IMG/VR virus record: IMGVR_UViG_3300020045_002743
Span: 27,263 to 91,262 of that record
Length of the DNA stretch: 64,000 nucleotides
Source of the DNA: a virus
Reading direction: 5' to 3' (one strand)
In this document: piece by piece, positions 1 to 64,000 of the stretch
Layout: every line of letters begins with the position of its first letter
How positions within the stretch are numbered: position 1 is the stretch's first letter
Program-made: the position numbers and the translations under genes
The notes under the pieces: model-generated
What the model saw: the letters and a program-made list of their open reading frames with translations, nothing else
What the model was told of the DNA's origin: nothing
The model's database searches: none

Positions 1-229
1 AAAAGTCCCAACATGCTGGATATATGCATTGACCATACTCCGTATATTCCCCGTTATCCCTATCTACATCTAAACTATATAACCCGTCACCATTAGTTAG
101 AATATCTGCTTCATACTCAATAAGCTCTTTTTCAATATCTTGTAGACCACAAACTGTGATTTTACCATTTATTTCATAAATAAATGTGTCCACATCTCCA
201 AACTTCATGACCTTAATTTTAATACTCAT
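1..229 (-). CDS. hypothetical protein (partial, runs off window start)
   Basis: ATG at 229 overlaps the TGA of the upstream ORF (TGATG); frame open to window edge (MSIKIKVMKFGDVDTF...). Confidence 0.6.
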   Translation of the reverse strand, partial: MSIKIKVMKFGDVDTFIYEINGKITVCGLQDIEKELIEYEADILTNGDGLYSLDVDRDNGEYTEYGQCIYPACWDF

Positions 230-477
230 CATTTATCCTCATGATTTGGTAGAACATTATCCCTTGTGTATAAATTATTCGCTTTCAACACTGAGGATAA
301 CACACGATTCTCTTCTGTCAAAGCTTTCTTTTCCTCCAAGGTCTGTTTCACCAAATACTCTAGTGCTTTGTGGTAAGGCATGTTCAGGATATTTGGGCGC
401 ATAAGTAGCTCTTGGATCGTTCCCGACGAGCGATCTGGATCAAGACCAACAAGGAATCGTATCTCGTTTTCTTTCAT
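229..477 (-). CDS. hypothetical protein
   Basis: 82-aa ORF with GAGGA RBS, co-oriented with neighbours. Confidence 0.65.
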   Translation of the reverse strand: MKENEIRFLVGLDPDRSSGTIQELLMRPNILNMPYHKALEYLVKQTLEEKKALTEENRVLSSVLKANNLYTRDNVLPNHEDK

Positions 478-508
478 GTGTTTTCCTCGGTAACTTCTCT
501 CTCTTTAT

Positions 509-736
509 TCATTTATGCAGCCCACCTTTGATAAAAAATAGAGCAGAACCTACGAATACGGGTGCTAGTACAAAAGTTATTACGCAGGCCTTAGTGAAGG
601 CAAAAATGCCTACAGATAACAAGCCTGAAACAATAAAAGACTGTAAGCCCTCCAGAATACATACAATCAGTCCTATATGCCACCACATCAAACAAAAATC
701 CCAAACTTCTTTAAACCAATTTTCAAAATATTTCAT
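509..736 (-). CDS. small membrane protein
   Basis: Hydrophobic stretches; GGAGG RBS upstream. Confidence 0.6.
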   Translation of the reverse strand: MKYFENWFKEVWDFCLMWWHIGLIVCILEGLQSFIVSGLLSVGIFAFTKACVITFVLAPVFVGSALFFIKGGLHK

Positions 737-1072
737 CAAACCCTCCAGCAGCTATTCATATTGTAAGGTGGTACCAAATAGATTTCAGCAAATGCGTTCG
801 CAGATTCTCTTGTGGAGAACTCAGCTAGCTTCTCACGTTTGTAAAATATTGCAAAGCGTTTCTTACCATAGGGTTTTTCTATTAGCTTAAGTTTTGTCAT
901 TGATCTTCTCCTGTGTATACGGAGATATGTGAACCTTTATAGCAGTGATCTTCAAAATATTTAGGATCGGTATCTGTGATTCTAGAATCCTCTGCCCATT
1001 TCTTTAGGGCGTAAATTTCAATACTATTTTCCGCAACTATGTTTAAAGTGCCGTCTGCACTCATTACTACTT

Positions 1073-1255
1073 TCATTTAGTCATATCCTCAATACGCTTA
1101 CGCATATGTTCGTCTGTATCATACCAACCTGACAGGTAAGCTGTAAATCCACTTTCTTGCCACGAGCAATGACCGTTTGGTTTATTTTCTGGGTCATACC
1201 CGTAACACTTGCGGCTGATACCACGGATCTCTGATAGCTGATCAAGCATGTTCAT
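1073..1255 (-). CDS. hypothetical protein
   Basis: 60-aa ORF coupled (ATGA) to upstream gene. Confidence 0.6.
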   Translation of the reverse strand: MNMLDQLSEIRGISRKCYGYDPENKPNGHCSWQESGFTAYLSGWYDTDEHMRKRIEDMTK

Positions 1256-1695
1256 GCCCGATACTCCACGCGAAAGTTCTCAATAATTATTTCATCCCCA
1301 CACTGCACATCACCATTATCTAGATGTGCAAGCTCTGTATATTCTCGTGAGAGAAATAGTTTCTTGTTACAATCACAAGAATAGTTCCCATCTTCATACA
1401 TATACTCTGCACCGCCTTCCCAATGACCGTAACCGAAATCCTGTTCGTGATAGTATGACTTACCTTCATACACAAGATCCATACAAGCTATGGTTCGATT
1501 GTGAATATCCCCCTCTCCTTCGTCGGTTACTATAGTGCCTTTTGTCCAATTTCTAGCTTTCTGTACTAAATCTTTCATTTCAGACTCTGTTTCAAAGTAA
1601 TAGTACAGGGTGTCATCATGATTTTTGGTTGGTGGGTATTCTTTAATAAACTCTTTCTGTCCACCACCCCAAGCCTTTACCATATAATTCTGCAT
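1252..1695 (-). CDS. hypothetical protein with GNYSCDCN motif
   Basis: Start moved to ATG 1695 behind AAGGAGAG RBS; lies directly downstream of a sigma70-like promoter. Confidence 0.7.
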   Translation of the reverse strand: MQNYMVKAWGGGQKEFIKEYPPTKNHDDTLYYYFETESEMKDLVQKARNWTKGTIVTDEGEGDIHNRTIACMDLVYEGKSYYHEQDFGYGHWEGGAEYMYEDGNYSCDCNKKLFLSREYTELAHLDNGDVQCGDEIIIENFRVEYRA

Positions 1696-1725
1696 TTCTT
1701 CTCTCCTTCTATATTTGATAGTTAA

Positions 1726-1754
1726 AGAATAACACAAGGTCTTTAGGAAAGCAA
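1726..1754 (-). promoter_or_regulatory. sigma70-like leftward promoter
   Basis: TTGCTT-17-TATTCT. Confidence 0.6.
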
Positions 1755-1844
1755 CAGATTTTATCAAATAAATAAATCTTTACACAAACTCAAATACGTG
1801 TTACAATGTTGTATAGAAAGAGAGAAAATAAATTTAAATCTCTA

Positions 1845-1873
1845 TTGCTTTATAAGATTTTATGCTGTACAAT
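1845..1873 (+). promoter_or_regulatory. sigma70-like rightward promoter
   Basis: TTGCTT-17-TACAAT. Confidence 0.65.
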
Positions 1874-1878
1874 TTATT

Positions 1879-2185
1879 CATCTACTAAAAATGTAGATCG
1901 GAACAGAGAGATATGTAGCACTCACCGTACTGTTCTTAAAAGCCTATGAAGAGAACCATGAAGGGCTAACCCGAGTAATTAGAGCTTGTTGAGGGGAAGT
2001 GGCTAGACTTACAATCTTAGGATTGTCTAGGTAAGACAAGCAATTCATCTGGCCTCAAGCCAGCCTAGTGACATCTCAATTAGGATGTACAAAGGGGAGA
2101 AGTTATGCTAAGGTTACTCCTAATGCAAATTAAATTTTGTATGGGGTTCCCTAGGCTAGTTGTAACTTCTCCTAGCTCAAAACTC
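1879..2185 (+). ncRNA. candidate ~300-nt structured ncRNA (or structured DNA element)
   Basis: No ORF; many inverted repeats (GGAGAAGTTA/TAACTTCTCC, GCTTGTT/GACAAGC, ACAATC/GATTGT, CTGGC/GCCAG, ATCTAC/GTAGAT); starts just after a promoter. Confidence 0.5.
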
Positions 2186-2241
2186 ATTAGGATATTATAT
2201 AACTATATCTACTTAGTAAGAATAGAGATAAGGAGAAAGAG

Positions 2242-2424
2242 ATGTATGAAGGTTTAGAAGAGCTAAAGAAAGATTATAATAAATACAATCCATACTTAGC
2301 AACAGGAGAAGATCTTGATCGTATAGGCGAGCTTTGTGGTTTAAAAAGAGAATATAATGAATGGCTAGAATCTGATAGGGATTTCAGGATTAGGGTTTTA
2401 TATGAGTTAGTTAAATATATTTAA
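2242..2424 (+). CDS. mini-protein resembling baseplate wedge (gpJ/DUF2612) core motif
   Basis: AAGGAGA RBS; YNPYLATGEDLDRIGELCGLKR..ESDRDFRIR resembles FDPNSATGIALDNLVALGGITR/ETDEELRLR (28755 ORF) and ATGAQLDVIGRIVGQER (30208 ORF). Confidence 0.6.
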   Translation: MYEGLEELKKDYNKYNPYLATGEDLDRIGELCGLKREYNEWLESDRDFRIRVLYELVKYI

Positions 2425-2493
2425 CTTAGCTATTGACATCTGTTATTCAATAGTGATACTCTTCATATTATAAATCAAAGAAGGAGTCCACTT

Positions 2494-2670
2494 ATGGGCG
2501 AAGCTGTATTTTGCTCGTATTGTGGCGAGCTAGAAAGTGATTGTGTATGTGATGTTGTAATTGAGTATCTAGAAGACAATGATCCTGACTTCAAATTTGA
2601 ATGGGCTCATGAGTCAACGACAGAATTGAACTCAACATCATTTAGAATTATTTTACCAATTTATGAATAA
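2494..2670 (+). CDS. 58-aa Cys-rich hypothetical protein
   Basis: AAGGAG RBS; MGEAVFCSYCGELESDCVC...; TTGACA promoter at 2433. Confidence 0.55.
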   Translation: MGEAVFCSYCGELESDCVCDVVIEYLEDNDPDFKFEWAHESTTELNSTSFRIILPIYE

Positions 2671-2674
2671 ATAC

Positions 2675-2703
2675 TTGACAAATAACCATTGTTCATATAA
2701 ACT
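2675..2703 (+). promoter_or_regulatory. sigma70-like promoter for ncRNA/tRNA cluster
   Basis: TTGACA-17-TAAACT. Confidence 0.65.
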
Positions 2704-2728
2704 AAAAGAACTGAATAAGAAAAGATTT

Positions 2729-3050
2729 ATGCGAGGCCAGATAACCCTTTATTGGTTATCGAAAGGTAGGGCACTACTCAAGGCTGACTAATTTTGTCTG
2801 TCTCCTACACAGCTCGCACTTAACACATTCAATCTTCGTCAAGATTGTCTAATTCCCTTTAAGGGGCTTGAAGAATTCTGACGAGAGTTTAAAGTCTTCC
2901 CTTTGTGTGACGGAGAGCAATGAATTAGCTGAAAGGCAAAAAGAGCATGCAGTTCAATTCTGCTCGGTAGCTGAGGGTTGGTACGCAACCGTTCGATTCG
3001 GTTCTAGTCTATCTGGTGATAGAAGCTTGACTGATGGAAAGACATCACAA
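2729..3050 (+). ncRNA. structured RNA(s) 5' of tRNAs, with two T-loop-like arms
   Basis: TGCGAG/CTCGCA-closed junction; GCAG-TTCAATT-CTGC and AACCG-TTCGATT-CGGTT arms; TGATG-GAAAGA-CATCA hairpin. Confidence 0.45.
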
Positions 3051-3055
3051 ATTAT

Positions 3056-3128
3056 TGGGGAGTAGCACAGCGGTAGATGCGCAAAGCTGTTAACTTTGAT
3101 GTCGCAGGTTCGAATCCTGCCTCCCTAG
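3056..3128 (+). tRNA. tRNA-Asn(GTT)
   Basis: Acceptor TGGGGAG/CTCCCTA, anticodon arm CAAAG-CTGTTAA-CTTTG, GTTCGAATC T-loop; CCA not fully encoded. Confidence 0.92.
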
Positions 3129-3134
3129 CCTTTC

Positions 3135-3208
3135 GCCCTTCTCGTATATTGATATTACATCTGTTTTGTAATCAGAATAAGGCAGTTTGATTCTGTCGTG
3201 GGGCACCA
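3135..3208 (+). tRNA. tRNA-Thr(TGT)
   Basis: GCCCTTC/GTGGGGC acceptor, TTTGTAA anticodon loop, GTTTGATTC T-loop, ACCA end. Confidence 0.8.
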
Positions 3209-3272
3209 GCTTAGAAAGCTAGATAAGCGTCGGGTAACAGAGACTAGCGAACATATCTCGACAGCGACCAAT

Positions 3273-3349
3273 ATTCCCGTAATTCAACTGGATAGAATAT
3301 CTGTCTTCTAAACAGAACGTTGCTGGATCGTACCCAGCCGGGAATACCA
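3273..3349 (+). tRNA. tRNA-Arg(TCT)
   Basis: ATTCCCG/CGGGAAT acceptor, TCTGT-CTTCTAA-ACAGA, ACCA end; atypical T-loop ATCGTAC. Confidence 0.85.
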
Positions 3350-3354
3350 GATAT

Positions 3355-3434
3355 GCGGATGTAGGTCGCCCCTACAGCTTTAGACAAGAATTCAGAGGCA
3401 TCTGAAAGATCAATTTAAAGTGGCCTCCGCACCA
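3355..3434 (+). ncRNA. CCA-ended tRNA-like small RNA (non-canonical)
   Basis: GCGGA/TCCGC acceptor-like stem + ACCA; internal hairpins but no anticodon or T-arm consensus. Confidence 0.45.
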
Positions 3435-3484
3435 GTTTCACCCACAATCACTAAGATTAAGTCTAAAAAGATTGTGGTATTCAC

Positions 3485-3618
3485 GCTGTCATCTCCTCTC
3501 CTAAGACAGCACTTAAGATATTCTCTGTTCCTCCTCTCTCCTCGCAGAGAATATCTTCTGGCCTTGGATAGATTATACTAGTCCTCTCCTTCTAATATAA
3601 TCTTCGCTAACAGGGCCA
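3485..3618 (+). ncRNA. candidate sRNA: three hairpins with anti-Shine-Dalgarno (CUCUCCU) loops
   Basis: Stems GCTGTC/GACAGC, AAGATATTCTCTG/CAGAGAATATCTT, GATTATA/TATAATC, each with a TCCTCTC(T)CCT-type loop. Confidence 0.6.
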
Positions 3619-3707
3619 TTTCTTAAGCGTTCTTCTTCATTATGAATACTACAGGGCATAGCCGGTAAGTTCGCTTAAGAAATCACTTATTCATAGGAAC
3701 ATACATT

Positions 3708-4121
3708 ATGGCTGGTAATTCGAAAGATAAACAGACCGATAAGCAAAAAAGTACACAGTTCCAAGGTGAACGTAGCAATAGAAATACCAAAGGCAATAGC
3801 AAGGTTCGTATTACTAAGTCAAAACTTCGTGCAACTGCTGAAAAGCTTCGTGAGATTGAGCCTAAAGCACTTGAGAACATCAAGAATAGTGTTGAAGGTA
3901 TTGAAGTTGACGCTAAACAGCTTTCAACCAGTCAATGGGTAATTACGAGCATCATTTCTCTGGACCGTGCAGCAAGCGGAGAAGAGGCAGCCTTGACCAA
4001 GATTCGTCTTGAAGGTAAGCGTACGGACGATGATGAAGATGAGCAGAGAGAAGCTGCTGAGATTGTAAAGCTCGTACCTCGATTAAAGCTTACCTTTGAT
4101 GAGCCACCCAAAGAAGATTAA
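3708..4121 (+). CDS. putative terminase small subunit / DNA-binding protein
   Basis: N-terminal STQFQGERSNRNTKG resembles TerS-type N-terminal motifs; helical, acidic C-terminus; no other TerS candidate seen. Confidence 0.4.
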   Translation: MAGNSKDKQTDKQKSTQFQGERSNRNTKGNSKVRITKSKLRATAEKLREIEPKALENIKNSVEGIEVDAKQLSTSQWVITSIISLDRAASGEEAALTKIRLEGKRTDDDEDEQREAAEIVKLVPRLKLTFDEPPKED

Positions 4122-4265
4122 AAGAATTTGTAGTGAGCCAGTGTGAAACGGTAGGCTTTAAATGGAGCGAGTACTCCCAGCTACAAACCTAACTAGATCG
4201 TAAGGTCTGGTATCGTCCTTTGCCTAGGACACCCGGAACCTCTGGCGGGGTTCCATCTATTCCAA

Positions 4266-4340
4266 GGGTCCATAGTTCAGTCCGGTTAGAACAGTGACCT
4301 CATAAGTCATTTGTCGTAAGTTCAAGTCTTACTGGACCCA
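4266..4340 (+). tRNA. tRNA with CAT anticodon (Met or lysidine-modified Ile2)
   Basis: GGGTCCA/TGGACCC acceptor, GTGAC-CTCATAA-GTCAT, GTTCAAGTC T-loop. Confidence 0.88.
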
Positions 4341-4357
4341 CCCCACATAAAAGGAGA

Positions 4358-4699
4358 ATGACAATGCTCACTGTAAAACGTGGGGACACTTTCGATCAAC
4401 TTGTCAGTCTCCCCGATACATTTGCTGATGGCTATTTTGTAGGCTGGACAATCACATCACAGATTAGGACATCACAATACTCAAGGCTAATTTCTGAGTT
4501 TAGTCCTACATGGCTTGACCCTGTAACCACAAGAGTAGTTAAGCTTTTCATGCTTGATACACAATCTTGGCCTATTGGTATATTACAATTAGATATTCAG
4601 TTTACAAGAAACTCTGATTCCTACGTTATTAGTACACAAACTCTTGATGTAACAGTAACCAAGGATATTACCTTTCCAACTCCAGTGGTGTCTGTGTGA
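4358..4699 (+). CDS. BppU-N-like virion adaptor protein
   Basis: KRGDT N-terminus, beta-rich 113 aa, coupled to fibre gene. Confidence 0.5.
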   Translation: MTMLTVKRGDTFDQLVSLPDTFADGYFVGWTITSQIRTSQYSRLISEFSPTWLDPVTTRVVKLFMLDTQSWPIGILQLDIQFTRNSDSYVISTQTLDVTVTKDITFPTPVVSV

Positions 4700-7194
4700 T
4701 TGAAGTAGAATTTGCTGGTCAGTATTTCAAAGGTGATAAAGGTTTAAACTGGAAAGCTGCATATGTTAACACAACAGCTTATCTAAAAGACGATGCTGTA
4801 TTTTATAATGGATCGAGTTATGTAGCTCTCCAAAACAGTACAGGAAATCTTCCAACTAATACCACTTTTTGGAGCATCCTTGCTCAGAAGGGAGATAACG
4901 GTTCCGGTTCCTCTGTCACATCTGTGAACGCTAAGATTGGAGATGTTGTCCTTGTTCCTTCTGATATTGGTGCTGCTACGTCGGCTCAAGGTGCATTAGC
5001 GAACACTGCTGTACAACCATCTGGTCTGAACAAAGCTGCTGTAGGATTATCTAACGTAGATAATACCTCAGATATTAATAAACCAATCTCTACAGCTGTT
5101 CAGTCTTCGTTAGATTTGAAAGCCCCTCTTAACTCTCCGTCCTTTACAGGTACTGTCACCGGTCTTACAAAAGCAACAGTTGGGCTAGATAATATCGACA
5201 ATACTGCCGATATTGATAAACCTCTAAGTACCCTACAGACTAACGCATTATCTCTAAAGGCACCCCTAAATTCCCCAACGTTTACGGGTACAGTGGGCGG
5301 GCTCAATAAGACGTTCGTAGGTCTTGGTTCAGTTGATAACACTTCTGACTTAAATAAACCAGTAAGTACTGCACAACAAGCTGCACTTAATCTGAAGGCC
5401 AATGTAGAATCTCCAGCATTCACCGGGAACGTTATTGGCGTCGATAAGACAATGGTTGGCTTGTCTAATGTGGATAACACCACAGATGCAAACAAACCTA
5501 TCAGTACAGCCCAAGCTGCTGCCTTGGCATTGAAAGCCCCACTGGATTCACCAGCTTTTACTGGCACGGTTACAGGATTAACTAAATCAACTGTTGGTTT
5601 AGGAAATGTTGACAATACTAGTGATCTGAATAAGCCTATCTCAACGGCTGCTCAGGCGGCATTGAATCTAAAAGCTAACTTAGCTTCACCTACGTTCACA
5701 GGAACTGTAGGCGGGATTACAGCTAGTATGGTCGGTCTTGGTAATGTCAATAACACAGCAGACACAACCAAACCAATTTCAACAGCAACTCAAAGCGCAT
5801 TAGACCTTAAGGCTCCTTTAGCCTCACCAACCTTTACAGGAACAGTGAGTGGTATTTCTGCCGCCATGGTTGGCCTAGGTAATGTAAATAATACGAGTGA
5901 TGCTAACAAACCAGTAAGCTCAGCTACCCAAACAGCTCTGAACCTTAAGGCTGATTTGACAACGCTAGCTAATTATCGGCTACTTACAAACAACGCATTT
6001 ACTGGAACATCTGCTGCCACTGCATTTCCTACATCTGTTGGACAATTAGCACCAACCACTAGCACAGCAATGACTTGGACACCTCTAACAGCCTCACAAG
6101 CTGTAGTCCCAGCCATGCTAACCACTCTTAACATTAATACAGCAACAGCTAACACTGTCACTAACAGTCATGGTATTGGTGAGCTTGTTATTACAACTGT
6201 TCAAGGTGGTGGCTATTGTGACCTGTCTTTTGCAAAAGAATATCGTTTTGCAATGCAGAATGCTAGTACAGCTGGTCAGTTCATCGGAACTAAATATGTA
6301 TTTGAACCAGACAGCACTAACAGTGGTACGCTAAATACTTTTATCACTGAACAGTTTGATAATATGACAACAAGCGTTACGTGGATTAGTAATTTCCAAC
6401 GTAATTTCCTTGATCCTCGTATGGTTACATATCATGCTGGAGGACAAGTAGCGTTTGCTCAAATTATTACTGGTAATTACACGTTCACAGATAAAGATTC
6501 TGGTAAGACATTTGTCTATAATTCAGCATCTCTTGGGACGATGACATTTGGTGCTGGTATTACCAATGGGTTTAAAGTTACAATTAAGCATGGTTTAGGT
6601 GGTGCTGGTGTAACACTTGTTTCCTCATCAAGAACAATAGTAAACAACGCAACCCGTATTGCTTCTTTGTTTGCACTTGATGAAGTCACTGTTGAGGCTT
6701 TAGATCCAGGTGGATTCTTAACTTTAAACTGGAAAGATCCCCTTCCAACTTATTCTGTTAATAATACAACCTCTATCACCAGAAACGTAACTACCAACAG
6801 TTCTGTATCAGATCTTACTGTAAACCTTGAAGCCAATTCTGTTTATGAAGTAAGTTTTAATTGTGCCTACACTACAACAGCTACTGCACAAAGTCTGAAA
6901 CTTGGATATGCGAGTACAGCAACAGGGACTACTTTCCTATTTGATGCTGGTGTTCAAATAACTAACGTCGCAGGTACAGCTTCTACAGTATTAGGCCCAC
7001 TTAATACTACAGCAGCAACAATTGCAGGGACAGCTTCTGTTGCAAGTGTTGAGCAGAATGCTTTCATACGTGGTAAGATAATCACATCCTCAACTGCTGG
7101 TAACTTTGCTATTCAAGTAGGGGCAATCTCTACAGCTACCACGCTGACAATAGCAATTGGTAGGGCACCGCTCTTAATCAAGAAGATTAAGTAA
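4696..7194 (+). CDS. virion fibre protein with 46-aa tandem repeats
   Basis: KGDKG/W..Y...D.V.YNGSSY N-terminus; ~7 VGL.NV.NT.D..KP.ST repeats; T/S/A-rich. Confidence 0.75.
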   Translation: MIEVEFAGQYFKGDKGLNWKAAYVNTTAYLKDDAVFYNGSSYVALQNSTGNLPTNTTFWSILAQKGDNGSGSSVTSVNAKIGDVVLVPSDIGAATSAQGALANTAVQPSGLNKAAVGLSNVDNTSDINKPISTAVQSSLDLKAPLNSPSFTGTVTGLTKATVGLDNIDNTADIDKPLSTLQTNALSLKAPLNSPTFTGTVGGLNKTFVGLGSVDNTSDLNKPVSTAQQAALNLKANVESPAFTGNVIGVDKTMVGLSNVDNTTDANKPISTAQAAALALKAPLDSPAFTGTVTGLTKSTVGLGNVDNTSDLNKPISTAAQAALNLKANLASPTFTGTVGGITASMVGLGNVNNTADTTKPISTATQSALDLKAPLASPTFTGTVSGISAAMVGLGNVNNTSDANKPVSSATQTALNLKADLTTLANYRLLTNNAFTGTSAATAFPTSVGQLAPTTSTAMTWTPLTASQAVVPAMLTTLNINTATANTVTNSHGIGELVITTVQGGGYCDLSFAKEYRFAMQNASTAGQFIGTKYVFEPDSTNSGTLNTFITEQFDNMTTSVTWISNFQRNFLDPRMVTYHAGGQVAFAQIITGNYTFTDKDSGKTFVYNSASLGTMTFGAGITNGFKVTIKHGLGGAGVTLVSSSRTIVNNATRIASLFALDEVTVEALDPGGFLTLNWKDPLPTYSVNNTTSITRNVTTNSSVSDLTVNLEANSVYEVSFNCAYTTTATAQSLKLGYASTATGTTFLFDAGVQITNVAGTASTVLGPLNTTAATIAGTASVASVEQNAFIRGKIITSSTAGNFAIQVGAISTATTLTIAIGRAPLLIKKIK
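5032..5955 (+). repeat. 138-bp (46-aa) degenerate coding tandem repeat, ~7 units
   Basis: VGLxNVDNTxDxxKPxSTAxQxALxLKAxLxSPxFTGTVxGxx, last unit partial. Confidence 0.9.
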
Positions 7195-7237
7195 ATATCC
7201 TTAATTATATTTTAAGGTATAATTAGGTAAAAGGATT

Positions 7238-7289
7238 TAGTAGTTTTTTAGAATGCCTTCCACAAGAGGGCATTCTCTAAAGATTACTT
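7238..7289 (+). terminator. long hairpin (terminator or RNase III-type site)
   Basis: AGAATGCC/GGCATTCT core extended by TAGTAG/TTACTA. Confidence 0.45.
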
Positions 7290-7417
7290 ATAGAGTCTAG
7301 ACGACTCTTTTTCAAAGCAGACGAGGCTGCCTAACTAAAAGCCTGTGTTGTCTGTCTACAGGCTATAATCCCTCAGAACAAGACAATCCCTAATAAAAAT
7401 AAAATAGGATTGTTAAA

Positions 7418-7684
7418 GTGGCTAATACCATTCCTGATGTAACTGTAGTAGTAAATAATTATATTGACCTTTATGCAGCAGCGGGCATTACTGTTGGAAA
7501 ACCTTTATTGATCCAGAATAAAGGTACAAGCGCTGCGTATATACAAATTAAAGATTTTCAACCAGCAACATCCTCTGTTGATGGTGTATACCTGACATCC
7601 TATGCGTTCTGTGTTGTAGATGCCGGAGCTTCTGGATGCTGGGCTAAGGGGCAAGGTAAGCTCTCTGTACAGGAGATGAGCTAA
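7418..7684 (+). CDS. small virion/adaptor protein, paralogous to N-terminus of 9106 ORF
   Basis: GTG start; Y..LY.....TVGK.L.I.N ... W.KG.....VQE shared with 9106 ORF. Confidence 0.6.
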   Translation: MANTIPDVTVVVNNYIDLYAAAGITVGKPLLIQNKGTSAAYIQIKDFQPATSSVDGVYLTSYAFCVVDAGASGCWAKGQGKLSVQEMS

Positions 7685-9090
7685 TGCCTGTTCATCCATA
7701 TTTCCCAGGTGGTAATAGTGGCGCAGGAGATGGCGCTGTAACTTCTGTAAACGGTGAGCAGGGAGATGTGATTCTTACAGCCCAAGATTTACAAGCCCAA
7801 CCACAATCAACCGTACTGACAGATATTGCTGCCATAACAATGCCGGACAATAGCTTTCTTCACACAGACTCATCTGGCAATTTTACACCATCCCTATGTA
7901 TGCCAGCTGGAGTTGCTTGGTTAGGGTATACAACTGTAGATCAACAAAAGGCTCATCTTGCTTATGCAACAGTTGCTACTACAGGCAGCTACTCAGATCT
8001 AACAGATAAACCATCTATACCAACAGCTCAAGTTAATAGTGATTGGAATGCCACATCGGGTGTTTCGCAGGTATTAAACAAGCCAACCTTATTCTCTGGA
8101 TCATATGCTGACTTGACTGGTAAACCCGTTTTGTTCAGTGGAAACTATGCCGACTTATTTGGAAAGCCCGCCTTATTTGATGGTACTTATACAAGTCTTA
8201 CAGGCAAGCCAACAAGTTTTCCACCATCAGCACATACACATGCAATAAGCGATGTCACAGGCTTACAGACAGCTCTAGACAATAAGGTGGGCGTTGGTTC
8301 TAATATCCCGTACAGTGTTTTGACAGGAACGCCTGTAATTCCTGCTGCACAGATCCAGAGTGATTGGAACCAGACTAATACATCCGCCTTAGATTTTGTT
8401 AAGAACAAGCCAACCATTCCGTCTGTTAATTATCCGGTTACTTCGGTTAATACTAAGACTGGTGCGGTAATTCTTACCAACACTGATGTCGGGGCAGCAG
8501 CTACAGTCCACACACATTCAATTTCGGATGTGACCGGACTTCAAGCTAGTCTAGACAGCAAGGCCACAGCATCCTCCCTATCAGGGTATGTAACTACCTC
8601 ATCTTTGTCAACGACATTGACTGGGTATGCCACATCAAGTTCTCTTACATCTGGCTTGGCTGGCAAATATAATACACCTACAGGTACAACGACTCAGTAC
8701 GTACGTGGTGATGGTACACTAGCAACATTCCCTACGATTCCTACAGTACCAACTATTGTAAGCGATTTTACAAACGACAGTGGCTATCTCACAAGTGCCG
8801 TCTTGGCGGGTTATCGTAAAGTTGAAACATTCCTTGGTACAAGTGACGCAAGTGGTAATGTTACAATAACCTTTGCAAATACTTATACTACACCGCCTGA
8901 TGTACAGCCTCAAATAATTGGTGGTACTTTTAATCAATCTGTTAGGGTTGTATCAGTATCTACTACAGGGTGTGTCGTACAGGCTGCTCAGCGTAATCTT
9001 GTAACCCTTCTAAGTATAGAAGTATTGCTTGGTGCTACAGTTAACCTTGTCGGTGCTTCTGTTACAGTTCAGGTAACACCACGCTCATAA
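7684..9090 (+). CDS. tail-fibre-like protein
   Basis: VTSVN...G.V.L motifs, SY.DL..KP repeats, two HTH.ISDVTGLQ..LD.K repeats typical of phage fibres. Confidence 0.75.
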   Translation: MPVHPYFPGGNSGAGDGAVTSVNGEQGDVILTAQDLQAQPQSTVLTDIAAITMPDNSFLHTDSSGNFTPSLCMPAGVAWLGYTTVDQQKAHLAYATVATTGSYSDLTDKPSIPTAQVNSDWNATSGVSQVLNKPTLFSGSYADLTGKPVLFSGNYADLFGKPALFDGTYTSLTGKPTSFPPSAHTHAISDVTGLQTALDNKVGVGSNIPYSVLTGTPVIPAAQIQSDWNQTNTSALDFVKNKPTIPSVNYPVTSVNTKTGAVILTNTDVGAAATVHTHSISDVTGLQASLDSKATASSLSGYVTTSSLSTTLTGYATSSSLTSGLAGKYNTPTGTTTQYVRGDGTLATFPTIPTVPTIVSDFTNDSGYLTSAVLAGYRKVETFLGTSDASGNVTITFANTYTTPPDVQPQIIGGTFNQSVRVVSVSTTGCVVQAAQRNLVTLLSIEVLLGATVNLVGASVTVQVTPRS

Positions 9091-9105
9091 GCCCGGTAAA
9101 TAATA

Positions 9106-9927
9106 ATGATAAGAATTTCCCTGCCGCCCGGTCTTGACTACTATAATTTATATACTGTCTCATCTACAACAGTAGGCAAAAGCTTAGTAATAACTAATCA
9201 TCATACTATCCACATCTTTCTTGAAAGGTCTTTAAATAAACCATCACCAACAACTGAGACAGGTCTTCCACTAGCTCCTGGAGATTCCTGTGTTATATAT
9301 GGAGATGGGGTTACGCCGATATGGGTCAAGGGGAATTCAAGTCCTATAGTTGTGCAGGAACTAACCTCTATAATTGGTTCTAAATATGGGGTTGCTGATT
9401 TACCAAAAGATATTTACACATCATCAACAGAAAACTACAGAAGAATAAGGGTAGACACTGCTCAAACTTCTTTCTTTCAAGGAAGGCAGTTCAGAAGTTA
9501 TTATGATTTTGGTTTGACGGCCTCTGAAGTCAGATATTTTAGGTTCACATCTTTAACTGATTTTGTACTCTTCGATCAGTCTATATCTGTAAGCGGGGGA
9601 AGCATAAGACTTTCTGTGTGGACTGGATCAACCCCGGCAGGTACTTGGACTAATATTCCCGTCATTGGTAAGAATAGGATGTCTTCTATACCTCAACCAC
9701 CTTATATAAGCTCGGTAACATTCCAAACTGGTGGTACATTTACAGCAGGTACAGAGGTTGAGGCTATTAGACTAGTTTCCGCCACAGCAACTGCCCAACA
9801 GTCCACAGTAGGTGCAAGTTCGGGGGATGAAAGAGGATTACCAGCATCATCTTTTTATATAAAAATTGAGGCAACTTCCAGTACCCCGACAGTTGTTTAT
9901 AGCTTGTTTTGGGAAGAACGTCCTTAA
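9106..9927 (+). CDS. putative virion structural protein
   Basis: In fibre cassette; beta-rich; ends WEERP. Confidence 0.55.
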   Translation: MIRISLPPGLDYYNLYTVSSTTVGKSLVITNHHTIHIFLERSLNKPSPTTETGLPLAPGDSCVIYGDGVTPIWVKGNSSPIVVQELTSIIGSKYGVADLPKDIYTSSTENYRRIRVDTAQTSFFQGRQFRSYYDFGLTASEVRYFRFTSLTDFVLFDQSISVSGGSIRLSVWTGSTPAGTWTNIPVIGKNRMSSIPQPPYISSVTFQTGGTFTAGTEVEAIRLVSATATAQQSTVGASSGDERGLPASSFYIKIEATSSTPTVVYSLFWEERP

Positions 9928-9937
9928 TAGTTTTACA

Positions 9938-9963
9938 AAGCTGTCTTGAAATATAGACAGCTT
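9938..9963 (+). terminator. hairpin with TGAAATAT loop
   Basis: AAGCTGTCT-TGAAATAT-AGACAGCTT. Confidence 0.5.
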
Positions 9964-10069
9964 CAATAAAATTATTGAAAATAGTTAAAATAAATTAGAC
10001 AAATACTTGACAAATAGCATGGCTATCATGTAATATCTCTTTTATGAATTGAACACATTGGAGAGAATT

Positions 10070-10414
10070 ATGAATAAATATGAAATCTTTATCACCGGTG
10101 GTGATATTATGGGTTATGACTTTATTAACAAGATTGTAAAGTACGCTAATATGGGCGCCACAATTAGTGATGAAGAAATCCCACGAGTAAAGAACTTCCC
10201 ACAAACTGTTCGGATGTTTATCCAGACAGAAGAAACTCTGAAAGAAGAGCCTGGCGTACGTTTAGCAGCTTATCGTGAGATTGAACATTTCACCAAAGAA
10301 GAGCTAGATTCTATGGAATGGGACACTTTACGGGCACACGCTAAGAAGGCCGGGATTACAGGCCGGGATAGGCAGAAACTTGTGAAAGAGTATCTTGAAG
10401 AGATGGAAAAGTAA
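10070..10414 (+). CDS. hypothetical protein with C-terminal HeH/Rho-N-like helical motif
   Basis: GGAGAG RBS before ATG 10070; FTKEELDSMEWDTLRAHAKKAGI. Confidence 0.55.
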   Translation: MNKYEIFITGGDIMGYDFINKIVKYANMGATISDEEIPRVKNFPQTVRMFIQTEETLKEEPGVRLAAYREIEHFTKEELDSMEWDTLRAHAKKAGITGRDRQKLVKEYLEEMEK

Positions 10415-10511
10415 CAGAACAAAATGAGAGCGAACGGGATTGCAAGCCCTGATGATTGCCGATACAATCGTCTAGTTCTCACCTAATTAAATCTTATCGG
10501 AGATATAAAGT

Positions 10512-11552
10512 TTGAATTATCAGAAAATATATCATGCTCTTGTAGAGAAAGCTAAAGTTCGCGGCCTTGATAAAACTCAACACGCTGGTTACTTTGAAAT
10601 TCACCACATTCTGCCTGTTAGTTTGGGCGGTGGTAATGAAAAAGAAAATCTGGTGATGTTTACTGGACGTGAACACTTCATTGCGCACATGTTGTTGTGG
10701 AAAGCATATCCTGAAGATGTAAGTCTCCAACGAGCAGCTTGGATGATGAGCGCCCGTAATGTATGCAAAGTTAACTCTAAGCTATATTCTGCCATTCAAC
10801 AAGTAAAGAGAAAAGAAGCTTCTGAGCAAATGAAAGGTCGTTACTTTAAAGATCTTACTGGAAATCGTTATGATCGTCTGGTTGTAGTTAATCAAGGGGA
10901 ACATTACTATACTCCCGGCGGGCTGCAATATACTCGTTGGAATTGTATATGTGATTGTGGAAATGAGACTTTAGTCCATGCAAGCTCCCTCACTAGTGGA
11001 ACTACGAGAAGTTGTGGTTGCTATGCTAAAGAGCTTAGTAAGAAAGCAAAAGGGAATCTGGAAAATATATTGCCGACACAATTTAAATCTGGTGAACATC
11101 ACATCAATTTCGGTAAAAAGATGCCCAAAGAATTTGGAGAAGCAATTTCTCGCGGTAGAAAAGGCGTAAAATATTCGGAGAAAGCTTTAGAAAATTATAG
11201 GCTTTCCGGTATTGCACGTCGCGGCGAAAATAGTAGCTTATATGGTAAGCCTCGTTCTCCCGAAGTTATAAAAAAGATTTCAGATGCAAATAAAGCTTTA
11301 AACTTAAAGCCTTGGGAAGTGTCAGTTAATATTAAAGGTTTGGGTAGAGATAGGTGGTTATTGGCTGATTACTACTATGATTTGTGGATATTCTTCGATA
11401 AACCGGCAACCAAGAAGTTTGCTAAGTGTTTTAATGAAATTCACAACGATGACACTAAGTATAGTGTCTATGTAACCATGATCAATAAATTTATTAATGG
11501 TTGGATTCCTTTAGAAGATGAGGAATGGGTAAAATTTTCTAAGGATTGTTAA
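10512..11552 (+). CDS. HNH homing endonuclease (NUMOD3-type repeats, CxCDCG module)
   Basis: EIHHILP..GG..N.V....EHFIAH; CICDCG...SCGC; stop overlaps terL start. Confidence 0.85.
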   Translation: MNYQKIYHALVEKAKVRGLDKTQHAGYFEIHHILPVSLGGGNEKENLVMFTGREHFIAHMLLWKAYPEDVSLQRAAWMMSARNVCKVNSKLYSAIQQVKRKEASEQMKGRYFKDLTGNRYDRLVVVNQGEHYYTPGGLQYTRWNCICDCGNETLVHASSLTSGTTRSCGCYAKELSKKAKGNLENILPTQFKSGEHHINFGKKMPKEFGEAISRGRKGVKYSEKALENYRLSGIARRGENSSLYGKPRSPEVIKKISDANKALNLKPWEVSVNIKGLGRDRWLLADYYYDLWIFFDKPATKKFAKCFNEIHNDDTKYSVYVTMINKFINGWIPLEDEEWVKFSKDC

Positions 11553-13060
11553 TGAATGAAGAACAAGTAGTGATTGGACCTCAGTCAAAATTCCAAGCTG
11601 ACTATTTAAACAGCTCATCTAGGATTTTGGTGGCGGGGGGAAGCGCCGGCTCATCGAAGAGCCACGTGGGATTAATGAGACATTTACGTTGGATGGACGA
11701 CCCTCTTTACAGAGGGTTTTGCATTCGTAAAAACTCCACTGCAATTATGAAGAGCGGTGGTTTGTTTGACGCAGCAGTACATCTATACTCCCAAGTAGAT
11801 GATATCAAGATTAAGTTGAAAGATCAGCGTATTGTTTTTGGATCAGGAGCCTCTGTTTCCTTTTCTCACTATGAGAACGACACTGCGGGTCAGCTCTATC
11901 ATGGCCTTGAACTCTCAAATGTGTTTTATGATGAATGTACACACGCTGATGAAAAGCATATTTGGTGGTTGATATCACGACTTCGTACAAAAGCTAATCT
12001 TGACCCTTCAATCTGGCTAAGTTGTAACCCTGACCCAGATTCGTTTTTATATAACTGGGTTAAATGGTGGCTTTATGACGATGAGCACCCCAACGCAGGT
12101 CTCCCAGATCCAGCAAAGAACGGGAAGGTTCGTTGGATTCTTCGTCGAGAAGGGTTGATGTTTTGGGGAGATTCAAGAGAAGAAATGATTGTCCGTTACG
12201 GTAATCCTGATCTTCCTATTGACCACCCAAAGCAAGTTAAACCCCTAAGTTTTCAGGTTATTCTTGGGACAATCTACGATAACCCGTGGTTGATCGAAAA
12301 TCAACCCGAATATCTCGCTTCTCTTGAAGCAATGCCAGATATCGAGCGCCGCCGCCTGCTGTTAGGTGACTGGAATGCAAGAGAACAGAATTCTACGCAC
12401 TTTCTACGCAGCTGGTGTACCGAGGCTACTGAAGAACCGCCCAAGTCTGAAATTGTTAAGACGGTTCGCAGTTATGATCTTGCTTCCACGCTTAAATCTG
12501 ACGCAAATAATTCGCCAGACTATACTGCAACTTGTAAAGTCTCTAAGCTTAAAAATGGAAGTTACTTCATACATGATGTGCAGCGTACACGCATTCGTTT
12601 TGGAGATTGGAAAGATTTCATTCTGAATAATGCCAGATCAGACGGCTATGATGTTGATGTGATTTTACCTTTGGACCCTGGTGCTGCTGCAAAAGCTTCT
12701 ACTGGTATTCTTACAAGGGAGATTTCTGAGGCTGGGTTTAGGGTAAGAACACTTTCAACGACGAAGAGCAAGCTTGATAGATTTCGTCCAGTAAGTTCAT
12801 TGGCACAGAATGGTCATGTAGTATTCTTGAAAAACTGCGGCACAGACCACGAGAACAAAATACAGAATGATTTGAACTTTGTTTATCGTGAGCTGGAGGC
12901 ATTTACCGGGCAAAGGAAATCTGGTGAATCAGGCCACGATGATGTTGTCGATTCTTTAGCTGATTGTGTGGCAATTCTAGCTCAGTCCATCAATATTCCA
13001 AACTTCACTGCTGGTCTTCTGTCAGCAAACCTAACAAGACCTAACCTTTTTAACCAATAG
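11552..13060 (+). CDS. terL: terminase large subunit
   Basis: Walker A GGSAGSSKS, Walker B FYDE, SCNP coupling motif, nuclease SYDLA and HDDVVD. Confidence 0.95.
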   Translation: MNEEQVVIGPQSKFQADYLNSSSRILVAGGSAGSSKSHVGLMRHLRWMDDPLYRGFCIRKNSTAIMKSGGLFDAAVHLYSQVDDIKIKLKDQRIVFGSGASVSFSHYENDTAGQLYHGLELSNVFYDECTHADEKHIWWLISRLRTKANLDPSIWLSCNPDPDSFLYNWVKWWLYDDEHPNAGLPDPAKNGKVRWILRREGLMFWGDSREEMIVRYGNPDLPIDHPKQVKPLSFQVILGTIYDNPWLIENQPEYLASLEAMPDIERRRLLLGDWNAREQNSTHFLRSWCTEATEEPPKSEIVKTVRSYDLASTLKSDANNSPDYTATCKVSKLKNGSYFIHDVQRTRIRFGDWKDFILNNARSDGYDVDVILPLDPGAAAKASTGILTREISEAGFRVRTLSTTKSKLDRFRPVSSLAQNGHVVFLKNCGTDHENKIQNDLNFVYRELEAFTGQRKSGESGHDDVVDSLADCVAILAQSINIPNFTAGLLSANLTRPNLFNQ

Positions 13061-13068
13061 GAGAGACA

Positions 13069-14562
13069 ATGGTAGATACAACAGACGTCTCCCTTGAAGC
13101 TGGAGATAATGAAGCTCCAGCTTTGACTATGGGAGAGATGGGTAGTCCTGGCCTACTAACTTTAGGCGGACAGGTGATTGAGGAGTGTAGCCTAGAACTT
13201 CGCTGGCCTGAAGCAATTAATACCTATAAGCGTATGGCAAAAGATGGGGCCATTGCCCCAGCTCTTGAGCTTGTAGAGATGATGATAGCAAGGGTTCCGT
13301 GGACTGTCAAGATTCCTGAAGGATATGAGGATCAACTTAAAGATAAAGCTAATTTTGTTCGGCAGTGCATCGGAGATATGGAGCACGACTTTCAGAGCTT
13401 TATTAAACAAGCAGTGAGCTTTAATCGATATGGCTTCGCCGTGACCGAAAAAGTTTACAGGTTTAGGAATAAAGACAAAGGAAGTAAGTACGATGATGGT
13501 TTGATAGGAATTAAAAAACTTCCTATTAGAGCACAAGATACTGTCGAAGGATGGTATTGGACTAACAAAGGCAGAGATATTGGCGGTTTTTACCAGAGAG
13601 TTTGTAATCCCGGTAACTCTTCCTACATGGGTTGGGATTTTGTACAAACAGCAGATAACGAAACGACCTTAAAGAAAATTCCCCGTAAAAAGTTTTTGCT
13701 TTTTAGAAACAACCCTTTGAAAAATAGTCCTGTGGGAACTTCTCCGCTAAATGGTGCTTGGCAAGCTTGGAAGTACAAACAAGCCTATCAGGAAAGTGAA
13801 GCGATTGCAGTTGCCCAAGACTCTAATGGCTTTAAAGTTTTATATATTCCACCAGAATATATGACAACTGATGCTAGTGAAGATAAGAAAGCAGCTTTTG
13901 AAGAATACAAAAAAATATTGGCTAATATGCATCAAGCTAAACAATCTGGGGTAATCCTCCCACTGGTTCTCGATTCTGCCGGTAAAAAGATGTTTGAGCT
14001 AACTTTTGAGTCTATTACCGGTCAAAAGTCTTACGACACTAACGCAATCATCAACAGGTATACTTCAGAAATTTTGACTGCCCTTTTTGCAGACTTCTTG
14101 TCTCTGGGTAGCAATGGTAGCGGTAGCTTCTCTTTAGCAGAATCAAAGATAAGCGTGGTGGAGATGGCAATCCAATCTAAATTAGATGAAATCAAAGCCC
14201 AACTTAATCATGACCTTATTAAACAATTGTTTGAATTGAATGGCTGGGAAACTGACGTTCTTCCTTACTTGGACTACGGTTCTGTAAGTTCAGAATCTCT
14301 TGATGAGCTTGGTAAATTCATTCAACGAGTATCTGCAACTGGCAACCTACCAAAAGTGCCTGAAGTTATAAACTGGATTATGGCACAAGCAGATATACCT
14401 TACCGTGTTGATCTTGATCTTTCAACAGAAGACCTTACAAAGATTTTATCTCCAGACACATCCGCCAGCGGAAGTGGACTTGAAAATGGTCTTCCATCCG
14501 GAACAGGTAATGCAGACGGTAGCTCGGGTGACTCTTCAACTTCTAATAACGAAAACACATAG
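13069..14562 (+). CDS. portal protein
   Basis: Directly after terL; GFAVTEKVY and P.G.SPL motifs; 497 aa. Confidence 0.88.
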   Translation: MVDTTDVSLEAGDNEAPALTMGEMGSPGLLTLGGQVIEECSLELRWPEAINTYKRMAKDGAIAPALELVEMMIARVPWTVKIPEGYEDQLKDKANFVRQCIGDMEHDFQSFIKQAVSFNRYGFAVTEKVYRFRNKDKGSKYDDGLIGIKKLPIRAQDTVEGWYWTNKGRDIGGFYQRVCNPGNSSYMGWDFVQTADNETTLKKIPRKKFLLFRNNPLKNSPVGTSPLNGAWQAWKYKQAYQESEAIAVAQDSNGFKVLYIPPEYMTTDASEDKKAAFEEYKKILANMHQAKQSGVILPLVLDSAGKKMFELTFESITGQKSYDTNAIINRYTSEILTALFADFLSLGSNGSGSFSLAESKISVVEMAIQSKLDEIKAQLNHDLIKQLFELNGWETDVLPYLDYGSVSSESLDELGKFIQRVSATGNLPKVPEVINWIMAQADIPYRVDLDLSTEDLTKILSPDTSASGSGLENGLPSGTGNADGSSGDSSTSNNENT

Positions 14563-14573
14563 GGAGTCCATTA

Positions 14574-15929
14574 ATGGCTCATGAACTCGTTAGACTTAGG
14601 TCTAAATTGTTCGACACTCCTTTGCTAGTGGACTCTAAAAGTTTTGAATCTATTCTTAACTATGTAGATAAACGTTGTGAAGGTAATGTTGAAGTAACTC
14701 CAAAAGCTGACAATGAATTTTCAATGTACAGCACACTGCATTACCAAGAAAGTAATTTAGGTGTTATCCACATCTCAGGGCCACTGACCAACAAGTCTAC
14801 TGGGTGGGAAGCGTTCTGTGGTGGCACTTCTTACGAGAGTATCAAAGAAGACTTCGAAGCTCTACTAGAGGCAGGCACTAAGACTGTAGCCTTTATGGTT
14901 GAGTCTGGCGGCGGTGAAGCGTATGGAATGATGGATACTGGCAATTATCTGCGTAAATTAGCAGATGAAAACGGTGTAAAGATCATCTCCTATGTAGATG
15001 GACTATCAGCATCTGCTGCTTACGGCCTCACTGCCATCTCCGATGAAATCATCACTAACAAGAACTCTGAAATTGGTTCTATTGGTGTTTTGATTCGTTT
15101 GATGAATGATTCTAAAGCTCTTGAAATGGAAGGTTACGAACGTAGCTTTATTTCAGCGGGTACTCAGAAGATTCCATTTGCAGAAGATGGATCTTTCCGT
15201 AAAGAATTCTTGGATGATCTTCAATACAAAGTAGATGCTCTCTACAAAGATTTTACTGAATATGTTGCCGAACATCGGAACTTGTCAGTAGAAGCAGTTA
15301 GGAATACTCAGGCAAACACCTTCCTTGCAGAAGATGCAATTGCTTTGGGCCTAGCTGATAAGGTAATGACGCAAGAAGATTTTTATTCTTACCTATCGGG
15401 CCAAGCCCAAAATAACAAAGAAGGAAGTTCGATGAGTAATCGTATCTTTAAGTTTAGTAAAACCAATAATGAGGAAACTCTAGAAATGTCTCAACTTGCT
15501 CAATTGCAAGAACAGCTCACTGCTGCTAATGCACAACTCTCAGAGTTCACTTCTGTAAAAGAAGCTTTGGCCTCTGTTCAAAGCGTACTTGGTGAAAAAG
15601 AAGCAGCTCTTGCTGAAGCTTTGGGTAAAGTTGCCCAACTTGAACAAGTTGCTGTAACTACTAAGCTTAACGCTCGTAAAGAAAAATTGGCTGCTGTAAT
15701 GGCATCCGATAAAGTGGACAGCGTATCTGCTGCCTTGGCTTCTCTTGATGATGAAGCTTTCTCCGTTGTTCTGGCAGGTTACGGCCTACAGAAGCAACAA
15801 CTTGAAGCTAGCGACCTGATGAATGAAATCGGTGACCAAGGCTCCGAAGTTGAAACCCCAACCCAAGCCTCTGGTGATGACCTCACTCTGAAAATGGCCC
15901 AAGCTAAATATAAAAAGGAAGGTAAATAA
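14574..15929 (+). CDS. prohead protease (S49 family) with C-terminal scaffold
   Basis: SGGGE, SASAAY, GSIGV motifs; coiled-coil C-terminal third. Confidence 0.9.
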   Translation: MAHELVRLRSKLFDTPLLVDSKSFESILNYVDKRCEGNVEVTPKADNEFSMYSTLHYQESNLGVIHISGPLTNKSTGWEAFCGGTSYESIKEDFEALLEAGTKTVAFMVESGGGEAYGMMDTGNYLRKLADENGVKIISYVDGLSASAAYGLTAISDEIITNKNSEIGSIGVLIRLMNDSKALEMEGYERSFISAGTQKIPFAEDGSFRKEFLDDLQYKVDALYKDFTEYVAEHRNLSVEAVRNTQANTFLAEDAIALGLADKVMTQEDFYSYLSGQAQNNKEGSSMSNRIFKFSKTNNEETLEMSQLAQLQEQLTAANAQLSEFTSVKEALASVQSVLGEKEAALAEALGKVAQLEQVAVTTKLNARKEKLAAVMASDKVDSVSAALASLDDEAFSVVLAGYGLQKQQLEASDLMNEIGDQGSEVETPTQASGDDLTLKMAQAKYKKEGK

Positions 15930-16372
15930 TGCCTGTAGTAGCGCGTCCTCTTGAACCACTCTTCTCTGATCTTGTCTTTCACGAACTGGACCCTTCTGTA
16001 GGTTACGCTCGTGAGTGCATCAACGTCACTCCTCCAGCTGCCTCTGCTCCAGTTCTGCTTGGTACTGTTGTATTCCGTGCTGCTGGTGTTGACCCAGCTG
16101 CTGCATACGCTGTTCTGGTTAACGCCTCGGATATCGTTGCAACCAATGAATTCGCTGTTGTGTTTGGCGATGCTTTTGGTTTTAATGCAAGTTATGTACC
16201 TAATACTGTAACTGCCGGCGTATTTAACTCCGTAGCCTTCAAACGTGGTCCAGTACAACTGAAAGACTACTATATCAAACTCCGCCATGCAAACCTTAAC
16301 GCCACCCAGTTCGCCAGCCTGAAAGAAGTGCTGAAGAAACAAGGCGTAATTGTTGAACTGACCGTAGCTTAA
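15929..16372 (+). CDS. head decoration protein
   Basis: Between protease and MCP, 147 aa. Confidence 0.75.
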   Translation: MPVVARPLEPLFSDLVFHELDPSVGYARECINVTPPAASAPVLLGTVVFRAAGVDPAAAYAVLVNASDIVATNEFAVVFGDAFGFNASYVPNTVTAGVFNSVAFKRGPVQLKDYYIKLRHANLNATQFASLKEVLKKQGVIVELTVA

Positions 16373-16386
16373 GGAATAATAATTAA

Positions 16387-17463
16387 ATGGCAATTGTATT
16401 TGATCGCAGTAATCTTAACCGCGTAGTAGATCGTACCGATGTACTTGAAGTCATCCCCAACCAATGGGGTTTGATCAATGACATGGGTATCTTCACTGAT
16501 CGCTATTCTACTCAGAAGCGTATTGAAATCGTTCGTGAGTTCGACCAACAGTCTATCGCTGTTGACCGTAACTGGGATGAGCGTAACAGCACTGTTGGTC
16601 CTCTGACTCGTGACAGCCTGTTGCTGAAAATCCCTCACTTCCCGATGGATGATGCTATTACCCCTAACGACATTGACGGCATCATTGCTGTTGACAACGT
16701 TAGCGATGCTATCAACCTTGAGACTGTTGCTGGTATTCGTATGCGCAAGATGGAGCGTCTGCGTAAGACTCACGCCCTGACTCTAGAAGCTGCTCGTGCT
16801 CAACTGATCACCACTGGTACTGTGTATGCACCCACTGGCACCCTGCGTGCTGGTGCTGTAGCTACTACCAACTACTATACTGAGTTTGGTGTTACTCGTA
16901 CTGAGCTGCCAATCACCTTGGTTGGTGCTACTGACCCACGCACACAATTTGAGAACGTTCTTGCTGGTATTCAAGACGGTTATCAGTCTGGTCAAATCAT
17001 GACTGGTTACATGGTTCTTTGTTCCCCTAGCTTCTTCTCAGCTCTGTGGACCAACCCGTTTGTAACTGATGCTGTTAAATACTTCCAACAGTCTCAGTCA
17101 TTGTCCATTCTGACTGGTCGCCCTCAAGCAGCTGGCCTGGATGCTCGTTATCGTTCCCTGACTCTTTGGGGCATGACTTTCGTTGAGTACCGTGGTGGTT
17201 ATCGCATCGGTGGTCAGGCAGGCACCTTTGTACCTTACATCCCGGCTGGCGATGCTTATGCATTCCCAATGGGTACTGACGATCTGTTCGAAACCTACTA
17301 CGCTCCGGCTAACCGTTTTGGTTCGGTAAACCGTACTGCCCAAGGCAGCTACTGGTTCGAATACCTGAATGAGAAAGATGACATCATCGAAATCATGACT
17401 GAACAGAACTTCTTGAACGCCCTGCTGCACCCACAAGCTGTTGTACGTCTGTACCTCGCTTAA
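16387..17463 (+). CDS. major capsid protein (lambda gpE-like family)
   Basis: IPHFP.DD.I.P.DI.G motif; strong codon bias; position. Confidence 0.92.
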   Translation: MAIVFDRSNLNRVVDRTDVLEVIPNQWGLINDMGIFTDRYSTQKRIEIVREFDQQSIAVDRNWDERNSTVGPLTRDSLLLKIPHFPMDDAITPNDIDGIIAVDNVSDAINLETVAGIRMRKMERLRKTHALTLEAARAQLITTGTVYAPTGTLRAGAVATTNYYTEFGVTRTELPITLVGATDPRTQFENVLAGIQDGYQSGQIMTGYMVLCSPSFFSALWTNPFVTDAVKYFQQSQSLSILTGRPQAAGLDARYRSLTLWGMTFVEYRGGYRIGGQAGTFVPYIPAGDAYAFPMGTDDLFETYYAPANRFGSVNRTAQGSYWFEYLNEKDDIIEIMTEQNFLNALLHPQAVVRLYLA

Positions 17464-17472
17464 GTAGCTTAT

Positions 17473-17502
17473 AAGGGACTTGAAATATAGTCCCTTTATT
17501 TT
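17473..17502 (+). terminator. intrinsic terminator after MCP
   Basis: AAGGGACT-TGAAATAT-AGTCCCTT followed by TATTTT. Confidence 0.7.
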
Positions 17503-17516
17503 CGGAGAATAATAGT

Positions 17517-17747
17517 ATGGCTGTAACAACTAATAACGGTTGGATGTTTGCTGTTAATGAAATGGATGCAAAAGTAGCTACAGGCGGTCTGGTCCCAGCA
17601 GCAACTACTGCATTAGCTGGTAAAGTAAAACAAATCACCTTTACTGCTCAACAAGGTACAACCTTTGCTGATTTGGCTGCTGTAACTGCTGCCTACAACG
17701 CATTGCTCACTAAATTGATTGCTGCTGGTATTATGCCTGCTGCGTAA
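17517..17747 (+). CDS. head fibre-like protein
   Basis: PAATT...G.VKQ ... YNALLTKLIAAGIM. Confidence 0.7.
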   Translation: MAVTTNNGWMFAVNEMDAKVATGGLVPAATTALAGKVKQITFTAQQGTTFADLAAVTAAYNALLTKLIAAGIMPAA

Positions 17748-17771
17748 GTATGAGGGTGGTTAATTCTGCCC

Positions 17772-17800
17772 TTGTAATATAAGATATTTTGTGATAAGCT
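17772..17800 (+). promoter_or_regulatory. sigma70-like promoter preceding HNH gene
   Basis: TTGTAA-17-TAAGCT. Confidence 0.45.
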
Positions 17801-17824
17801 ATTCAGTCAAATTTAACTAGGAGA

Positions 17825-18304
17825 TTGAGAATGCATCACAACGCAAAACATGGTAAATACAAAACAAAGACTTACGCTTCTTATCGAGCAATGATTCAAA
17901 GGGTTACGGATGAAAATCATAAAACTTTTGAACACAGTGGAGGTAGGGGTATTAAGATTTGTGATCGTTGGCTTGATCCTGTTAAGGGAGTTTTAAACTT
18001 CTTTGAGGATATGGGTGAACGCCCTGAAGGAACCACATTAGACCGTAAAGATGTTAATGGGGACTATTCCTTAGAAAATTGCAGGTGGACAACTTACTCT
18101 GAACAGAACTTCAACCAGACTCTTAAGTCCCATAATACATCAGGTAAAACTGGAGTTAGTTGGAACAAAGAAAAAGAGAAGTGGGAAGTTTATATTTCAA
18201 AGAATAAGAAAGTAATCAAACTTGGTTATTTTAAATCTTTGGAAGAAGCTATCAAGGTAAGACAGGAAGCCGAACTAGAATACTATGGTTACACAAAGGA
18301 ATAG
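17825..18304 (+). CDS. HNH/AP2-domain homing endonuclease
   Basis: GGRGIKICDRW, LDRKDVNGDYSLENCRW, NTSG.TGV + AP2-like C-terminus. Confidence 0.88.
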   Translation: MRMHHNAKHGKYKTKTYASYRAMIQRVTDENHKTFEHSGGRGIKICDRWLDPVKGVLNFFEDMGERPEGTTLDRKDVNGDYSLENCRWTTYSEQNFNQTLKSHNTSGKTGVSWNKEKEKWEVYISKNKKVIKLGYFKSLEEAIKVRQEAELEYYGYTKE

Positions 18305-18306
18305 TT

Positions 18307-18744
18307 ATGGCATTAACTCCTGTCGAACAGGTTAGACTCCTTATAGGGGATATTCCAAGTAATCCGTTTTATCCCCTATATACCGATGAAGAAATACAGC
18401 AGTTTTTAGATTTAACGAATCAAAATGTCTTTCAAGCAGCAAGATTGGCTGCTATATCAGCGTCTTTCACAGTTGCTGGTTATAGTACAAGGGAGCGTAC
18501 AGGGGACATTGAAGTTGAAAATAATTATGCTAAGAACTATCTAGCAGCACTTGGTAACTTCATCAACAACCCAACATTCATTATCCCTCCAGGCTTATTT
18601 CCTTGGTCTGCTAACAAGTGTCCAAGTAAACTCATGAGTATTGAAGTTTGTGATAGAGATAATTGCAGAGAAGCAGTTTGTTGTGAAACTGGCTGTGGGT
18701 GCAATGATTGTCATGCTGCCGGTGAAACCTTTCTTTATCAATAG
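18307..18744 (+). CDS. head-tail adaptor (neck) protein
   Basis: VRLLIGD motif; position; Cys-rich tail. Confidence 0.65.
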   Translation: MALTPVEQVRLLIGDIPSNPFYPLYTDEEIQQFLDLTNQNVFQAARLAAISASFTVAGYSTRERTGDIEVENNYAKNYLAALGNFINNPTFIIPPGLFPWSANKCPSKLMSIEVCDRDNCREAVCCETGCGCNDCHAAGETFLYQ

Positions 18745-18752
18745 GAGTTGAA

Positions 18753-19139
18753 ATGTTAAAACCTCAATTCCTCTTGACCCACAAAATTCCACTAACAATC
18801 TTTCGTAAATCTGAAGGCTCTTATGTTAATGGTAGGTGGGTAGAAGGGTCTACTTCTGAAATAGTTTTGCAGGTAAATATCCAGCCACTTAAGCCTTATG
18901 AAATCCTAATGCTTCCAGAAGCTGACAGAACTAGAGCTTGGGTTAAATTCTATTCTGCTGATTATGCTCGTACTCTCAAGGAAGGGACTGGTGGCTGGTC
19001 TGCTGATGAATTCATTTGGAAGAATGACCGTTATAAAATCATGAAGGTTGATGATTGGACAAATGGAATGGGAATTTTGGAGCATGTGAAAATTCAAGCT
19101 GCAAGAATTGAGCTTACCCCAGATGCACCCTCGACCTAA
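18753..19139 (+). CDS. head closure protein
   Basis: GSYVNGRWVEG, NIQP, LPEADR; position. Confidence 0.65.
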   Translation: MLKPQFLLTHKIPLTIFRKSEGSYVNGRWVEGSTSEIVLQVNIQPLKPYEILMLPEADRTRAWVKFYSADYARTLKEGTGGWSADEFIWKNDRYKIMKVDDWTNGMGILEHVKIQAARIELTPDAPST

Positions 19140-19148
19140 GGAGTATCT

Positions 19149-19616
19149 ATGCCATCTACATTAAAAATAGATACTTCAATATGGGACAAGATAAAGAGAA
19201 ATATCTTGGTTGGTAATGATCTTGAAGTTTCTACCGGATTCTTTGAGGGGTCTATCTACGGATCTGAAAATAACAATGCTCAAGTAGCCCAAATCGCTAG
19301 GGATAACGAAGAGGGTACAGTAAAGAACCCAACACGTCCTTTTATGAGGGTTGGGTTTGGTGGCAAGGTAGCCAAGCAGCTGCCTGAGTTGTTCAGAGCA
19401 AGCATGAAACGTATCGCTGAGGGTAAGACCACATTCAGGCAAGAATACACAAAGTTAGGCCCAATTCTTACCTCTGAAATGAAGCAATCTATTATCGAAT
19501 GGTCCACACCACCTAACAGCCCTTCAACGATTGCAGAGAAGGGTTTTAATGATCCTTTGATCAAAACAGGGAAGATGTTGGAGTCTGTGGAATCAAAAGT
19601 TGAGGCTAAAACATGA
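19149..19616 (+). CDS. neck / tail-completion protein
   Basis: P.RPFMR and PPNSPSTIAEKGFNDPLIKTG motifs. Confidence 0.7.
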   Translation: MPSTLKIDTSIWDKIKRNILVGNDLEVSTGFFEGSIYGSENNNAQVAQIARDNEEGTVKNPTRPFMRVGFGGKVAKQLPELFRASMKRIAEGKTTFRQEYTKLGPILTSEMKQSIIEWSTPPNSPSTIAEKGFNDPLIKTGKMLESVESKVEAKT

Positions 19617-20146
19617 GTATTTATTCTCAGCTAGAAAATGGGTTGTACAATGTGGCTTTGGTGGCCCTTTCAGAGTTTACTAATCCACAGGTAATTTTCA
19701 GCCACCTTAATGGCACAGAACCTGCTGAAAGCTTTGTGATAATCAATATCCTAAGTAACACTCAGCAAGGACATCACACCACTTCAACACTTACAGATAC
19801 TCAAGAGATATTAGCTACTCAAGCATCTTATGAAGTTTTTGTACAATTTAGTTTTTGTGGTAGTAAGTCTGGAGAGATGTCTTCAAGCTTCAATCAAAGA
19901 ATTAATAACAATCACAAAGTGTTTGAAGAGTTGGCTAAAAACAAGATGGGTGTTATGCGTAAAAGTCCTATGCGTAGAGCCCCACAGAAAAGAGATACTA
20001 AGTGGGTTGAATACCATAACTTAGATGTTACCTTTTCCTATACAGTAGTTACACAAGAGCTTGTAGATGTTATTGAAGTTGTAATTCTTCAAGATGTTAT
20101 TACAGGCGATGTATTCACTGTTCCCCCAGATATCGTTACACCATAA
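19613..20146 (+). CDS. tail terminator protein
   Basis: Position immediately before sheath. Confidence 0.55.
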   Translation: MSIYSQLENGLYNVALVALSEFTNPQVIFSHLNGTEPAESFVIINILSNTQQGHHTTSTLTDTQEILATQASYEVFVQFSFCGSKSGEMSSSFNQRINNNHKVFEELAKNKMGVMRKSPMRRAPQKRDTKWVEYHNLDVTFSYTVVTQELVDVIEVVILQDVITGDVFTVPPDIVTP

Positions 20147-20184
20147 GGCATTCGTATGCCAAACAACAATTAAAGGATATTCGA

Positions 20185-21477
20185 ATGTCAGAACTCGACC
20201 AAATCGTACAGCTCCAGCTGACTCGCGGCTCTACTCCGGTGGAGACGGCCAGCTTTCAGATCCCCGGCATCTTAGCTACATTTACCAATTTCTCGGAACG
20301 TACCCGCACTTATACCGATATTGATGGTGTTGGCGAAGACTTCCGTACAACTGATCCAGTTTATATTATCGCAAGTAAACTGTTTGGTCAGTCTACTGTT
20401 GGTGCTGTTCCTCCAAGTATTGTAGTAGGTCGTCGTCAAGTTAACACTGTAAATGGCTCTGTAACCGTACAGAACTCTACTCCTTACACTGTAACTATTA
20501 ACGGTACTACTTATAGCTTCACCAGCGATGCTTCAGCCACTGCAATTGAAATCATTGCAGGCTTGGACACAGCAGTAGGTACAAGCCCGGTAGGTGTAAC
20601 TTTCACTGACAACTTGGATGGTACTTTCACTGTAGGTCCAACCGTCGCAGGTACTCCATGGTCTTTCCGTGCATCTAGTAACATTACTCTTGCAAATGCT
20701 ACACCTACCGAGAGTTATGCAGATGCTGAAGTAGCCATGAACGAAGACAACGGTACTTGGTATGCCCTGTTTACCGATACCCATGTTCAAGCTGATGTAG
20801 TTGCTTTGAGTAACGTGATTGTAGCACAACGTAAGATCTTCGGTACTTCTTCACAAGATGCTGCTGTAATCACTACGGGTACTACTGACGTGGCTGCTGT
20901 GCTGAGTGCTGCAAGTGCTGGTCGTACTTATGGCGTGTATCTCCCTACTGCTGACACTGAATACCCAGAAGCAGCTTGGGCTGGTAGTCAGCTGGCTTAT
21001 ACCCCAGGTTCTAATGATTGGGACTTCAAACGTGCCGTAGGCGTTACTGTCAGTAAACTTAGTGACACTGCTCGTGTAAATCTTCGTAACAAGAACATGA
21101 ACATGTACACTCGTGGTGGCGGTGTTAATATCTTCCAAGACGGTAATATGTTTGATGCTTCTCCGATTGATGAAGTTATTGGTATTGACTGGCTGTATGC
21201 TCGTTTGCAAGAAGGTATCTATTTCCGTTTGATCAACTCCCTAAAAATCCCTATGACCAACCCAGGCCTAGTTATTATCGAGAATGAAATCCGTTCTGTA
21301 CTCTCACAAGCAGAGGCTAACGGTTTGATTGATCGCGGATGGAATGTAACCACACCTGATGTACTCGACATTCCAGAAAACATGCGGGCAGCTCGTACAG
21401 CTGGTGTATTCAAGTTTAATGCACGTCTTGCAGGGTCCATACGTCGCGTCCAGATCACCGGGTTCTTGTCTGTATAG
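20185..21477 (+). CDS. tail sheath protein (DUF3383-like)
   Basis: GIDWL.AR.QE, KIP.T..G motifs; 430 aa. Confidence 0.88.
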   Translation: MSELDQIVQLQLTRGSTPVETASFQIPGILATFTNFSERTRTYTDIDGVGEDFRTTDPVYIIASKLFGQSTVGAVPPSIVVGRRQVNTVNGSVTVQNSTPYTVTINGTTYSFTSDASATAIEIIAGLDTAVGTSPVGVTFTDNLDGTFTVGPTVAGTPWSFRASSNITLANATPTESYADAEVAMNEDNGTWYALFTDTHVQADVVALSNVIVAQRKIFGTSSQDAAVITTGTTDVAAVLSAASAGRTYGVYLPTADTEYPEAAWAGSQLAYTPGSNDWDFKRAVGVTVSKLSDTARVNLRNKNMNMYTRGGGVNIFQDGNMFDASPIDEVIGIDWLYARLQEGIYFRLINSLKIPMTNPGLVIIENEIRSVLSQAEANGLIDRGWNVTTPDVLDIPENMRAARTAGVFKFNARLAGSIRRVQITGFLSV

Positions 21478-21591
21478 TAATTAAAGGATTCCTACCAGTA
21501 TGAACTTCTGAGTTGTTTTTAGGAAGAACATTATGGTGATCGACCAAACAGAACAATAGGGAGCGATCCCATAATTAAAAGGTATATTTAA

Positions 21592-22113
21592 ATGGCCGAT
21601 GGCGTATTGGGCTCATACAGCCCCGAAGCAATAGTTGTAATCATCAGTAAGGGTGACTTTGTTCACCGTATTGGTGGTTACGCTGATGGTACTTTTCTAA
21701 ATATTTCACGTATCACTCCAGCATCAGAACTCTATGTAGCCTCTGATCTACAAGCTGGCCGGGTTAAACGTCGGAATAAAGCAAGTACTATTTCTTTGAC
21801 ACTGTTTCAACAAAGTTCAAGCAATGCTATTTTGCAAGAATTGCAACGTGCTGACGAAGAAGACGATAGAAATTCTTGGGTTTTCTCTATCACCATCAAA
21901 GACACATCTGGTACTAGTGTATTCTCATCTAACCAAGCATTCATTGCAACGGTTCCAGATGTTGGGTATTCAAATACCACTGAAACTCGTGACTGGATGA
22001 TCAGTGCCGTAAGTATGGATTCTCACGTTGGTAGCAACATGGAGTTTGATGCTGCTGAAGTTGCAGCAATGGCAGCAGTCGGTGCTCAGGTTCCGGCTCG
22101 GTGGCAGCTCTAA
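21592..22113 (+). CDS. tail tube protein (DUF3277-like)
   Basis: YSPE, GYADGTF, L.Q.S.SN, IKD.SG. Confidence 0.8.
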   Translation: MADGVLGSYSPEAIVVIISKGDFVHRIGGYADGTFLNISRITPASELYVASDLQAGRVKRRNKASTISLTLFQQSSSNAILQELQRADEEDDRNSWVFSITIKDTSGTSVFSSNQAFIATVPDVGYSNTTETRDWMISAVSMDSHVGSNMEFDAAEVAAMAAVGAQVPARWQL

Positions 22114-22129
22114 TAGGTAAGGAAGTATA

Positions 22130-22630
22130 ATGGCCCGATTAGCTACTTATATGCCAGAGGAAGTAACTATTCTTCTTGCTGGTATTCCAGTCTCAGGATT
22201 TATCCAAGGGTCATTTATTTCCGTTGACAAGGATGTCAAACCTTTTACATCTAAACGTACTGCTGATGGAACAGTTAGTCGGATGTACAATAATGACCAA
22301 ACCTATACAGTTACTTTGACTCTTTACAGCGGTAGTGATTCTAACCAACTTCTAACAAGACTTTGGCAATTAGATGAAATTACCCAAAGAGGTAAGTTTC
22401 CCTTGATGATCAAGGACGGTAGTGGATCAGATTTATTCTTTTCCACAACTACATGGATTGAGGGTATTCCTTCTTTAGTGAAGAGTAATCAATATGAACC
22501 TCGTGCTTGGACATTACGTTCAAGCTCAGCAATCATAAATATTGGTGGTAATGGTGATGCTGAGTCTATCTTAAATGATATTGTCAGTATTGCTGCTTCT
22601 GCTCTTCCAGCATTGAATGGATTGCTTTAA
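22130..22630 (+). CDS. tail tube-like protein 2
   Basis: Y.PEEV, GF..GSF, IKD.SG; paralog of tube. Confidence 0.7.
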   Translation: MARLATYMPEEVTILLAGIPVSGFIQGSFISVDKDVKPFTSKRTADGTVSRMYNNDQTYTVTLTLYSGSDSNQLLTRLWQLDEITQRGKFPLMIKDGSGSDLFFSTTTWIEGIPSLVKSNQYEPRAWTLRSSSAIINIGGNGDAESILNDIVSIAASALPALNGLL

Positions 22631-23128
22631 ATGACTAATTCTTTTAGTGTTGAGACATATTCAGCTTCAGATGTGAAGTTATCTATTGGTGGTTCTATTA
22701 TCACAGGATGGGATAACTTAAGTATCAATAGACGGGTAAAAGCTTTTACTCCTGTCTATGGTATTCGTGGTAAGAACACACGAGTTAAGAACGTAGATAC
22801 TTCGGCAACCATTACTGTCACTCTTATTCAAACAGCACAAAGTAATGACGTATTATCAGCAATACATGACTTGGATATTGATGAGGGTACAGCAAGGATT
22901 ACCTTGACTCTTAAAGATAGTTCCGGCAGAAGTGTATTTTCAAGTAATGAGGCATTCATTACATCTTACCCTGCAAAATCTTTCTCTGGTGATTTTACTT
23001 ATAACACTTGGGAAATTATTCTGCAGTCTACACAATCATACACTGTTGGCGGAAATGGCAGGCCCAGCACTGGCCTTCTAGATAACATCATCAGTGATGC
23101 AACTGACTTTGTTAGTGGTTTATTTTAA
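22631..23128 (+). CDS. tail tube-like protein 3
   Basis: YS..DV, Q...SN..L, LKD.SG.SVFSSNEAFI; paralog of tube. Confidence 0.7.
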   Translation: MTNSFSVETYSASDVKLSIGGSIITGWDNLSINRRVKAFTPVYGIRGKNTRVKNVDTSATITVTLIQTAQSNDVLSAIHDLDIDEGTARITLTLKDSSGRSVFSSNEAFITSYPAKSFSGDFTYNTWEIILQSTQSYTVGGNGRPSTGLLDNIISDATDFVSGLF

Positions 23129-23155
23129 AGCTAACTACAATCTGAGATAAAATAA

Positions 23156-23479
23156 ATGGCAGCTCCACAATTTTTAAATGTTTTACCGCAAGAAACTCTT
23201 AATGTTGATGACGAAGAATATGTTGTCACAGCAATGCCTGCTGAATTTGGTCTTGCTTTTATGCAAAAATACCAGTCAGACATGGATGAAGGTAAACAAG
23301 ATTATAAAGTTATGAAAGAAGTTATCACTTCGACCGTAACTAAAGATAATAAGATCATCGATGCGAAAAGATTTGATATTATATTTGCCCGTAAATATAT
23401 GCATGTACAAAAGCTTTATAACGAAGTTATCAAATACAACTTCGCTGATGTTTTTCAAGCGCCCGGTACAGAAGAGTAA
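23156..23479 (+). CDS. tail assembly chaperone (gpG-like)
   Basis: Between tube genes and TMP; slippery GTTTTTC near 3' end. Confidence 0.75.
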   Translation: MAAPQFLNVLPQETLNVDDEEYVVTAMPAEFGLAFMQKYQSDMDEGKQDYKVMKEVITSTVTKDNKIIDAKRFDIIFARKYMHVQKLYNEVIKYNFADVFQAPGTEE

Positions 23480-23718
23480 TAAATAATCCTTCTGTATCCG
23501 GGCCTGTAGAAAAAGAGATTGAAAATAAATACTCTCAGAGATGGGAGATTTATAGAATTGCAACTCATGAAAAAGGTGGGTTGGGTATAGCTGCTGACAT
23601 GAGTACAAAGTATAGTACTAAGCAGCTATATCAGATGTTAGAAACATTAGACGTATACGATACACTCAAGAAACTGGCTCATGATAAAGCCCTAGCAGAA
23701 GCTAAGACTAAGAAATAA
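23156..23718 (+). CDS. tail assembly chaperone, -1 frameshifted long form (gpGT-like)
   Basis: GTTTTT at 23450-23455, hairpin 23461-23503, -1 frame open to TAA 23716-23718. Confidence 0.7.
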
Positions 23719-23729
23719 GGAGAAGACAT

Positions 23730-25580
23730 TTGGAGATTGCTCGCTATACGATAGGAACTTCGATTGTTTTCCCTCGTTCAGAAATTGTTAGGTTTGATGC
23801 TCAGTTAAGAATTCTAGAGTCAAAGATAAGAGCTTCTAGCCAGAAAATGAATGCTCTGTTTAATTTAAACCTCTCTAGGTTTAATGTTAATCAGCCAGCG
23901 TTAAATAGGGCTTTAGGGAATGCTTTAGATATTGCAAGCGCATCTCTATTCTTCCGAGTAGAGCATTTTGTTGTAGACACCGATGCACTCCGTAGGGCTT
24001 TGTTAGCGGCCCAATTAAGAGCACAAGCTGGCCTCCCTCCAATTAACTCCCGAATCAATGGTGGTCCAGGTGGAGGCGCGGGTGGCTTAGGTGGTGGTAT
24101 TTATGGGGGCCTATCCCGGCTCTATGGTCCAGCACTTGCGCTAGGGTTTGGTGGATATGGCCTGAGTAAGCTCAACCAAAGAAACCAAGAAGTTGTCGCT
24201 GCTCAATTGCAAACACAAGCTGTAAGTACGGCTAACGGTGGCACAGCTGAACAGGGTGATCAGTCTTTTGCTTGGCTTAAACAACAAGGTAATAGGGTTG
24301 GATTTAACTACCTTGAGGCGGCGCCCAGCTTTAACACATTAACAGCAAACCTACTAGGATCTGGTAGCTCGTTACAAGATTCTAAGAACGTTTTCAAGGG
24401 TTTTTCTGAATTCGGCAGAATTAACAAATTATCAGCTGCAAAAATGCAGCTTGTTTTCAAAGCTCTTGGAGATATTGCAGGTAAAGATAAGCTACAAGCA
24501 CAAGAGCTAACCACTCAATTAGGCAACACTCTCCCCGGGGCGAGAGGTATTTTTGCTCAAGCATATCAAAACCAACTAAAAGCAACGGGTAAGGGTAAAG
24601 GAGACCTTACAGGCAGTGCATCTATTGTGGCCCTATTAGATGCGATGAAGAAGGGCGAAGTACATGGTAATATCTTAACTTATGCAGCAGATATTGCATC
24701 AGCCAAAGCCCAACCAGGTTTAGAAAAAGCCTCTCAAGCATCTCAAGCTGAACAAGCTCGTTATCAGAATGCTGTAACTGATATGGCTATTGTAGCTTCT
24801 AACTCAGGCGTTGAAGAAGGTTTTGCCCGTATCTTTCGTACCCTTACAGCAGGCTTAAGTGAAAGCAATGGTCTAGTGACCACTCTTGCAGAAGGCTTCA
24901 ATGAAGCTACTAAATGGGCCGATGATTTACTACTTTTCCCTCAATCTTTTGCAAGAGCCTTGGAAGGTAAAGACAGCCTTGTAGCAGACTGGCTTGGTGT
25001 AGATAAAACTTCCCAGCTAGTCAAAGATTGGCAAGACATTAAGACCTTATGGGATCAAATGTCAGCTCTTAATCCCAGCAACTTGTTTGGTCAATTTCTC
25101 CCTACAATAGAAGCCACCACTCGTGAGCTTGCAATGATTTTAAACCAGCTTGCACAGTTCCAACAATGGAAGACTAATCTCACAGCTTCACCCTCTCAAG
25201 ATACTGATGTGAGCTTCTGGCAACGTCCAATTACTTCCACTTATCAAACGCTGGGTAGATTCTTTGGTGGTGTTGGTGATGCTGTAGATAGGTCCAAGGA
25301 CAGAGGCCGGGCGGTATATGATGACCCTAATGCTTTCTTTTATCAGAATCCAGCACTCTATGATGAAAATCAAAAGAACATGGCTATGGATCAGGCTGCT
25401 GCGGGGAATGACTATCAACTGAATGGGTCTGGCTCAGTAACTAATCAGTTTGATATTAGTATCAATATAGATCCAGCAACAATGGGAAATATTGATGTTC
25501 AGTCCCAAGCTGAAGATTTGATGAACAGATTTAAAATTGAATTGTCTAATGCCTCTGTTAATTTCCCTGTCAAAGAGTAA
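23730..25580 (+). CDS. tape measure protein
   Basis: TTG start with AAGGAG; tape-measure motif (K.KLQAQEL..QLG..LPGA); A/G-rich helical. Confidence 0.88.
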   Translation: MEIARYTIGTSIVFPRSEIVRFDAQLRILESKIRASSQKMNALFNLNLSRFNVNQPALNRALGNALDIASASLFFRVEHFVVDTDALRRALLAAQLRAQAGLPPINSRINGGPGGGAGGLGGGIYGGLSRLYGPALALGFGGYGLSKLNQRNQEVVAAQLQTQAVSTANGGTAEQGDQSFAWLKQQGNRVGFNYLEAAPSFNTLTANLLGSGSSLQDSKNVFKGFSEFGRINKLSAAKMQLVFKALGDIAGKDKLQAQELTTQLGNTLPGARGIFAQAYQNQLKATGKGKGDLTGSASIVALLDAMKKGEVHGNILTYAADIASAKAQPGLEKASQASQAEQARYQNAVTDMAIVASNSGVEEGFARIFRTLTAGLSESNGLVTTLAEGFNEATKWADDLLLFPQSFARALEGKDSLVADWLGVDKTSQLVKDWQDIKTLWDQMSALNPSNLFGQFLPTIEATTRELAMILNQLAQFQQWKTNLTASPSQDTDVSFWQRPITSTYQTLGRFFGGVGDAVDRSKDRGRAVYDDPNAFFYQNPALYDENQKNMAMDQAAAGNDYQLNGSGSVTNQFDISINIDPATMGNIDVQSQAEDLMNRFKIELSNASVNFPVKE

Positions 25581-25592
25581 GGAGCAACACTT

Positions 25593-26384
25593 ATGACGCT
25601 AGCCGTTAGATGGGGTGAAGACCTTACAGATGATTTGGGCGGTTTCATCTACTTTGACGCTATTACAGCGTATACACAAAACTTCAAAGGTCAGGTTACC
25701 AAGCACCCCATAGCTAATGGTGGGAATGTTTCTGACCACTTTATCAGAGATAATCCAGTAATCACATTATCTGGTGTTATTACTGGAGTAGATATCTCGA
25801 CTGGTGTTTATCTCATTCAAGATAATAGTGGTATAGAACCTTCAAACACTTTTCCAGCTCCGTCTGCTGTGTCTGTTAACTCAACAGATCAAAGTGTTCT
25901 ACAAAGGTTTATTCCAGACAGTATCGGACAATTCCTGGGTGACGCTACTCCCAATGTCACTGTAGATGCAAGACGTGCTGATCTTATTGAGCAAATTAGA
26001 CAAGCTTTGGTGAACCTTGCAACAGGTGATGTTTATAATTCAAATACTGGTCAATTTAGACCTCAAATTCAAATAGTTCGTTTATTTGAATTTGATAAGA
26101 ACTTGATTCGTAGGATTATAAACAGACTTGTAATCACCAACGTAACTTTCAAAGAAGATGCTAACTCTGGTTATGCTCTTTATTGTGATATTACCTTTGA
26201 ACAAGTTACCTTTGCAAACCTTAAGAAGACAACCATCCCCAAAGATGTGGTTAACTCTCTTAAAAAGAAAGGTGCTACAAAGGCTGATAAAGGCAAACAA
26301 GACAGTACGCCACAGGATATTTCTGGAGGATCTACTGATGCCCCCAAAGATACAGATCCTCTAAGACAAGCTAGGGAGAACTAA
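25593..26384 (+). CDS. baseplate / tube-initiator protein
   Basis: FDA, VTKHPI..G..VSDH, LSGVI motifs. Confidence 0.7.
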   Translation: MTLAVRWGEDLTDDLGGFIYFDAITAYTQNFKGQVTKHPIANGGNVSDHFIRDNPVITLSGVITGVDISTGVYLIQDNSGIEPSNTFPAPSAVSVNSTDQSVLQRFIPDSIGQFLGDATPNVTVDARRADLIEQIRQALVNLATGDVYNSNTGQFRPQIQIVRLFEFDKNLIRRIINRLVITNVTFKEDANSGYALYCDITFEQVTFANLKKTTIPKDVVNSLKKKGATKADKGKQDSTPQDISGGSTDAPKDTDPLRQAREN

Positions 26385-26716
26385 TGGCTACCAAATACAT
26401 TTCACTCCCTCTGTTCTCTGATCCCTATTATACATATGCTGTAGCTCTTCAAGATGTGTCCTATAATCTTGAATTTATCTACAATGAGCGTACTCAGCTA
26501 TACTCACTATCTTTGTATGATCAGAACAATGATCCTATTGTTCTAGGTGAAGCTTTAGTACCAAATTATCCAATATTTAAGGACTATGCAATATTCCCTT
26601 TAACTGGATTCTTCTGGATGGAAGAGAGGGCAGATATTATATCAGAGCCATATAAACTTTATCCAGATTCTATTGATCAATATTACAATCTCTTTTATAT
26701 TTATGATGAGGTGTAG
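26384..26716 (+). CDS. baseplate protein
   Basis: F.YNER motif; position. Confidence 0.6.
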   Translation: MATKYISLPLFSDPYYTYAVALQDVSYNLEFIYNERTQLYSLSLYDQNNDPIVLGEALVPNYPIFKDYAIFPLTGFFWMEERADIISEPYKLYPDSIDQYYNLFYIYDEV

Positions 26717-26718
26717 TT

Positions 26719-27606
26719 ATGGACTTGATTCAAAAGAATCGCCAGTATAAATTAATAATTGGCAACTATCAAACTACAAACGCCTTAGAGATTGATGCTC
26801 TTCAAGTTACATTTGATATTTCAAAGTCAGTTAACAATAAGAAGAAAACTAACTCAGCCTCTATTGAAGTTTATAATCTTACTGATGATCAACTAAAGAT
26901 TTTGGATACAGACTTCCCGGCAGCTGTATTCTCAGCGGGTTATGAAGATACTGGTGGTGTCAAAAGACTTTTCTCTGGACAAGTTAATAATGTGACAACC
27001 AGAAAGTCCGGCACGGATCGTGTTACTCAGATACAAATGGGTAGCGGTTACACTGAACTAAACCATGAGGTTCTGAGTCAGGTTGTACCTCCCGGTAAGA
27101 ATGTGCAAGATGCTATTGAAGAACTACGTAAGGCTATTGGTGCTGATCGTGGTGTTTATAATGGTACCAACCTAAACAATCAAATCATCTATGGTTATCC
27201 TTTGTCTGGAACACCTAAAGAGATGCTGGATGAGTTATCTGAAAAATATAACTTAAATTGGCAACTTGATGGTGAAGTTCTTTATGTCAATAATAATGAC
27301 AGAGCTAATACTGAGAACTTCAATCAGGCTTATGTAATTTCTGAGTTTACAGGTATGGTTGAGATTCCTTATCGTACTACCTTGAACAAAGGTAGATCAA
27401 AGAAAGATAAGATTAAGAAGCCCGGAGTTCAATTCAAGATTCTTCTTAATCCAGCTATTATTGCTGGTGATATTATCAGACTTGAAGATACTTTGATTAC
27501 TGGATGGTACAAAGTAGAAGATATCAGACATACTGGTAGCTGGAGAGGGTCACCATGGTATTCGGAAATTAAGGCAACAACACTAGAGAAAGTAGACAGG
27601 AAGTAG
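26719..27606 (+). CDS. baseplate hub protein
   Basis: N.A.I.VYNL, AGY....LF.G, LLNP, Y.V....H.G motifs. Confidence 0.75.
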   Translation: MDLIQKNRQYKLIIGNYQTTNALEIDALQVTFDISKSVNNKKKTNSASIEVYNLTDDQLKILDTDFPAAVFSAGYEDTGGVKRLFSGQVNNVTTRKSGTDRVTQIQMGSGYTELNHEVLSQVVPPGKNVQDAIEELRKAIGADRGVYNGTNLNNQIIYGYPLSGTPKEMLDELSEKYNLNWQLDGEVLYVNNNDRANTENFNQAYVISEFTGMVEIPYRTTLNKGRSKKDKIKKPGVQFKILLNPAIIAGDIIRLEDTLITGWYKVEDIRHTGSWRGSPWYSEIKATTLEKVDRK

Positions 27607-27609
27607 ATT

Positions 27610-28368
27610 ATGGTTCCAGAATTACAAGAATTTGTTATGAGTGCAATCGAATCAGAGAACAATAACAAATACACTTGTATTCCTTGTATTGTTGTTGCTG
27701 TCAGAGATGATTTGAACACTCAGATGGTAGATATTCAACCAAGTGTGAACCAGATGTTCAAGGATGGTACTGTTAAAGAACGTCCTGTAATTCAAGGTGT
27801 TCCTGTCTCTTTTCAAGTGTCTAAGACTTCTGGGTTCACCTTTCCCATTAATGTAGGGGATACTGGCACAGCTATTTTCTCTATGCGTAGTATCGAAGCA
27901 TGGAAAGGTGGTAATGGTAGGCCATCAGCACCCACTAACTTCTCTAAGATGGATAAGAGTGATGCCATCTTCATTCCCGGTATTCAACCTCCGGGTAATG
28001 CTGTGAACAATCCAGCAAAGCATGTACTTACTCATAGCAGTAAGGACACTGTGATTTTCGGCAACATTGGTGGTGCAGAGGCTGAAGTTCGTATTCGTGC
28101 TGATGGTAGTATTGGTATTACAACAAGTAATATGCCCATCATTGTTGAGGGTAGCGATGTGACAATTAATGCTTCTTCAAGTATTAACTTCAACTCACCT
28201 TCAATGATTGTAGATGTTTCAGCAACCACTTGGATTGGTAACATCACACATCAAGGTGACTACGCTCAAACAGGTAATTACACTTTGGTTGGTGGTCAAG
28301 CTACGTTCAATGGGGTAATTTTTAATACTCACAGACATGCGCCGTCTACAGTACCACCAAGTAATTAA
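27610..28368 (+). CDS. baseplate central spike (gp138/gpV-like)
   Basis: VDIQP, FP...GD.G, DAIFIPG, C-terminal HRH iron-binding motif. Confidence 0.85.
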   Translation: MVPELQEFVMSAIESENNNKYTCIPCIVVAVRDDLNTQMVDIQPSVNQMFKDGTVKERPVIQGVPVSFQVSKTSGFTFPINVGDTGTAIFSMRSIEAWKGGNGRPSAPTNFSKMDKSDAIFIPGIQPPGNAVNNPAKHVLTHSSKDTVIFGNIGGAEAEVRIRADGSIGITTSNMPIIVEGSDVTINASSSINFNSPSMIVDVSATTWIGNITHQGDYAQTGNYTLVGGQATFNGVIFNTHRHAPSTVPPSN

Positions 28369-28379
28369 GGAGGTGTGTC

Positions 28380-28736
28380 ATAGATTTTCTACTAAATGAA
28401 CAACATGATATTGTTTGGCACAACGGACCACTTTTGAAGTCTGATACCACACAACCTTTGATCGATACAGTTAGGCAGAGGTTGCTTATCCTCTTGAAGA
28501 CGTTCCAAGGTGAGTGGTTCCTCGATACTACTTATGGAGTACCTTGGTATCAAAGTATACTTGGACGTAAGACTACAAAAGATGGTGTAGACCTAATCTT
28601 CCAGACAGCTATCTTATCAGAAAATGGAGTTAAGGAAATTACATCCTTCTCATCCACCTTCGTTAAAAGACAATATTCCATGACTTTCTCTGTGAGAGTT
28701 AATGATGGTCAGATTACAGCTCCCATCACTATTTAA
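28380..28736 (+). CDS. baseplate wedge gp25-like / sheath initiator (probable ATA start)
   Basis: GEWFLD..YGVPW motif; AAGGAGGT RBS 5 nt before in-frame ATA GAT TTT CTA CTA. Confidence 0.7.
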   Translation: MDFLLNEQHDIVWHNGPLLKSDTTQPLIDTVRQRLLILLKTFQGEWFLDTTYGVPWYQSILGRKTTKDGVDLIFQTAILSENGVKEITSFSSTFVKRQYSMTFSVRVNDGQITAPITI

Positions 28737-28754
28737 TTAAATTAAGGAAATAAA

Positions 28755-30197
28755 ATGGCGGGTATTTCTGACCAAGGCTTTACAATTAAAAGAATGACAG
28801 AGATACTTTCAGACTTACGTGCTGAAGCTACCTCTTTATTTCAAGATTTAGTTGAACCCGGTGATCAGGTCGATACATCCAATAGCTCAGCATTGGGTAG
28901 GCTTGTAGCGCTTGTAAGCCCAAGCTTAGCAGACTTATGGGAAGTAGCACAAGCTGATTACCAAGCATTTGATCCTAATTCTGCAACAGGCATTGCTCTA
29001 GATAACCTTGTAGCCCTTGGGGGTATTACAAGACAAGAACAGACATACTCTACTGCACAAGTGATCATATCAGGAGATAATGGTACTTTGGTGTCATCAG
29101 GTCTGACTGTAGGCAGCTCAATTGACAGTAGTCAGTGGACAATTCTGTCTCCTGTAGCGCTTTCTCCTTCTCAAGCTGTCGGTGTTACGGTTACTCCTCT
29201 AGTCGTCTCAGATAGCACAGTTTATAGCATAACTTACACATCTATCAGCACTGCTAATACGATCAATTTCACAAGTGATGCTTCTGCTACAGCTGCTGAG
29301 ATTGTTGCTGGGTTGAATGCTGTAATTATTGCAAGCCACCCAAGTCTTGTTAGCAGCATTGAAGGTACGTCTCTTAAAATTAGTCGTGTTGATGAATTCT
29401 CTGCTGTAACTTTCACCGTAACCCCTAATCTTGGTATTACTAAAGTACAAAAACTTGGTGAGATTCAGAGCAGTGTAGTGGGCGAGGTTAATGCTGAAGC
29501 TAATACTTTGAATGTTATTCTTACCCCTCAGCTTGGTTGGGATAACGTTACAAACCCTCAAGCTGCAAGTCCGGGACGTAATCTCGAAACAGATGAAGAA
29601 CTTCGTCTAAGATTTAGAGAAACTAAATTTGATAGGGCCTCTAATATTCTCGAAGCTCTTTACTCAGCACTTATTAATCTTGAAGGTGTCGAGGAAGTAA
29701 GAATTTACGAGAATGACACAGATGTTGTAGATGCGTTTGGTGTACCTGCACACAGCTTTATGCCAATTGTTCTTGGTGGTGTTAGTATTGATATTGCAAA
29801 CACCATTTGGGAAAACAAGCCAATGGGTATCAGAAGTTATGGTGATACAGTTGTAGTTATCTTTGATACTCAAGGTTTTTCTCATAACATTGGTTTTGAA
29901 CGTCCTGATCCATTGCCTATATATATTACGATTAATCTTACTACAGACAGTGAATTTCCGGGTACAGGTGTTGATGATATTAAGTCTGCTTTGATTACAT
30001 ACTTTGATAGTAATCTTGGTATTGGCGATGACGTTATTTGGAGCAGATTATTTACACCAATTAACACTGTTAAAGGTCACGAGATTGATAGTTTGTTTAT
30101 TGGTACATCTCCCAGCCCAACAGGTACTGACAGTATTCCGGTAGCTTTCGACATGATTGCTTCACTATCTTCAGACAATATTATAATCAATACATAA
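28755..30197 (+). CDS. baseplate J-like wedge protein
   Basis: ATG.ALD...G.TR, G...ETDEELR.R, KP.GI motifs. Confidence 0.9.
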   Translation: MAGISDQGFTIKRMTEILSDLRAEATSLFQDLVEPGDQVDTSNSSALGRLVALVSPSLADLWEVAQADYQAFDPNSATGIALDNLVALGGITRQEQTYSTAQVIISGDNGTLVSSGLTVGSSIDSSQWTILSPVALSPSQAVGVTVTPLVVSDSTVYSITYTSISTANTINFTSDASATAAEIVAGLNAVIIASHPSLVSSIEGTSLKISRVDEFSAVTFTVTPNLGITKVQKLGEIQSSVVGEVNAEANTLNVILTPQLGWDNVTNPQAASPGRNLETDEELRLRFRETKFDRASNILEALYSALINLEGVEEVRIYENDTDVVDAFGVPAHSFMPIVLGGVSIDIANTIWENKPMGIRSYGDTVVVIFDTQGFSHNIGFERPDPLPIYITINLTTDSEFPGTGVDDIKSALITYFDSNLGIGDDVIWSRLFTPINTVKGHEIDSLFIGTSPSPTGTDSIPVAFDMIASLSSDNIIINT

Positions 30198-30207
30198 GGG
30201 GTGGTAC

Positions 30208-31008
30208 ATGGCTATCACGCCTTTTGAACAAATCGATTATCTTTCTGAAGCTCGTGAACGAGTGACGGAGCAGTTCGTAGGAAAGGAAGTTTTTGATAAA
30301 TATCTTCAACTCCTTATTAATGCTCAAGTAGAAATACAAAAAGTATTTAAAGACCTTATGCAATTAAGAAGTCTTGATACAGCTACTGGAGCCCAACTAG
30401 ATGTTATTGGTAGAATTGTTGGTCAAGAAAGAATCTTACTGAATGCTGACTTCTACAACTTCTTTGGTTTCCAAGGTGCAATAAAAGCATCTAGTTTTGG
30501 TGAGGTGGGTAATCCATCCGTAGGTGGTATGTTCTATGATTTTGGTAAACCACTTGGTGGTAATATCGAACTAGACGACGCTACCTACAGACTCTTCATT
30601 AAAGCCAAGATTTTCAAGAACACAACATCATCCACACCAGAAGAATTTCTAGCTGTACTCAACCTTGTTTTCGGGACTGATACAACAGTATTAACAGAAG
30701 AGGGAGACGCCTCTATTACTGTATTGTTATCTAGAACCTTGACTGACTTTGAAAGGGCGCTCCTCTTCTACATCAGTAATGAGCCGGGTTACCCATCAAG
30801 ACTTATTCCAAAGACGGTGGGTGTGAGAATAAACTTTGGTGAGTATGATGGAGACAACTTCTTTGGATTCCAGGGCGTACCTAATGCTAAGGGGTTTGGA
30901 GAATTTACAGGAAGCTACGGCTGGGGACTTGGTTACGGCCTCCACTATGGTGACAGCGATTATGCAACAGTGAGTGGTGGGTACTTCGCCTCACTCTATC
31001 AAATTTAA
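30208..31008 (+). CDS. baseplate wedge protein (DUF2612-like)
   Basis: ATG.QLD.IG.IVG, FFGF, DD..YR..IKAKI..N. Confidence 0.82.
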   Translation: MAITPFEQIDYLSEARERVTEQFVGKEVFDKYLQLLINAQVEIQKVFKDLMQLRSLDTATGAQLDVIGRIVGQERILLNADFYNFFGFQGAIKASSFGEVGNPSVGGMFYDFGKPLGGNIELDDATYRLFIKAKIFKNTTSSTPEEFLAVLNLVFGTDTTVLTEEGDASITVLLSRTLTDFERALLFYISNEPGYPSRLIPKTVGVRINFGEYDGDNFFGFQGVPNAKGFGEFTGSYGWGLGYGLHYGDSDYATVSGGYFASLYQI

Positions 31009-31026
31009 GTAAAGGAAAATATAGAC

Positions 31027-31875
31027 ATGGCTGAAATCACCAAGCCGTTAGATATTAACAAAATTTGGGCATCTGCTGGCGATGTCTTAGCTCCATCTGA
31101 TTCAAAAATTGCTACAGGCTGGCAGGTCGAGGTTCCTCCTAGACAATACTTTAATTATATCGACCAAAAACAGGACCAAGCTATTGCACACATCAATCAG
31201 CATGGTATTGCTGTTTGGGACAATACTACAGAATATCAGTATAGTCTAAGTGGTACTAAATCTATTTGCATGGGCTCTGACGGCACTATTTATCGCGCAA
31301 AACAAGTAAGCGTTAACCAGAACCCAGCCACAGATACAACTGACACCTATTGGGAAATTGCTTTTGCAAACGTCTCTGATTTTTACACACAGACTCAAAG
31401 CGATGCAAGATATCTCCAAAAATCTGCAAATCTTTCTGATCTTGTAAACCCTGCAACAGCCCGTACTAATCTTTCTGTATACTCCCAGGCTCAGACCTAT
31501 ACTAAAACAGAAGTTGACGCCAAAACTACAGTTGCAAGTACCGCTCAAGCACAGGCGCAAGCCTCAGATACTGTATTGATATCAGCCTTAAAACTTACAC
31601 AAGCATTCCAAGGAGCAAATCAGTCTCTTCTGTCTTCAGGCACACAAAAACTTCCTGGTGGGTTGATTTTGAAATGGGGATCTGTTGGTAGTGCCTCTGT
31701 TCCTGCAACCTCAACCTTTGATACTCCCTTTCCTAATAATTGCTTCCAAGTAATTGCCACTCATAGTGGTGCAACAGCACAGTCTGCTAACGTGTCGGCA
31801 ATTACAAACAGTGGCTTTACTTGGTCCCAAACAGGGTCTGTTTTTGGTTTGCGTTATATTGCGGTGGGTAACTAA
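31027..31875 (+). CDS. tail fibre protein (short)
   Basis: WA..GD...P...GW..E.PP.Q.FN N-terminus; QKLPGGLILKWG...FPN C-terminus. Confidence 0.82.
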   Translation: MAEITKPLDINKIWASAGDVLAPSDSKIATGWQVEVPPRQYFNYIDQKQDQAIAHINQHGIAVWDNTTEYQYSLSGTKSICMGSDGTIYRAKQVSVNQNPATDTTDTYWEIAFANVSDFYTQTQSDARYLQKSANLSDLVNPATARTNLSVYSQAQTYTKTEVDAKTTVASTAQAQAQASDTVLISALKLTQAFQGANQSLLSSGTQKLPGGLILKWGSVGSASVPATSTFDTPFPNNCFQVIATHSGATAQSANVSAITNSGFTWSQTGSVFGLRYIAVGN

Positions 31876-31877
31876 TT

Positions 31878-33890
31878 ATGTCACAACTAATAGCTCCATT
31901 TGTTGAAGGTAAGTATGGTTGGAATTATGGAGAGTCTGGTTGGAACTCTGGTATGGATGAAAACCTAGTAAAGTTCTCATTCCTATTTGACAGAAATATT
32001 GATGCAATTGTTTCTTCTTTGCCTGCCTCTGTTTCAGGAACAGCCTATTACTTGTCTACAGATAAGCGTGTTTATTTTTCTGTAAACAACACTTATTACT
32101 CAAGTCCAGTACCTAAATGGTTCACTTTGATTGTAAAAAGTACAGGACAGACGTACCAGTTCAATGGCACAGACTTGTTGTCTGTTAGCACTGGTACACA
32201 AGTTGAGACTCGACTTTCGTCTGTAGAGGGGACTATAAACTCTTTGGGTACTGCTGCATTCCAACCAACCTCAGCTTTTGCTACGAGCGCTCAACTGGAT
32301 GTTGTTTCAGCTCAAGCAAATAGCTATACTGATACCTTAAGAACTAACCTCTTCTCTACAACAGGTACTAGCCTCGTAGGGCATTCGTACATATCACCAA
32401 CTAAGATTCTCATTTCTGATATACTAAATGGTCTTACTGTACCAGCTACTGCAAATGGAGCTTTAGGTAATGGTACGGATGAAACATCTTTACTACAAAG
32501 TGTAATTTCATTTCTACCATCTGGCGCTACAATTGATGGTCTTGGTAAGACATTTACAGTAACTAAACTGTTACTAAAATCTAATATGAGAATGAGGAAT
32601 ATTAAGCTTGTAACTAAAGCTAATGCCTCGCCTTTTGATTGCCCAATTACTATTGATGGCACGGGAAGTGCAAAAAGTAATATCATATTAGAAGATGTAG
32701 AAATTAATGGTAACAGGTCAAATCAAACATCTATTGTAACACCCTCTGCTGAAGATGGTGGCCTTCACGGTATAAGGGTAGTTGGGTTTTGTTCAAACCT
32801 TTACTTAAATAGAGTAAAAGTATATGCAGCAGGGTCATACGGTATACTTCTTTTTTCTAGTATTTCTGCTGGACCTACAGATAATACTTTTGTCTTCAAC
32901 AACATAGTTATTAGAGACAGCTCTTTTAATGGTTGCCGGGCGCATGGTGGTGCCAGTGACAGTACCTTTAATTTCCGCTTTATCAGTGTTGACTTAAAAG
33001 ATAACGGGAATGATCTAGCTGGTAGTAGTGGGGACCCATTAACCTCGGGTACTCGTGGTGCCCGTAGTGCAGGTAATTTGTATGGCACAGGTTGGGATTT
33101 TGAGGGCTATGGACTTGGTTCCGCAGTTGCAGAACTTTACTTGTTAAAGGTTGTTGCTCTGGGTAATGCTCGAAATGGTATTTTGTTCTTTGACCAACTA
33201 GACAACCGCCCTGCTGGGTTTGTGGCAAGGCAAAAGATATGGATATCAGATTGCTATTTTGACAAAGGTCTTGATCCAGCTTCAGATGGAACAGCACTTA
33301 CTTTTTCAAGTACTATTACTTCCAAGACTTTAGCCCCTCTTTATTCACAAGTGTATATAAATAATACCAGACTTGATGGCAGCTTAACGTTGAGGGGGTG
33401 TGACAACATTCAAATTAACGGTGAAGTGGTACACAGTACAACAGCTTTTTATAGCCTGTTGGATTATGCCACCAACATTGTTTTGAATGTTACAACCCCA
33501 GGAAGCAGTAAATCTGTTAACTCTTCCAACTCAACTTGGGTATCTTCAAAATCTTCTGCGATTTCTGCTGGTAATCCTGTCTTATCTCTGTTGTCCGGTA
33601 CAGGCACTCTTGGCAGCATCGTTGTTACCCCCATAGGTGGAACAAAAGGTCAATACTACAGATATTCTATATCTGCACAATGGACAGGCTCAGCAGCAGG
33701 TTCTCCTTTGTTTAGGATTACTCCAGCAGCTTCCGGTACACTTGCCTATGCTCCTAGATTTGAAATTATCAACTCAAGTACATTAATAGCCGTACCTACA
33801 AGTTATGTTACAGCAGTTAACTATGCGAAATTTACAGATCCGGGATCGGTTATGTTTTATATACAAGCTGTTGTTGATGTGGTGGCTTGA
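31878..33890 (+). CDS. tailspike / receptor-binding protein with probable beta-helix depolymerase
   Basis: YGW..GE.GW..GMD.N N-terminus; GA.GNGTD.T..LQ then I.DV.INGNR pectin-lyase-like repeats. Confidence 0.75.
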   Translation: MSQLIAPFVEGKYGWNYGESGWNSGMDENLVKFSFLFDRNIDAIVSSLPASVSGTAYYLSTDKRVYFSVNNTYYSSPVPKWFTLIVKSTGQTYQFNGTDLLSVSTGTQVETRLSSVEGTINSLGTAAFQPTSAFATSAQLDVVSAQANSYTDTLRTNLFSTTGTSLVGHSYISPTKILISDILNGLTVPATANGALGNGTDETSLLQSVISFLPSGATIDGLGKTFTVTKLLLKSNMRMRNIKLVTKANASPFDCPITIDGTGSAKSNIILEDVEINGNRSNQTSIVTPSAEDGGLHGIRVVGFCSNLYLNRVKVYAAGSYGILLFSSISAGPTDNTFVFNNIVIRDSSFNGCRAHGGASDSTFNFRFISVDLKDNGNDLAGSSGDPLTSGTRGARSAGNLYGTGWDFEGYGLGSAVAELYLLKVVALGNARNGILFFDQLDNRPAGFVARQKIWISDCYFDKGLDPASDGTALTFSSTITSKTLAPLYSQVYINNTRLDGSLTLRGCDNIQINGEVVHSTTAFYSLLDYATNIVLNVTTPGSSKSVNSSNSTWVSSKSSAISAGNPVLSLLSGTGTLGSIVVTPIGGTKGQYYRYSISAQWTGSAAGSPLFRITPAASGTLAYAPRFEIINSSTLIAVPTSYVTAVNYAKFTDPGSVMFYIQAVVDVVA

Positions 33891-34030
33891 TGACAAACTA
33901 TTCAGAAGCTGCAAAGCTCTTGGGTGTAGAGGAGGCAGCCGTAAAGGCTGTCGCTTCTGTCGAGAGTCAAGGATTCATATTTTTTCTTGAATATTTTGAT
34001 GTAACATGCTATTATTATACCTCAAATTAA
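33890..34030 (+). pseudogene. truncated N-acetylmuramidase (DUF3380-type) endolysin remnant
   Basis: TGATG-coupled ORF MTNYSEAAKLLGVEEAAVKAVASVESQG, then unrelated AT-rich sequence and stop after 46 aa. Confidence 0.7.
33987..34015 (+). promoter_or_regulatory. sigma70-like promoter preceding HNH-lysozyme cassette
   Basis: TTGAAT-17-TATTAT. Confidence 0.55.
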
Positions 34031-34043
34031 TTGTGAGGTTTTT

Positions 34044-34607
34044 ATGTGTAAGGTCAGTGAGTGTTTAAAAATAGAAGGAAACAAAGAGAAACTTGTTAAA
34101 CGGATTTCTCAGCGCACTAAAATTAATCCCGAAACTGGGTGTATTGAGTGGACAGCAAGGTCAAGAACATCTTTTGGCTACGGGCAAATTGGGTTGAAAG
34201 ATTTTACGGGTCTACGTGTTCACAGGGTTGTTTGGACTATAGCTAACGGGGAAATACCCGAAAACCTGTTGATTATGCACTCTTGTGATAACCCACTTTG
34301 TTGTAATTTAGAACACCTTTCTCTAGGCACTCATAAAGATAATACTGCCGATATGTGGACTAAAGGGCGTCAATCAGAGCCACCAATCCACAAAGGTTTA
34401 GAGGAATATAGAGAACGAAACCCCGGAAAATTTCGTGGTGAAGAAAATGCTACATCTAAACTAAAAGAATTTCAGGTTTTAGAAATTCTTACTTCCCCAA
34501 AAAGCCCTAAGTATTTTTGCGAAAAATTCAATATTTCTAAGCATACTATTTCTTTAATCAGAAAACGAAAAATATGGAAACATGTTGAGGTTCCTAGTGA
34601 ATATTAG
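34044..34607 (+). CDS. HNH homing endonuclease
   Basis: GCIEW, GYG, VHRVVW, MHSCDNPLCCNLEHL..GT...N. Confidence 0.9.
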   Translation: MCKVSECLKIEGNKEKLVKRISQRTKINPETGCIEWTARSRTSFGYGQIGLKDFTGLRVHRVVWTIANGEIPENLLIMHSCDNPLCCNLEHLSLGTHKDNTADMWTKGRQSEPPIHKGLEEYRERNPGKFRGEENATSKLKEFQVLEILTSPKSPKYFCEKFNISKHTISLIRKRKIWKHVEVPSEY

Positions 34608-35025
34608 TCAAAAAGGCATTAGCCTAATTAAAAGTTTTGAAGGTTTGTCTCTTAAAGCTTATAAAGACTCTGTTGGTGTTGTGACAATTGGCTATGGTTC
34701 CACTGGTCCTCATGTTTCAATGGGACAAACCATCACTGAGACTCAAGCAGAGTCTTTGCTGAAAAGTGACCTTTCAAGATTTGAAACGGCGGTCGGCGGT
34801 CTAGTCACTGTCGCCCTTAATCAAAATCAATTTGATGCTTTAGTTAGCTTTAGCTTCAACCTTGGCTTAGGTAATCTCAAATCCTCGACTCTACTGCGAA
34901 AACTGAACTCTCTGGATTATTCAGGTGCAGCTAAAGAGTTTGAAAGATGGAACAAAGCAGGCGGTAAAGTTTTTGCTGGACTAACCCGTAGACGAATTGC
35001 AGAGAGGGATTTGTTTCTCTCCTAG
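34597..35025 (+). CDS. endolysin, GH24 phage lysozyme
   Basis: FEG...AY.D..G..TIGYG catalytic E/D/T; GL.RRR..E..LF; probable GTG start at 34597. Confidence 0.92.
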   Translation: MNISQKGISLIKSFEGLSLKAYKDSVGVVTIGYGSTGPHVSMGQTITETQAESLLKSDLSRFETAVGGLVTVALNQNQFDALVSFSFNLGLGNLKSSTLLRKLNSLDYSGAAKEFERWNKAGGKVFAGLTRRRIAERDLFLS

Positions 35026-35034
35026 GCACGCATA

Positions 35035-35373
35035 ATGACAGATGTAAAGAATGAAACAGTTCCACTAACAGTAGATACACAAACAGAAGCTACAATCACT
35101 TCTACAGTTTCTTCAACCCCTAAGAAACTGGAGATAGTAAGTAACTGGCGTAAGGTTCTACTTACGTGGAGTTTTTGGCTTCATATGGGCTCTGTGATCC
35201 TAACCTTCATTGACCAGCTATTGCCGTTCCTAGGTTTGCTTGAGCCAACCATGACAACTCAAACCTACGCCTTACTTATGTTTAGTTTCAACGGACTAGG
35301 TTTATTTGCAAGGTTTATCAAGCAACGCAAGTTGTGGGAATATAATCCAGAGGATAAGGAAAATGTTCAGTAA
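35035..35373 (+). CDS. putative holin
   Basis: Two TM segments after NWRKV..TWS; follows endolysin. Confidence 0.7.
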   Translation: MTDVKNETVPLTVDTQTEATITSTVSSTPKKLEIVSNWRKVLLTWSFWLHMGSVILTFIDQLLPFLGLLEPTMTTQTYALLMFSFNGLGLFARFIKQRKLWEYNPEDKENVQ

Positions 35374-35806
35374 CCTATTCTCTGGTGCTGCTCTGTACAT
35401 CATCCTAGCCTTGTTAGCTTCAACAGTAGGGTTTGGCTATCTTTCGTATAGTTTGAGCAACGACAAGGCTGTAGCAGTAGCTCAGCTTAAGACAGCCAAT
35501 GAAACGGCTGAAGGATATAAAAACTCCCTCAACTTAAAGGATTCTTCCTGTAAGATTGATGACACTTCAGTGGTTGAAGTTGAAACAGACAAGAAAGACC
35601 TTCAAAGTAAAGTTGATGCTGTATCTGACAAATTTGATAAGCTAAAGATTATTACGGCTACTAAGCCTTCAGTCAAACAAGAGATAATTAATCATGAAAC
35701 TAATGTCTTGCCTGATGATGGGATTCTTAGTCCTAACATTACAAGCTTGCTCAATGAAGGGTGGTGCAATGCCTTCCCCTCAGATAACGTATGTCGGACC
35801 AAGTGA
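35363..35806 (+). CDS. i-spanin (Rz-like)
   Basis: N-terminal TM + coiled coil; AAGGA RBS at ATG 35363. Confidence 0.7.
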   Translation: MFSNLFSGAALYIILALLASTVGFGYLSYSLSNDKAVAVAQLKTANETAEGYKNSLNLKDSSCKIDDTSVVEVETDKKDLQSKVDAVSDKFDKLKIITATKPSVKQEIINHETNVLPDDGILSPNITSLLNEGWCNAFPSDNVCRTK

Positions 35807-35972
35807 CGCATTGTTGATGAGACCCTGCAAAGCTACTCCGGCTGGCGAGAGCCTTATTGACCTAGCCAAAGCTCAGAATAAGAATGTGTCATGTATCAGT
35901 ATGTATCAGAAACAGTTAGACGCAATCAAGAAGAATAGAGACGCCCAAAAGGAATTGTATAATGTCCGATGA
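35694..35972 (+). CDS. o-spanin (Rz1-like lipoprotein)
   Basis: Signal peptide with lipobox LQAC; overlaps 3' end of i-spanin. Confidence 0.75.
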   Translation: MKLMSCLMMGFLVLTLQACSMKGGAMPSPQITYVGPSDALLMRPCKATPAGESLIDLAKAQNKNVSCISMYQKQLDAIKKNRDAQKELYNVR

Positions 35973-36243
35973 TGCAGCTAACAGTAGAATCACTGCTATA
36001 TGGGAGAGGTTTGCGATAGGTCTACTCTCTGTGGTGATGGCTCTAGGGTTAATGGTGATCCAAGACCTGCGTACACAGGTTAAGGAGACAGAAAGCCGTG
36101 TCTTGTTCCTTTACACGGACAAGGTCAGTAACCAGCAGCTCAAGGACACAGAGCAGCGATTAGTGACTAACATCGAAGGTATGCGTTCAGACCTTCTTGC
36201 AAGGCTAGACTTGTATTTTGGGAAGTTAACAAAACAAAAATAA
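35962..36243 (+). CDS. membrane protein (lysis-cassette associated)
   Basis: Single TM + coiled coil. Confidence 0.55.
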   Translation: MSDDAANSRITAIWERFAIGLLSVVMALGLMVIQDLRTQVKETESRVLFLYTDKVSNQQLKDTEQRLVTNIEGMRSDLLARLDLYFGKLTKQK

Positions 36244-36255
36244 TTAGGAGGTCCA

Positions 36256-36594
36256 ATGGTTTGGAAGATATTGGATCGTGCTGGGACATTAGCATATCTA
36301 TTACTGTCGACAATACTAATAACAATACTAATGTCCAATTCCAGTGAGAATGCTGGTGTTAACAACTTCTCACAAAAACTAGACTTAGTAAAAGAAGAGA
36401 TACTTAAAGTTGTAGTTAATAACACTACGTATCTTGAAGGAAGAATAAACAATGTATCAGAAAGACAAGATAACTACCAAGTCACAACTGATCAGCGTGT
36501 TTATGTGTTGGAACAAAGAATTAAAGAATTGCAAAACAACAATAAAAGTAGTCAGAAAATGATTCAGAATAATATCCAGACTTTGACTAACTAG
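36256..36594 (+). CDS. membrane-anchored coiled-coil protein
   Basis: AGGAGG RBS; N-terminal TM. Confidence 0.55.
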   Translation: MVWKILDRAGTLAYLLLSTILITILMSNSSENAGVNNFSQKLDLVKEEILKVVVNNTTYLEGRINNVSERQDNYQVTTDQRVYVLEQRIKELQNNNKSSQKMIQNNIQTLTN

Positions 36595-36664
36595 AAAGAA
36601 TAAAAATAAGCACTGCCCTAGCAGACATTTGAGGTTACGCCATTAACCTTATCTCAGAACTTTG

Positions 36665-36695
36665 CCCCGCGTCCGAAAGGATAGCGGGGATTTTT
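36665..36695. terminator. terminator at convergence of late and middle blocks
   Basis: CCCCGC..TCC-GAAA-GGA..GCGGGA followed by TTTTT. Confidence 0.7.
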
Positions 36696-36856
36696 ATCGT
36701 CTTAAGTATAATCTTTAGAATCCTCATCTTGCCCCCCTTACTCTAAAACCACCTAAACTAGGTGCCCAATCACAACCTGTAATATGACGAAGCTCTTTAA
36801 CTTTCAGTTCGTTAGCTTCATAATCTTTCTTACACACCCATTTGATAAAATTCTCG

Positions 36857-37150
36857 TCACTCACTTTTCAACTCCTCAAATTTGCTGGTAAATGTATTAT
36901 AATCCCTATAGAACCAGGCCGTAAAGAACTCTTTTGTAACGGATGTGTCTCCTACAAACCATCTACTATTCCAACTGTATGTGTGCATACTCATAGCATC
37001 AGCAATGTCTGTATCAGAACCACCTTTCACATATACACCACAGCCACCATCTTCAAAATCAAATATCTCGACTTCTGTAACACCATGTACAGCTAGCAAT
37101 TGATCATACATTGAAGTTTTGGGTTCTTTTAACCACTCTTGTTGACTCAT
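36857..37150 (-). CDS. stand-alone baseplate J-like domain protein (97 aa)
   Basis: AAGGA RBS at ATG 37150; MYDQLLAVHGVTEVEIFD..YVKGGSDTDIADAM..VGDTSV..WFYR aligns by eye to LYSALINLEGVEEVRIYE..IVLGGVSIDIANTI..YGDTVV..GFER of 28755 ORF. Confidence 0.6.
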   Translation of the reverse strand: MSQQEWLKEPKTSMYDQLLAVHGVTEVEIFDFEDGGCGVYVKGGSDTDIADAMSMHTYSWNSRWFVGDTSVTKEFFTAWFYRDYNTFTSKFEELKSE

Positions 37151-37151
37151 T

Positions 37152-37418
37152 TTATTGTCCTTGTCCATGTTGATAGAAGTATTTAACATCACCTGTGTTG
37201 ATGTAATGCCTAACAGCTTCAAGCGCTTCTGATACATACAGCTTATACCTAGAATTAACAAAATACCGCATATCTTCACCTAGGATAGAATTGAACGCAT
37301 CTTCAGTGTATGTAGTATGAGAGAAAGATCCTGTCTTGTGGGTCCATAATTTCTCTGGCAGAATCATACCTTTCAAACCAGAGAGGCTTAGGTTTTGGTT
37401 TAAACGTAAACATATCAT
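37152..37418 (-). CDS. hypothetical protein
   Basis: 88-aa ORF coupled to neighbours. Confidence 0.55.
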   Translation of the reverse strand: MICLRLNQNLSLSGLKGMILPEKLWTHKTGSFSHTTYTEDAFNSILGEDMRYFVNSRYKLYVSEALEAVRHYINTGDVKYFYQHGQGQ

Positions 37419-37624
37419 TCCTCCAAATTAGTAACTTTGACACTACTCTCGAAAGTCTTTTCTAAATCCTTCAGACTCTTATTAATCACTTGTTGCTTTT
37501 GTTCAATTACACTCACACCACCTTCAAGCTGAGACTTCTTCCAGTCTAAATACAAGTAACCACCTAGTAGCACTGTGGCTAAGAGGAAGAGTGTGGCTGC
37601 AATGTCTACGAGAGGGCCTTTCAT
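37415..37624 (-). CDS. small membrane protein
   Basis: N-terminal TM. Confidence 0.55.
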   Translation of the reverse strand: MKGPLVDIAATLFLLATVLLGGYLYLDWKKSQLEGGVSVIEQKQQVINKSLKDLEKTFESSVKVTNLEE

Positions 37625-37787
37625 GGTTCAATCTCCTCAAGCTCATCAGAATAAGCCAGCCACAAATAACCGTTCACACACTCAGTGATGTATGTATTAG
37701 GTCTGTCTAGGCACTTTATCCAAACTTTCATACCGTGCCTTTTATGCCAATAAGATTTACCCAATTCAAAATTCATTTTATTTCTCC

Positions 37788-38426
37788 TCAATCCCACCAA
37801 GACAGAAGCTTACGCTCCATTAACTTACAAGCCAATTTTAGATCATCCTTACGCTGTTGTCCTGTTAATTTGTAGAATTGTCGGGGATTTCTGTAGCTTG
37901 GGAGCGTATTAGGTTTGTTGGCTAGGCTACGGCACCAGAACTCTCCTTCTCCAGTAAATTCTACCTTATCTTCTGTGTAATTATCATCTCGTACACGCTC
38001 AAGAACATGAGCAAATACTTTCAATTCTTGAGCCACCTTCAAATGCCCAACGTGATGACCATATTTCTCTTGAACCTCTGACATATCCTTAGCAGACATA
38101 ACCATGAAATTCATCATTCCTGAATAATCCCATGAGCGATAGTTCCAAAGACACTTACGGAATAGCCATAAATTCTTGAAGAACTTCCAAATTGTTGCTG
38201 TACGGATATTGAACCATACATCAGGAATAAACATTACAACATTCTGTGCTTTATTAATTCCTTCAGTGGTGATCCAATTAATGATTGGGGATTTCTCAGC
38301 AGATTCCTTCTTATATTTAGCCCAATCCTGTGCGGACAGGGCATAATGGTTCTCTAGTCCGAATTTAGTACGGATGTATTTGGAGAATCGGCTAAGACTC
38401 CAGTACTGGTAACGTTGACGATACAT
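37788..38426 (-). CDS. conserved hypothetical protein
   Basis: GGAGAG RBS at ATG 38426; W.YRSWDY and terminal WWD motifs. Confidence 0.65.
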   Translation of the reverse strand: MYRQRYQYWSLSRFSKYIRTKFGLENHYALSAQDWAKYKKESAEKSPIINWITTEGINKAQNVVMFIPDVWFNIRTATIWKFFKNLWLFRKCLWNYRSWDYSGMMNFMVMSAKDMSEVQEKYGHHVGHLKVAQELKVFAHVLERVRDDNYTEDKVEFTGEGEFWCRSLANKPNTLPSYRNPRQFYKLTGQQRKDDLKLACKLMERKLLSWWD

Positions 38427-38445
38427 TTTATCTCTCCCAATAAAA

Positions 38446-38467
38446 ATACCCCGCACAATGCGGGGTT
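38446..38467 (-). terminator. intrinsic terminator after nrdB
   Basis: ACCCCGCA/TGCGGGGT hairpin followed by T-run on minus strand. Confidence 0.7.
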
Positions 38468-38473
38468 TAATTG

Positions 38474-39442
38474 TTAACTTAATTTATACATCTCGTAAGC
38501 CGGTGTAAAGCTTCCTCCTAAGTTTGCTTTGGCATACTCAACAATGCTACGCTCAAAAAATGATCCAAATGTTTTACCCATCATTGCGTCAATCCATGGG
38601 AGTGGGTTCTCTTTAACATTCCAGTTCTTCTTAAACCCTAACTGTTGAAGACGATAGTCAGCTACGTAACGAACATATTTTTTAACATCCTCTTTTAATA
38701 GGTTGCTAACACCGCCCATTTTAAAAATTCGATCAACAAAGGCATCCTCCAACTTTACAAGTTCGCGTGCAGAAGAATAAATATCTTTCTTGAACTCATC
38801 ATTTACAATTCTAGGATGTTCATCTAGAAAGATACGAAACAATGCAGTGTTGCCTTCTACGTGAATTGATTCGTCAACCATACTCCACCGAACAATATCA
38901 CACATTCCAGGCAGCTTACCAAGACGGTCAAAGTTTAGCAAGATGGCGAAAGATGCAAACAAACTCACGCCCTCCATCATCGTCTGTTTGGCCAGATACT
39001 TAGCAAAGTCTGTATGACTTTTACCAATACTCTCAATCATGTATTCATGCTTTTCTTTCATCTCTATATAATCAAGAAACTCGTGATAAAAACTTTCCCC
39101 AAAACCCATCGTATCAGAGAACAGTGCATACGCCCGGATGTGCGTACCCTCCCTAGCAGCAAAGCTCCCTAACATAGAACGTGCTTCATTGTTCTTAATG
39201 TAGGGAATGATCTTATCGTAATAGCCTTGGCCCACATTTACATCCGACTGAGTGAACAGGCGAAAGATGTTAGAAGTGAGGTTCTTCTCTTCAGGTAGAA
39301 TCTTACCGTTCTTCCACTGCTCAACATCGGTGTTCAACTTAGCTTCATGTTCATACCAATGCACCTTTTCATGCTTGATATTTATATCGACTAAGCTGTG
39401 GTATTTTGGCGAATAAATCTCGCTGTATTCTGTGAGGCTCAT
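38474..39442 (-). CDS. nrdB: ribonucleotide reductase class I beta subunit
   Basis: FTQSD, E..H..AY, EG..LFASF, DESIH di-metal and tyrosyl motifs. Confidence 0.95.
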   Translation of the reverse strand: MSLTEYSEIYSPKYHSLVDINIKHEKVHWYEHEAKLNTDVEQWKNGKILPEEKNLTSNIFRLFTQSDVNVGQGYYDKIIPYIKNNEARSMLGSFAAREGTHIRAYALFSDTMGFGESFYHEFLDYIEMKEKHEYMIESIGKSHTDFAKYLAKQTMMEGVSLFASFAILLNFDRLGKLPGMCDIVRWSMVDESIHVEGNTALFRIFLDEHPRIVNDEFKKDIYSSARELVKLEDAFVDRIFKMGGVSNLLKEDVKKYVRYVADYRLQQLGFKKNWNVKENPLPWIDAMMGKTFGSFFERSIVEYAKANLGGSFTPAYEMYKLS

Positions 39443-39461
39443 TTGTGCTCCTTAATTAATT

Positions 39462-41324
39462 TCAACCGCTGCAAGCTGCACATTCCTCACCAACTTCTGG
39501 TGTCCAGTCTGTGATAGCCTTACGCTCAATTTCCTTAGCAACGTCTGCGTTGATGCCCCGTTCCATACGAGCATAGTACATACTCTTGGAGTAAGGTGCA
39601 AGCAAAAACTTCAAATGTACGGAGTTAAAGTAGCTACGATCACAACCAGCAGGGTAGAATGTATTCAAACTCTGGCTCTGACATACATACTGCGCTCGTG
39701 CATCTGATTGTTCGATAATCCAGTGCTGGTCAATCTCTGCCCCTGTCTTAAAAACAAGCTTATCTTTTTCTTCCATAAACTCTAGGTTTTGAACGCTGCC
39801 ATTATCTTTGGCAATAAACTTTTCTTGATCGTCAACCCAGCTTGCCACTTTGTCTTCTGCAATACCCAGCTTGCTTGCATACTCTGTCAGCTTAGCTGTC
39901 AAGTGTGGATTCTTAACTGTAAATGTACCTGCACGAGTTGAGTGACTGTATACGTTACCACTCACAGGCTCAATACTAGGACTTTCACCAAGAATTACTG
40001 CGTTATTACTATTAGGTGCAATAGCCATCAATGCAGAGTTACGAAGACCTGAGCCAAGCATATCAGATGGTTCACCACGTTCTTTTGCAAGCTTCTTGCT
40101 TTCACTCAGAGCTTTTTCTTTAATCAGCTTGTAAATCTTATGTGTCTCTTGGATAGCACTCCCAAAACCGCCACCTTCCATTGGAATACCTTTGGACTGT
40201 AGGTAGTAGTGCCAAGAAAGCGTCCCAATTCCGATGGCTCGCTCCATCTTAGCCGAGTAAATCGCTTTATTAAGCTCTTCTGGTGCATTGTCAATAAAGT
40301 ATTGAAGTACATTATCCAGAAACCGAGTCAAGTCTTCTACAAGGTTAGTATCTTTCCAAGCATCAAATTTAGCCAAGTTAAGGCTGCTTAAGCAGCAAAC
40401 AAAAGTCCGGTCTTCATTTGTAGGGAGCGTCACTTCAATACAGATGTTGCTTCCCTTAATTTCTAAACCTTTATCTTTCTGTGTTTGTGGTAGAGCACGG
40501 TTTGCAGTGTCAATTTTAAAGATGTAGGGTTCGCCTTGCAAAGCGCGGGCTTCAAGAATCTCTTCCCAAATAGCACGGGCCTTTACAACTTGCTTGATAT
40601 CGCCTGTGTGTGGACACACCAATTCAAAGTCTTCATCGTCAACAACAGCTTGTGTAAATTTATCTGTCACGTTTACGGCATGGTGAAACTGAACTCGGTT
40701 GTCGGCCTTACGAGCGGAGTCACCACCACTTGGGATTCGGAACTTGATATGCTCCATAATATCTGGGTGGCTTACATCCATATAGTAAGCACAAGCACCA
40801 CGACGGGTCTTGCCTTGCTTGTAGTAACCAATGATAGCGTCCATGGTTTTCATATATGGGATAGGACCGGGTGCCTTGTCTGTAGTTGCCCGAATACTGT
40901 TATGAAGACCTACACCGCCACCAGCAACAGACAAGGCAGCAAGTTCAACATTAGCTTTCATTTGCCCTTTAATGCTGTCAGGAACTTCTAGAGCGAAGCA
41001 ACTGATAGGCATTGCTGTTGAATTCTCACCATCCCACATCCACTTTTGATTCCACTCGGTATTGTCACCAAACACATTACCTACATAATTCCACTTACCA
41101 ACTGGTGCGTTACTAAGCACTGGGCTGGCGAACATGAACCAGCCTTTGTGGGCAGCTTCGTAAATCCGTTGTGCTAGATCATAATCCCCATAACAGAAAG
41201 CTTCTGAAGCTCGTGCAAGCGCATCATTAAACGTTTCACCTTTTTCAAGATAAAAGCCATCAAGTAGTGCGTTAGAGAAATCATTAATATATTCTGGTTG
41301 GTGTTCAAACTTTGTAATACTCAA
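39462..41324 (-). CDS. nrdA: ribonucleotide reductase class I alpha subunit
   Basis: PISCF, SNICIE, VCCLSS, AIAPN, C-terminal CAAC. Confidence 0.95.
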   Translation of the reverse strand: MSITKFEHQPEYINDFSNALLDGFYLEKGETFNDALARASEAFCYGDYDLAQRIYEAAHKGWFMFASPVLSNAPVGKWNYVGNVFGDNTEWNQKWMWDGENSTAMPISCFALEVPDSIKGQMKANVELAALSVAGGGVGLHNSIRATTDKAPGPIPYMKTMDAIIGYYKQGKTRRGACAYYMDVSHPDIMEHIKFRIPSGGDSARKADNRVQFHHAVNVTDKFTQAVVDDEDFELVCPHTGDIKQVVKARAIWEEILEARALQGEPYIFKIDTANRALPQTQKDKGLEIKGSNICIEVTLPTNEDRTFVCCLSSLNLAKFDAWKDTNLVEDLTRFLDNVLQYFIDNAPEELNKAIYSAKMERAIGIGTLSWHYYLQSKGIPMEGGGFGSAIQETHKIYKLIKEKALSESKKLAKERGEPSDMLGSGLRNSALMAIAPNSNNAVILGESPSIEPVSGNVYSHSTRAGTFTVKNPHLTAKLTEYASKLGIAEDKVASWVDDQEKFIAKDNGSVQNLEFMEEKDKLVFKTGAEIDQHWIIEQSDARAQYVCQSQSLNTFYPAGCDRSYFNSVHLKFLLAPYSKSMYYARMERGINADVAKEIERKAITDWTPEVGEECAACSG

Positions 41325-41337
41325 AACTTACTCCTTA

Positions 41338-41709
41338 TTAATTATCTGACTGGATTCCGTGTTTCTGAGCATAGTCTAGCGAATCACCCGTTGACCACAT
41401 CTTGCTCATATTCTTGAGGTCAATACGTAGGTCTAAACTAGAGTGCTCCACAACGTTATTCCACGTCGCATTACCACTACTAAGCCATTCATGTGAACTA
41501 AGTTCGTGACCTTGGTACATCAAACAGTTCACTACTTTGCCTTGAAGATTACGGTGCTGACAGACAACTTCCTCAACTCCCATAGACACGTCAAAACCAT
41601 TTTGTTCAAGAATCTTATAGATGGTTTGTTTATCGTCCTTACCGAAAGCTTCAGCAAAGTTATCAACAAGCATCAAATCACTAAGTGACAGATTAAATCC
41701 AATACTCAT
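41338..41709 (-). CDS. hypothetical protein
   Basis: 123-aa ORF in operon. Confidence 0.6.
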   Translation of the reverse strand: MSIGFNLSLSDLMLVDNFAEAFGKDDKQTIYKILEQNGFDVSMGVEEVVCQHRNLQGKVVNCLMYQGHELSSHEWLSSGNATWNNVVEHSSLDLRIDLKNMSKMWSTGDSLDYAQKHGIQSDN

Positions 41710-41903
41710 ACTTCTACCCCATCTGCCAAATCTTGCTGAAAATACTCAAACGCGCTAATGTCTTCACTGAGAGCTAATTCAATATCCTCAATAGTATCAA
41801 CAATGTAACGGGCTGACTCACTAATACTCATTCCAAGACGAACCATGTACAGATTCTGTAGTTCTTGAATGAAGTTGGAAATTGTGTAATCAAAGTCTTT
41901 CAT
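41706..41903 (-). CDS. hypothetical protein
   Basis: GGAG RBS at ATG 41903. Confidence 0.55.
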   Translation of the reverse strand: MKDFDYTISNFIQELQNLYMVRLGMSISESARYIVDTIEDIELALSEDISAFEYFQQDLADGVEV

Positions 41904-41904
41904 T

Positions 41905-42165
41905 TTATTTCTCCCGATTAAAAGCTTTACGCGCATCGTCTGTACGAGATAGGATTGGTGCTGCCAATGAACGAACAGATGTCAAGAATTGACGCAGGTC
42001 TTTTTCATAAGGCTTTAAGTAATGTTGACCACATTGTTCATAGAACATCTTAATGAAAGCATCGTCACCATACCCCGCTAAAGCATCCAAGGCACGAAGC
42101 TCTCCTTCTGTAACTGTAAACTGGATTGTTACTTCAACTTTAGGAATCTCAACAAGTTGTGCCAT
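41905..42165 (-). CDS. hypothetical protein
   Basis: ELRALDALAGYG.D.F motif; in operon. Confidence 0.6.
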   Translation of the reverse strand: MAQLVEIPKVEVTIQFTVTEGELRALDALAGYGDDAFIKMFYEQCGQHYLKPYEKDLRQFLTSVRSLAAPILSRTDDARKAFNREK

Positions 42166-42831
42166 TTATTTCTCCATAACTTCTTTAAGGAAGGGGAAGT
42201 ATTTTACCACTTCTTCTTTACATTTGATAGCTACATCTTGATGTTCTAATTGTGTTCCGTTGGCTTTGCGTAGGGAACAATAGTGTAGCCAGCTACGAAC
42301 ACTGCCATTCATGTACATCTTACTCATTGTCAAACCTTCTGGAAGGATAACACGAGCAACCTCTTTTGCCAAACCATTATCTAAAGCCCATTTGTAAACT
42401 TCTTTTGTCTTTTCTAAAAGCTCTTCTTGTTTGTATTGCCACAGGTTCTGAGCATAAAGATTATCTTCTGGTAGACTATTTTGTCGATTCTTTGGGTCTT
42501 GTTTACGAGCTTCTCGGATAATAAAGTCTGTACTTTCTGCATACCGCTGGCTGAACTCTTGGAAACTAAAGCTGCGATGGCGAAGAATTTGTCGTGCAAT
42601 ATCCCGTGGAGCTTCAATCTCCATTGTAATGTTACAGGTTTCAAATACTGAATAGTGTTGGTGTTCTACGCAATACTTCAGAAGCTTTGCTGCTGTATCA
42701 AAGTTACTTTGGTTCTGTGGTGCGCTTACTCGTGCTGCGTATGAGATAATACCTTCACTATCTGGAATATCCTCTACAACAGGTTGTGTCACCCCAATTA
42801 CACGGCACTTAATAAAATCAAACATCCCCAC
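42166..42831 (-). CDS. thyX: flavin-dependent thymidylate synthase
   Basis: RHRSFSFQEFSQRY ThyX motif; H.SVFE; EVAR..LP. Confidence 0.95.
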   Translation of the reverse strand: MGMFDFIKCRVIGVTQPVVEDIPDSEGIISYAARVSAPQNQSNFDTAAKLLKYCVEHQHYSVFETCNITMEIEAPRDIARQILRHRSFSFQEFSQRYAESTDFIIREARKQDPKNRQNSLPEDNLYAQNLWQYKQEELLEKTKEVYKWALDNGLAKEVARVILPEGLTMSKMYMNGSVRSWLHYCSLRKANGTQLEHQDVAIKCKEEVVKYFPFLKEVMEK

Positions 42832-42969
42832 TCTCCTCCAATTCTTCCAAACACTCTTCCCAACTCAACGGAAGATCTTTATAAAGTTCCCAAGCTAACC
42901 CTGTAGCAACTAATTCATTATAATATTCTTTTGTTCTTACGTCAACCTTCCAATTCATTGTGGGCTTAG

Positions 42970-43464
42970 TCATTGCATCTCCTTTGGGATAAACTTATCC
43001 AATTCTACAGCAACAAATCCTACAGGTTTAGCAATCTTACCATCTTGACGACGAACAGTGTAGAAAGAAAGATTATTCAAAACAGAAGTTTCAATATAAT
43101 ACTCTTTATCATCACGTTCTTCAAGTTTCTCTTTAGCTTCACACGCTTCGTAGAAAGAATTGAAAATCTTATTTTGATTGTTGTCAATGATTTGTTGAAT
43201 GCCGCCCTCTACATCAAACCCAGCTTTCTCAAGCATATCAAGAAGTTTAGACAGGATAACGAAGACATCAACTGCACCATCCAACAACTCAGTCATATCT
43301 CCATACTTGATTGCATCGACTGTTTCTTGTGTCTCTTCAAGCAACAGAGCAGTCTGTAGGGTTACTGCACTCTCCCAATCAATCGTCCCAAACTCATGAT
43401 CTTTTACACCAGCTTTCTTGTTCCAATCAATGATTTGATTGTAGTAGTCTTGCAAGTTGTTCAC
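42970..43464 (-). CDS. MazG-like NTP pyrophosphohydrolase
   Basis: LLEE..E...A....E.LD...D; DGKI.KP. Confidence 0.7.
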   Translation of the reverse strand: MNNLQDYYNQIIDWNKKAGVKDHEFGTIDWESAVTLQTALLLEETQETVDAIKYGDMTELLDGAVDVFVILSKLLDMLEKAGFDVEGGIQQIIDNNQNKIFNSFYEACEAKEKLEERDDKEYYIETSVLNNLSFYTVRRQDGKIAKPVGFVAVELDKFIPKEMQ

Positions 43465-43473
43465 GCTTTCTCC

Positions 43474-43656
43474 TTAATTCAACGCTTCAAATACTGATTT
43501 CATAACTTCAATTGTATCATTAAAGTTTTCAATTGTAGCTTCATAATCCTCTTCTTCCATATCGAAGTAAGTATCCTTGAACAATTCTTTCTCAAACTCA
43601 ACGAAGCTTACCAATTCTTCAGCTCGTTGTTTACTAATATTGATTACGCTCATCAC
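43474..43656 (-). CDS. small acidic hypothetical protein
   Basis: AAGGAG RBS. Confidence 0.5.
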   Translation of the reverse strand: MMSVINISKQRAEELVSFVEFEKELFKDTYFDMEEEDYEATIENFNDTIEVMKSVFEALN

Positions 43657-43663
43657 CTTCTCC

Positions 43664-44218
43664 TTAATTTAAATATTGATCACAGAAATCTTCCACACTG
43701 AAGCTTTCCCAATCATCAATCACATAACCAACACCACACGTTTCATTCTGTGAATAAGGTGTCTTGTAAAACACCCTCTTATGCTGATCAAATCCTTGAA
43801 GATTATCCAAGCGATCATCTATCATAGCGCATACTGAGTTATTCATCAAGAACTTTTCTTTAGTTGCTATGTATCCCTTGAGAAATGGGAAGTGATCCTT
43901 AAGCCAATAGTATTTCTCTTTATTGTGCTTACCTTTAATTGCTGAGATAAACACAATATCAAAGTAAGTACTCAATTGTTCAAGTTTCTCTACAGAGCCT
44001 TTCAGTGGCTGAAACTGTGAGTATTCAAGAGAGCGCCAGTATTCAAATGGATCTTGTTCACGAGGAAAATACTTACTCAGATCATAATGCCTTTTACTAC
44101 CATAGACAGAGTAAGGCAAGACATCCTCTCGTTTAGATCGTTGAACTAACCAATCTAGCCATCCAACATCACTTGGACATACTGTTAGGTCAACATCTAC
44201 ACCAATAATACGGCTCAT
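43664..44218 (-). CDS. HAD-family 5'(3')-deoxyribonucleotidase
   Basis: GVDVDLTV motif I; K..WL..HFPF; MIDDR..N. Confidence 0.8.
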   Translation of the reverse strand: MSRIIGVDVDLTVCPSDVGWLDWLVQRSKREDVLPYSVYGSKRHYDLSKYFPREQDPFEYWRSLEYSQFQPLKGSVEKLEQLSTYFDIVFISAIKGKHNKEKYYWLKDHFPFLKGYIATKEKFLMNNSVCAMIDDRLDNLQGFDQHKRVFYKTPYSQNETCGVGYVIDDWESFSVEDFCDQYLN

Positions 44219-44787
44219 TTAATACGCCCTGTCAACACAAGCTCAAGCTCAGCCAATACGTTGAAAGCTGTATGAGCCAGATGAACAATATTACTCTCTT
44301 CATCAGTCCGCTCAATAGCCGGTACACCTTGAGCTTTCTGAATAAACCCCTTCACTCGATGACGACTAGCAGCAGCAGAGAATTCGGTTTCAGCATTAGG
44401 AAGGCTCTTGAAGTCATTAGGTTTATACCCTTTATTCTCCTCAGCCCAACCCATTACTTTAGCAATCTCTAGAATAGCGTTAGGGAAGCCCTCATCGAAG
44501 AGTTGCATCTTTACCTTACCAACTTTACGTTCTTCTAGGACAGGACGTTGGATATTTGATTCGGAATCTACATGTTCCTTAGTCTTGATTAGAATGAAAC
44601 GATCAACGTCCCAACCATTCGCACCTTTAATGTTCCCACCATTATTTTGTGGGTAATCCTTGAGTGCTACATAGCGAAAGTTATCATCTACAAAATAGTC
44701 ATAAACTTCCCATTTGGAACCTTCTGGAAGTGATTCCCCATTTCCCCTCACTACCTGTACCCAATCTCCCTCTTTATAATCAATCAT
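44215..44787 (-). CDS. dATP/dGTP diphosphohydrolase-like (DUF5664-type) protein
   Basis: K....L....P.A...IA.V..W...KY..N; AA.RH; DEES...HLAH.A.N. Confidence 0.65.
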   Translation of the reverse strand: MIDYKEGDWVQVVRGNGESLPEGSKWEVYDYFVDDNFRYVALKDYPQNNGGNIKGANGWDVDRFILIKTKEHVDSESNIQRPVLEERKVGKVKMQLFDEGFPNAILEIAKVMGWAEENKGYKPNDFKSLPNAETEFSAAASRHRVKGFIQKAQGVPAIERTDEESNIVHLAHTAFNVLAELELVLTGRIK

Positions 44788-44943
44788 CAACACTCTCCTC
44801 ATTCTGTTTAGCAATATTCTTCAATTTCTGTATTTGGTCGAGCATGTTCTCTTGTTGCTGGCGGAGATTATGAACTTGCTTGCTAAGGTTGTCAACAGTT
44901 AATTCTAGAATTTCAATTGTCTTGTACAGTTTGTAGTCGATCA

Positions 44944-45594
44944 TTACTCCCTCCCATCTTTAAGATATCCAAAATACTTCATTTCAGCCGCTTGTCTTGC
45001 CGCATAGGCGGCTTCAACAGTTTTAAAGTATCCGAGCTTGATAAATTTCTTATCTACAGTAATGTAAGCCTCCCAAGAGTCTCTTGCAGAATAGTAACTA
45101 ACTCCTGTATAGCCTGATGTGTTGAGATTACTCTTTCTACGATTGTATTGTTGTGTAGATTTATCAACCCACCTACAATTGTCTTTACAGTAAGGACCAT
45201 TAACATCCGTCCTGTCTAATTCCAGATTATCGGAATAACCTTCTTGCATGTCACCCCAAAACCCTTCAAAAGACTCCCAAGATTCACAGTATGTAATACC
45301 CCTTGGTCCATAATCTTTGAAATCATCAGAGTTACATCTATTTTTCATTGAACCCCAAATACGATGAGGGCGTGTATTACTCATTCCATGTGTTCTCGGG
45401 AGATTCTTAATTTCTTCATAGTAACAGCCGCAGGAAGTGGAGTCTCCATTCTTCAACAAAAATCCTAGTACTGCACGTTCAGTACCACAATCACACAAAC
45501 AATTCCAACTTGCATTTTTACCAACCAAACCTGCATAAGATAGGACGTTCCATCGTCCAAATGCAAGTCCTTCTAGTTTTGATCTTACCGGCAT
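44944..45594 (-). CDS. HNH/AP2-domain homing endonuclease
   Basis: CLCDCG..SCGC, YGPRGI, LDRTDVNGPY..DNCRW, AP2-like C-terminus. Confidence 0.88.
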   Translation of the reverse strand: MPVRSKLEGLAFGRWNVLSYAGLVGKNASWNCLCDCGTERAVLGFLLKNGDSTSCGCYYEEIKNLPRTHGMSNTRPHRIWGSMKNRCNSDDFKDYGPRGITYCESWESFEGFWGDMQEGYSDNLELDRTDVNGPYCKDNCRWVDKSTQQYNRRKSNLNTSGYTGVSYYSARDSWEAYITVDKKFIKLGYFKTVEAAYAARQAAEMKYFGYLKDGRE

Positions 45595-45602
45595 ATCACC
45601 CT

Positions 45603-46547
45603 CTACACAATATTAGCTAACAAGCTTTGGCGTTTTTCTTTGCTCAATAGGTTTGTTTTACCTCGACGGAACTGACCTGTTTGAACATTACGATAACATT
45701 GATATTTGGCGCTGTTGGAAAATACAAAACCATCCTCCACCCAAACATTTTGTTCTTCTACTTCATCGTTATGAACAGAGAAATTAGGAAGTTTAGTGTC
45801 CCAAACACACAATTTCTCGTACAACTCTTGAAGAGACAAAACATCAAGCTTGTTGTATTCTTCAATTTCCTCAAAAGCTTCAATATTACCCAGCAAACAT
45901 TGGCGCCACAATTCATAACCAGCAAACTTACCGTGCGTACTCTTCTTGTACTTAGTACAGAGAAGATCTGTCATATATTCAAGTTTGTGGCTAGTGAAAG
46001 CAAACGAGCGCTTAGACTGTTCCAATGTATCAATCTGGCGATAAGGCGATGGCGGCGGAAATCCATGCTCAATGAATTTCGCGTTAATTTTCTTAGTATC
46101 AAATCGTTTACTATTCTGACCAACAATATAATGAGCTTCGTTCATCAAAGTCCAGATTGTTTTAAGAATCTCTTTATCATCATACATGTCTACAGCATTA
46201 CGCTTGTCCATGTAAAACAATTCGTCCGAGTCCCCCCACTTTGCACAAAAACTTAACAAAAACCAGTCACGCTCAATCTGATTCAAGGAGAAGTTTTGAT
46301 CAAACAACCTCCAACCCGCCAAGCTGAGACTGGAAGTTTCAATGTCAATAAATAACACTCGTGGTCCCGATTTTACATTTTCATTTGAAACTTCATCATT
46401 GGCAAACATCTTTTTTACTGTAGACAAATAATCATTAATTGTTGATTTACCTTTACCAAGAATTCGTCCAATAGTTCGACTAGACAAACCTTGCTCTTTT
46501 AGTTTTAAAGCTTCTTCATGCCAATTACTCAAACCAATTCCCCTCAA
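45603..46547 (-). CDS. DnaQ/RNase H-like 3'-5' exonuclease with N-terminal HTH
   Basis: FIDIET, GQN...FD, YN..DV. Confidence 0.8.
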   Translation of the reverse strand: MRGIGLSNWHEEALKLKEQGLSSRTIGRILGKGKSTINDYLSTVKKMFANDEVSNENVKSGPRVLFIDIETSSLSLAGWRLFDQNFSLNQIERDWFLLSFCAKWGDSDELFYMDKRNAVDMYDDKEILKTIWTLMNEAHYIVGQNSKRFDTKKINAKFIEHGFPPPSPYRQIDTLEQSKRSFAFTSHKLEYMTDLLCTKYKKSTHGKFAGYELWRQCLLGNIEAFEEIEEYNKLDVLSLQELYEKLCVWDTKLPNFSVHNDEVEEQNVWVEDGFVFSNSAKYQCYRNVQTGQFRRGKTNLLSKEKRQSLLANIV

Positions 46548-46786
46548 TTATTCAAATGAAATTCATGACGCTTACGTAGATCCACATACAACTTGAATAG
46601 ATCCTTATTCATAACCGTCAAGCTCTCTACAACTTCGTACTTATCTCTAACAGACAATGTATTAAACTCATCTAACACTTCATCAAGCTTATTATGGAAG
46701 TCTGTAATGATTTCCTGTGGTTCTCTGTTAGATGCAGCAGCTTGTACAACCTTCTTAGGAAATAACTCTCTGACGTCTCCCATCAC
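46544..46786 (-). CDS. hypothetical protein
   Basis: Coupled ORF in operon. Confidence 0.55.
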   Translation of the reverse strand: MMGDVRELFPKKVVQAAASNREPQEIITDFHNKLDEVLDEFNTLSVRDKYEVVESLTVMNKDLFKLYVDLRKRHEFHLNN

Positions 46787-47004
46787 AAACCTCCAAGATA
46801 CTTAATGGCAATATCCTTGTATTGTTCGTCCGTAAGCTCTTTAATTTGAGACGTCTTGACACCATCGTATTGCATATCATGCCACTTGGCGCCGCTTCCG
46901 TCTACAAACTTGATGACATAAACAAGATCAACTTCATCCCAACAGACGATACGACAGATAGCCTCAGTCTCAGCATCAACTACGAACTTACCTATATTAC
47001 TCAT
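46783..47004 (-). CDS. hypothetical protein
   Basis: Coupled ORF in operon. Confidence 0.55.
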   Translation of the reverse strand: MSNIGKFVVDAETEAICRIVCWDEVDLVYVIKFVDGSGAKWHDMQYDGVKTSQIKELTDEQYKDIAIKYLGGL

Positions 47005-47152
47005 AACTAAAACCCAAACACAGAAGTGTCAATACAAGTGAGCCACACATAAAAGAATGTATAGTATTGAACCAGAGTATTGATAACCAGATAATGCCCA
47101 TCAAAGTTATCAATCTGTGACATTGATAGAGTAATGTTATCTTTAAGTGACA

Positions 47153-47371
47153 TTATTTGAACTCCCGATCAAATTCTTCGTTAGTTGATAGAGACACACG
47201 CCTTACATATTCTTCGAGTTTGGTTGCATCTACATCATTGCAATTTACAAAATCACTGTTGATAATGTAAGGTTTTTGTTGTTCAAGAAGTAGCTCAAGA
47301 ATCTTATCAACCTTTGCAGTCAATGAACCAATTTGAATACTTAGTTCTGTGTAAACTTCATTCTTTTTCAT
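47153..47371 (-). CDS. hypothetical protein
   Basis: Coupled ORF in operon. Confidence 0.5.
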   Translation of the reverse strand: MKKNEVYTELSIQIGSLTAKVDKILELLLEQQKPYIINSDFVNCNDVDATKLEEYVRRVSLSTNEEFDREFK

Positions 47372-47558
47372 TCGATTCTTTCCATTTATTGGTTAGAAGA
47401 TACCAATCTGTACCACGCGTCTTATCCCAAACCGATAACACTCCTTTACTAAAAGTCTGTACATCCACTTGAGTATGGTTGCCTAGTGAACCTGATACTA
47501 GAAGTGCAATTACACTTCGGATTGCTTCGTCAAAATCACCTTCAATTTTCTTGCTCAT
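47358..47558 (-). CDS. hypothetical protein
   Basis: AGGAG RBS; in operon. Confidence 0.5.
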   Translation of the reverse strand: MSKKIEGDFDEAIRSVIALLVSGSLGNHTQVDVQTFSKGVLSVWDKTRGTDWYLLTNKWKESNEKE

Positions 47559-48138
47559 TGTATTTCTCCTGTCCTAAAACATTACGAATTTGATTTCGTC
47601 TGACTTCTTCATTAGATCCTGCCTTGACACCTCTATCCTTCAACCACTTTTTTTGCTGTGCTGCTGACAAGTTGATGATCTTGATCACGCCTTTCTCTTT
47701 CTCAGCTTGTTCGAAGGTCAGTCCATGAGCATCCATGTAGGTTTTCACAGAGTGGCAATCCAAACATAGGCGTTGTAAACCATCATAGCCCACCATCAAG
47801 ATACTGTCAAAATAATTTTCAAAATCTGACTTCTCAGTGAAGGTATTGTGTCCATCTATGTGATCTATCTGAATATCGGCAATCTTAAACCACTCTTTAC
47901 AAATCTCGCATTGACATTTCCACTTCCTACGGTTTGTGTCATCCATGTCAGGGACAATGCCAAGCTCTAGATAAGAAAGCTTTGTAGGACTAGACATCCA
48001 AGATTTACGGATAGCTCCACGAACAACAGTGAGCATCTTGTACTCAATTGACTTTCCTGTCTCCCTATCAATTTGTTTCAGGAGTTTTTCTAGATTAGCT
48101 TTACGTTTGGCAATATCAGCTTGAGTTGGAAGTGTCAT
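47542..48138 (-). CDS. HNH endonuclease (core replication-module type)
   Basis: C.IC, QIDH, LQRLC..CH..KT. Confidence 0.8.
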   Translation of the reverse strand: MTLPTQADIAKRKANLEKLLKQIDRETGKSIEYKMLTVVRGAIRKSWMSSPTKLSYLELGIVPDMDDTNRRKWKCQCEICKEWFKIADIQIDHIDGHNTFTEKSDFENYFDSILMVGYDGLQRLCLDCHSVKTYMDAHGLTFEQAEKEKGVIKIINLSAAQQKKWLKDRGVKAGSNEEVRRNQIRNVLGQEKYNEQEN

Positions 48139-48151
48139 TTAAGATTCCCAA

Positions 48152-48499
48152 TCATTCTTCAAACACAGGCTTAAAAGCTTTCGTCTTATACTTAGTCACA
48201 TAGTGCTGAGGAATTACAACCTCCGGAACAAGCTCTTGATACTCCTCTACCTTCTCATAAGTTGTGTCGTCCCAATCAGTTCCATCACTGTCACTCCACA
48301 TCCCGTTACGTGTAATACGTACACCTAGGAAGTCACTTGCATCCACTTCACCATCAACTGTTGCAAGATTTTTAACATCTTCCTCATCAATGGTGTGAGT
48401 TACTGTGCAACAGAAAGAAGAGTATTTACGATGTTCTTTCTCAAACTCACCAACTTCTGATACGTAGTCTAGCAGTTCATCTTCAGTAATCTTTTTCAT
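48152..48499 (-). CDS. hypothetical protein
   Basis: 115-aa acidic ORF. Confidence 0.6.
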   Translation of the reverse strand: MKKITEDELLDYVSEVGEFEKEHRKYSSFCCTVTHTIDEEDVKNLATVDGEVDASDFLGVRITRNGMWSDSDGTDWDDTTYEKVEEYQELVPEVVIPQHYVTKYKTKAFKPVFEE

Positions 48500-49566
48500 A
48501 CTTCAATCTCCATTGCTTTTAAAAAGTCTCTGACATGCCCAACATCTTTAGTTACATCAGTACGCATCCTAAGAAGCCTAAATTGCTCATTCAAATGATC
48601 CAGCCAATCTCTTTCGGACTCTTCACCACGGAAGGAAGTGAAGGCTTGTTTTTCTTCACCGTAATGGCCTTTGTATGCGGCAATAACACGTTCAAAAACA
48701 TCTTTAGGTGTCTGTGCTGATGCTAGCATCCCTCTTGCGGTAGTCTCCCCAATACCTTTAGTTTTACGCAGAGAATAGTCTTTATACATTTGATCAGGTA
48801 GCGCAGGAAGGCCAGGAACTGAGTCGATTGTATCACCTTTCAGATGTTGTACAGCCAGATTCTTAATAGCCTCAAGTGGTGTGATTGGAACAAGACCAAG
48901 TTCTGGTTTATCAAAGTTGTACCACAGACATGGAAACTGTGAGATATCTTTATCAATGTAACAAGCTACAGCATCCAGATTCTCATGTTTACGTTTAGCT
49001 TTGATCCAAGCTTTCCAAACTTCTTGTGTTACAATCTCATCAGTTTCAACGCCATCAACAATGATAATCTTATCTTTATATTTCCAGAGCATGTAATCTT
49101 TGACAACTTCATACAGCAAAGGTTTTACAGGACGTTCATTTTTATAGGGTTGAGTCTGTGCAATATCATAACGAAAGTTCTTTCCCGTACCAAAGCAAAT
49201 CTTGAAGTCTTTACACCAATCTTGTCTAGTGATTGCTTCAATCTTATTCTTGAATCTTCCCTTAACAACAGTCTCTGCTGTAATTACAGTTCCATCTTCT
49301 GTGTATGCATCAACAATCTTTGTGACAATTGGTGTGATTTCAAATGCATTTGGTGATACTTTTACTTCACGACTCTCATTAAGAGTAGAAAGCCAGCCAC
49401 CTTCTTTCTTTTTAAAATGTCCAAAGAAAGCTGTTTGATTGGGGAAAACTTTATTCCAGTTAGTTTCTTTGTGTGTGACTAGAACACTTGTCTCTTGTCC
49501 GGCTAAAGCTGCGTGTATAATTAATGTGTCAACGTCGATAATCGCTGTGTATTGTTTATCACTCAC
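48496..49566 (-). CDS. 5'-3' exonuclease (FEN / T7 gp6-like)
   Basis: IIDVD, NFRY....PYK.ER, ETDE, IDKD, GD.IDSVPG. Confidence 0.88.
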   Translation of the reverse strand: MSDKQYTAIIDVDTLIIHAALAGQETSVLVTHKETNWNKVFPNQTAFFGHFKKKEGGWLSTLNESREVKVSPNAFEITPIVTKIVDAYTEDGTVITAETVVKGRFKNKIEAITRQDWCKDFKICFGTGKNFRYDIAQTQPYKNERPVKPLLYEVVKDYMLWKYKDKIIIVDGVETDEIVTQEVWKAWIKAKRKHENLDAVACYIDKDISQFPCLWYNFDKPELGLVPITPLEAIKNLAVQHLKGDTIDSVPGLPALPDQMYKDYSLRKTKGIGETTARGMLASAQTPKDVFERVIAAYKGHYGEEKQAFTSFRGEESERDWLDHLNEQFRLLRMRTDVTKDVGHVRDFLKAMEIEV

Positions 49567-49612
49567 TTATTTCTCCCATCTAAACAAAAGCCCCGTTACC
49601 GAGGCCATGTTA

Positions 49613-49843
49613 TTAAATCTTATTTTGAATACAAATCTTGAATCTCTTGCAGCTTACTAAATTCTTAGCTTTGGCTTTTGCTGCCTTCATAATATCTGCA
49701 ACATCAGCTTTAGGGAAACCATCAGTATTATATTCTTTTTCATAGGTGAATTCTGATTTCAACTCTTTCAGATCCTCTTGCAGAACCAAGATTTCTTGTT
49801 CTAGTTGATATGCTCGATCATATAGGGCTTGTTTCTCTTTCAT
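49613..49843 (-). CDS. small coiled-coil DNA-binding protein (DsbA/GapR-like), C-terminus apparently frameshifted
   Basis: LEQE...LQEDLKELK pattern; alternative-frame tail EFSKLQEIQDLYSK*. Confidence 0.5.
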   Translation of the reverse strand: MKEKQALYDRAYQLEQEILVLQEDLKELKSEFTYEKEYNTDGFPKADVADIMKAAKAKAKNLVSCKRFKICIQNKI

Positions 49844-49859
49844 GTAATTCTCCTTAAAA

Positions 49860-50111
49860 TTAAAGTGCTTGGATAGCTTTGAAAATTAACTTCTTAGCTT
49901 GACTTGGTGCTTGTGCAAGTTTCTTGTCAATCAGGGCATCTGTAAGATCGTACTCCCAACCAGAATTACCAAATGGACGCTTACCACTAAAGCCTTCATC
50001 TTCGTCCCATAATGTGAACAGAAGTGCTTTAAGATATCCTTTTACTGTGTCTGCGCCAGAATCGTTTTCCTCTAGTGGACAATTCAATACAGCTTGAATA
50101 TCTACTGTCAT
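49860..50111 (-). CDS. hypothetical protein with EGFSGKRPFGNS motif
   Basis: AAGGAGAG RBS at ATG 50111. Confidence 0.65.
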   Translation of the reverse strand: MTVDIQAVLNCPLEENDSGADTVKGYLKALLFTLWDEDEGFSGKRPFGNSGWEYDLTDALIDKKLAQAPSQAKKLIFKAIQAL

Positions 50112-50158
50112 AAATCTCTCCTTAAATAATTGGCACAATCCCTGTGCCTTGTTTTGTC

Positions 50159-50899
50159 TTAGATAATCATCAACAGACGATCACTGATACGCATGAAAGG
50201 CAAATCTTCCTCGAAAGAAGTATCTACATCATTTTTCTGTGGAACTGGGTTTGCTTTCTTAGGCGCTACAGTGGCTTCCTCTTCAGCAGGCTTAGCCTCT
50301 ACCTTCTTCACCTTATAGCTAACACCAAGAACATCGTCATCCACAGAATCAGACGAACCTTTACCTTCATAAGCTACGTGCTCAATCACTTGAACAGTGT
50401 CCAGAGTAACAGTCAGTTGACCGTCCTGATTCTTGTACCCAAAAAGCTTCAGATTAACAACAGAGCCATTACCCACGTTCTCAGTGAATGCATTACCTTC
50501 TGTATCAATCACGTTAACGTTCATTACCAAGCCCCTCTTTGAGAACTCGGGCTTGGTAATGTTAAAGCCCCACAGACCATCCACCAGATCATAATTAGCT
50601 TTGCCTTCTTCCACTTGTGAAGATAAGGCGTATTTGATTTTTCGAGGTGGCTTACTGGTTTTGGTGATACCTACTTGGGAGAAGGACTTGTTAACCATCA
50701 CTTCATCTAGCAAACGATCCTTAGCCTCTTCATCCACAAAGACCGTAGCACTGAACTCTTTGTCCACGCTTTGATATTTAAGCTTTGGTTCATGTACTGC
50801 CGCATAGTAAACTACAGCATTTTTGATATAGACGTTAGCTGTCTCTAGCGTGCCAGATTTAGGCAAGTCACGTACAATTACTTCAGTTTTGTTAGTCAT
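50159..50899 (-). CDS. single-stranded DNA-binding protein (T7 gp2.5-like)
   Basis: VGNGS motif, acidic tail with EEDLPF. Confidence 0.72.
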   Translation of the reverse strand: MTNKTEVIVRDLPKSGTLETANVYIKNAVVYYAAVHEPKLKYQSVDKEFSATVFVDEEAKDRLLDEVMVNKSFSQVGITKTSKPPRKIKYALSSQVEEGKANYDLVDGLWGFNITKPEFSKRGLVMNVNVIDTEGNAFTENVGNGSVVNLKLFGYKNQDGQLTVTLDTVQVIEHVAYEGKGSSDSVDDDVLGVSYKVKKVEAKPAEEEATVAPKKANPVPQKNDVDTSFEEDLPFMRISDRLLMII

Positions 50900-50975
50900 T
50901 TATTTCTCTCTATCAGTTGTGTATTTTATATGTTCACAATATTGTGAGGTATTATCTACGTTTCCGTAAATTCTT

Positions 50976-51275
50976 TTACATAAACCCTACAGCAATCCAA
51001 CCAAACAATAGGGCTACAGCGGGAAGGAGAATCCAGACAATAATACTGCTTGTCCAATCTTCTTTATCCTTATTCTCTTTGACTCCACGATTACTCAGAA
51101 TCAAACCTGTTACAAGTGTAAAGCCGTATGCATGAGCAATACTCAGAGATTTAACACCAAGAGGTACAATAAACCAACCCCAAAGAATTGTCAACACCCA
51201 AGCATTGTAGATACACAGTAGAGTAAATCCTACAACGCAGCCAATAACCAACCCTAGTATTGAAAGTGCTTTCAA
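50976..51275 (-). CDS. membrane protein
   Basis: LW.WF.VP.G motif; 3 TM. Confidence 0.6.
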   Translation of the reverse strand: MKALSILGLVIGCVVGFTLLCIYNAWVLTILWGWFIVPLGVKSLSIAHAYGFTLVTGLILSNRGVKENKDKEDWTSSIIVWILLPAVALLFGWIAVGFM

Positions 51276-51289
51276 TTATTTCCCCTTAA

Positions 51290-51529
51290 TTAATGTTTCG
51301 TTGGTTTCTTCCCAACAGAAATATCTACAATCTCCGTCTGAGCGTCTTCCCGTTGAAGAGCATCTTCGACATCCCCAAGTCCACCAAAGATATCCATCAG
51401 AGAATCTTTTAGTTGTTTACTTTGCAGACTACGCCAAGAAATATAATCTTGGAAGTCACTGAATTCATATTCAACTGTTGTGGATAGTTCGACTGTTCGG
51501 GATGTTTCAGTGATTTTAATTGAGCCCAT
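51290..51529 (-). CDS. hypothetical protein
   Basis: 79-aa ORF. Confidence 0.5.
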   Translation of the reverse strand: MGSIKITETSRTVELSTTVEYEFSDFQDYISWRSLQSKQLKDSLMDIFGGLGDVEDALQREDAQTEIVDISVGKKPTKH

Positions 51530-51934
51530 TATTCAGCGAACCTGTTTTTCAGACAACAATACAAACTCTTGCTGATAGATCTTAGCCGTGGTTTTACCAA
51601 GTTCTTGCTTTACAGTTTTAAGATATGTGCGGGCATCCTTTCGAGTTGATGCATTAGCGTACACGTTTTGTTCATCTGCTACTACGTATTGGATTAGGGT
51701 GTTCATTTTATTTCTCCTCAGTTAAGTCGGTCTTGAATAAATTTATTTTTAGCTTGTTCTGCATCTGTTGCAGTAAGAGCGGTGACTTGCAAAATAATAT
51801 CTAGTTCAGGAATATAGTAAGCATTCCAATATTCTGCACCATTCTCACCAGCATCAATGCTAGCCTGCGTTTCAATTGTTACTTCTTTCATCTTCCCTCT
51901 CCTTCATTCAGCTTGATATTTAATTTACACGTAT

Positions 51935-51963
51935 ATTATCGCATGATAAGGGTGTTGTGTAAA
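51935..51963 (-). promoter_or_regulatory. sigma70-like promoter
   Basis: TTTACA-17-GATAAT. Confidence 0.5.
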
Positions 51964-51967
51964 GGTT

Positions 51968-52546
51968 TTATTTTGAGATTTCTTTCTGAGCAAACTCAAA
52001 CAGTTCTTTGTTGCTACGACCATTCACGACGCTTGAAATCGTTGTACGTGGGAAGCCCAGAATAGTGGCAATCTCGTTTACCCCTTTGCCTTCAAAAATA
52101 TGTAAAGCAATGTCACAAATCTGTGATTTTGTCAGTTTCTTAGTATTCGGACGTTTCTTTGCATTGATTTTACCTTTACTGACACCATCTTTAGTCTGAT
52201 CACTATGAGTTGCCCATTCCAAATTAACCAAATGGTTATGATTCTTATCATAGTCTTTGTGATTGACAGTAGGTTTATTCTCAGGATTTTCTAAGAAAGT
52301 AAATGCTACTGCACGATGCACATAAACATTCTTTTGACTTTTATTCTTACGTAACGGAAAGAATTTATAACCGTTCCCATTATCGTGAATATTTACTAAC
52401 TGCAATGTTTCATGATCATAGCACCTTCCATGAGAAGAAACACTATATCTTTCACATAAAATTTCAATACCAATAGGTTTCCAAACTTCAGTTGGATCAC
52501 TTACTTGTTGCAGAGAATACAAGCTAATCTTTTTATTAATGCACAT
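51968..52546 (-). CDS. NUMOD4/HNH homing endonuclease
   Basis: EVWKPI, Y.VSS.GR, VHRAVA..F, VNHKD....N...NLEW. Confidence 0.88.
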   Translation of the reverse strand: MCINKKISLYSLQQVSDPTEVWKPIGIEILCERYSVSSHGRCYDHETLQLVNIHDNGNGYKFFPLRKNKSQKNVYVHRAVAFTFLENPENKPTVNHKDYDKNHNHLVNLEWATHSDQTKDGVSKGKINAKKRPNTKKLTKSQICDIALHIFEGKGVNEIATILGFPRTTISSVVNGRSNKELFEFAQKEISK

Positions 52547-54782
52547 CTAGGTAACATCCCCCTGATACTGCTGTCCCTGTGACAGCTACTTTTAATTTAA
52601 GAATCTCAGAAGATTTACCATACATCTGAGTCATTACTTCTTTTACTTGCTCTACATATTCAACAGGACACTCATCTGTCAATTCGTCGTGCACAGATAG
52701 AACTTGCTTTGACTTGATACCAAGCTTCTCATACTGATCATTTTTCCACACAATAGCCACATTCTGCACCATTGCCTCACTACCCATCAACAGGTAATTC
52801 AACAGTTTGTGTTTAGAGTTGGACCAAACCCAAGCACCACCAGCAACTTGAATATACCCACCACCATTCCAAGTATGCTTATTAAACTGAGCTTCAAGCC
52901 TATCAATCAATTTCTTGATCTTTGGTAGACGTGTGAAGTAAGCATCTTTAATTTTCTTACCCTTACGGCTGTCGGCATAACCCAAAGTCCGTGCAAACTT
53001 ATCATTACCGCCACCAAACAGCAAGCAATAAATCCCGTTCTTAGACTTCTTCCGACGATTACTTAGGGGGTGAATCAAATCTAGATCCTGTGTATCAATA
53101 GCCTTCAACCACTCATCATCACTGGCTAAGGTAAAATACCTCATGTTAAAGGTGTGGGCATCTGTTCCTACATAAACCTTGTACCATCCATCCTCCATGA
53201 CTTCACAATACTTCTCAGGCTTTTCATGAGGAGGATACATTTTGAATTCTTCACCTTCGGTCACAGCCAATGTGAATTCATCATCCTCCATATAATTTGC
53301 AAGTAATCGAAGCTGTGCAGAGTCCATATCCGTACTTACAAGATAATGTCCTTTCTCAGCTACCCAAGGTCTACGCATATGCTGCCCAAACAAAGCTGCT
53401 GGTGACGGACAGTTCACAAAACCAAATTGAGCATGTCGCCCTGTAGAGGTTGCAAATGCATTGCTTCCGCAGGATAGCCGCCCATCTTCACGAATCTGAT
53501 TAATCCAACCCTTCTCATCATTCTTTTCATTCAACATAGTACGACGACGATGAACATAGGTGTTGTATTGTGCAATCTTTTGACCTACACCTTCAGGGAT
53601 ACTATCAAAGCTTGCTTCTGTTAGTTTAGGGCTGCTAGGAACACGATTACCTTTTTCATCCTTGATATCATTCCCATGTACGTCAGTTTTATAGTTGAAT
53701 TCGATTGGGACCCAACCCAAAGTCAATAGGAACTTCTTAACAACCTCATGTTGTGACATTGTAGCGTCTTCAAAGAAGATTTTTGTATGCGGCCCTTGTA
53801 CAAGGAAATCTGAGACTGTTGGGTCTGTATCAATTTCAAACCATGCAGCAGTGTGAGAATCATAATTACCATTTTTCAAGAATATCTTGATTGTTGGTGT
53901 GTATGATTCTTTCACTTGCTGCTTTACAATTTCACCTTTCTTCTTAACTTCCTCAAATACCTTTGCAGGTGCCTTGAACATCCAAGGGGTTTTTGAATCT
54001 TTATTCCATTTATCAGCAAGTTCCTCCCAAGTGCATTTCAAGGATTTAACTTTCATAACTTTAGGCAGTTGTGGCTCAATCTCATCAACCAAATCTTTGA
54101 TAAGCTTATCAAGAGTTTTCACACTATCCCAAAGCATATCTACGTTAGCCTTAAACCCATTCTGCTCTTGTTTCGTGCAACGGTATTGCGTGTACTTAAT
54201 TACGTTGGTCTGCCATGTTGTATCAACACCAATTTCTGCAAGTTTCTTCTTTTCATTCTGAAGATAAACCAAGGTGCGGCGGTTAATTTCAACGTCAGCA
54301 AGACAGCGATACATCTTTTCATCATCCCAGAACGACCAATCTTCAATAGGAGGCTTTGGATAGTTGAAACGTACACCATAAGACTCAAGGCCGTGATTAC
54401 CTTTAACACCTTTCACATGTGGGCGATCAAACCACTGAGTTTTACTTTGTACATATGTGTCGTGAGTCTTCTTCAAAGGGACTGTCTTACGGTTCCAAAG
54501 ATCAGGATAAAACTTCTCAAAAACATGATAGTCATATGACATATAAGCATGTGCCGTTGAAGACGCACAGCTAATCATGTAGTGAATCCCATCCAACAAA
54601 CTTCCGTGTACGGGGTATGCAGTCTGTTCATCCGTAAAGATAGCAAACTCATGGGTATAGAAATCCTGAGCCACAATCACATACAGTTTTGTAATAGAAT
54701 CTAGTAGCCCATTACCTTCGGTGTCGAAGATGACGTGTCTGTTTGGAACCAACTGTTTCATATATTTAAATTCAAAATCCAC
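52536..54782 (-). CDS. DNA polymerase, family A, with 3'-5' exonuclease domain
   Basis: FDTE ExoI; TGR; motif A D....QLR; motif B R..SKNGIY..LFG; motif C VHDE. Confidence 0.95.
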   Translation of the reverse strand: MDFEFKYMKQLVPNRHVIFDTEGNGLLDSITKLYVIVAQDFYTHEFAIFTDEQTAYPVHGSLLDGIHYMISCASSTAHAYMSYDYHVFEKFYPDLWNRKTVPLKKTHDTYVQSKTQWFDRPHVKGVKGNHGLESYGVRFNYPKPPIEDWSFWDDEKMYRCLADVEINRRTLVYLQNEKKKLAEIGVDTTWQTNVIKYTQYRCTKQEQNGFKANVDMLWDSVKTLDKLIKDLVDEIEPQLPKVMKVKSLKCTWEELADKWNKDSKTPWMFKAPAKVFEEVKKKGEIVKQQVKESYTPTIKIFLKNGNYDSHTAAWFEIDTDPTVSDFLVQGPHTKIFFEDATMSQHEVVKKFLLTLGWVPIEFNYKTDVHGNDIKDEKGNRVPSSPKLTEASFDSIPEGVGQKIAQYNTYVHRRRTMLNEKNDEKGWINQIREDGRLSCGSNAFATSTGRHAQFGFVNCPSPAALFGQHMRRPWVAEKGHYLVSTDMDSAQLRLLANYMEDDEFTLAVTEGEEFKMYPPHEKPEKYCEVMEDGWYKVYVGTDAHTFNMRYFTLASDDEWLKAIDTQDLDLIHPLSNRRKKSKNGIYCLLFGGGNDKFARTLGYADSRKGKKIKDAYFTRLPKIKKLIDRLEAQFNKHTWNGGGYIQVAGGAWVWSNSKHKLLNYLLMGSEAMVQNVAIVWKNDQYEKLGIKSKQVLSVHDELTDECPVEYVEQVKEVMTQMYGKSSEILKLKVAVTGTAVSGGCYLDVH

Positions 54783-54839
54783 TCTTTACTCCTTAGTTCA
54801 TCAATTCTGTTTGAATCCCGTTGGACTAATTAACAACCT

Positions 54840-56633
54840 TTAGTAAGGTTGGTCATCGCCTGTACTCACTGGGTTTTCTACCATATCATAATTTGTTTGA
54901 TATTCATAGTCCATTGTAGGACCATTTCCATTTGCTGCCATCCAATCATCCTTATCCCACAATTGGTGTGTCCGATTATCGTAGTAGTATTCACCAGCAT
55001 TGCCTGTGTTACCTACACCTCGTGCCTTGGTCAGCTTAGCTCGTGTAGTGTTACGCTCATCAGGATCTTCAGCTTCTTTATCCCGCATAAGAATAATGTT
55101 AATACCACCACTTTTAAAGATACTGCTGTGGCCGTGCATATCTTCTTCAGACAATTCAGCACCACGACTGTTTGCTTTACTCCCTTGCCCACTTTTGCGG
55201 CTGTGATTAATGTTAATGAAGATTACACCTTCACGTTTACGAACATCTTTCTGCCACTTCATGAACTTAGCCTGTTCGTCATCACCCAAGGCATCAAATA
55301 CATCCTGCAATGGATCTAGGATAATTACTTTGCATCCAAGACCAACAATCAAATATTCCACACGGGCTTTCAGATTTTCAACATCACTATCAACAAGATA
55401 GAAACGAGGATCACCATTTTCATCCTGCCACAACTGTTTACGTTTTTCAATGTTGACAGGATCTTTCAGGTATGCAACACGTTCTTCTGTGCTTTCTAGA
55501 AGATTCAACTTGAATTGGCAATAACTGCTGCTCAAGTTTACACCATATTCACCCTCACCAACTTCAAGACTGACAATACCAACACGCAAACCTGATGTCA
55601 TAATCCAGTGAAGAATCATTGCATCTGCAAATGTAGATTTACCTGTACCCGATGCACTTAGAATATTCACAATGCAATCTTGTGGAATCCCCCCACACAA
55701 CATACGTTCAAGCTTATGCATAAACGGAGGAAGTGAAAGACGTGGAGTACTTACATACTCTAGCATCTTGGCTTCAAGATCAAGACTAGAGGTTACACCT
55801 TCTGGAACAAATTGGCGTGCCTTAAAGAAAAGGTTAATCCATTCTTTTTGTTTACCTTCTTCAAGGTATTTGTTGCAATCTTTAAGTGCCATATCCATCA
55901 AGAATACTTTACCACGGGGCAATACTTTCATTACCTTCTCAGCAGATGCTCGGCCAACATCATCTGAATCATAGGCAATAATCAGACGCTCAAAACGATC
56001 AAACCACTCGTACTGGGCTTGGATCTGCTTATGACTCCCACTCTCCCCAATGGTACTAGAAACCACAGGAATAGCCTCATAGTCTCCATTACCTTTGCTT
56101 ACTTGATATTCACGCAACATTTGGAATGCACTTAAACTATCTAGTTCGCCAGAGGTGATTACACAGTATTTACCTGAAGCAGCTTTAAACTTAAACTGCA
56201 TAAACAAATCACACAATTTACCTGTTTCGCCAATAGCACCAAAGGTTTTTGGTACTCCTCTCCATTTGTAACCTGTCAGCTCAAAGTCCGTAGTAGTTGG
56301 ATAGTATTGTTTTGAGACATTACCTTCTCCATCAAACTCATGACGTACACCAAAAGCTTGGCATGTGCTCTTAGTGAGACCTCGAAATCCACGAGGATCA
56401 ACAGAAGTAATCCCTTTCAACTCATTATGAATTTCTTCATTAAATTCAGCACCCACTAATTCATACTCCTTTTCTTCTACATAATTGGTTGATTCACTGC
56501 CACGAACAATGATTCCGTGCCTAGCAAAGCAAAATTTCCCACCATCAGAATAGACAGCAAGATTGTTCATTGAATTATCTCTGCCCTCAGCCTCACACCT
56601 TGGGCATTGTTCCTTTCGGACTACTTCCGCCAC
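54840..56633 (-). CDS. DNA primase-helicase (T7 gp4-like)
   Basis: CPRC zinc finger, TOPRIM (GELD, DSD), Walker A SGTGKST, SLE, ILDP; probable GTG start 56633. Confidence 0.93.
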   Translation of the reverse strand: MAEVVRKEQCPRCEAEGRDNSMNNLAVYSDGGKFCFARHGIIVRGSESTNYVEEKEYELVGAEFNEEIHNELKGITSVDPRGFRGLTKSTCQAFGVRHEFDGEGNVSKQYYPTTTDFELTGYKWRGVPKTFGAIGETGKLCDLFMQFKFKAASGKYCVITSGELDSLSAFQMLREYQVSKGNGDYEAIPVVSSTIGESGSHKQIQAQYEWFDRFERLIIAYDSDDVGRASAEKVMKVLPRGKVFLMDMALKDCNKYLEEGKQKEWINLFFKARQFVPEGVTSSLDLEAKMLEYVSTPRLSLPPFMHKLERMLCGGIPQDCIVNILSASGTGKSTFADAMILHWIMTSGLRVGIVSLEVGEGEYGVNLSSSYCQFKLNLLESTEERVAYLKDPVNIEKRKQLWQDENGDPRFYLVDSDVENLKARVEYLIVGLGCKVIILDPLQDVFDALGDDEQAKFMKWQKDVRKREGVIFININHSRKSGQGSKANSRGAELSEEDMHGHSSIFKSGGINIILMRDKEAEDPDERNTTRAKLTKARGVGNTGNAGEYYYDNRTHQLWDKDDWMAANGNGPTMDYEYQTNYDMVENPVSTGDDQPY

Positions 56634-56647
56634 AATCCTCTCCCAAT

Positions 56648-56893
56648 TCAAATGCTTTCAAGAATAGCCAATGCTTGCTTAACACTCTCACGTACATTGT
56701 CAAGAGTGTCTTGTGCATCCTGCCCTTCCTCAACAGCCCTATCCAATTCCTCTTGACTATACGTTCCCTCCATAATCTTCTGGACAAACCCCGTCAGATC
56801 CATATCCCCACAAAACAGAATGCCAGAATTAGAGAAACTTAGCAACTCATCTTTGGAATAGATATTTAGGTTAATTTGTGAGATGTCAATCAT
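56648..56893 (-). CDS. hypothetical protein
   Basis: AGGAG RBS at ATG 56893. Confidence 0.55.
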   Translation of the reverse strand: MIDISQINLNIYSKDELLSFSNSGILFCGDMDLTGFVQKIMEGTYSQEELDRAVEEGQDAQDTLDNVRESVKQALAILESI

Positions 56894-56903
56894 ATTAAAT
56901 CTC

Positions 56904-57266
56904 CTACCAAGATGCTGATACAACTTCTTCGTCACCATAACTGAGGGTGCAGAAAGCCCCATAACTCCAACCTGAGCCACTGCCGGCGGAAAGCTCATAG
57001 CCGAGAATTAAACCTTTTTCTTGGCCGAGATCAAATATAAAGTTAGCAACCGTACGCTCATATTCAAAAGAATTCTCGTTATAATCAATCTTCACAACAT
57101 CCAGCAAGACAGCGTTGTCGCAGTTATCCAGATCTTTTACTGAATCAACAATTTCAATACTAGCCCACCCACAGCAATCACCGTCATCTTGACTAATGGA
57201 CAGAGAGAAAACAACCTCTTTGTAAGTTTTTCCAATCAAGTGCTGCATAATCTTTTCAGTTTTCAT
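56904..57266 (-). CDS. hypothetical protein (DCC motif)
   Basis: GDCC and GSGWSYG motifs. Confidence 0.6.
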   Translation of the reverse strand: MKTEKIMQHLIGKTYKEVVFSLSISQDDGDCCGWASIEIVDSVKDLDNCDNAVLLDVVKIDYNENSFEYERTVANFIFDLGQEKGLILGYELSAGSGSGWSYGAFCTLSYGDEEVVSASW

Positions 57267-57664
57267 TCTACAAATTCCTCATTCCAAGATTCGGCTTGTT
57301 CAAACAATTTCTCTGCGTCATAGAAAATTGACCCAGCTTGATCAACGCTATCAATGCTTGAATAATAGCTGTCACCATCATGATGGTAATCCCAACCAAG
57401 CTGATAGCTGCAAACTTCACCTGTCTTGAAGGCGATATGAGCATTAAAATAACTCACATAACTATGACAATCAAAGTGAGGTTGATCCCACATTGTACAA
57501 TCTCGGTTGAATCGTGCAAATGCTGGATGTTTAGGGTAGATGTAAAGGTATACACACCACTTGTTTTCACCATCATATCCAATGTGTTTGGTCACAGAGA
57601 CAAGAAAGTTAGTCCCTTCTTTCTTCCATTCTTGTTTTGGTTTCCAGTCTTCTAGATTTGCCAT
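57263..57664 (-). CDS. hypothetical protein
   Basis: W.VY.YI...HP, GWDY.H motifs. Confidence 0.65.
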   Translation of the reverse strand: MANLEDWKPKQEWKKEGTNFLVSVTKHIGYDGENKWCVYLYIYPKHPAFARFNRDCTMWDQPHFDCHSYVSYFNAHIAFKTGEVCSYQLGWDYHHDGDSYYSSIDSVDQAGSIFYDAEKLFEQAESWNEEFVE

Positions 57665-57821
57665 TACTCAATCTCCTTAATCCGTTTGATCACACTATCC
57701 GAAACATCTTTAATCCCCCAGTAGATATCAGCATGAGCTTCATCGTCTTCTAGGTCACTCATGGCTGTCATAGCATCACTCAAGCAATCTAGAACTACTA
57801 ATAGAATTTCTTTCTCGTCCA

Positions 57822-58082
57822 TTACTTCCTATCCCCGATGTTCTTAATCCCGTTTATAATAGTCTGTGCAGCAGCTTCCCAATTATCTCCCTCAACCACC
57901 TCATCAATATAGCCTTGTGAGAGAAGATAGTTGAAAACCTCTTGATGAACATAGTAGTGTTCCCAACATTGTTTTTGAATTTCTTTAGCCTCTTCATGCA
58001 GACTAAAGAACATCTCGTCATCCAGACCACCACGCTCAACAAGATTGTGGATTTCTTCTTCATTCATGTCTAGGTAGCTCAT
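57822..58082 (-). CDS. hypothetical protein
   Basis: AGGAG RBS. Confidence 0.55.
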   Translation of the reverse strand: MSYLDMNEEEIHNLVERGGLDDEMFFSLHEEAKEIQKQCWEHYYVHQEVFNYLLSQGYIDEVVEGDNWEAAAQTIINGIKNIGDRK

Positions 58083-58085
58083 TAT

Positions 58086-58445
58086 TTATTCTCCTGCACA
58101 AAGTTTACTAATCAATGACTGTACAAACTTGTCAGCTTCTCTTGAGTCAAATTTAGAATCCTCTACATAGCCGTCTTCATCATACGTAACAGATCCTTCA
58201 ATAGCTCCGGCCTCAACCAGCGCATATATCACTGGGTAATACCAGCAACTGTTACCAAAGGGACGTTTACCACTAAACCCTTCTGGATCATACCACAATT
58301 TAGCTAACATTTCTCGGAAGAATTCCCTAATAGCTACATCCCGATTCAAACTAATATTGTCATGGAATACGATGTCTAACCACTTACCCTCAGCAGCCTT
58401 TGGGGGTGCTTTGATATATTTTTCACCATCAATAATCACTTCCAT
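58086..58445 (-). CDS. hypothetical protein with EGFSGKRPFGNS motif
   Basis: GAGGAGAG RBS; paralog of 49860 ORF. Confidence 0.65.
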   Translation of the reverse strand: MEVIIDGEKYIKAPPKAAEGKWLDIVFHDNISLNRDVAIREFFREMLAKLWYDPEGFSGKRPFGNSCWYYPVIYALVEAGAIEGSVTYDEDGYVEDSKFDSREADKFVQSLISKLCAGE

Positions 58446-58484
58446 CACATCTCTCCTCATCAATTAATTTCAATAGGATCAATA

Positions 58485-58513
58485 ATAATACTCGTAAAAT
58501 TCTGTGCAGTCAA
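58485..58513 (-). promoter_or_regulatory. sigma70-like promoter
   Basis: TTGACT-17-TATTAT. Confidence 0.6.
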
Positions 58514-58518
58514 GTCAA

Positions 58519-58767
58519 TCAGAGCCAGTCCTCAGAGATATCACCAAAAGTAAAGTGACCTACTTCGTGCAGTTCCTTCAGGGCTTCACTGATTACATAA
58601 GCGCGATAGCTGCCACTATGATGGCCTTCGTCTAACAAGAACAATTGGATAGCAGAAGATTTCAAAGCCTCTGGTAGATTCATGCTAGCCTCTTTTGCAT
58701 AAGGAGTCAATTCAAGCACTTTAGACCAAACATATTCTCTTGACCATTTCATTTTCTGTTCCCCCAT
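58519..58767 (-). CDS. hypothetical protein
   Basis: 82-aa ORF after promoter. Confidence 0.5.
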   Translation of the reverse strand: MGEQKMKWSREYVWSKVLELTPYAKEASMNLPEALKSSAIQLFLLDEGHHSGSYRAYVISEALKELHEVGHFTFGDISEDWL

Positions 58768-58791
58768 TAGGTTTGTGTTTCGTTGAGACCA

Positions 58792-58883
58792 AGATTACAC
58801 CCCATCCCCACACCTGTCAACAGTCTATGCAAAATAATTTCTCTAAATTTCCCCTTGACTCCTCTGGATTTGTTGGGTAATAT
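58792..58883. promoter_or_regulatory. back-to-back divergent sigma70-like promoters
   Basis: Minus TTGACA-17-TAATCT (58820-58792); plus TTGACT-17-TAATAT (58855-58883). Confidence 0.7.
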
Positions 58884-59090
58884 GAGGGCTGTTGGATAAA
58901 TTGATGAGGAGATTGGTATGAAAAGTGTTTATATTTTATGGCAACGTAATGGATGGGTTGAAGCTGATTGGCGAGTACTTTCTCTGTATTCTTGTCTTGA
59001 ATCTGCTAGAACTGCTCTACAAGCTATGCAGAAAATTTACCCAGAAGATAAAGGTTTTGAACACAAATCAACCGAAATGAGGGTTCAGCC

Positions 59091-59483
59091 GTGATTGAAG
59101 CAATCGTAGAAGTGTGGTGTTCACCTCTTCGTCAAGAAGATTATTCTATAAAGATTATCCCTCTTTGTGCTGGGGATTTGTTCAACGTAGAGGATGATAT
59201 TAGAGACTATATCAATTGGGATTTCTATCTGAATACTTTTGGTGTGGATTATCTTGAGGTTAAAGGTCTGTGGAAGGTTGTGTTTAAGATTAGTGTAAGT
59301 TATTCCACTTATTACACATATGATGGTCCTGATGATGACGTAGATATTGGGCAAGAGACTTTGTTCAAAGGTCAGTGTCAAGAGTGGGTAGAAATGAAAT
59401 ACACTTGGCTTGAATTGAATGGTAAGATTGATGAGTATTTTAGTAAGCCTTGGAAGAAACACTTAGGACTTTATGAGAAATAA
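59091..59483 (+). CDS. hypothetical protein
   Basis: 130-aa ORF, GTG start, GAGG RBS. Confidence 0.6.
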   Translation: MIEAIVEVWCSPLRQEDYSIKIIPLCAGDLFNVEDDIRDYINWDFYLNTFGVDYLEVKGLWKVVFKISVSYSTYYTYDGPDDDVDIGQETLFKGQCQEWVEMKYTWLELNGKIDEYFSKPWKKHLGLYEK

Positions 59484-59589
59484 ACGCTGCAAGCCTTATG
59501 ATACGTGGTCTGTAGCTTAAAATGCTTGACTATCTTACAACATTACTATACTACTAATATTACTACATCTTCAAAGGAGGTTAAAGAGA

Positions 59590-60963
59590 TTGATATTAAA
59601 GCTATGGACTATGAATAAAGAAGAGAGAAAGAATGTATTTACCTTATGTACTCACTTTAACATCCACTACAACAAGACAAAGAAATACAAACATGTACAA
59701 GAGGAAATAGAGAATCATATAGGTTCTGGATACGCAAAAGAGATATGGTGTTTGGTCACTAACACAGCAAGAGCATTAAAATATGGTGCTTTAGGTTTGT
59801 GTATTCCTCGTGATTTCTTACCATACAAAGCTAATGCACAGACAATTCGTCACAGGAAGATGATTTCTCTTGTTGACAAGCTATCAGATTTAGGTTATCT
59901 TGTCTCTTATATTGGTGGTATTACGGACTGGAAAGAAATGGATGCTGTCAGTAGTCGTACATTGTTTACAGAAAAGTACTTGTCATTGTGGCAAGGAGTA
60001 GACGTTTCTGATGAAACTGACATCGTGAATGTTGTTGAGATTAAAGATCGTGTAAGCAAAGAGATTAAAAGTAACAGAGGTTTCACAGGAATTAAAGACA
60101 TTAGGCAGCAGATGACGACATTTAATGATCTTTTGTCTGAGGTCGAGATTGAGCACGAAGGTAAGATTCTACCTATACAAATGTATAAAAGATCATTTAT
60201 TGATAGTTTAACTTTAGGTGGTCGCATGTATAACACAACTGGTGGAGTACAAACCTTGAGTCAAGAGGAGAGAGCTGAATTGAAACTTAATGGTAAAAAT
60301 GTTGTGGAATTGGATTTCAAAGCTATGCATGCCTCTTTGTTGTATGAACGTGAGTGGCAAGCTGAACAAGAAAGCCTTGAGATGTGGATAGCAACAGAGT
60401 GGAACGGTGAGTATAATCCTTACGGTGCAGACCTATCGTTCCTGAATGTAGACCAAAATAAGATTGAATGGTTTAAACGTGTATACAATAAACCTAAGTA
60501 TGATCCTGTGAGGAACTTGCAGAAACGAGTTGTAATGATTGCATTGAATGCTAAGTCATATCCAAAGACTTGTGCGAACATAACCACTCACTATAAGAAT
60601 GACTACGATAAGCGAGACACAGAACAAGAGTGTGATTGCCTATACTTTGGTATTGAGCCTGATTTTGATGATAAAGGAGAACTTGAGTTCCGCAGTGGTC
60701 ACTCTGTGCAGGCTGTTGCCTATCACAACAGTCCAATTGCTAAGTATTTTTTCAAAGACCAGGGCGTTCATCTTCAATATATTGATAGTGAGATTCTATC
60801 AGATGTGCTTAGTAAATTGATTATGCAAGGCGAGGTATTGCTTCCTGAGCACGATTCTGTTATTGTGCTTGAAGAGTTGGAAGGTGTTGCGCTACAATAC
60901 ATGAAAGACGCTTATCACAAAGTTATGGGCTCAAGTAAATTCTGCTATGTGGAGAAGAAATAA
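59590..60963 (+). CDS. minimal Pol A-superfamily polymerase (TV-Pol / T7-RNAP-palm-like)
   Basis: GGRMY, motif A VELDF..MH, motif B RNLQK, LQ..DS, motif C HDS; AAGGAGG RBS, TTG start. Confidence 0.7.
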   Translation: MILKLWTMNKEERKNVFTLCTHFNIHYNKTKKYKHVQEEIENHIGSGYAKEIWCLVTNTARALKYGALGLCIPRDFLPYKANAQTIRHRKMISLVDKLSDLGYLVSYIGGITDWKEMDAVSSRTLFTEKYLSLWQGVDVSDETDIVNVVEIKDRVSKEIKSNRGFTGIKDIRQQMTTFNDLLSEVEIEHEGKILPIQMYKRSFIDSLTLGGRMYNTTGGVQTLSQEERAELKLNGKNVVELDFKAMHASLLYEREWQAEQESLEMWIATEWNGEYNPYGADLSFLNVDQNKIEWFKRVYNKPKYDPVRNLQKRVVMIALNAKSYPKTCANITTHYKNDYDKRDTEQECDCLYFGIEPDFDDKGELEFRSGHSVQAVAYHNSPIAKYFFKDQGVHLQYIDSEILSDVLSKLIMQGEVLLPEHDSVIVLEELEGVALQYMKDAYHKVMGSSKFCYVEKK

Positions 60964-63961
60964 TGAACACCCAACAACTAAAACAATTTGACGAATCCTA
61001 CCAATGGTGGGCTGACTTTCTAGCTGCTCGTCGGGAAGCTATCCATGCTATGCACCGTCTAGGTAAATCGTTTGAAGAGATTCAATTCGCTTTAAGTCTT
61101 ACCTATCCAGAACATGCTAAGGCTATTTGGACTGGTACAAGATCTATTCATGAGGAAGAATAAATGATTCACACAATCAGCATTAAAATTACACCACTAT
61201 GCACAGCTTGTGGTAAAGAGCTACAGACATCAGGTCTTGAAGCTAAGCCAACTGGTCACCCGTTTGAAAGAGATTATCCAGAAGACAGGACTGAACAGAG
61301 GTTGTATGTCTATGCTTATCAAGAATGTTTTGTTTTTAAGGGAGATTTATAGAAATGGAAGAGTTTTATGTATTACTCACAACTCAAAATGGTCTTGTAG
61401 ATGTTATTGAAACAGATTTTGGTAAAATAGTTATGAGCAAGAAAGGGGCCGACGAGGAGTTGAAGCTTTGTAAAAAGAATTACCCTTCTCTGAATGCAAT
61501 TATCAAGAAACTTTCAGATGTTGATAAAGGAGCAGTTAAATGAACATCAAATCAGTGTGGATTGATAAGTTTCAAGAACGTCTCTGGGGACACCACACCT
61601 GTGATTGGGATGCAGGTAATCGATATCCAGATTACCCTTATCAACTTGCTGTGGCTTACTTTGATTGGAATGGTAATGAACCCGCATACACAGTTGAAGA
61701 AGCTTTTCAACGTTACTTGGACAGCGATAAATGATCACAACCTTATGGGCAACGGGCTTTATCCTATTTGTATTCTCACTAATCCTTACACAAATTAGTG
61801 ACCTACCAAGCTCTTTCAGGTCATACCACAAATGGGAAGCCAGAGCATTGACAAGCATGATTCTTGCTGTGTTATGCTTTGGTACAGCGATGTACGCCAC
61901 ATCACAGGAGAAAGCCAGTGAACCAAGTAACTCTATACACAACACAAAAGAAGTTTGTCCAATCTTATGACATGCGAACTATTCCACAATGTCATTATCC
62001 AGCAATCCAAGATTTGATTCCTGTGCGTGGATCATCAGCACTTCTAGACAAGCAAGAGATTCAAACTGATCATCTCCCTGTAGAACGTTTTATGTGGGCA
62101 AATGACAATGGTATTTATCGAGAAGTGTTTGCAGCTTTTGACAGAGAGTTGCTTGAGCTTATTGGATGCTCTCAAGAGAAATTCAAACGTGATGTTAATA
62201 ATGCTGTAGATAGGCGTGTAAATCAAGAATATTCTGATTACTTAGTGGTAAAATCCACCCTAGAAACCTTGCAAAGTTATTCTCTATGGGATAGACTGTG
62301 TTGGTCAATTAAACGTATTTGGGAGGTGTGAAATGAACGGATCAAATATCTGTGTAAGTGTTGAATTTCTTGCAGGAACATCTATCGAGGGCGCTGTACA
62401 AGAAGCAGTAGAGAAGTGTAAACTCTGGCAAGTAGGATATGTCAAATTCAATTTCAACGGTGTAAATATGTCAGTAAAAGGCAACACGAATGTTGATCTT
62501 GCTGTGGTTAAGTGGAATGAATCCATGAACTCTCAAAACAAACATAAGTTTGTAGTGGTTTAAATGACAAACATATCCCTATGCGAAGGTACCTCCTGCC
62601 TCGTAAAACACAAATGTCAACGCTACCTACAAACCCCTCTTGTGAAATATCAGAGTTACTTATGCATGATTGTAGCTTGTAAAGATATGAACGAGAGTGG
62701 GTGTAAATTCTTTATAGAGAGTGAGGAGAAATTAAATGTTACCTAATTTGCCGCTAGACGTAAATAACAAACAGATACGAGAAGGTGACACTGTTGTGTT
62801 TGGTGCTGACAATGGTTCTTATCTTCACGTAGGGAAGGTTTTCAAAATCACTCCATGTTTTGTGTGGATGAAGCTCCCTTATCCATTTGATTCTGATAAT
62901 TTCCGGAGGGAGTTTCGTAGAGTAGCTGTGTTAAAAGATTGAAGAATAACCCTTGACACACCCCTAAAAACCACCTAAGCTATCCCTACACACAGAATAT
63001 TGAGGAGAGATGTTATGAACTTATCAGACTATGTTCTAGAAAACCTACAGTTAAAGCAAGAGTTGGACGAACTTCGTTGGGCCATCATAGAAGCTGTTGA
63101 ATCCTATGAACGTTTTGGGGAAGTATGCAATTTTGATAGTCAACCTCTTATATATGCACAGGTTTTACTTGACCTTCAGGAGAAACTGAAATGAAAACTC
63201 CACGTAAATCAGCCACAGTATCCGTCAAAGCATCTCAACAACAAATCCTAGACGCACAGAAGTGGAATGAATTCGTTACACATTGCCAAGTAAAATGGGA
63301 AAATCTTTCACCAGCTTGGCAAGAGTTCTATTACAATATGGGCGAGACAACCGCTTCTACAGAGTTATTGAACGAATCTATTAGCAAAGCTATTGAAGGG
63401 GATAAGGAATGAACATTGACCTAGGGTGGCTTGGTAAAGTTGTACTGGAAGAACTTGAAACACCTTGGCTTGAATCAGACCACGGAAAAGTTTTCGAAAT
63501 TACACACGATGGATACACAGAATCAGGTATCCGTGTTCATGCTGTCCTTGATAGACACACTCATCGAACTTACCCAACAGTGTGGAATAACGCTATCTTG
63601 ATTAAGGATTGGATGCAATGAACCAACAAGAGATTGTCCTTGAACACACGGATACAGAAGCTTATCGTTATGATGATTCTGTTGTAATCTACTGGACAAA
63701 CGAAGAACATCCACTATACTTATCCAAGAAAGATTTACAAAACATGTTGGGTTTATTTGAAGAGGATTAATCATGAACATCCTACAATTACGTGACACAC
63801 TTCGCCAAGCAGAGCAAGCTTACACTAAAGCTAAAACTAGCTTGGACGGGAGTATTGAACTAATCAATGCAAAATCAGCTTTGAAAGATGCAAGATTTAA
63901 TTATGCAGAGGCTTGCCAAGATCTTGTTGAGGAAATGATAATGATGGGAGAATTGAAATGA
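60963..63961 (+). other. run of ~13 small coupled early hypothetical ORFs
   Basis: 60963-61163, 61164-61352, 61355-61543, 61540-61734, 61731-61970, ~61972-62331, 62333-62563, 62564-62746, 62736-62942, 63000-63194, 63191-63412, 63409-63621, 63773-63961; tight coupling and GGAG RBSs. Confidence 0.65.
62953..62981 (+). promoter_or_regulatory. sigma70-like promoter
   Basis: TTGACA-17-TAAGCT. Confidence 0.6.
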
Positions 63962-64000
63962 ATTGGTTTAATATTAAAGAGGACGGTATTCCTGATTGGT

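What the first reader, a model, noticed from the sequence alone, without database searches (positions are those of the whole stretch)
3485..3618. Triple-hairpin anti-Shine-Dalgarno sRNA: candidate phage translational switch
Seen: three consecutive hairpins with unrelated stems but near-identical pyrimidine loops: ATCTCCTCTCCTAA (3491-3504), TTCCTCCTCTCTCCTCG (3528-3544) and TCCTCTCCTT (3582-3591). The loops are complementary to AGGAGAG, the RBS found before many early/middle genes here (starts near 1695, 42831, 44787, 50111, 51890, 58445, 63015). Most abundant structural genes instead use AAGGA[A/T]- or AAGGT-type RBSs (MCP, sheath, tube, gpJ, fibre); the portal is an exception. The element is co-oriented with the tRNA transcript and is followed by an 11-bp IR (TTTCTTAAGCG/CGCTTAAGAAA, 3619-3682) that could be a processing site. 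Established analogy: S. aureus RNAIII blocks SD sequences with C-rich loops. Inference: a multivalent sRNA that occludes GGAG-type RBSs (host and own early mRNAs) while sparing most late mRNAs. If the antisense strand is transcribed instead, the loops would present GGA motifs like a CsrA/RsmA sponge.
Basis: partly seen in the sequence, partly recalled or inferred. Interest (0 to 1): 0.88.

Follow-up and report, generated by a model that had tools for sequence, protein, structure and literature searches.

The report
Phage RNA with anti-Shine-Dalgarno loops
An uncultured group of ~90-kb phages keeps, inside its tRNA gene cluster, a ~250-base folded RNA whose two to four hairpin tips always expose the pyrimidine motif CCUCUCC, the complement of ribosome-binding sites. 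It is real and conserved and probably masks such sites on messages, but this has never been tested.

Summary

I found 24 members, all on uncultured phage contigs and mostly on 83-92 kb contigs. Stems differ completely between members but always pair, while the loops keep CUCC/UCUCCU. H4 shows strong covariation. G·U pairs, fold energies and tRNA co-orientation point to the + strand. In several members the RNA starts right after a tRNA CCA end.

It has the same design as the alphaproteobacterial cuckoo/αr14 sRNAs (NfeR1, CcsR) but is not a member: 24 bits against a gathering score of 58.8, a different loop motif and a different context. The four cultured relatives I checked lack it.

Complementarity is biased toward replication-block RBSs: significant here, a weaker trend in the same direction in five relatives. 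The primase-helicase RBS is the one conserved best match. Expression and function are untested; RNA-library contigs give only a weak hint.

This scan has flagged the same kind of RNA before on other phage DNA (e1-5963587, e1-5900425, e1-5855381).

Verdict: a real, undescribed phage riboregulator candidate and a new variant of a known kind.

The parts
2675..2703 (+). Sigma-70-like promoter (TTGACA-17-TAAACT), a candidate start of the tRNA/sRNA transcript
   Evidence: 10 of 12 matches. The same type of site marks the early regions of the genome. Consensus match only.
3056..3349 (+). Upstream tRNA genes: Asn 3056-3130, an extra tRNA 3135-3205, Arg 3273-3349
   Evidence: ARAGORN. Rfam tRNA at 59.6, 43.2 and 56.8 bits.
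3355..3434 (+). tRNA-like unit with an acceptor-like stem, ending ...CCGCACCA directly before the element
   Evidence: Fold -24.5 kcal/mol, z = -2.7. Not called as a tRNA. In L040, L018 and L034 a true tRNA ends at -1/-2 of the element. L010 and L022 also have ACCA there.
3435..3442 (+). Conserved 5' motif GUUUCACC, the 5' boundary of the conserved element
   Evidence: Present in nearly all members. Contigs of relatives in four sequencing runs begin to align at 3431-3434.
3442..3477 (+). H0: 8-bp hairpin with a large loop. In the L022, L009 and L005 types the loop carries CCUCC.
3485..3510 (+). H1: 6-bp stem, 14-nt loop AUCUCCUCUCCUAA
3515..3557 (+). H2: 14-bp stem, 15-nt loop UCCUCCUCUCUCCUC
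3559..3618 (+). H3: two-tier hairpin, loop UCCUCUCCUU. The family consensus loop is CCUCUCCU or CCCUCUCC.
   Evidence: The three loop-proximal pairs are paired in 21/21 members, with 5-6 pair types at each position.
3619..3682 (+). H4: three-way junction. It has a long basal stem with conserved base UUUCUWAA/UUWAGAAA and two small hairpins. It is a candidate 3' processing or protective module.
   Evidence: Alignment A3. 95% of cells paired, 15 of 18 pairs with changes on both sides, 0 of 500 shuffles as good, slid controls 29-49% paired. Folds.
3708..4121 (+). Conserved 137-aa helical protein of unknown function, always downstream of the RNA. It may be only a syntenic neighbour.
   Evidence: tblastn hit in all 20 member loci tested. 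At least 168 homologues, none named, no Pfam domain. Model pLDDT 68, no significant fold match.
4266..4342 (+). tRNA-Met downstream on the same strand

Best explanation
This is a phage-encoded, tRNA-linked small RNA of about 185-250 nt (3435-3618, or to 3682).

Proposed biogenesis (inferred): it is transcribed on the + strand together with the tRNA genes and is cut out by the host's tRNA-maturation and RNase E/III machinery. Its 5' end would lie at or next to GUUUCACC, right after a tRNA or tRNA-like CCA end. Its 3' end would lie at, or be protected by, the H4 three-way junction.

Proposed action (inferred): the two to four stable hairpins serve only as scaffolds. They display single-stranded pyrimidine loops with the core CCUCUCC/UCUCCU. 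These loops base-pair with GGAG/AGGAGA(G) Shine-Dalgarno regions and so block 30S binding, in the way shown experimentally for the three redundant anti-SD loops of NfeR1. Several equivalent loops per molecule, plus tRNA-operon expression, would make it a high-capacity, low-specificity translational damper. Host messages and the phage's own replication-block messages would be the best-matched substrates, and most structural genes the least matched.

Shown here: the anatomy, the conservation, the covariation, the strand preference, the tRNA adjacency and the complementarity statistics.

Inferred: transcription, processing, trans action and the direction of the effect.
For: 1. Structure: z = -7.0.

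2. Family of 24 loci, each with 2-4 CU-loop hairpins.
- Among 59 hairpins in 21 members there are 48 distinct 5' arms.
- Own arms pair at 5.53 of 6 positions, against 2.40 of 6 for arms swapped between members.
- Loops are 618/629 pyrimidine.
- CUCC occurs in 58/59 loops and UCUCCU in 47/59.
- The loop-proximal H3 pairs are paired in 21/21 members with 5-6 pair types each.

3. H4 covariation: 95% paired, 15 of 18 pairs compensatory, 0 of 500 shuffles as good.

4. Strand: 39 G·U pairs among 326 loop-proximal pairs and G·U-rich H4 columns. The + strand has the lower MFE in 17/21 members, p = 0.006. All flanking tRNAs and genes are on +. No promoter-like site lies on the - strand.

5. 5' end: a tRNA ends at -1/-2 in three members and ...ACCA precedes the element in three more.

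6. Complementarity: AGGAGA is the phage's dominant SD, with 76 sites of which 47 are next to starts. AGGAGG has 21 sites, 6 next to starts. It is the exact complement of UCUCCU. Replication-block RBSs pair better than structural ones. The primase-helicase RBS is the one orthologue group with consistently top-ranked pairing in 6 genomes: mean rank 0.08, against a null 5th percentile of 0.12.

7. Precedent: the full-length sub-threshold match is to Rfam ar14. αr14/NfeR1 silences targets through redundant anti-SD loops (PMC10746234), and the cuckoo family has the same design (PMC4615179).
Against: - No direct evidence of transcription, processing or trans action. The phage and its host are uncultured.
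- No public run held this phage. Only contigs of relatives were found, some of them in RNA libraries, which can contain DNA.
- The RBS-class bias is modest outside this genome. It could simply reflect longer purine-rich SDs in replication genes.
- No loop/RBS co-variation across relatives.
- Eight-nucleotide loops complementary to a generic SD give little target specificity. Selectivity therefore remains unexplained.
- No terminator follows the element, and the only promoter-like site is about 730 nt upstream.
- The conserved 5' motif, H0 and the elaborate H4 junction are not explained by an anti-SD role alone.
Confidence: 0.5

Rival explanations
1. Protein decoy or sponge. The arrayed single-stranded CU loops titrate or recruit a protein that binds pyrimidine-rich RNA, or a factor that recognises the 3' tail of 16S rRNA. 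Candidates are ribosomal protein S1, Hfq, or a tail-directed nuclease or toxin. On this view the loops do not pair with mRNAs.
For: Several equivalent loops on variable scaffolds is the design of the known sponges (CsrB/RsmZ type). Loop length varies from 7 to 20 nt while the composition stays 98% pyrimidine, which suits protein recognition of composition. The conserved H0, H4 and 5' motif could be further protein sites.
Against: The core is a defined sequence (CUCC in 58/59 loops, UCUCCU in 47/59), not mere pyrimidine richness. It is the exact complement of the phage's commonest SD. No partner protein is identified: the syntenic 137-aa protein has no RNA-binding signature.
Confidence: 0.2
2. 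Cis-acting processing or stability module of the long tRNA-to-late-gene transcript. The hairpins and H4 act as nuclease entry sites or barriers that separate the tRNAs from the downstream mRNA, or as a leader that controls the 137-aa gene. The released RNA would have no trans function.
For: The element always lies between tRNAs and the 137-aa gene. H4 has a 16-17-bp perfect basal stem. There is no promoter or terminator of its own. The element abuts tRNA 3' ends.
Against: Barrier hairpins need no conserved loop sequence, yet the loops are the most conserved part. In L004, L010, L011, L025, L028 and others the gene lies 1-3.5 kb away, or tRNAs intervene. The downstream gene's SD (UAGGAA or AAGGU type) is a poor match for the loops.
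Confidence: 0.13
3. The opposite strand is the functional RNA. Its loops would read AGGAGAGG and act as a CsrA/RsmA sponge.
For: The - strand also folds better than chance (z = -4.25). The nearest cultured relatives infect Pseudomonas, which uses the Rsm system. PAK_P3 makes late antisense RNAs in its tRNA region.
Against: The frequent G·U pairs become A·C mismatches on the - strand. The + strand is more stable in 17/21 members. The - strand has no promoter-like site. The conserved 5' boundary follows + strand tRNA ends. There is no Rfam CsrB/RsmY/RsmZ match.
Confidence: 0.05

Closest known systems
Cuckoo / αr14 sRNAs of Alphaproteobacteria (Rfam RF02344; NfeR1 of Sinorhizobium meliloti, CcsR1-4 = RSs0680a-d of Rhodobacter)
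   Same: Both have 2-4 adjacent hairpins. Stems are highly variable through compensatory changes. The same pyrimidine anti-SD-like motif sits in every loop (PMC4615179). The Rfam model aligns over its full length, 1-123, with all three loops in register. For NfeR1 the loops are redundant seeds that occlude RBSs (PMC10746234).
   Different: The loop motif is CCUCUCC(U)/UCUCCU, not CCUCCUCCC; CCUCC occurs in only 12/59 loops. The score is 24 bits against a gathering score of 58.8. The element is phage-borne, sits inside a tRNA cluster and has no promoter or terminator of its own. It has extra conserved modules: the 5' GUUUCACC, H0 and the H4 three-way junction. It is most likely convergent rather than homologous.
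c4 antisense RNA of phages P1/P7
   Same: It is a phage-encoded, processed small RNA whose loop sequences pair with the RBS region of a phage mRNA and block translation (review PMC12197685).
   Different: c4 has one specific target (ant) and belongs to temperate-phage immunity. Its loops are not repeated generic anti-SD motifs. No Rfam match appeared.
Staphylococcus aureus RNAIII and RsaE/RoxS-type sRNAs with C-rich loops
   Different: They belong to a cellular quorum-sensing or metabolic regulon, use a UCCC motif and have a different architecture. There is no sequence or model similarity.
Stable non-tRNA RNAs of phage tRNA clusters (T4 species 1 and 2; PAK_P3 ncRNA1/2)
   Same: They are small stable RNAs encoded among phage tRNA genes and generated by processing rather than from their own TSS. 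For PAK_P3 this is in PMC10914365; for T4 it is general knowledge.
   Different: The PAK_P3 RNAs, read in L012, have no CU-loop hairpins. PAK_P3 also has no H4 match. The functions of those RNAs are unknown as well.

Membership tests
Cuckoo / αr14 (RF02344) | 2-4 adjacent hairpins | tested here: met
   Three in the window. Two to four across the 24 members.
Cuckoo / αr14 (RF02344) | Every hairpin loop carries CCUCCUCCC | tested here: not met
   The loops carry CCUCUCC(U)/UCUCCU. CCUCC occurs in 12/59 loops, and no loop in the window has CCUCCUCCC.
Cuckoo / αr14 (RF02344) | Stems vary freely through compensatory changes while the loops are conserved | tested here: met
   48 distinct arms among 59 hairpins. 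Own-arm pairing is 5.53 of 6, against 2.40 of 6 across members.
Cuckoo / αr14 (RF02344) | Reaches the Rfam gathering score | tested here: not met
   24.0 bits against 58.8.
Cuckoo / αr14 (RF02344) | Independent gene with its own promoter and Rho-independent terminator on alphaproteobacterial replicons | tested here: not met
   The element is on virus contigs. No terminator-like site was found, and the nearest promoter-like site is about 730 nt upstream, before the tRNAs.
Cuckoo / αr14 (RF02344) | Loops silence mRNAs by pairing at the translation-initiation region | not testable with these tools
   Only complementarity statistics are available.
CsrB/RsmY/RsmZ-type CsrA sponges | Multiple GGA motifs in hairpin loops of the transcribed strand | tested here: not met
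   The + strand loops are 98% pyrimidine. GGA would appear only on the - strand, which the G·U pairs and fold energies disfavour. There is no Rfam match.
c4 antisense RNA (P1/P7) | Match to the Rfam C4 model | tested here: not met
   No C4 match among hits up to E = 10 in 2000-5000 or in 3350-3710.
tRNA-linked processed RNA (operational class) | 5' end abuts a tRNA 3' end on the same strand | tested here: met
   A tRNA ends at -1/-2 in L040, L018 and L034. ...ACCA precedes the element in the window, L010 and L022. Actual cleavage is not testable here.

The most novel reading that the evidence does not exclude
A widespread clade of virulent phages makes, from its tRNA operon and by using host tRNA-processing enzymes, an abundant multivalent anti-Shine-Dalgarno RNA. 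The RNA out-competes ribosomes for AGGAGA(G)-type sites. It would thereby shut down host translation and the phage's own replication genes, first of all the primase-helicase, while sparing weak-SD structural genes. This would be an RNA-only counterpart of T4 RegB-type SD-directed early-message shut-off, and a convergent reinvention of the cuckoo RNA design by viruses.
Probability: 0.25. Interest if true: 0.85.

Novelty: new variant of a known kind. Interest (0 to 1): 0.66.

Why it matters
Very few regulatory RNAs are known from virulent phages. A 2025 review of phage-derived sRNAs lists none of this type (PMC12197685).

This is a well-defined family: 24 loci on uncultured phage contigs, and at least 168 homologues of the linked protein in metagenomes.

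Its design has been shown to work as a translational silencer only in alphaproteobacterial cells. If it works the same way here, phages would have an RNA tool for global or class-selective control of translation initiation, made at tRNA-operon levels.

It would also be a clear case of convergent evolution of a modular 'hairpin scaffold plus anti-SD loop' RNA. It offers compact parts for synthetic translational control.

The hypothesis can be tested directly with reporters, even though the phage itself is uncultured.

Tried and rejected
- PAK_P3 ncRNA1/2, which are processed and accumulate late (PMC10914365): read in L012, they have no CU-loop hairpins. They are not the same RNA.
- MAFFT plus RNAalifold on H0-H3 (A2) failed to recover the stems because the arms share no sequence. 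MAFFT on short H3 windows introduced register shifts. I therefore counted pairs with my own loop-anchored scripts.
- Single-hairpin scan: CU-loop hairpins taken singly are not enriched, 35 against about 31 expected.
- Genome contigs pattern scan: more than 120 matches, all chance. None had the family architecture, so there is no bacterial copy and no host clue.
- The look-up of sequencing runs and read laying: no run holds this phage, with shares of 0.23 or less. Contigs of relatives occur in DNA runs labelled gut and aquatic metagenomes. They also occur in two RNA libraries labelled soil and wastewater, covering 3434-3540 and 3434-3623 plus tRNAs, but not the 3708-4121 CDS. Lack of cover over the CDS and the presence of RNA-library contigs are not proof of transcription.
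- The blastn 'distant' search of the phage collection found only tRNA matches. tblastn with the 137-aa protein found nothing.
- Cultured relatives vB_PsaM_M1 (TerL 84% identical), vB_PpS_SYP and phiPMW have no paired-loop pattern. These three and PAK_P3 have no H4 model hit.
- 137-aa protein: no Pfam or PHROG function and no significant fold match. The best was a small terminase at E = 1.4.
- Loop/RBS co-variation in G005, which has CCUCC-type loops: none.
- Literature search for CCUCUCC or CU-rich loops returned nothing about phages.
- Lead from an earlier scan note, that the RNA is released by a ribozyme: no ribozyme family matched within 2000-5000 up to E = 10.

Full report
**Setting.** The window is the right 64 kb of a 91,262-bp IMG/VR virus record rated 100% complete. 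GC content is about 40%. The virus is a myovirus of the Felix O1 / Ounavirinae type. Its large terminase is 84% identical to that of the marine Pseudomonas phage vB_PsaM_M1 and 62-65% identical to those of phiPMW and vB_PpS_SYP. Its capsid protein is only about 40% identical to any cultured phage.

Positions 2670-4350 are essentially non-coding. They hold tRNA-Asn, a fourth tRNA seen only by Rfam (3135-3205), tRNA-Arg and tRNA-Met, all on the + strand. A sigma-70-like promoter lies at 2675-2703 and no terminator-like site was found.

**Checking the observation.** The + strand RNA 3475-3625 folds into the three described hairpins at -44.9 kcal/mol, z = -7.0. The - strand gives z = -4.25. The listed AGGAGAG ribosome-binding sites exist. 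Taken singly, hairpins with CUCC-type pyrimidine loops are not rarer than chance in this genome. The case therefore rests on clustering and conservation.

**The element is larger and forms a family.** I found relatives in two ways: with the downstream 137-aa protein and with a loop-plus-inverted-repeat DNA pattern in IMG/VR. Later checks of L010, L011 and L004 added three more. The total is 24 members, all on uncultured phage contigs. Most lie on 83-92 kb contigs and the rest on shorter contigs down to about 6 kb.

All share one plan:
- a 5' (G)UUUCACC motif;
- hairpin H0;
- two to four hairpins whose loops are almost pure pyrimidine;
- a 3' Y-shaped hairpin, H4, with the conserved base UUUCUWAA/UUWAGAAA.

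In the window this plan spans 3435-3682.

**Conservation pattern.** Across 59 CU-loop hairpins in 21 members:
- there are 48 different 5' arms;
- a hairpin's own arms pair at 5.53 of 6 loop-proximal positions, against 2.40 of 6 when arms are swapped between members;
- loops are 618/629 pyrimidine;
- CUCC occurs in 58/59 loops, UCUCCU in 47/59, CCUCUCC in 30/59 and CCUCC in only 12/59.

In H3 the three loop-proximal pairs are formed in 21/21 members with 5-6 different pair types at each position. Sliding the register drops pairing from 84.5% to 31-43%.

H4, which MAFFT aligns well (A3), shows:
- 95% of cells paired;
- 15 of 18 pairs with changes on both sides;
- a covariation score of 0.60 against 0.25 in shuffles, with 0 of 500 shuffles as high;
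- slid controls at 29-49% paired.

This is the signature of a functional RNA in which the stems are scaffolds and the loops are the business end.

**Strand and ends.** Four lines of evidence favour the + strand:
- G·U pairs are frequent: 39 of 326 in H1-H3, and one H4 column is G·U in 14 of 20 members. On the - strand these would be A·C mismatches.
- The + strand has the lower MFE in 17 of 21 members, p = 0.006.
- All neighbouring tRNAs and genes are on the + strand.
- All promoter-like sites found are on the + strand.

The conserved block starts sharply at GUUUCACC. A bona fide tRNA ends at -1/-2 in L040, L018 and L034. In the window, L010 and L022 the preceding bases are ...ACCA, and in the window they close a tRNA-like acceptor stem at 3355-3434. 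I infer that the 5' end is made by tRNA 3' maturation. G|UUU also fits the published RNase E preference (my own knowledge, not tested here). The 16-17-bp basal stem of H4 would be a plausible RNase III site or a 3' protective structure (inference).

**Expression.** No public run contains this phage. Contigs of relatives in two DNA runs and two RNA-library runs all begin to match at 3431-3434. The RNA-library contigs carry tRNAs plus the element. RNA libraries can contain DNA, so this is only a weak hint.

**What it resembles.** The best Rfam hit, well below threshold, is αr14 (RF02344): 24 bits against a gathering score of 58.8. The match covers the full model, with all three loops in register.

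αr14 is part of the cuckoo family, which is defined by 2-4 adjacent hairpins, highly variable stems and the loop motif CCUCCUCCC. It is found in Rhizobiales and Rhodobacterales (PMC4615179). Its member NfeR1 silences mRNAs by occluding the RBS with three redundant anti-SD loops (PMC10746234).

The phage RNA has the same architecture and the same evolutionary mode, but it fails membership on the loop motif, the model score, the genomic context and its lack of transcription signals of its own. It also has extra conserved modules. I read it as a convergent analogue.

It is not the PAK_P3 ncRNA1/2. vB_PsaM_M1, vB_PpS_SYP and phiPMW have no paired-loop pattern. These three and PAK_P3 have no match to a covariance model of H4. 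A blastn search of 50,697 phage records found only the tRNAs.

AGGAGA, the exact complement of UCUCCU, is the phage's dominant SD. It occurs 76 times, 47 of them beside start codons. AGGAGG occurs 21 times, 6 of them beside starts.

I used a crude gene caller. In this genome:
- a perfect 6-mer complement of the loop core sits upstream of 18/43 genes of the leftward replication block, against 5/38 structural genes (Fisher p = 0.006);
- loop-RBS duplex energies differ at p = 1e-4;
- the difference remains after subtracting pairing to a generic 16S tail, p = 5e-4.

I repeated this on five complete relatives using their own loops. Proteins of these relatives are 43-52% identical to those of this genome. 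The direction is the same in all five, but the effect is modest: p = 0.12, 0.0045, 0.071, 0.049 and 0.14.

Among 56 orthologue groups, one stands out in all six genomes. It is the Toprim plus DnaB-like primase-helicase at 54840-56651 on the - strand. Its mean rank is 0.08, against a null 5th percentile of 0.12 for the best group.

Against a sharply 'private' RBS class:
- only about 10% of genes carry GGAGAG-type sites;
- the relative with CCUCC-type loops shows no matching shift in RBS usage.

Timing is also open. The upstream promoter-like site is of the same sigma-70 type as those in the early regions.

**Neighbour.** A 137-aa helical protein with a basic N-terminus follows the RNA in every member, at distances from 25 nt to about 3.5 kb. 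It has at least 168 unnamed homologues, no Pfam family and no significant structural match. The weak top hits include a small terminase. All members share gene order, so this synteny does not show a functional link.

**Conclusion.** The feature is a real, conserved, structured + strand RNA embedded in a phage tRNA operon. Its most likely role, at about 0.5, is a processed trans-acting anti-Shine-Dalgarno riboregulator of the cuckoo/NfeR1 type. Its best-matched substrates would be generic strong-SD messages and the phage's replication genes.

The rivals are:
- a protein decoy (0.2);
- a purely cis processing or stability module (0.13);
- an antisense CsrA sponge (0.05).

Earlier follow-ups in this scan reached similar readings for look-alike RNAs on other phage genomes.

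Noticed in passing
window 3135-3205 (+): A fourth tRNA gene that ARAGORN missed. Rfam tRNA scores 43.2 bits against a gathering score of 29. It is 86.7% identical to unannotated stretches in Pseudomonas phages VCM and Kremar.
   Followed up: partly
window 3355-3434 (+): An 80-nt tRNA-like unit with a 6-bp acceptor-like stem, ending in CCA and abutting the sRNA 5' end. It is not called as a tRNA. It is possibly a processing handle.
   Followed up: partly
window 2808-2920 (+): Part of the ~350-nt leader before tRNA-Asn is conserved in contigs of relatives from all four runs laid, both DNA and RNA libraries. Its fold is not distinctive, z = -1.1. It may be another conserved non-coding element.
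   Followed up: partly
window 4184-4266 (+): Three tight hairpins just upstream of tRNA-Met (-29.9 kcal/mol, z = -2.8). The stretch from 4208/4230 onward is conserved in relatives' contigs together with the tRNA.
   Followed up: no
window 3708-4121 (+): A 137-aa protein with a basic N-terminus, helical core and acidic tail. It has at least 168 unnamed homologues on ~85-94 kb metagenomic contigs and no family assignment. A weak structural resemblance to a small terminase suggests it may be the missing TerS.
   Followed up: partly
window 54840-56651 (-): Toprim plus DnaB-like primase-helicase. Its unusually long G-rich RBS is the best match to the sRNA loops, and this holds in all six genomes compared.
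   Followed up: partly
whole genome (window coordinates -25283 to 58855): 17 near-consensus sigma-70-type promoters (TTGAC[A/T], 16-18 nt, TAnnnT). They are concentrated in the two early-gene arms and at 2433, 2675 and 10007.
   Followed up: no
L188 10540-10915 (Pseudomonas phage vB_PsaM_M1, record 38539-38914): An unannotated ORF with a basic N-terminus and acidic C-terminus lies before a ~700-nt non-coding stretch and the tRNA cluster. Its position matches that of the 137-aa gene, but tblastn found no similarity.
   Followed up: no
L012 2345-2478 (PAK_P3 sRNA2): The annotated PAK_P3 sRNA2 contains a GGTTCGATTCC T-arm-like motif. It looks like a degenerate tRNA rather than a regulatory hairpin RNA.
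   Followed up: no
L191 1270-1590 (G006, the contig of L004): This family member has four CU-loop hairpins and an enlarged H4 (z = -9.85). Module number therefore varies from 2 to 4, as in cuckoo RNAs.
   Followed up: yes

Follow-up and report, generated by a model that had tools for sequence, protein, structure and literature searches.

An uncultured phage with a contractile tail and a genome of about 91 kb encodes, outside its baseplate genes, a small protein that corresponds to one domain of a baseplate wedge protein. This protein of 97 amino acids, referred to here as mini-protein 2 (mini2), is a single-domain, stand-alone and long-diverged derivative of the baseplate J family, and its gene is a selectively maintained accessory gene. 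We hold with high confidence the two parts of this reading together, homology to the wedge domain and accessory-gene status. The window, that is the whole stretch of 64,000 nucleotides that was analysed, covers 27263-91262 of an IMG/VR virus record of 91,262 bp whose completeness was rated at 100%, and positions below are those of the window. The closest cultured phage, as judged by the wedge protein J (gpJ), is Pseudomonas phage vB_PsaM_M1 with 57% identity. Coordinates of mini2, of its neighbours and of the wedge genes are collected in Table 1.

Table 1. Positions in the window of mini2, its surroundings and the genes with which it is compared
Feature	Position	Strand	Remarks
Mini-protein 1 (mini1)	2242..2424	+	60 aa; weak similarity to gpJ 63-94 and 277-286
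Baseplate hub	26719	+	
gp25-like wedge	28434	+	
Baseplate J (gpJ) CDS	28755-30197	+	480 aa; Pfam Baseplate_J (PF04865), 42.3 bits
gpJ part homologous to mini2	29643..29906	+	gpJ residues 297-384
DUF2612 wedge protein	30208-31008	+	Wedge 1; T4 gp7 / P2 gpI-like
Hypervariable cargo slot	36694..37413	.	mini2 and three small neighbouring ORFs; flanks 36593-36693 and 37414-37624 conserved in relatives
Downstream ORF	36724..36864	-	46 aa; shares 8 nt with the mini2 3′ end at its GTG start; C-terminal LGGFR motif also in a 67-aa ORF of L041
mini2 CDS	36857..37150	-	97 aa; homologue of the central alpha/beta (D3) domain of wedge protein J, with a family-specific C-terminal helix (residues 84-95)
Upstream neighbour	37152..37443	-	Split here, in frames of 46 aa and 88 aa that overlap; in L041 the homologue is one ORF of 136 aa
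Shine-Dalgarno-like AAGGA	37158..37162	-	7 nt before the mini2 ATG (37150); read from the sequence

The mini2 gene and its surroundings

The baseplate module (26719-31008, + strand) lies in the late block. On the same strand, the DUF2612 wedge gene is followed by fibres, an HNH gene, endolysin, holin and spanins. The - strand, which runs towards this late block, carries genes for DNA polymerase exonuclease, HNH proteins, MazG, thymidylate synthase, nrdA, nrdB and a phrog_8579 protein together with small ORFs, and the run of small ORFs includes mini2 and two tiny ORFs at its end. The gene is therefore found outside the baseplate module, 6.7 kb downstream of it, on the - strand and past nrdA and nrdB. 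A first-pass annotation of this DNA had located it at the end of a leftward non-structural block, opposite in strand to the baseplate operon. This placement is correct, the site being the 3′ end of the nucleotide-metabolism block. The ‘non-late’ timing proposed for mini2 at the same time is drawn from gene position only, and a promoter scan performed no better than on shuffled sequences.

Directly after the nrdB stop, we observed a GC-rich hairpin with an 8-bp stem and a T-run (38448-38466, minus strand), which is terminator-like. The cluster of small ORFs containing mini2 may thus form a separate or a read-through transcription unit. At least three free-standing HNH endonuclease genes are present in the window (34044-34607, 44944-45594 and 47542-48138), one of which is located between the tail fibre genes and endolysin; this gene set fits a genome with active cassette exchange.

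The mini2 frame runs on the minus strand from ATG at 37150 to TGA at 36859-36857 and encodes 97 aa. Coordinates, strand and length agree with those annotated previously, as does the presence of the gene's own ribosome binding site, AAGGA at 7 nt from the ATG. The start at 37150 was preferred over that of a longer, 140-aa GTG frame because all close homologues of mini2 begin with MSQQ. Only 1 nt separates the stop of the preceding ORF from the mini2 start and, with the overlap at the 3′ end of the gene (Table 1), this gives the typical picture of translationally coupled phage genes. In the upstream neighbour, 4 bases at 37307 are missing in contigs from three sequencing runs. The window copy therefore probably carries a 4-bp insertion, which would reflect either a pseudogene or an assembly error. 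In a look-up of sequencing runs, the shares were at most 0.09 and, among four runs, mini2 was covered by only 54 bases, in X4.

Relationship to the wedge protein J

Direct BLASTP comparison of mini2 with the phage's own gpJ gave no significant match, and a match perceived by eye could for this reason alone have been due to chance. No Pfam family was reached by mini2 at E up to 1, and no PHROG was found. Neither tblastn nor megablast against 50,697 cultured phage records returned a match to mini2 or its region, and the ESM Atlas gave no usable match for the protein. With 12 members of the mini-J family as queries, Baseplate_J was not reached at E up to 10 (the cut-off of the model being 21.1 bits).

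With profiles, the likeness became significant. Nine homologues of mini2, 71–91% identical, aligned with gpJ in hhalign with an E of 0.0022, residues 14-53 being placed on 301-350. The HMM built from these nine (A2) had XM1 gp16, a wedge protein, as its only or top sequence match in the PDB (E 0.07 and 0.036) and also matched the gpJ ORFs of two related phages (E 1e-3). When the family alignment of 51 sequences was compared with 13 gpJ from related phages, hhalign reached a probability of 95.3% and an E of 2.3e-8 over 73 columns. In this alignment, mini2 residues 10-84 are colinear with gpJ 297-384. The first-pass annotation had proposed, from four blocks recognised by eye, that mini2 represents, as a separate protein, the stretch of gpJ immediately after ETDEELRLR. 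The homology is supported by the profile match, and all four blocks are reproduced in register. A lack of profile or structure match to Baseplate_J had been named there as grounds for rejecting the idea. The Pfam model itself was not reached, but the profile–profile match to gpJ is significant and the fold agrees with it.

Two further searches point in the same direction. Among 2,433 stop-to-stop ORFs from the window and 23 related loci, the family HMM ranked mini2 first, and ranks 2–19 were all gpJ, matched at the same position with E from 5e-5 to 6e-3. In addition, P0017, an 81-aa stand-alone ORF in a related genome, matched by plain BLASTP both mini2 (E 7e-7) and gpJ 331-385 (E 3e-5 and 4e-5), which makes it a transitive bridge between the two. 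A tblastn search of the 50,697 phage records with P0017 gave only 40 weak matches at one conserved locus, for which those records that are annotated give baseplate wedge subunit or baseplate protein.

A model of mini2 obtained with AlphaFold2 from the 51-sequence alignment had a pLDDT of 91.5 and a pTM of 0.82, with the order alpha-beta-beta-alpha-beta-beta-alpha; it replaced an earlier model from 9 sequences with a pLDDT of 63. The three best Foldseek matches of the model were the Pam3, PhiTE and XM1 wedge proteins, and the 336-aa PhiTE chain 9cuy_R was also among the top fold matches. The Foldseek comparison suggested in the earlier annotation thus placed wedge proteins on top. VIA-align, run exhaustively over 48,161 chains, had J-type wedge proteins in all of its top 6 places: Pam3 gp22 (Z 9.8), PhiTE (8.1), Bas63 wedge 2 residues 287-379 (7.7), XM1 (7.1), E217 (5.8) and diffocin (4.8), the top chains being 7yfz_A, 9cuy_T, 9ndy_H residues 287-379, 7kh1_A5, 8env_J and 8v3w_E. 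Unrelated folds scored 4.3 at most, and the pyocin R2 and Mu wedge proteins were found among them at 4.2.

The position of the match in Bas63 wedge 2, a protein of four domains D1–D4 (PMC12609058), indicates that the modelled mini2 corresponds to its D3. Wedge 1 has two domains, comparable to D1 and D3, and its D2 is of the same fold type as D3 of wedge 2 (PMC12609058). The mini2 family profile nevertheless did not match the gp25-like wedge protein of the phage, nor was any profile similarity detectable with its DUF2612 wedge 1 protein. Mini2 is a descendant of the J lineage and not of the wedge 1 lineage.

With members of the J family (PF04865; T4 gp6, P2 gpJ, Mu gp47, Pam3 gp22, Bas63 wedge 2, XM1 gp16), mini2 shares the central alpha/beta domain in both profile and fold, as well as the same order of motifs, Y..L...GV..V, GG...IA, GDT and F.R. 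In contrast to these proteins, it consists of a single domain; the core-bundle part at the N-terminus, the inserted domain and the C-terminal domain are all missing. Its gene lies away from the baseplate operon, and close relatives can do without it. Compared with the corresponding gpJ domain, mini2 carries an additional helix at its C-terminus, and its aromatic content is roughly doubled.

Some other matches to the family HMM were observed. A conserved ORF of about 107 aa in the tail module (23156-23479, + strand) matched positions 55-85 of the mini-J HMM weakly (E 0.015-9), and so did its equivalents of about 106 aa in L006, L007, L008, L010, L016 and L024. This likeness may be due to chance or to a shared beta-hairpin element. 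The repetitive secreted protein P0016 (1,231 aa), matched in 8 stretches, was rejected as spurious, since weak short matches to an aromatic-rich motif had been summed over its repeats.

Family, selection and a variable cargo slot

Profile searches yielded 52 small stand-alone proteins of 50–129 aa in about 50 clusters, which carry no family name. They fall into two subtypes, the mini2 type of 86–129 aa and the P0017 type of 81 aa (about 25 clusters). Even where identity falls to about 20–40%, almost every one of the 52 is intact and their lengths stay uniform, and the residues of the fold core are conserved. Longer, fused forms were not found at E 0.01 or below among 5.8 billion sequences, which is weak evidence, and neither a scan of viral contigs (query A1) nor one of metagenomes (A2) returned loci. 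The P0017 type sits away from the mini2 slot, in another small-ORF region of related phages. A gene of this type is intact in G004 (L027:1471-1716, - strand), and a 47-aa remnant is found at G006:C1:46565-46669 (- strand).

The copies in the window and in L041, the only pair for which DNA was available, share 58% of their amino acids, with a pN of 0.31 and a pS of 0.79, the latter being saturated. Since synonymous sites are saturated while 58% of the residues have been kept, mini2 is not a decaying fragment. Neutral decay, with dN/dS near 1 and frequent stops in relatives, had been mentioned in the first-pass annotation as the outcome that would speak against a functional gene; the values of this one pair, together with the intact state of nearly all 52 relatives, describe instead a conserved gene. 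Some copies are truncated, namely P0011 (shifted C-terminus), P0053 (50 aa) and the G006 remnant, and the gene adjacent to mini2 is frameshifted, which shows that the slot also tolerates decay.

The gene was absent from nine complete relatives, including three with a 96–97% identical gpJ. Between the conserved flanks given in Table 1, relatives carry 181–1384 bp of other content. In the close relative L006 (18350-19195, - strand), the slot holds a SPFH/Band-7 lipoprotein (Pfam E 1.3e-15) and two small membrane proteins but no mini2; in L016, it encodes a 124-aa protein of no assigned family; and in L041, a mini2-type gene is present with the gene order shuffled. Thus, mini2 is cargo in a hypervariable slot. 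Its presence does not follow the gpJ that the phage carries, which speaks against a function linked to that particular baseplate.

Possible roles of the free domain

Published wedge structures suggest that the D3 type of domain is one of the modules by which wedge subunits bind one another and the fibres, so that a free copy of this domain would be a protein-binding module. The protein may act as a mimic or a competitor of the wedge domain on a target other than the baseplate of its own phage. A host immune sensor would be the likeliest such target, either one that detects wedge proteins or one with a J-like scaffold of its own, and mini2 would then occupy the sensor or shield the wedge partner. 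We put forward this mimicry of a sensor's target, with host sensors of wedges as the leading candidates, as our preferred but tentative explanation.

Such a role, like the decoy or interference function suggested in the first-pass annotation, is made more plausible by reports of host immune proteins with baseplate-like sensor domains (PMC13192584, PMC13092281). [quoted passage not shown] In the same system, the escape mutation lies in the gp7-like wedge subunit, and a near-identical virion protein provided in trans behaves as a non-activating competitor (PMC13192584). A validated defence system containing a phage baseplate protein domain was also described with DefensePredictor in 2026 (PMC13092281). 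DruH and this system use J-like or baseplate-like modules outside the virion, for protein recognition in phage–host conflict, and may represent a class of targets for a free wedge domain. Unlike mini2, they are host-encoded, large, multidomain and fused to effectors, and the link is conceptual, with no sequence relation detected by PADLOC. A PADLOC scan for mini2 itself gave no match, a result that is uninformative for an inhibitor.

As a small accessory gene of patchy distribution in a hypervariable region, mini2 resembles genes for counter-defence mimics or decoys. The conserved residues that it has in common with gpJ are mostly core residues and are thus uninformative as to which surface would be mimicked. 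Literature searches returned nothing specific on stand-alone wedge domains or on baseplate decoys. More broadly, free single copies of wedge domains, represented here by two subtypes in one phage group, could constitute a general class of phage counter-defence proteins, directed against wedge-sensing immune sensors with baseplate-like domains (DruH-type, baseplate-domain nucleases), but we regard this generalisation as rather doubtful. If free wedge domains do answer such sensors, counter-defence genes could be mined as single-domain copies of virion proteins in cargo slots. Domains of structural proteins that are reused as small free proteins in non-structural regions are missed by standard annotation libraries. 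Were mini2 only an optional assembly helper, the gain would be a modest one in annotation.

This last role, in which mini2 would optionally assist or join the baseplate of its own phage, is unlikely. The free D3-like domain would dock on nascent gpJ or on the DUF2612 wedge and would modulate, time or decorate assembly. The homologous domain does take part in wedge–wedge and wedge–fibre docking in solved baseplates (PMC9942802, PMC12609058, PMC11972413). However, the absence of mini2 from nine complete relatives with gpJ up to 97% identical means that it is not needed for that baseplate, and its gene stands outside the late operon, on the opposite strand and in a cargo slot. Prediction of a complex of gpJ with mini2 gave a score of 0.00, obtained without controls and speaking neither for nor against binding. 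Less likely again is a poison of assembly, a free domain that would enter the wedges of rival contractile machines, be they co-infecting phages, tailocins of the host or T6SS (TssF/TssG), and keep the ring from forming. The same homology and fold evidence can be cited here, the fold matches include the pyocin R2 and diffocin wedges, at lower Z (4.2–4.8), and a patchy accessory distribution fits a competition gene. Nevertheless, the likeness to tailocin wedges is no better than that to phage wedges, we found no precedent in the literature and no evidence of a target. That mini2 is what remains, without function, of a gpJ segment once duplicated or recombined, and is drifting to loss, appears very improbable. 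The patchiness of the gene, the truncated copies P0011, P0053 and G006 and the frameshifted neighbour would agree with it; against it stand the intact state of nearly all 52 members, their uniform length within two subtypes and their conserved core residues, the pN of 0.31 beside saturated synonymous sites, a confidently predicted fold with a family-specific extra helix, and a putative ribosome binding site of its own with apparent translational coupling to the neighbours. The least probable reading of all is an unrelated small alpha/beta protein with a convergent likeness to gpJ, for instance a ferredoxin-like regulatory or metal-binding domain. The lower structural matches do include the C-terminal domains of ANL ligases and of CzcD/ZnT, and Pfam and PHROGs gave no match. 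Yet the profile match is colinear over 73 columns (E 2e-8), P0017 provides a transitive link, and J-type wedge proteins rank clearly above unrelated folds in VIA-align.

A two-part arrangement was also weighed, in which mini1, with D1-like N-terminal motifs, and the D3-like mini2 would rebuild a minimal split wedge and work only together. We consider it quite improbable, ranking it between the assembly poison and the remnant. The first-pass annotation had described mini1 as resembling the parts of gpJ just before the mini2 segment. BLASTP agrees with this, matching mini1 to gpJ residues 63-94 (E 5e-5) and to 277-286, which contain the ETDEELRLR motif (E 0.07). The hhalign comparison gave little support, with an E of 0.0027 and a probability of 11%. 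In gpJ, the stretches resembling mini1 adjoin the mini2-like part (297-384) once the inserted domain is skipped, and wedge 1 proteins naturally have only D1-type and D3-type domains (PMC12609058), both of which would suit a split wedge. The two-gene ‘system’ proposed at the same time found no support. The genes are 34 kb apart and on opposite strands, and no homologue of mini1 was found in any of the nine related complete genomes. Whereas the mini2 family extends to about 50 clusters, a scan of viral contigs for mini1 gave only a partial match of 12 residues. Both genes are missing from the nine relatives, so that their co-occurrence is that of this one genome.

A further short ORF with a likeness to a structural protein was observed outside the window. 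This 74-aa ORF (L043:151-375, - strand, the same as G000:C1:22850-23074) is suggestive of a tail-sheath fragment but unproven as such; it matches sheath residues 345-362 over 18 residues with 50% identity and a pairwise E of 0.003.
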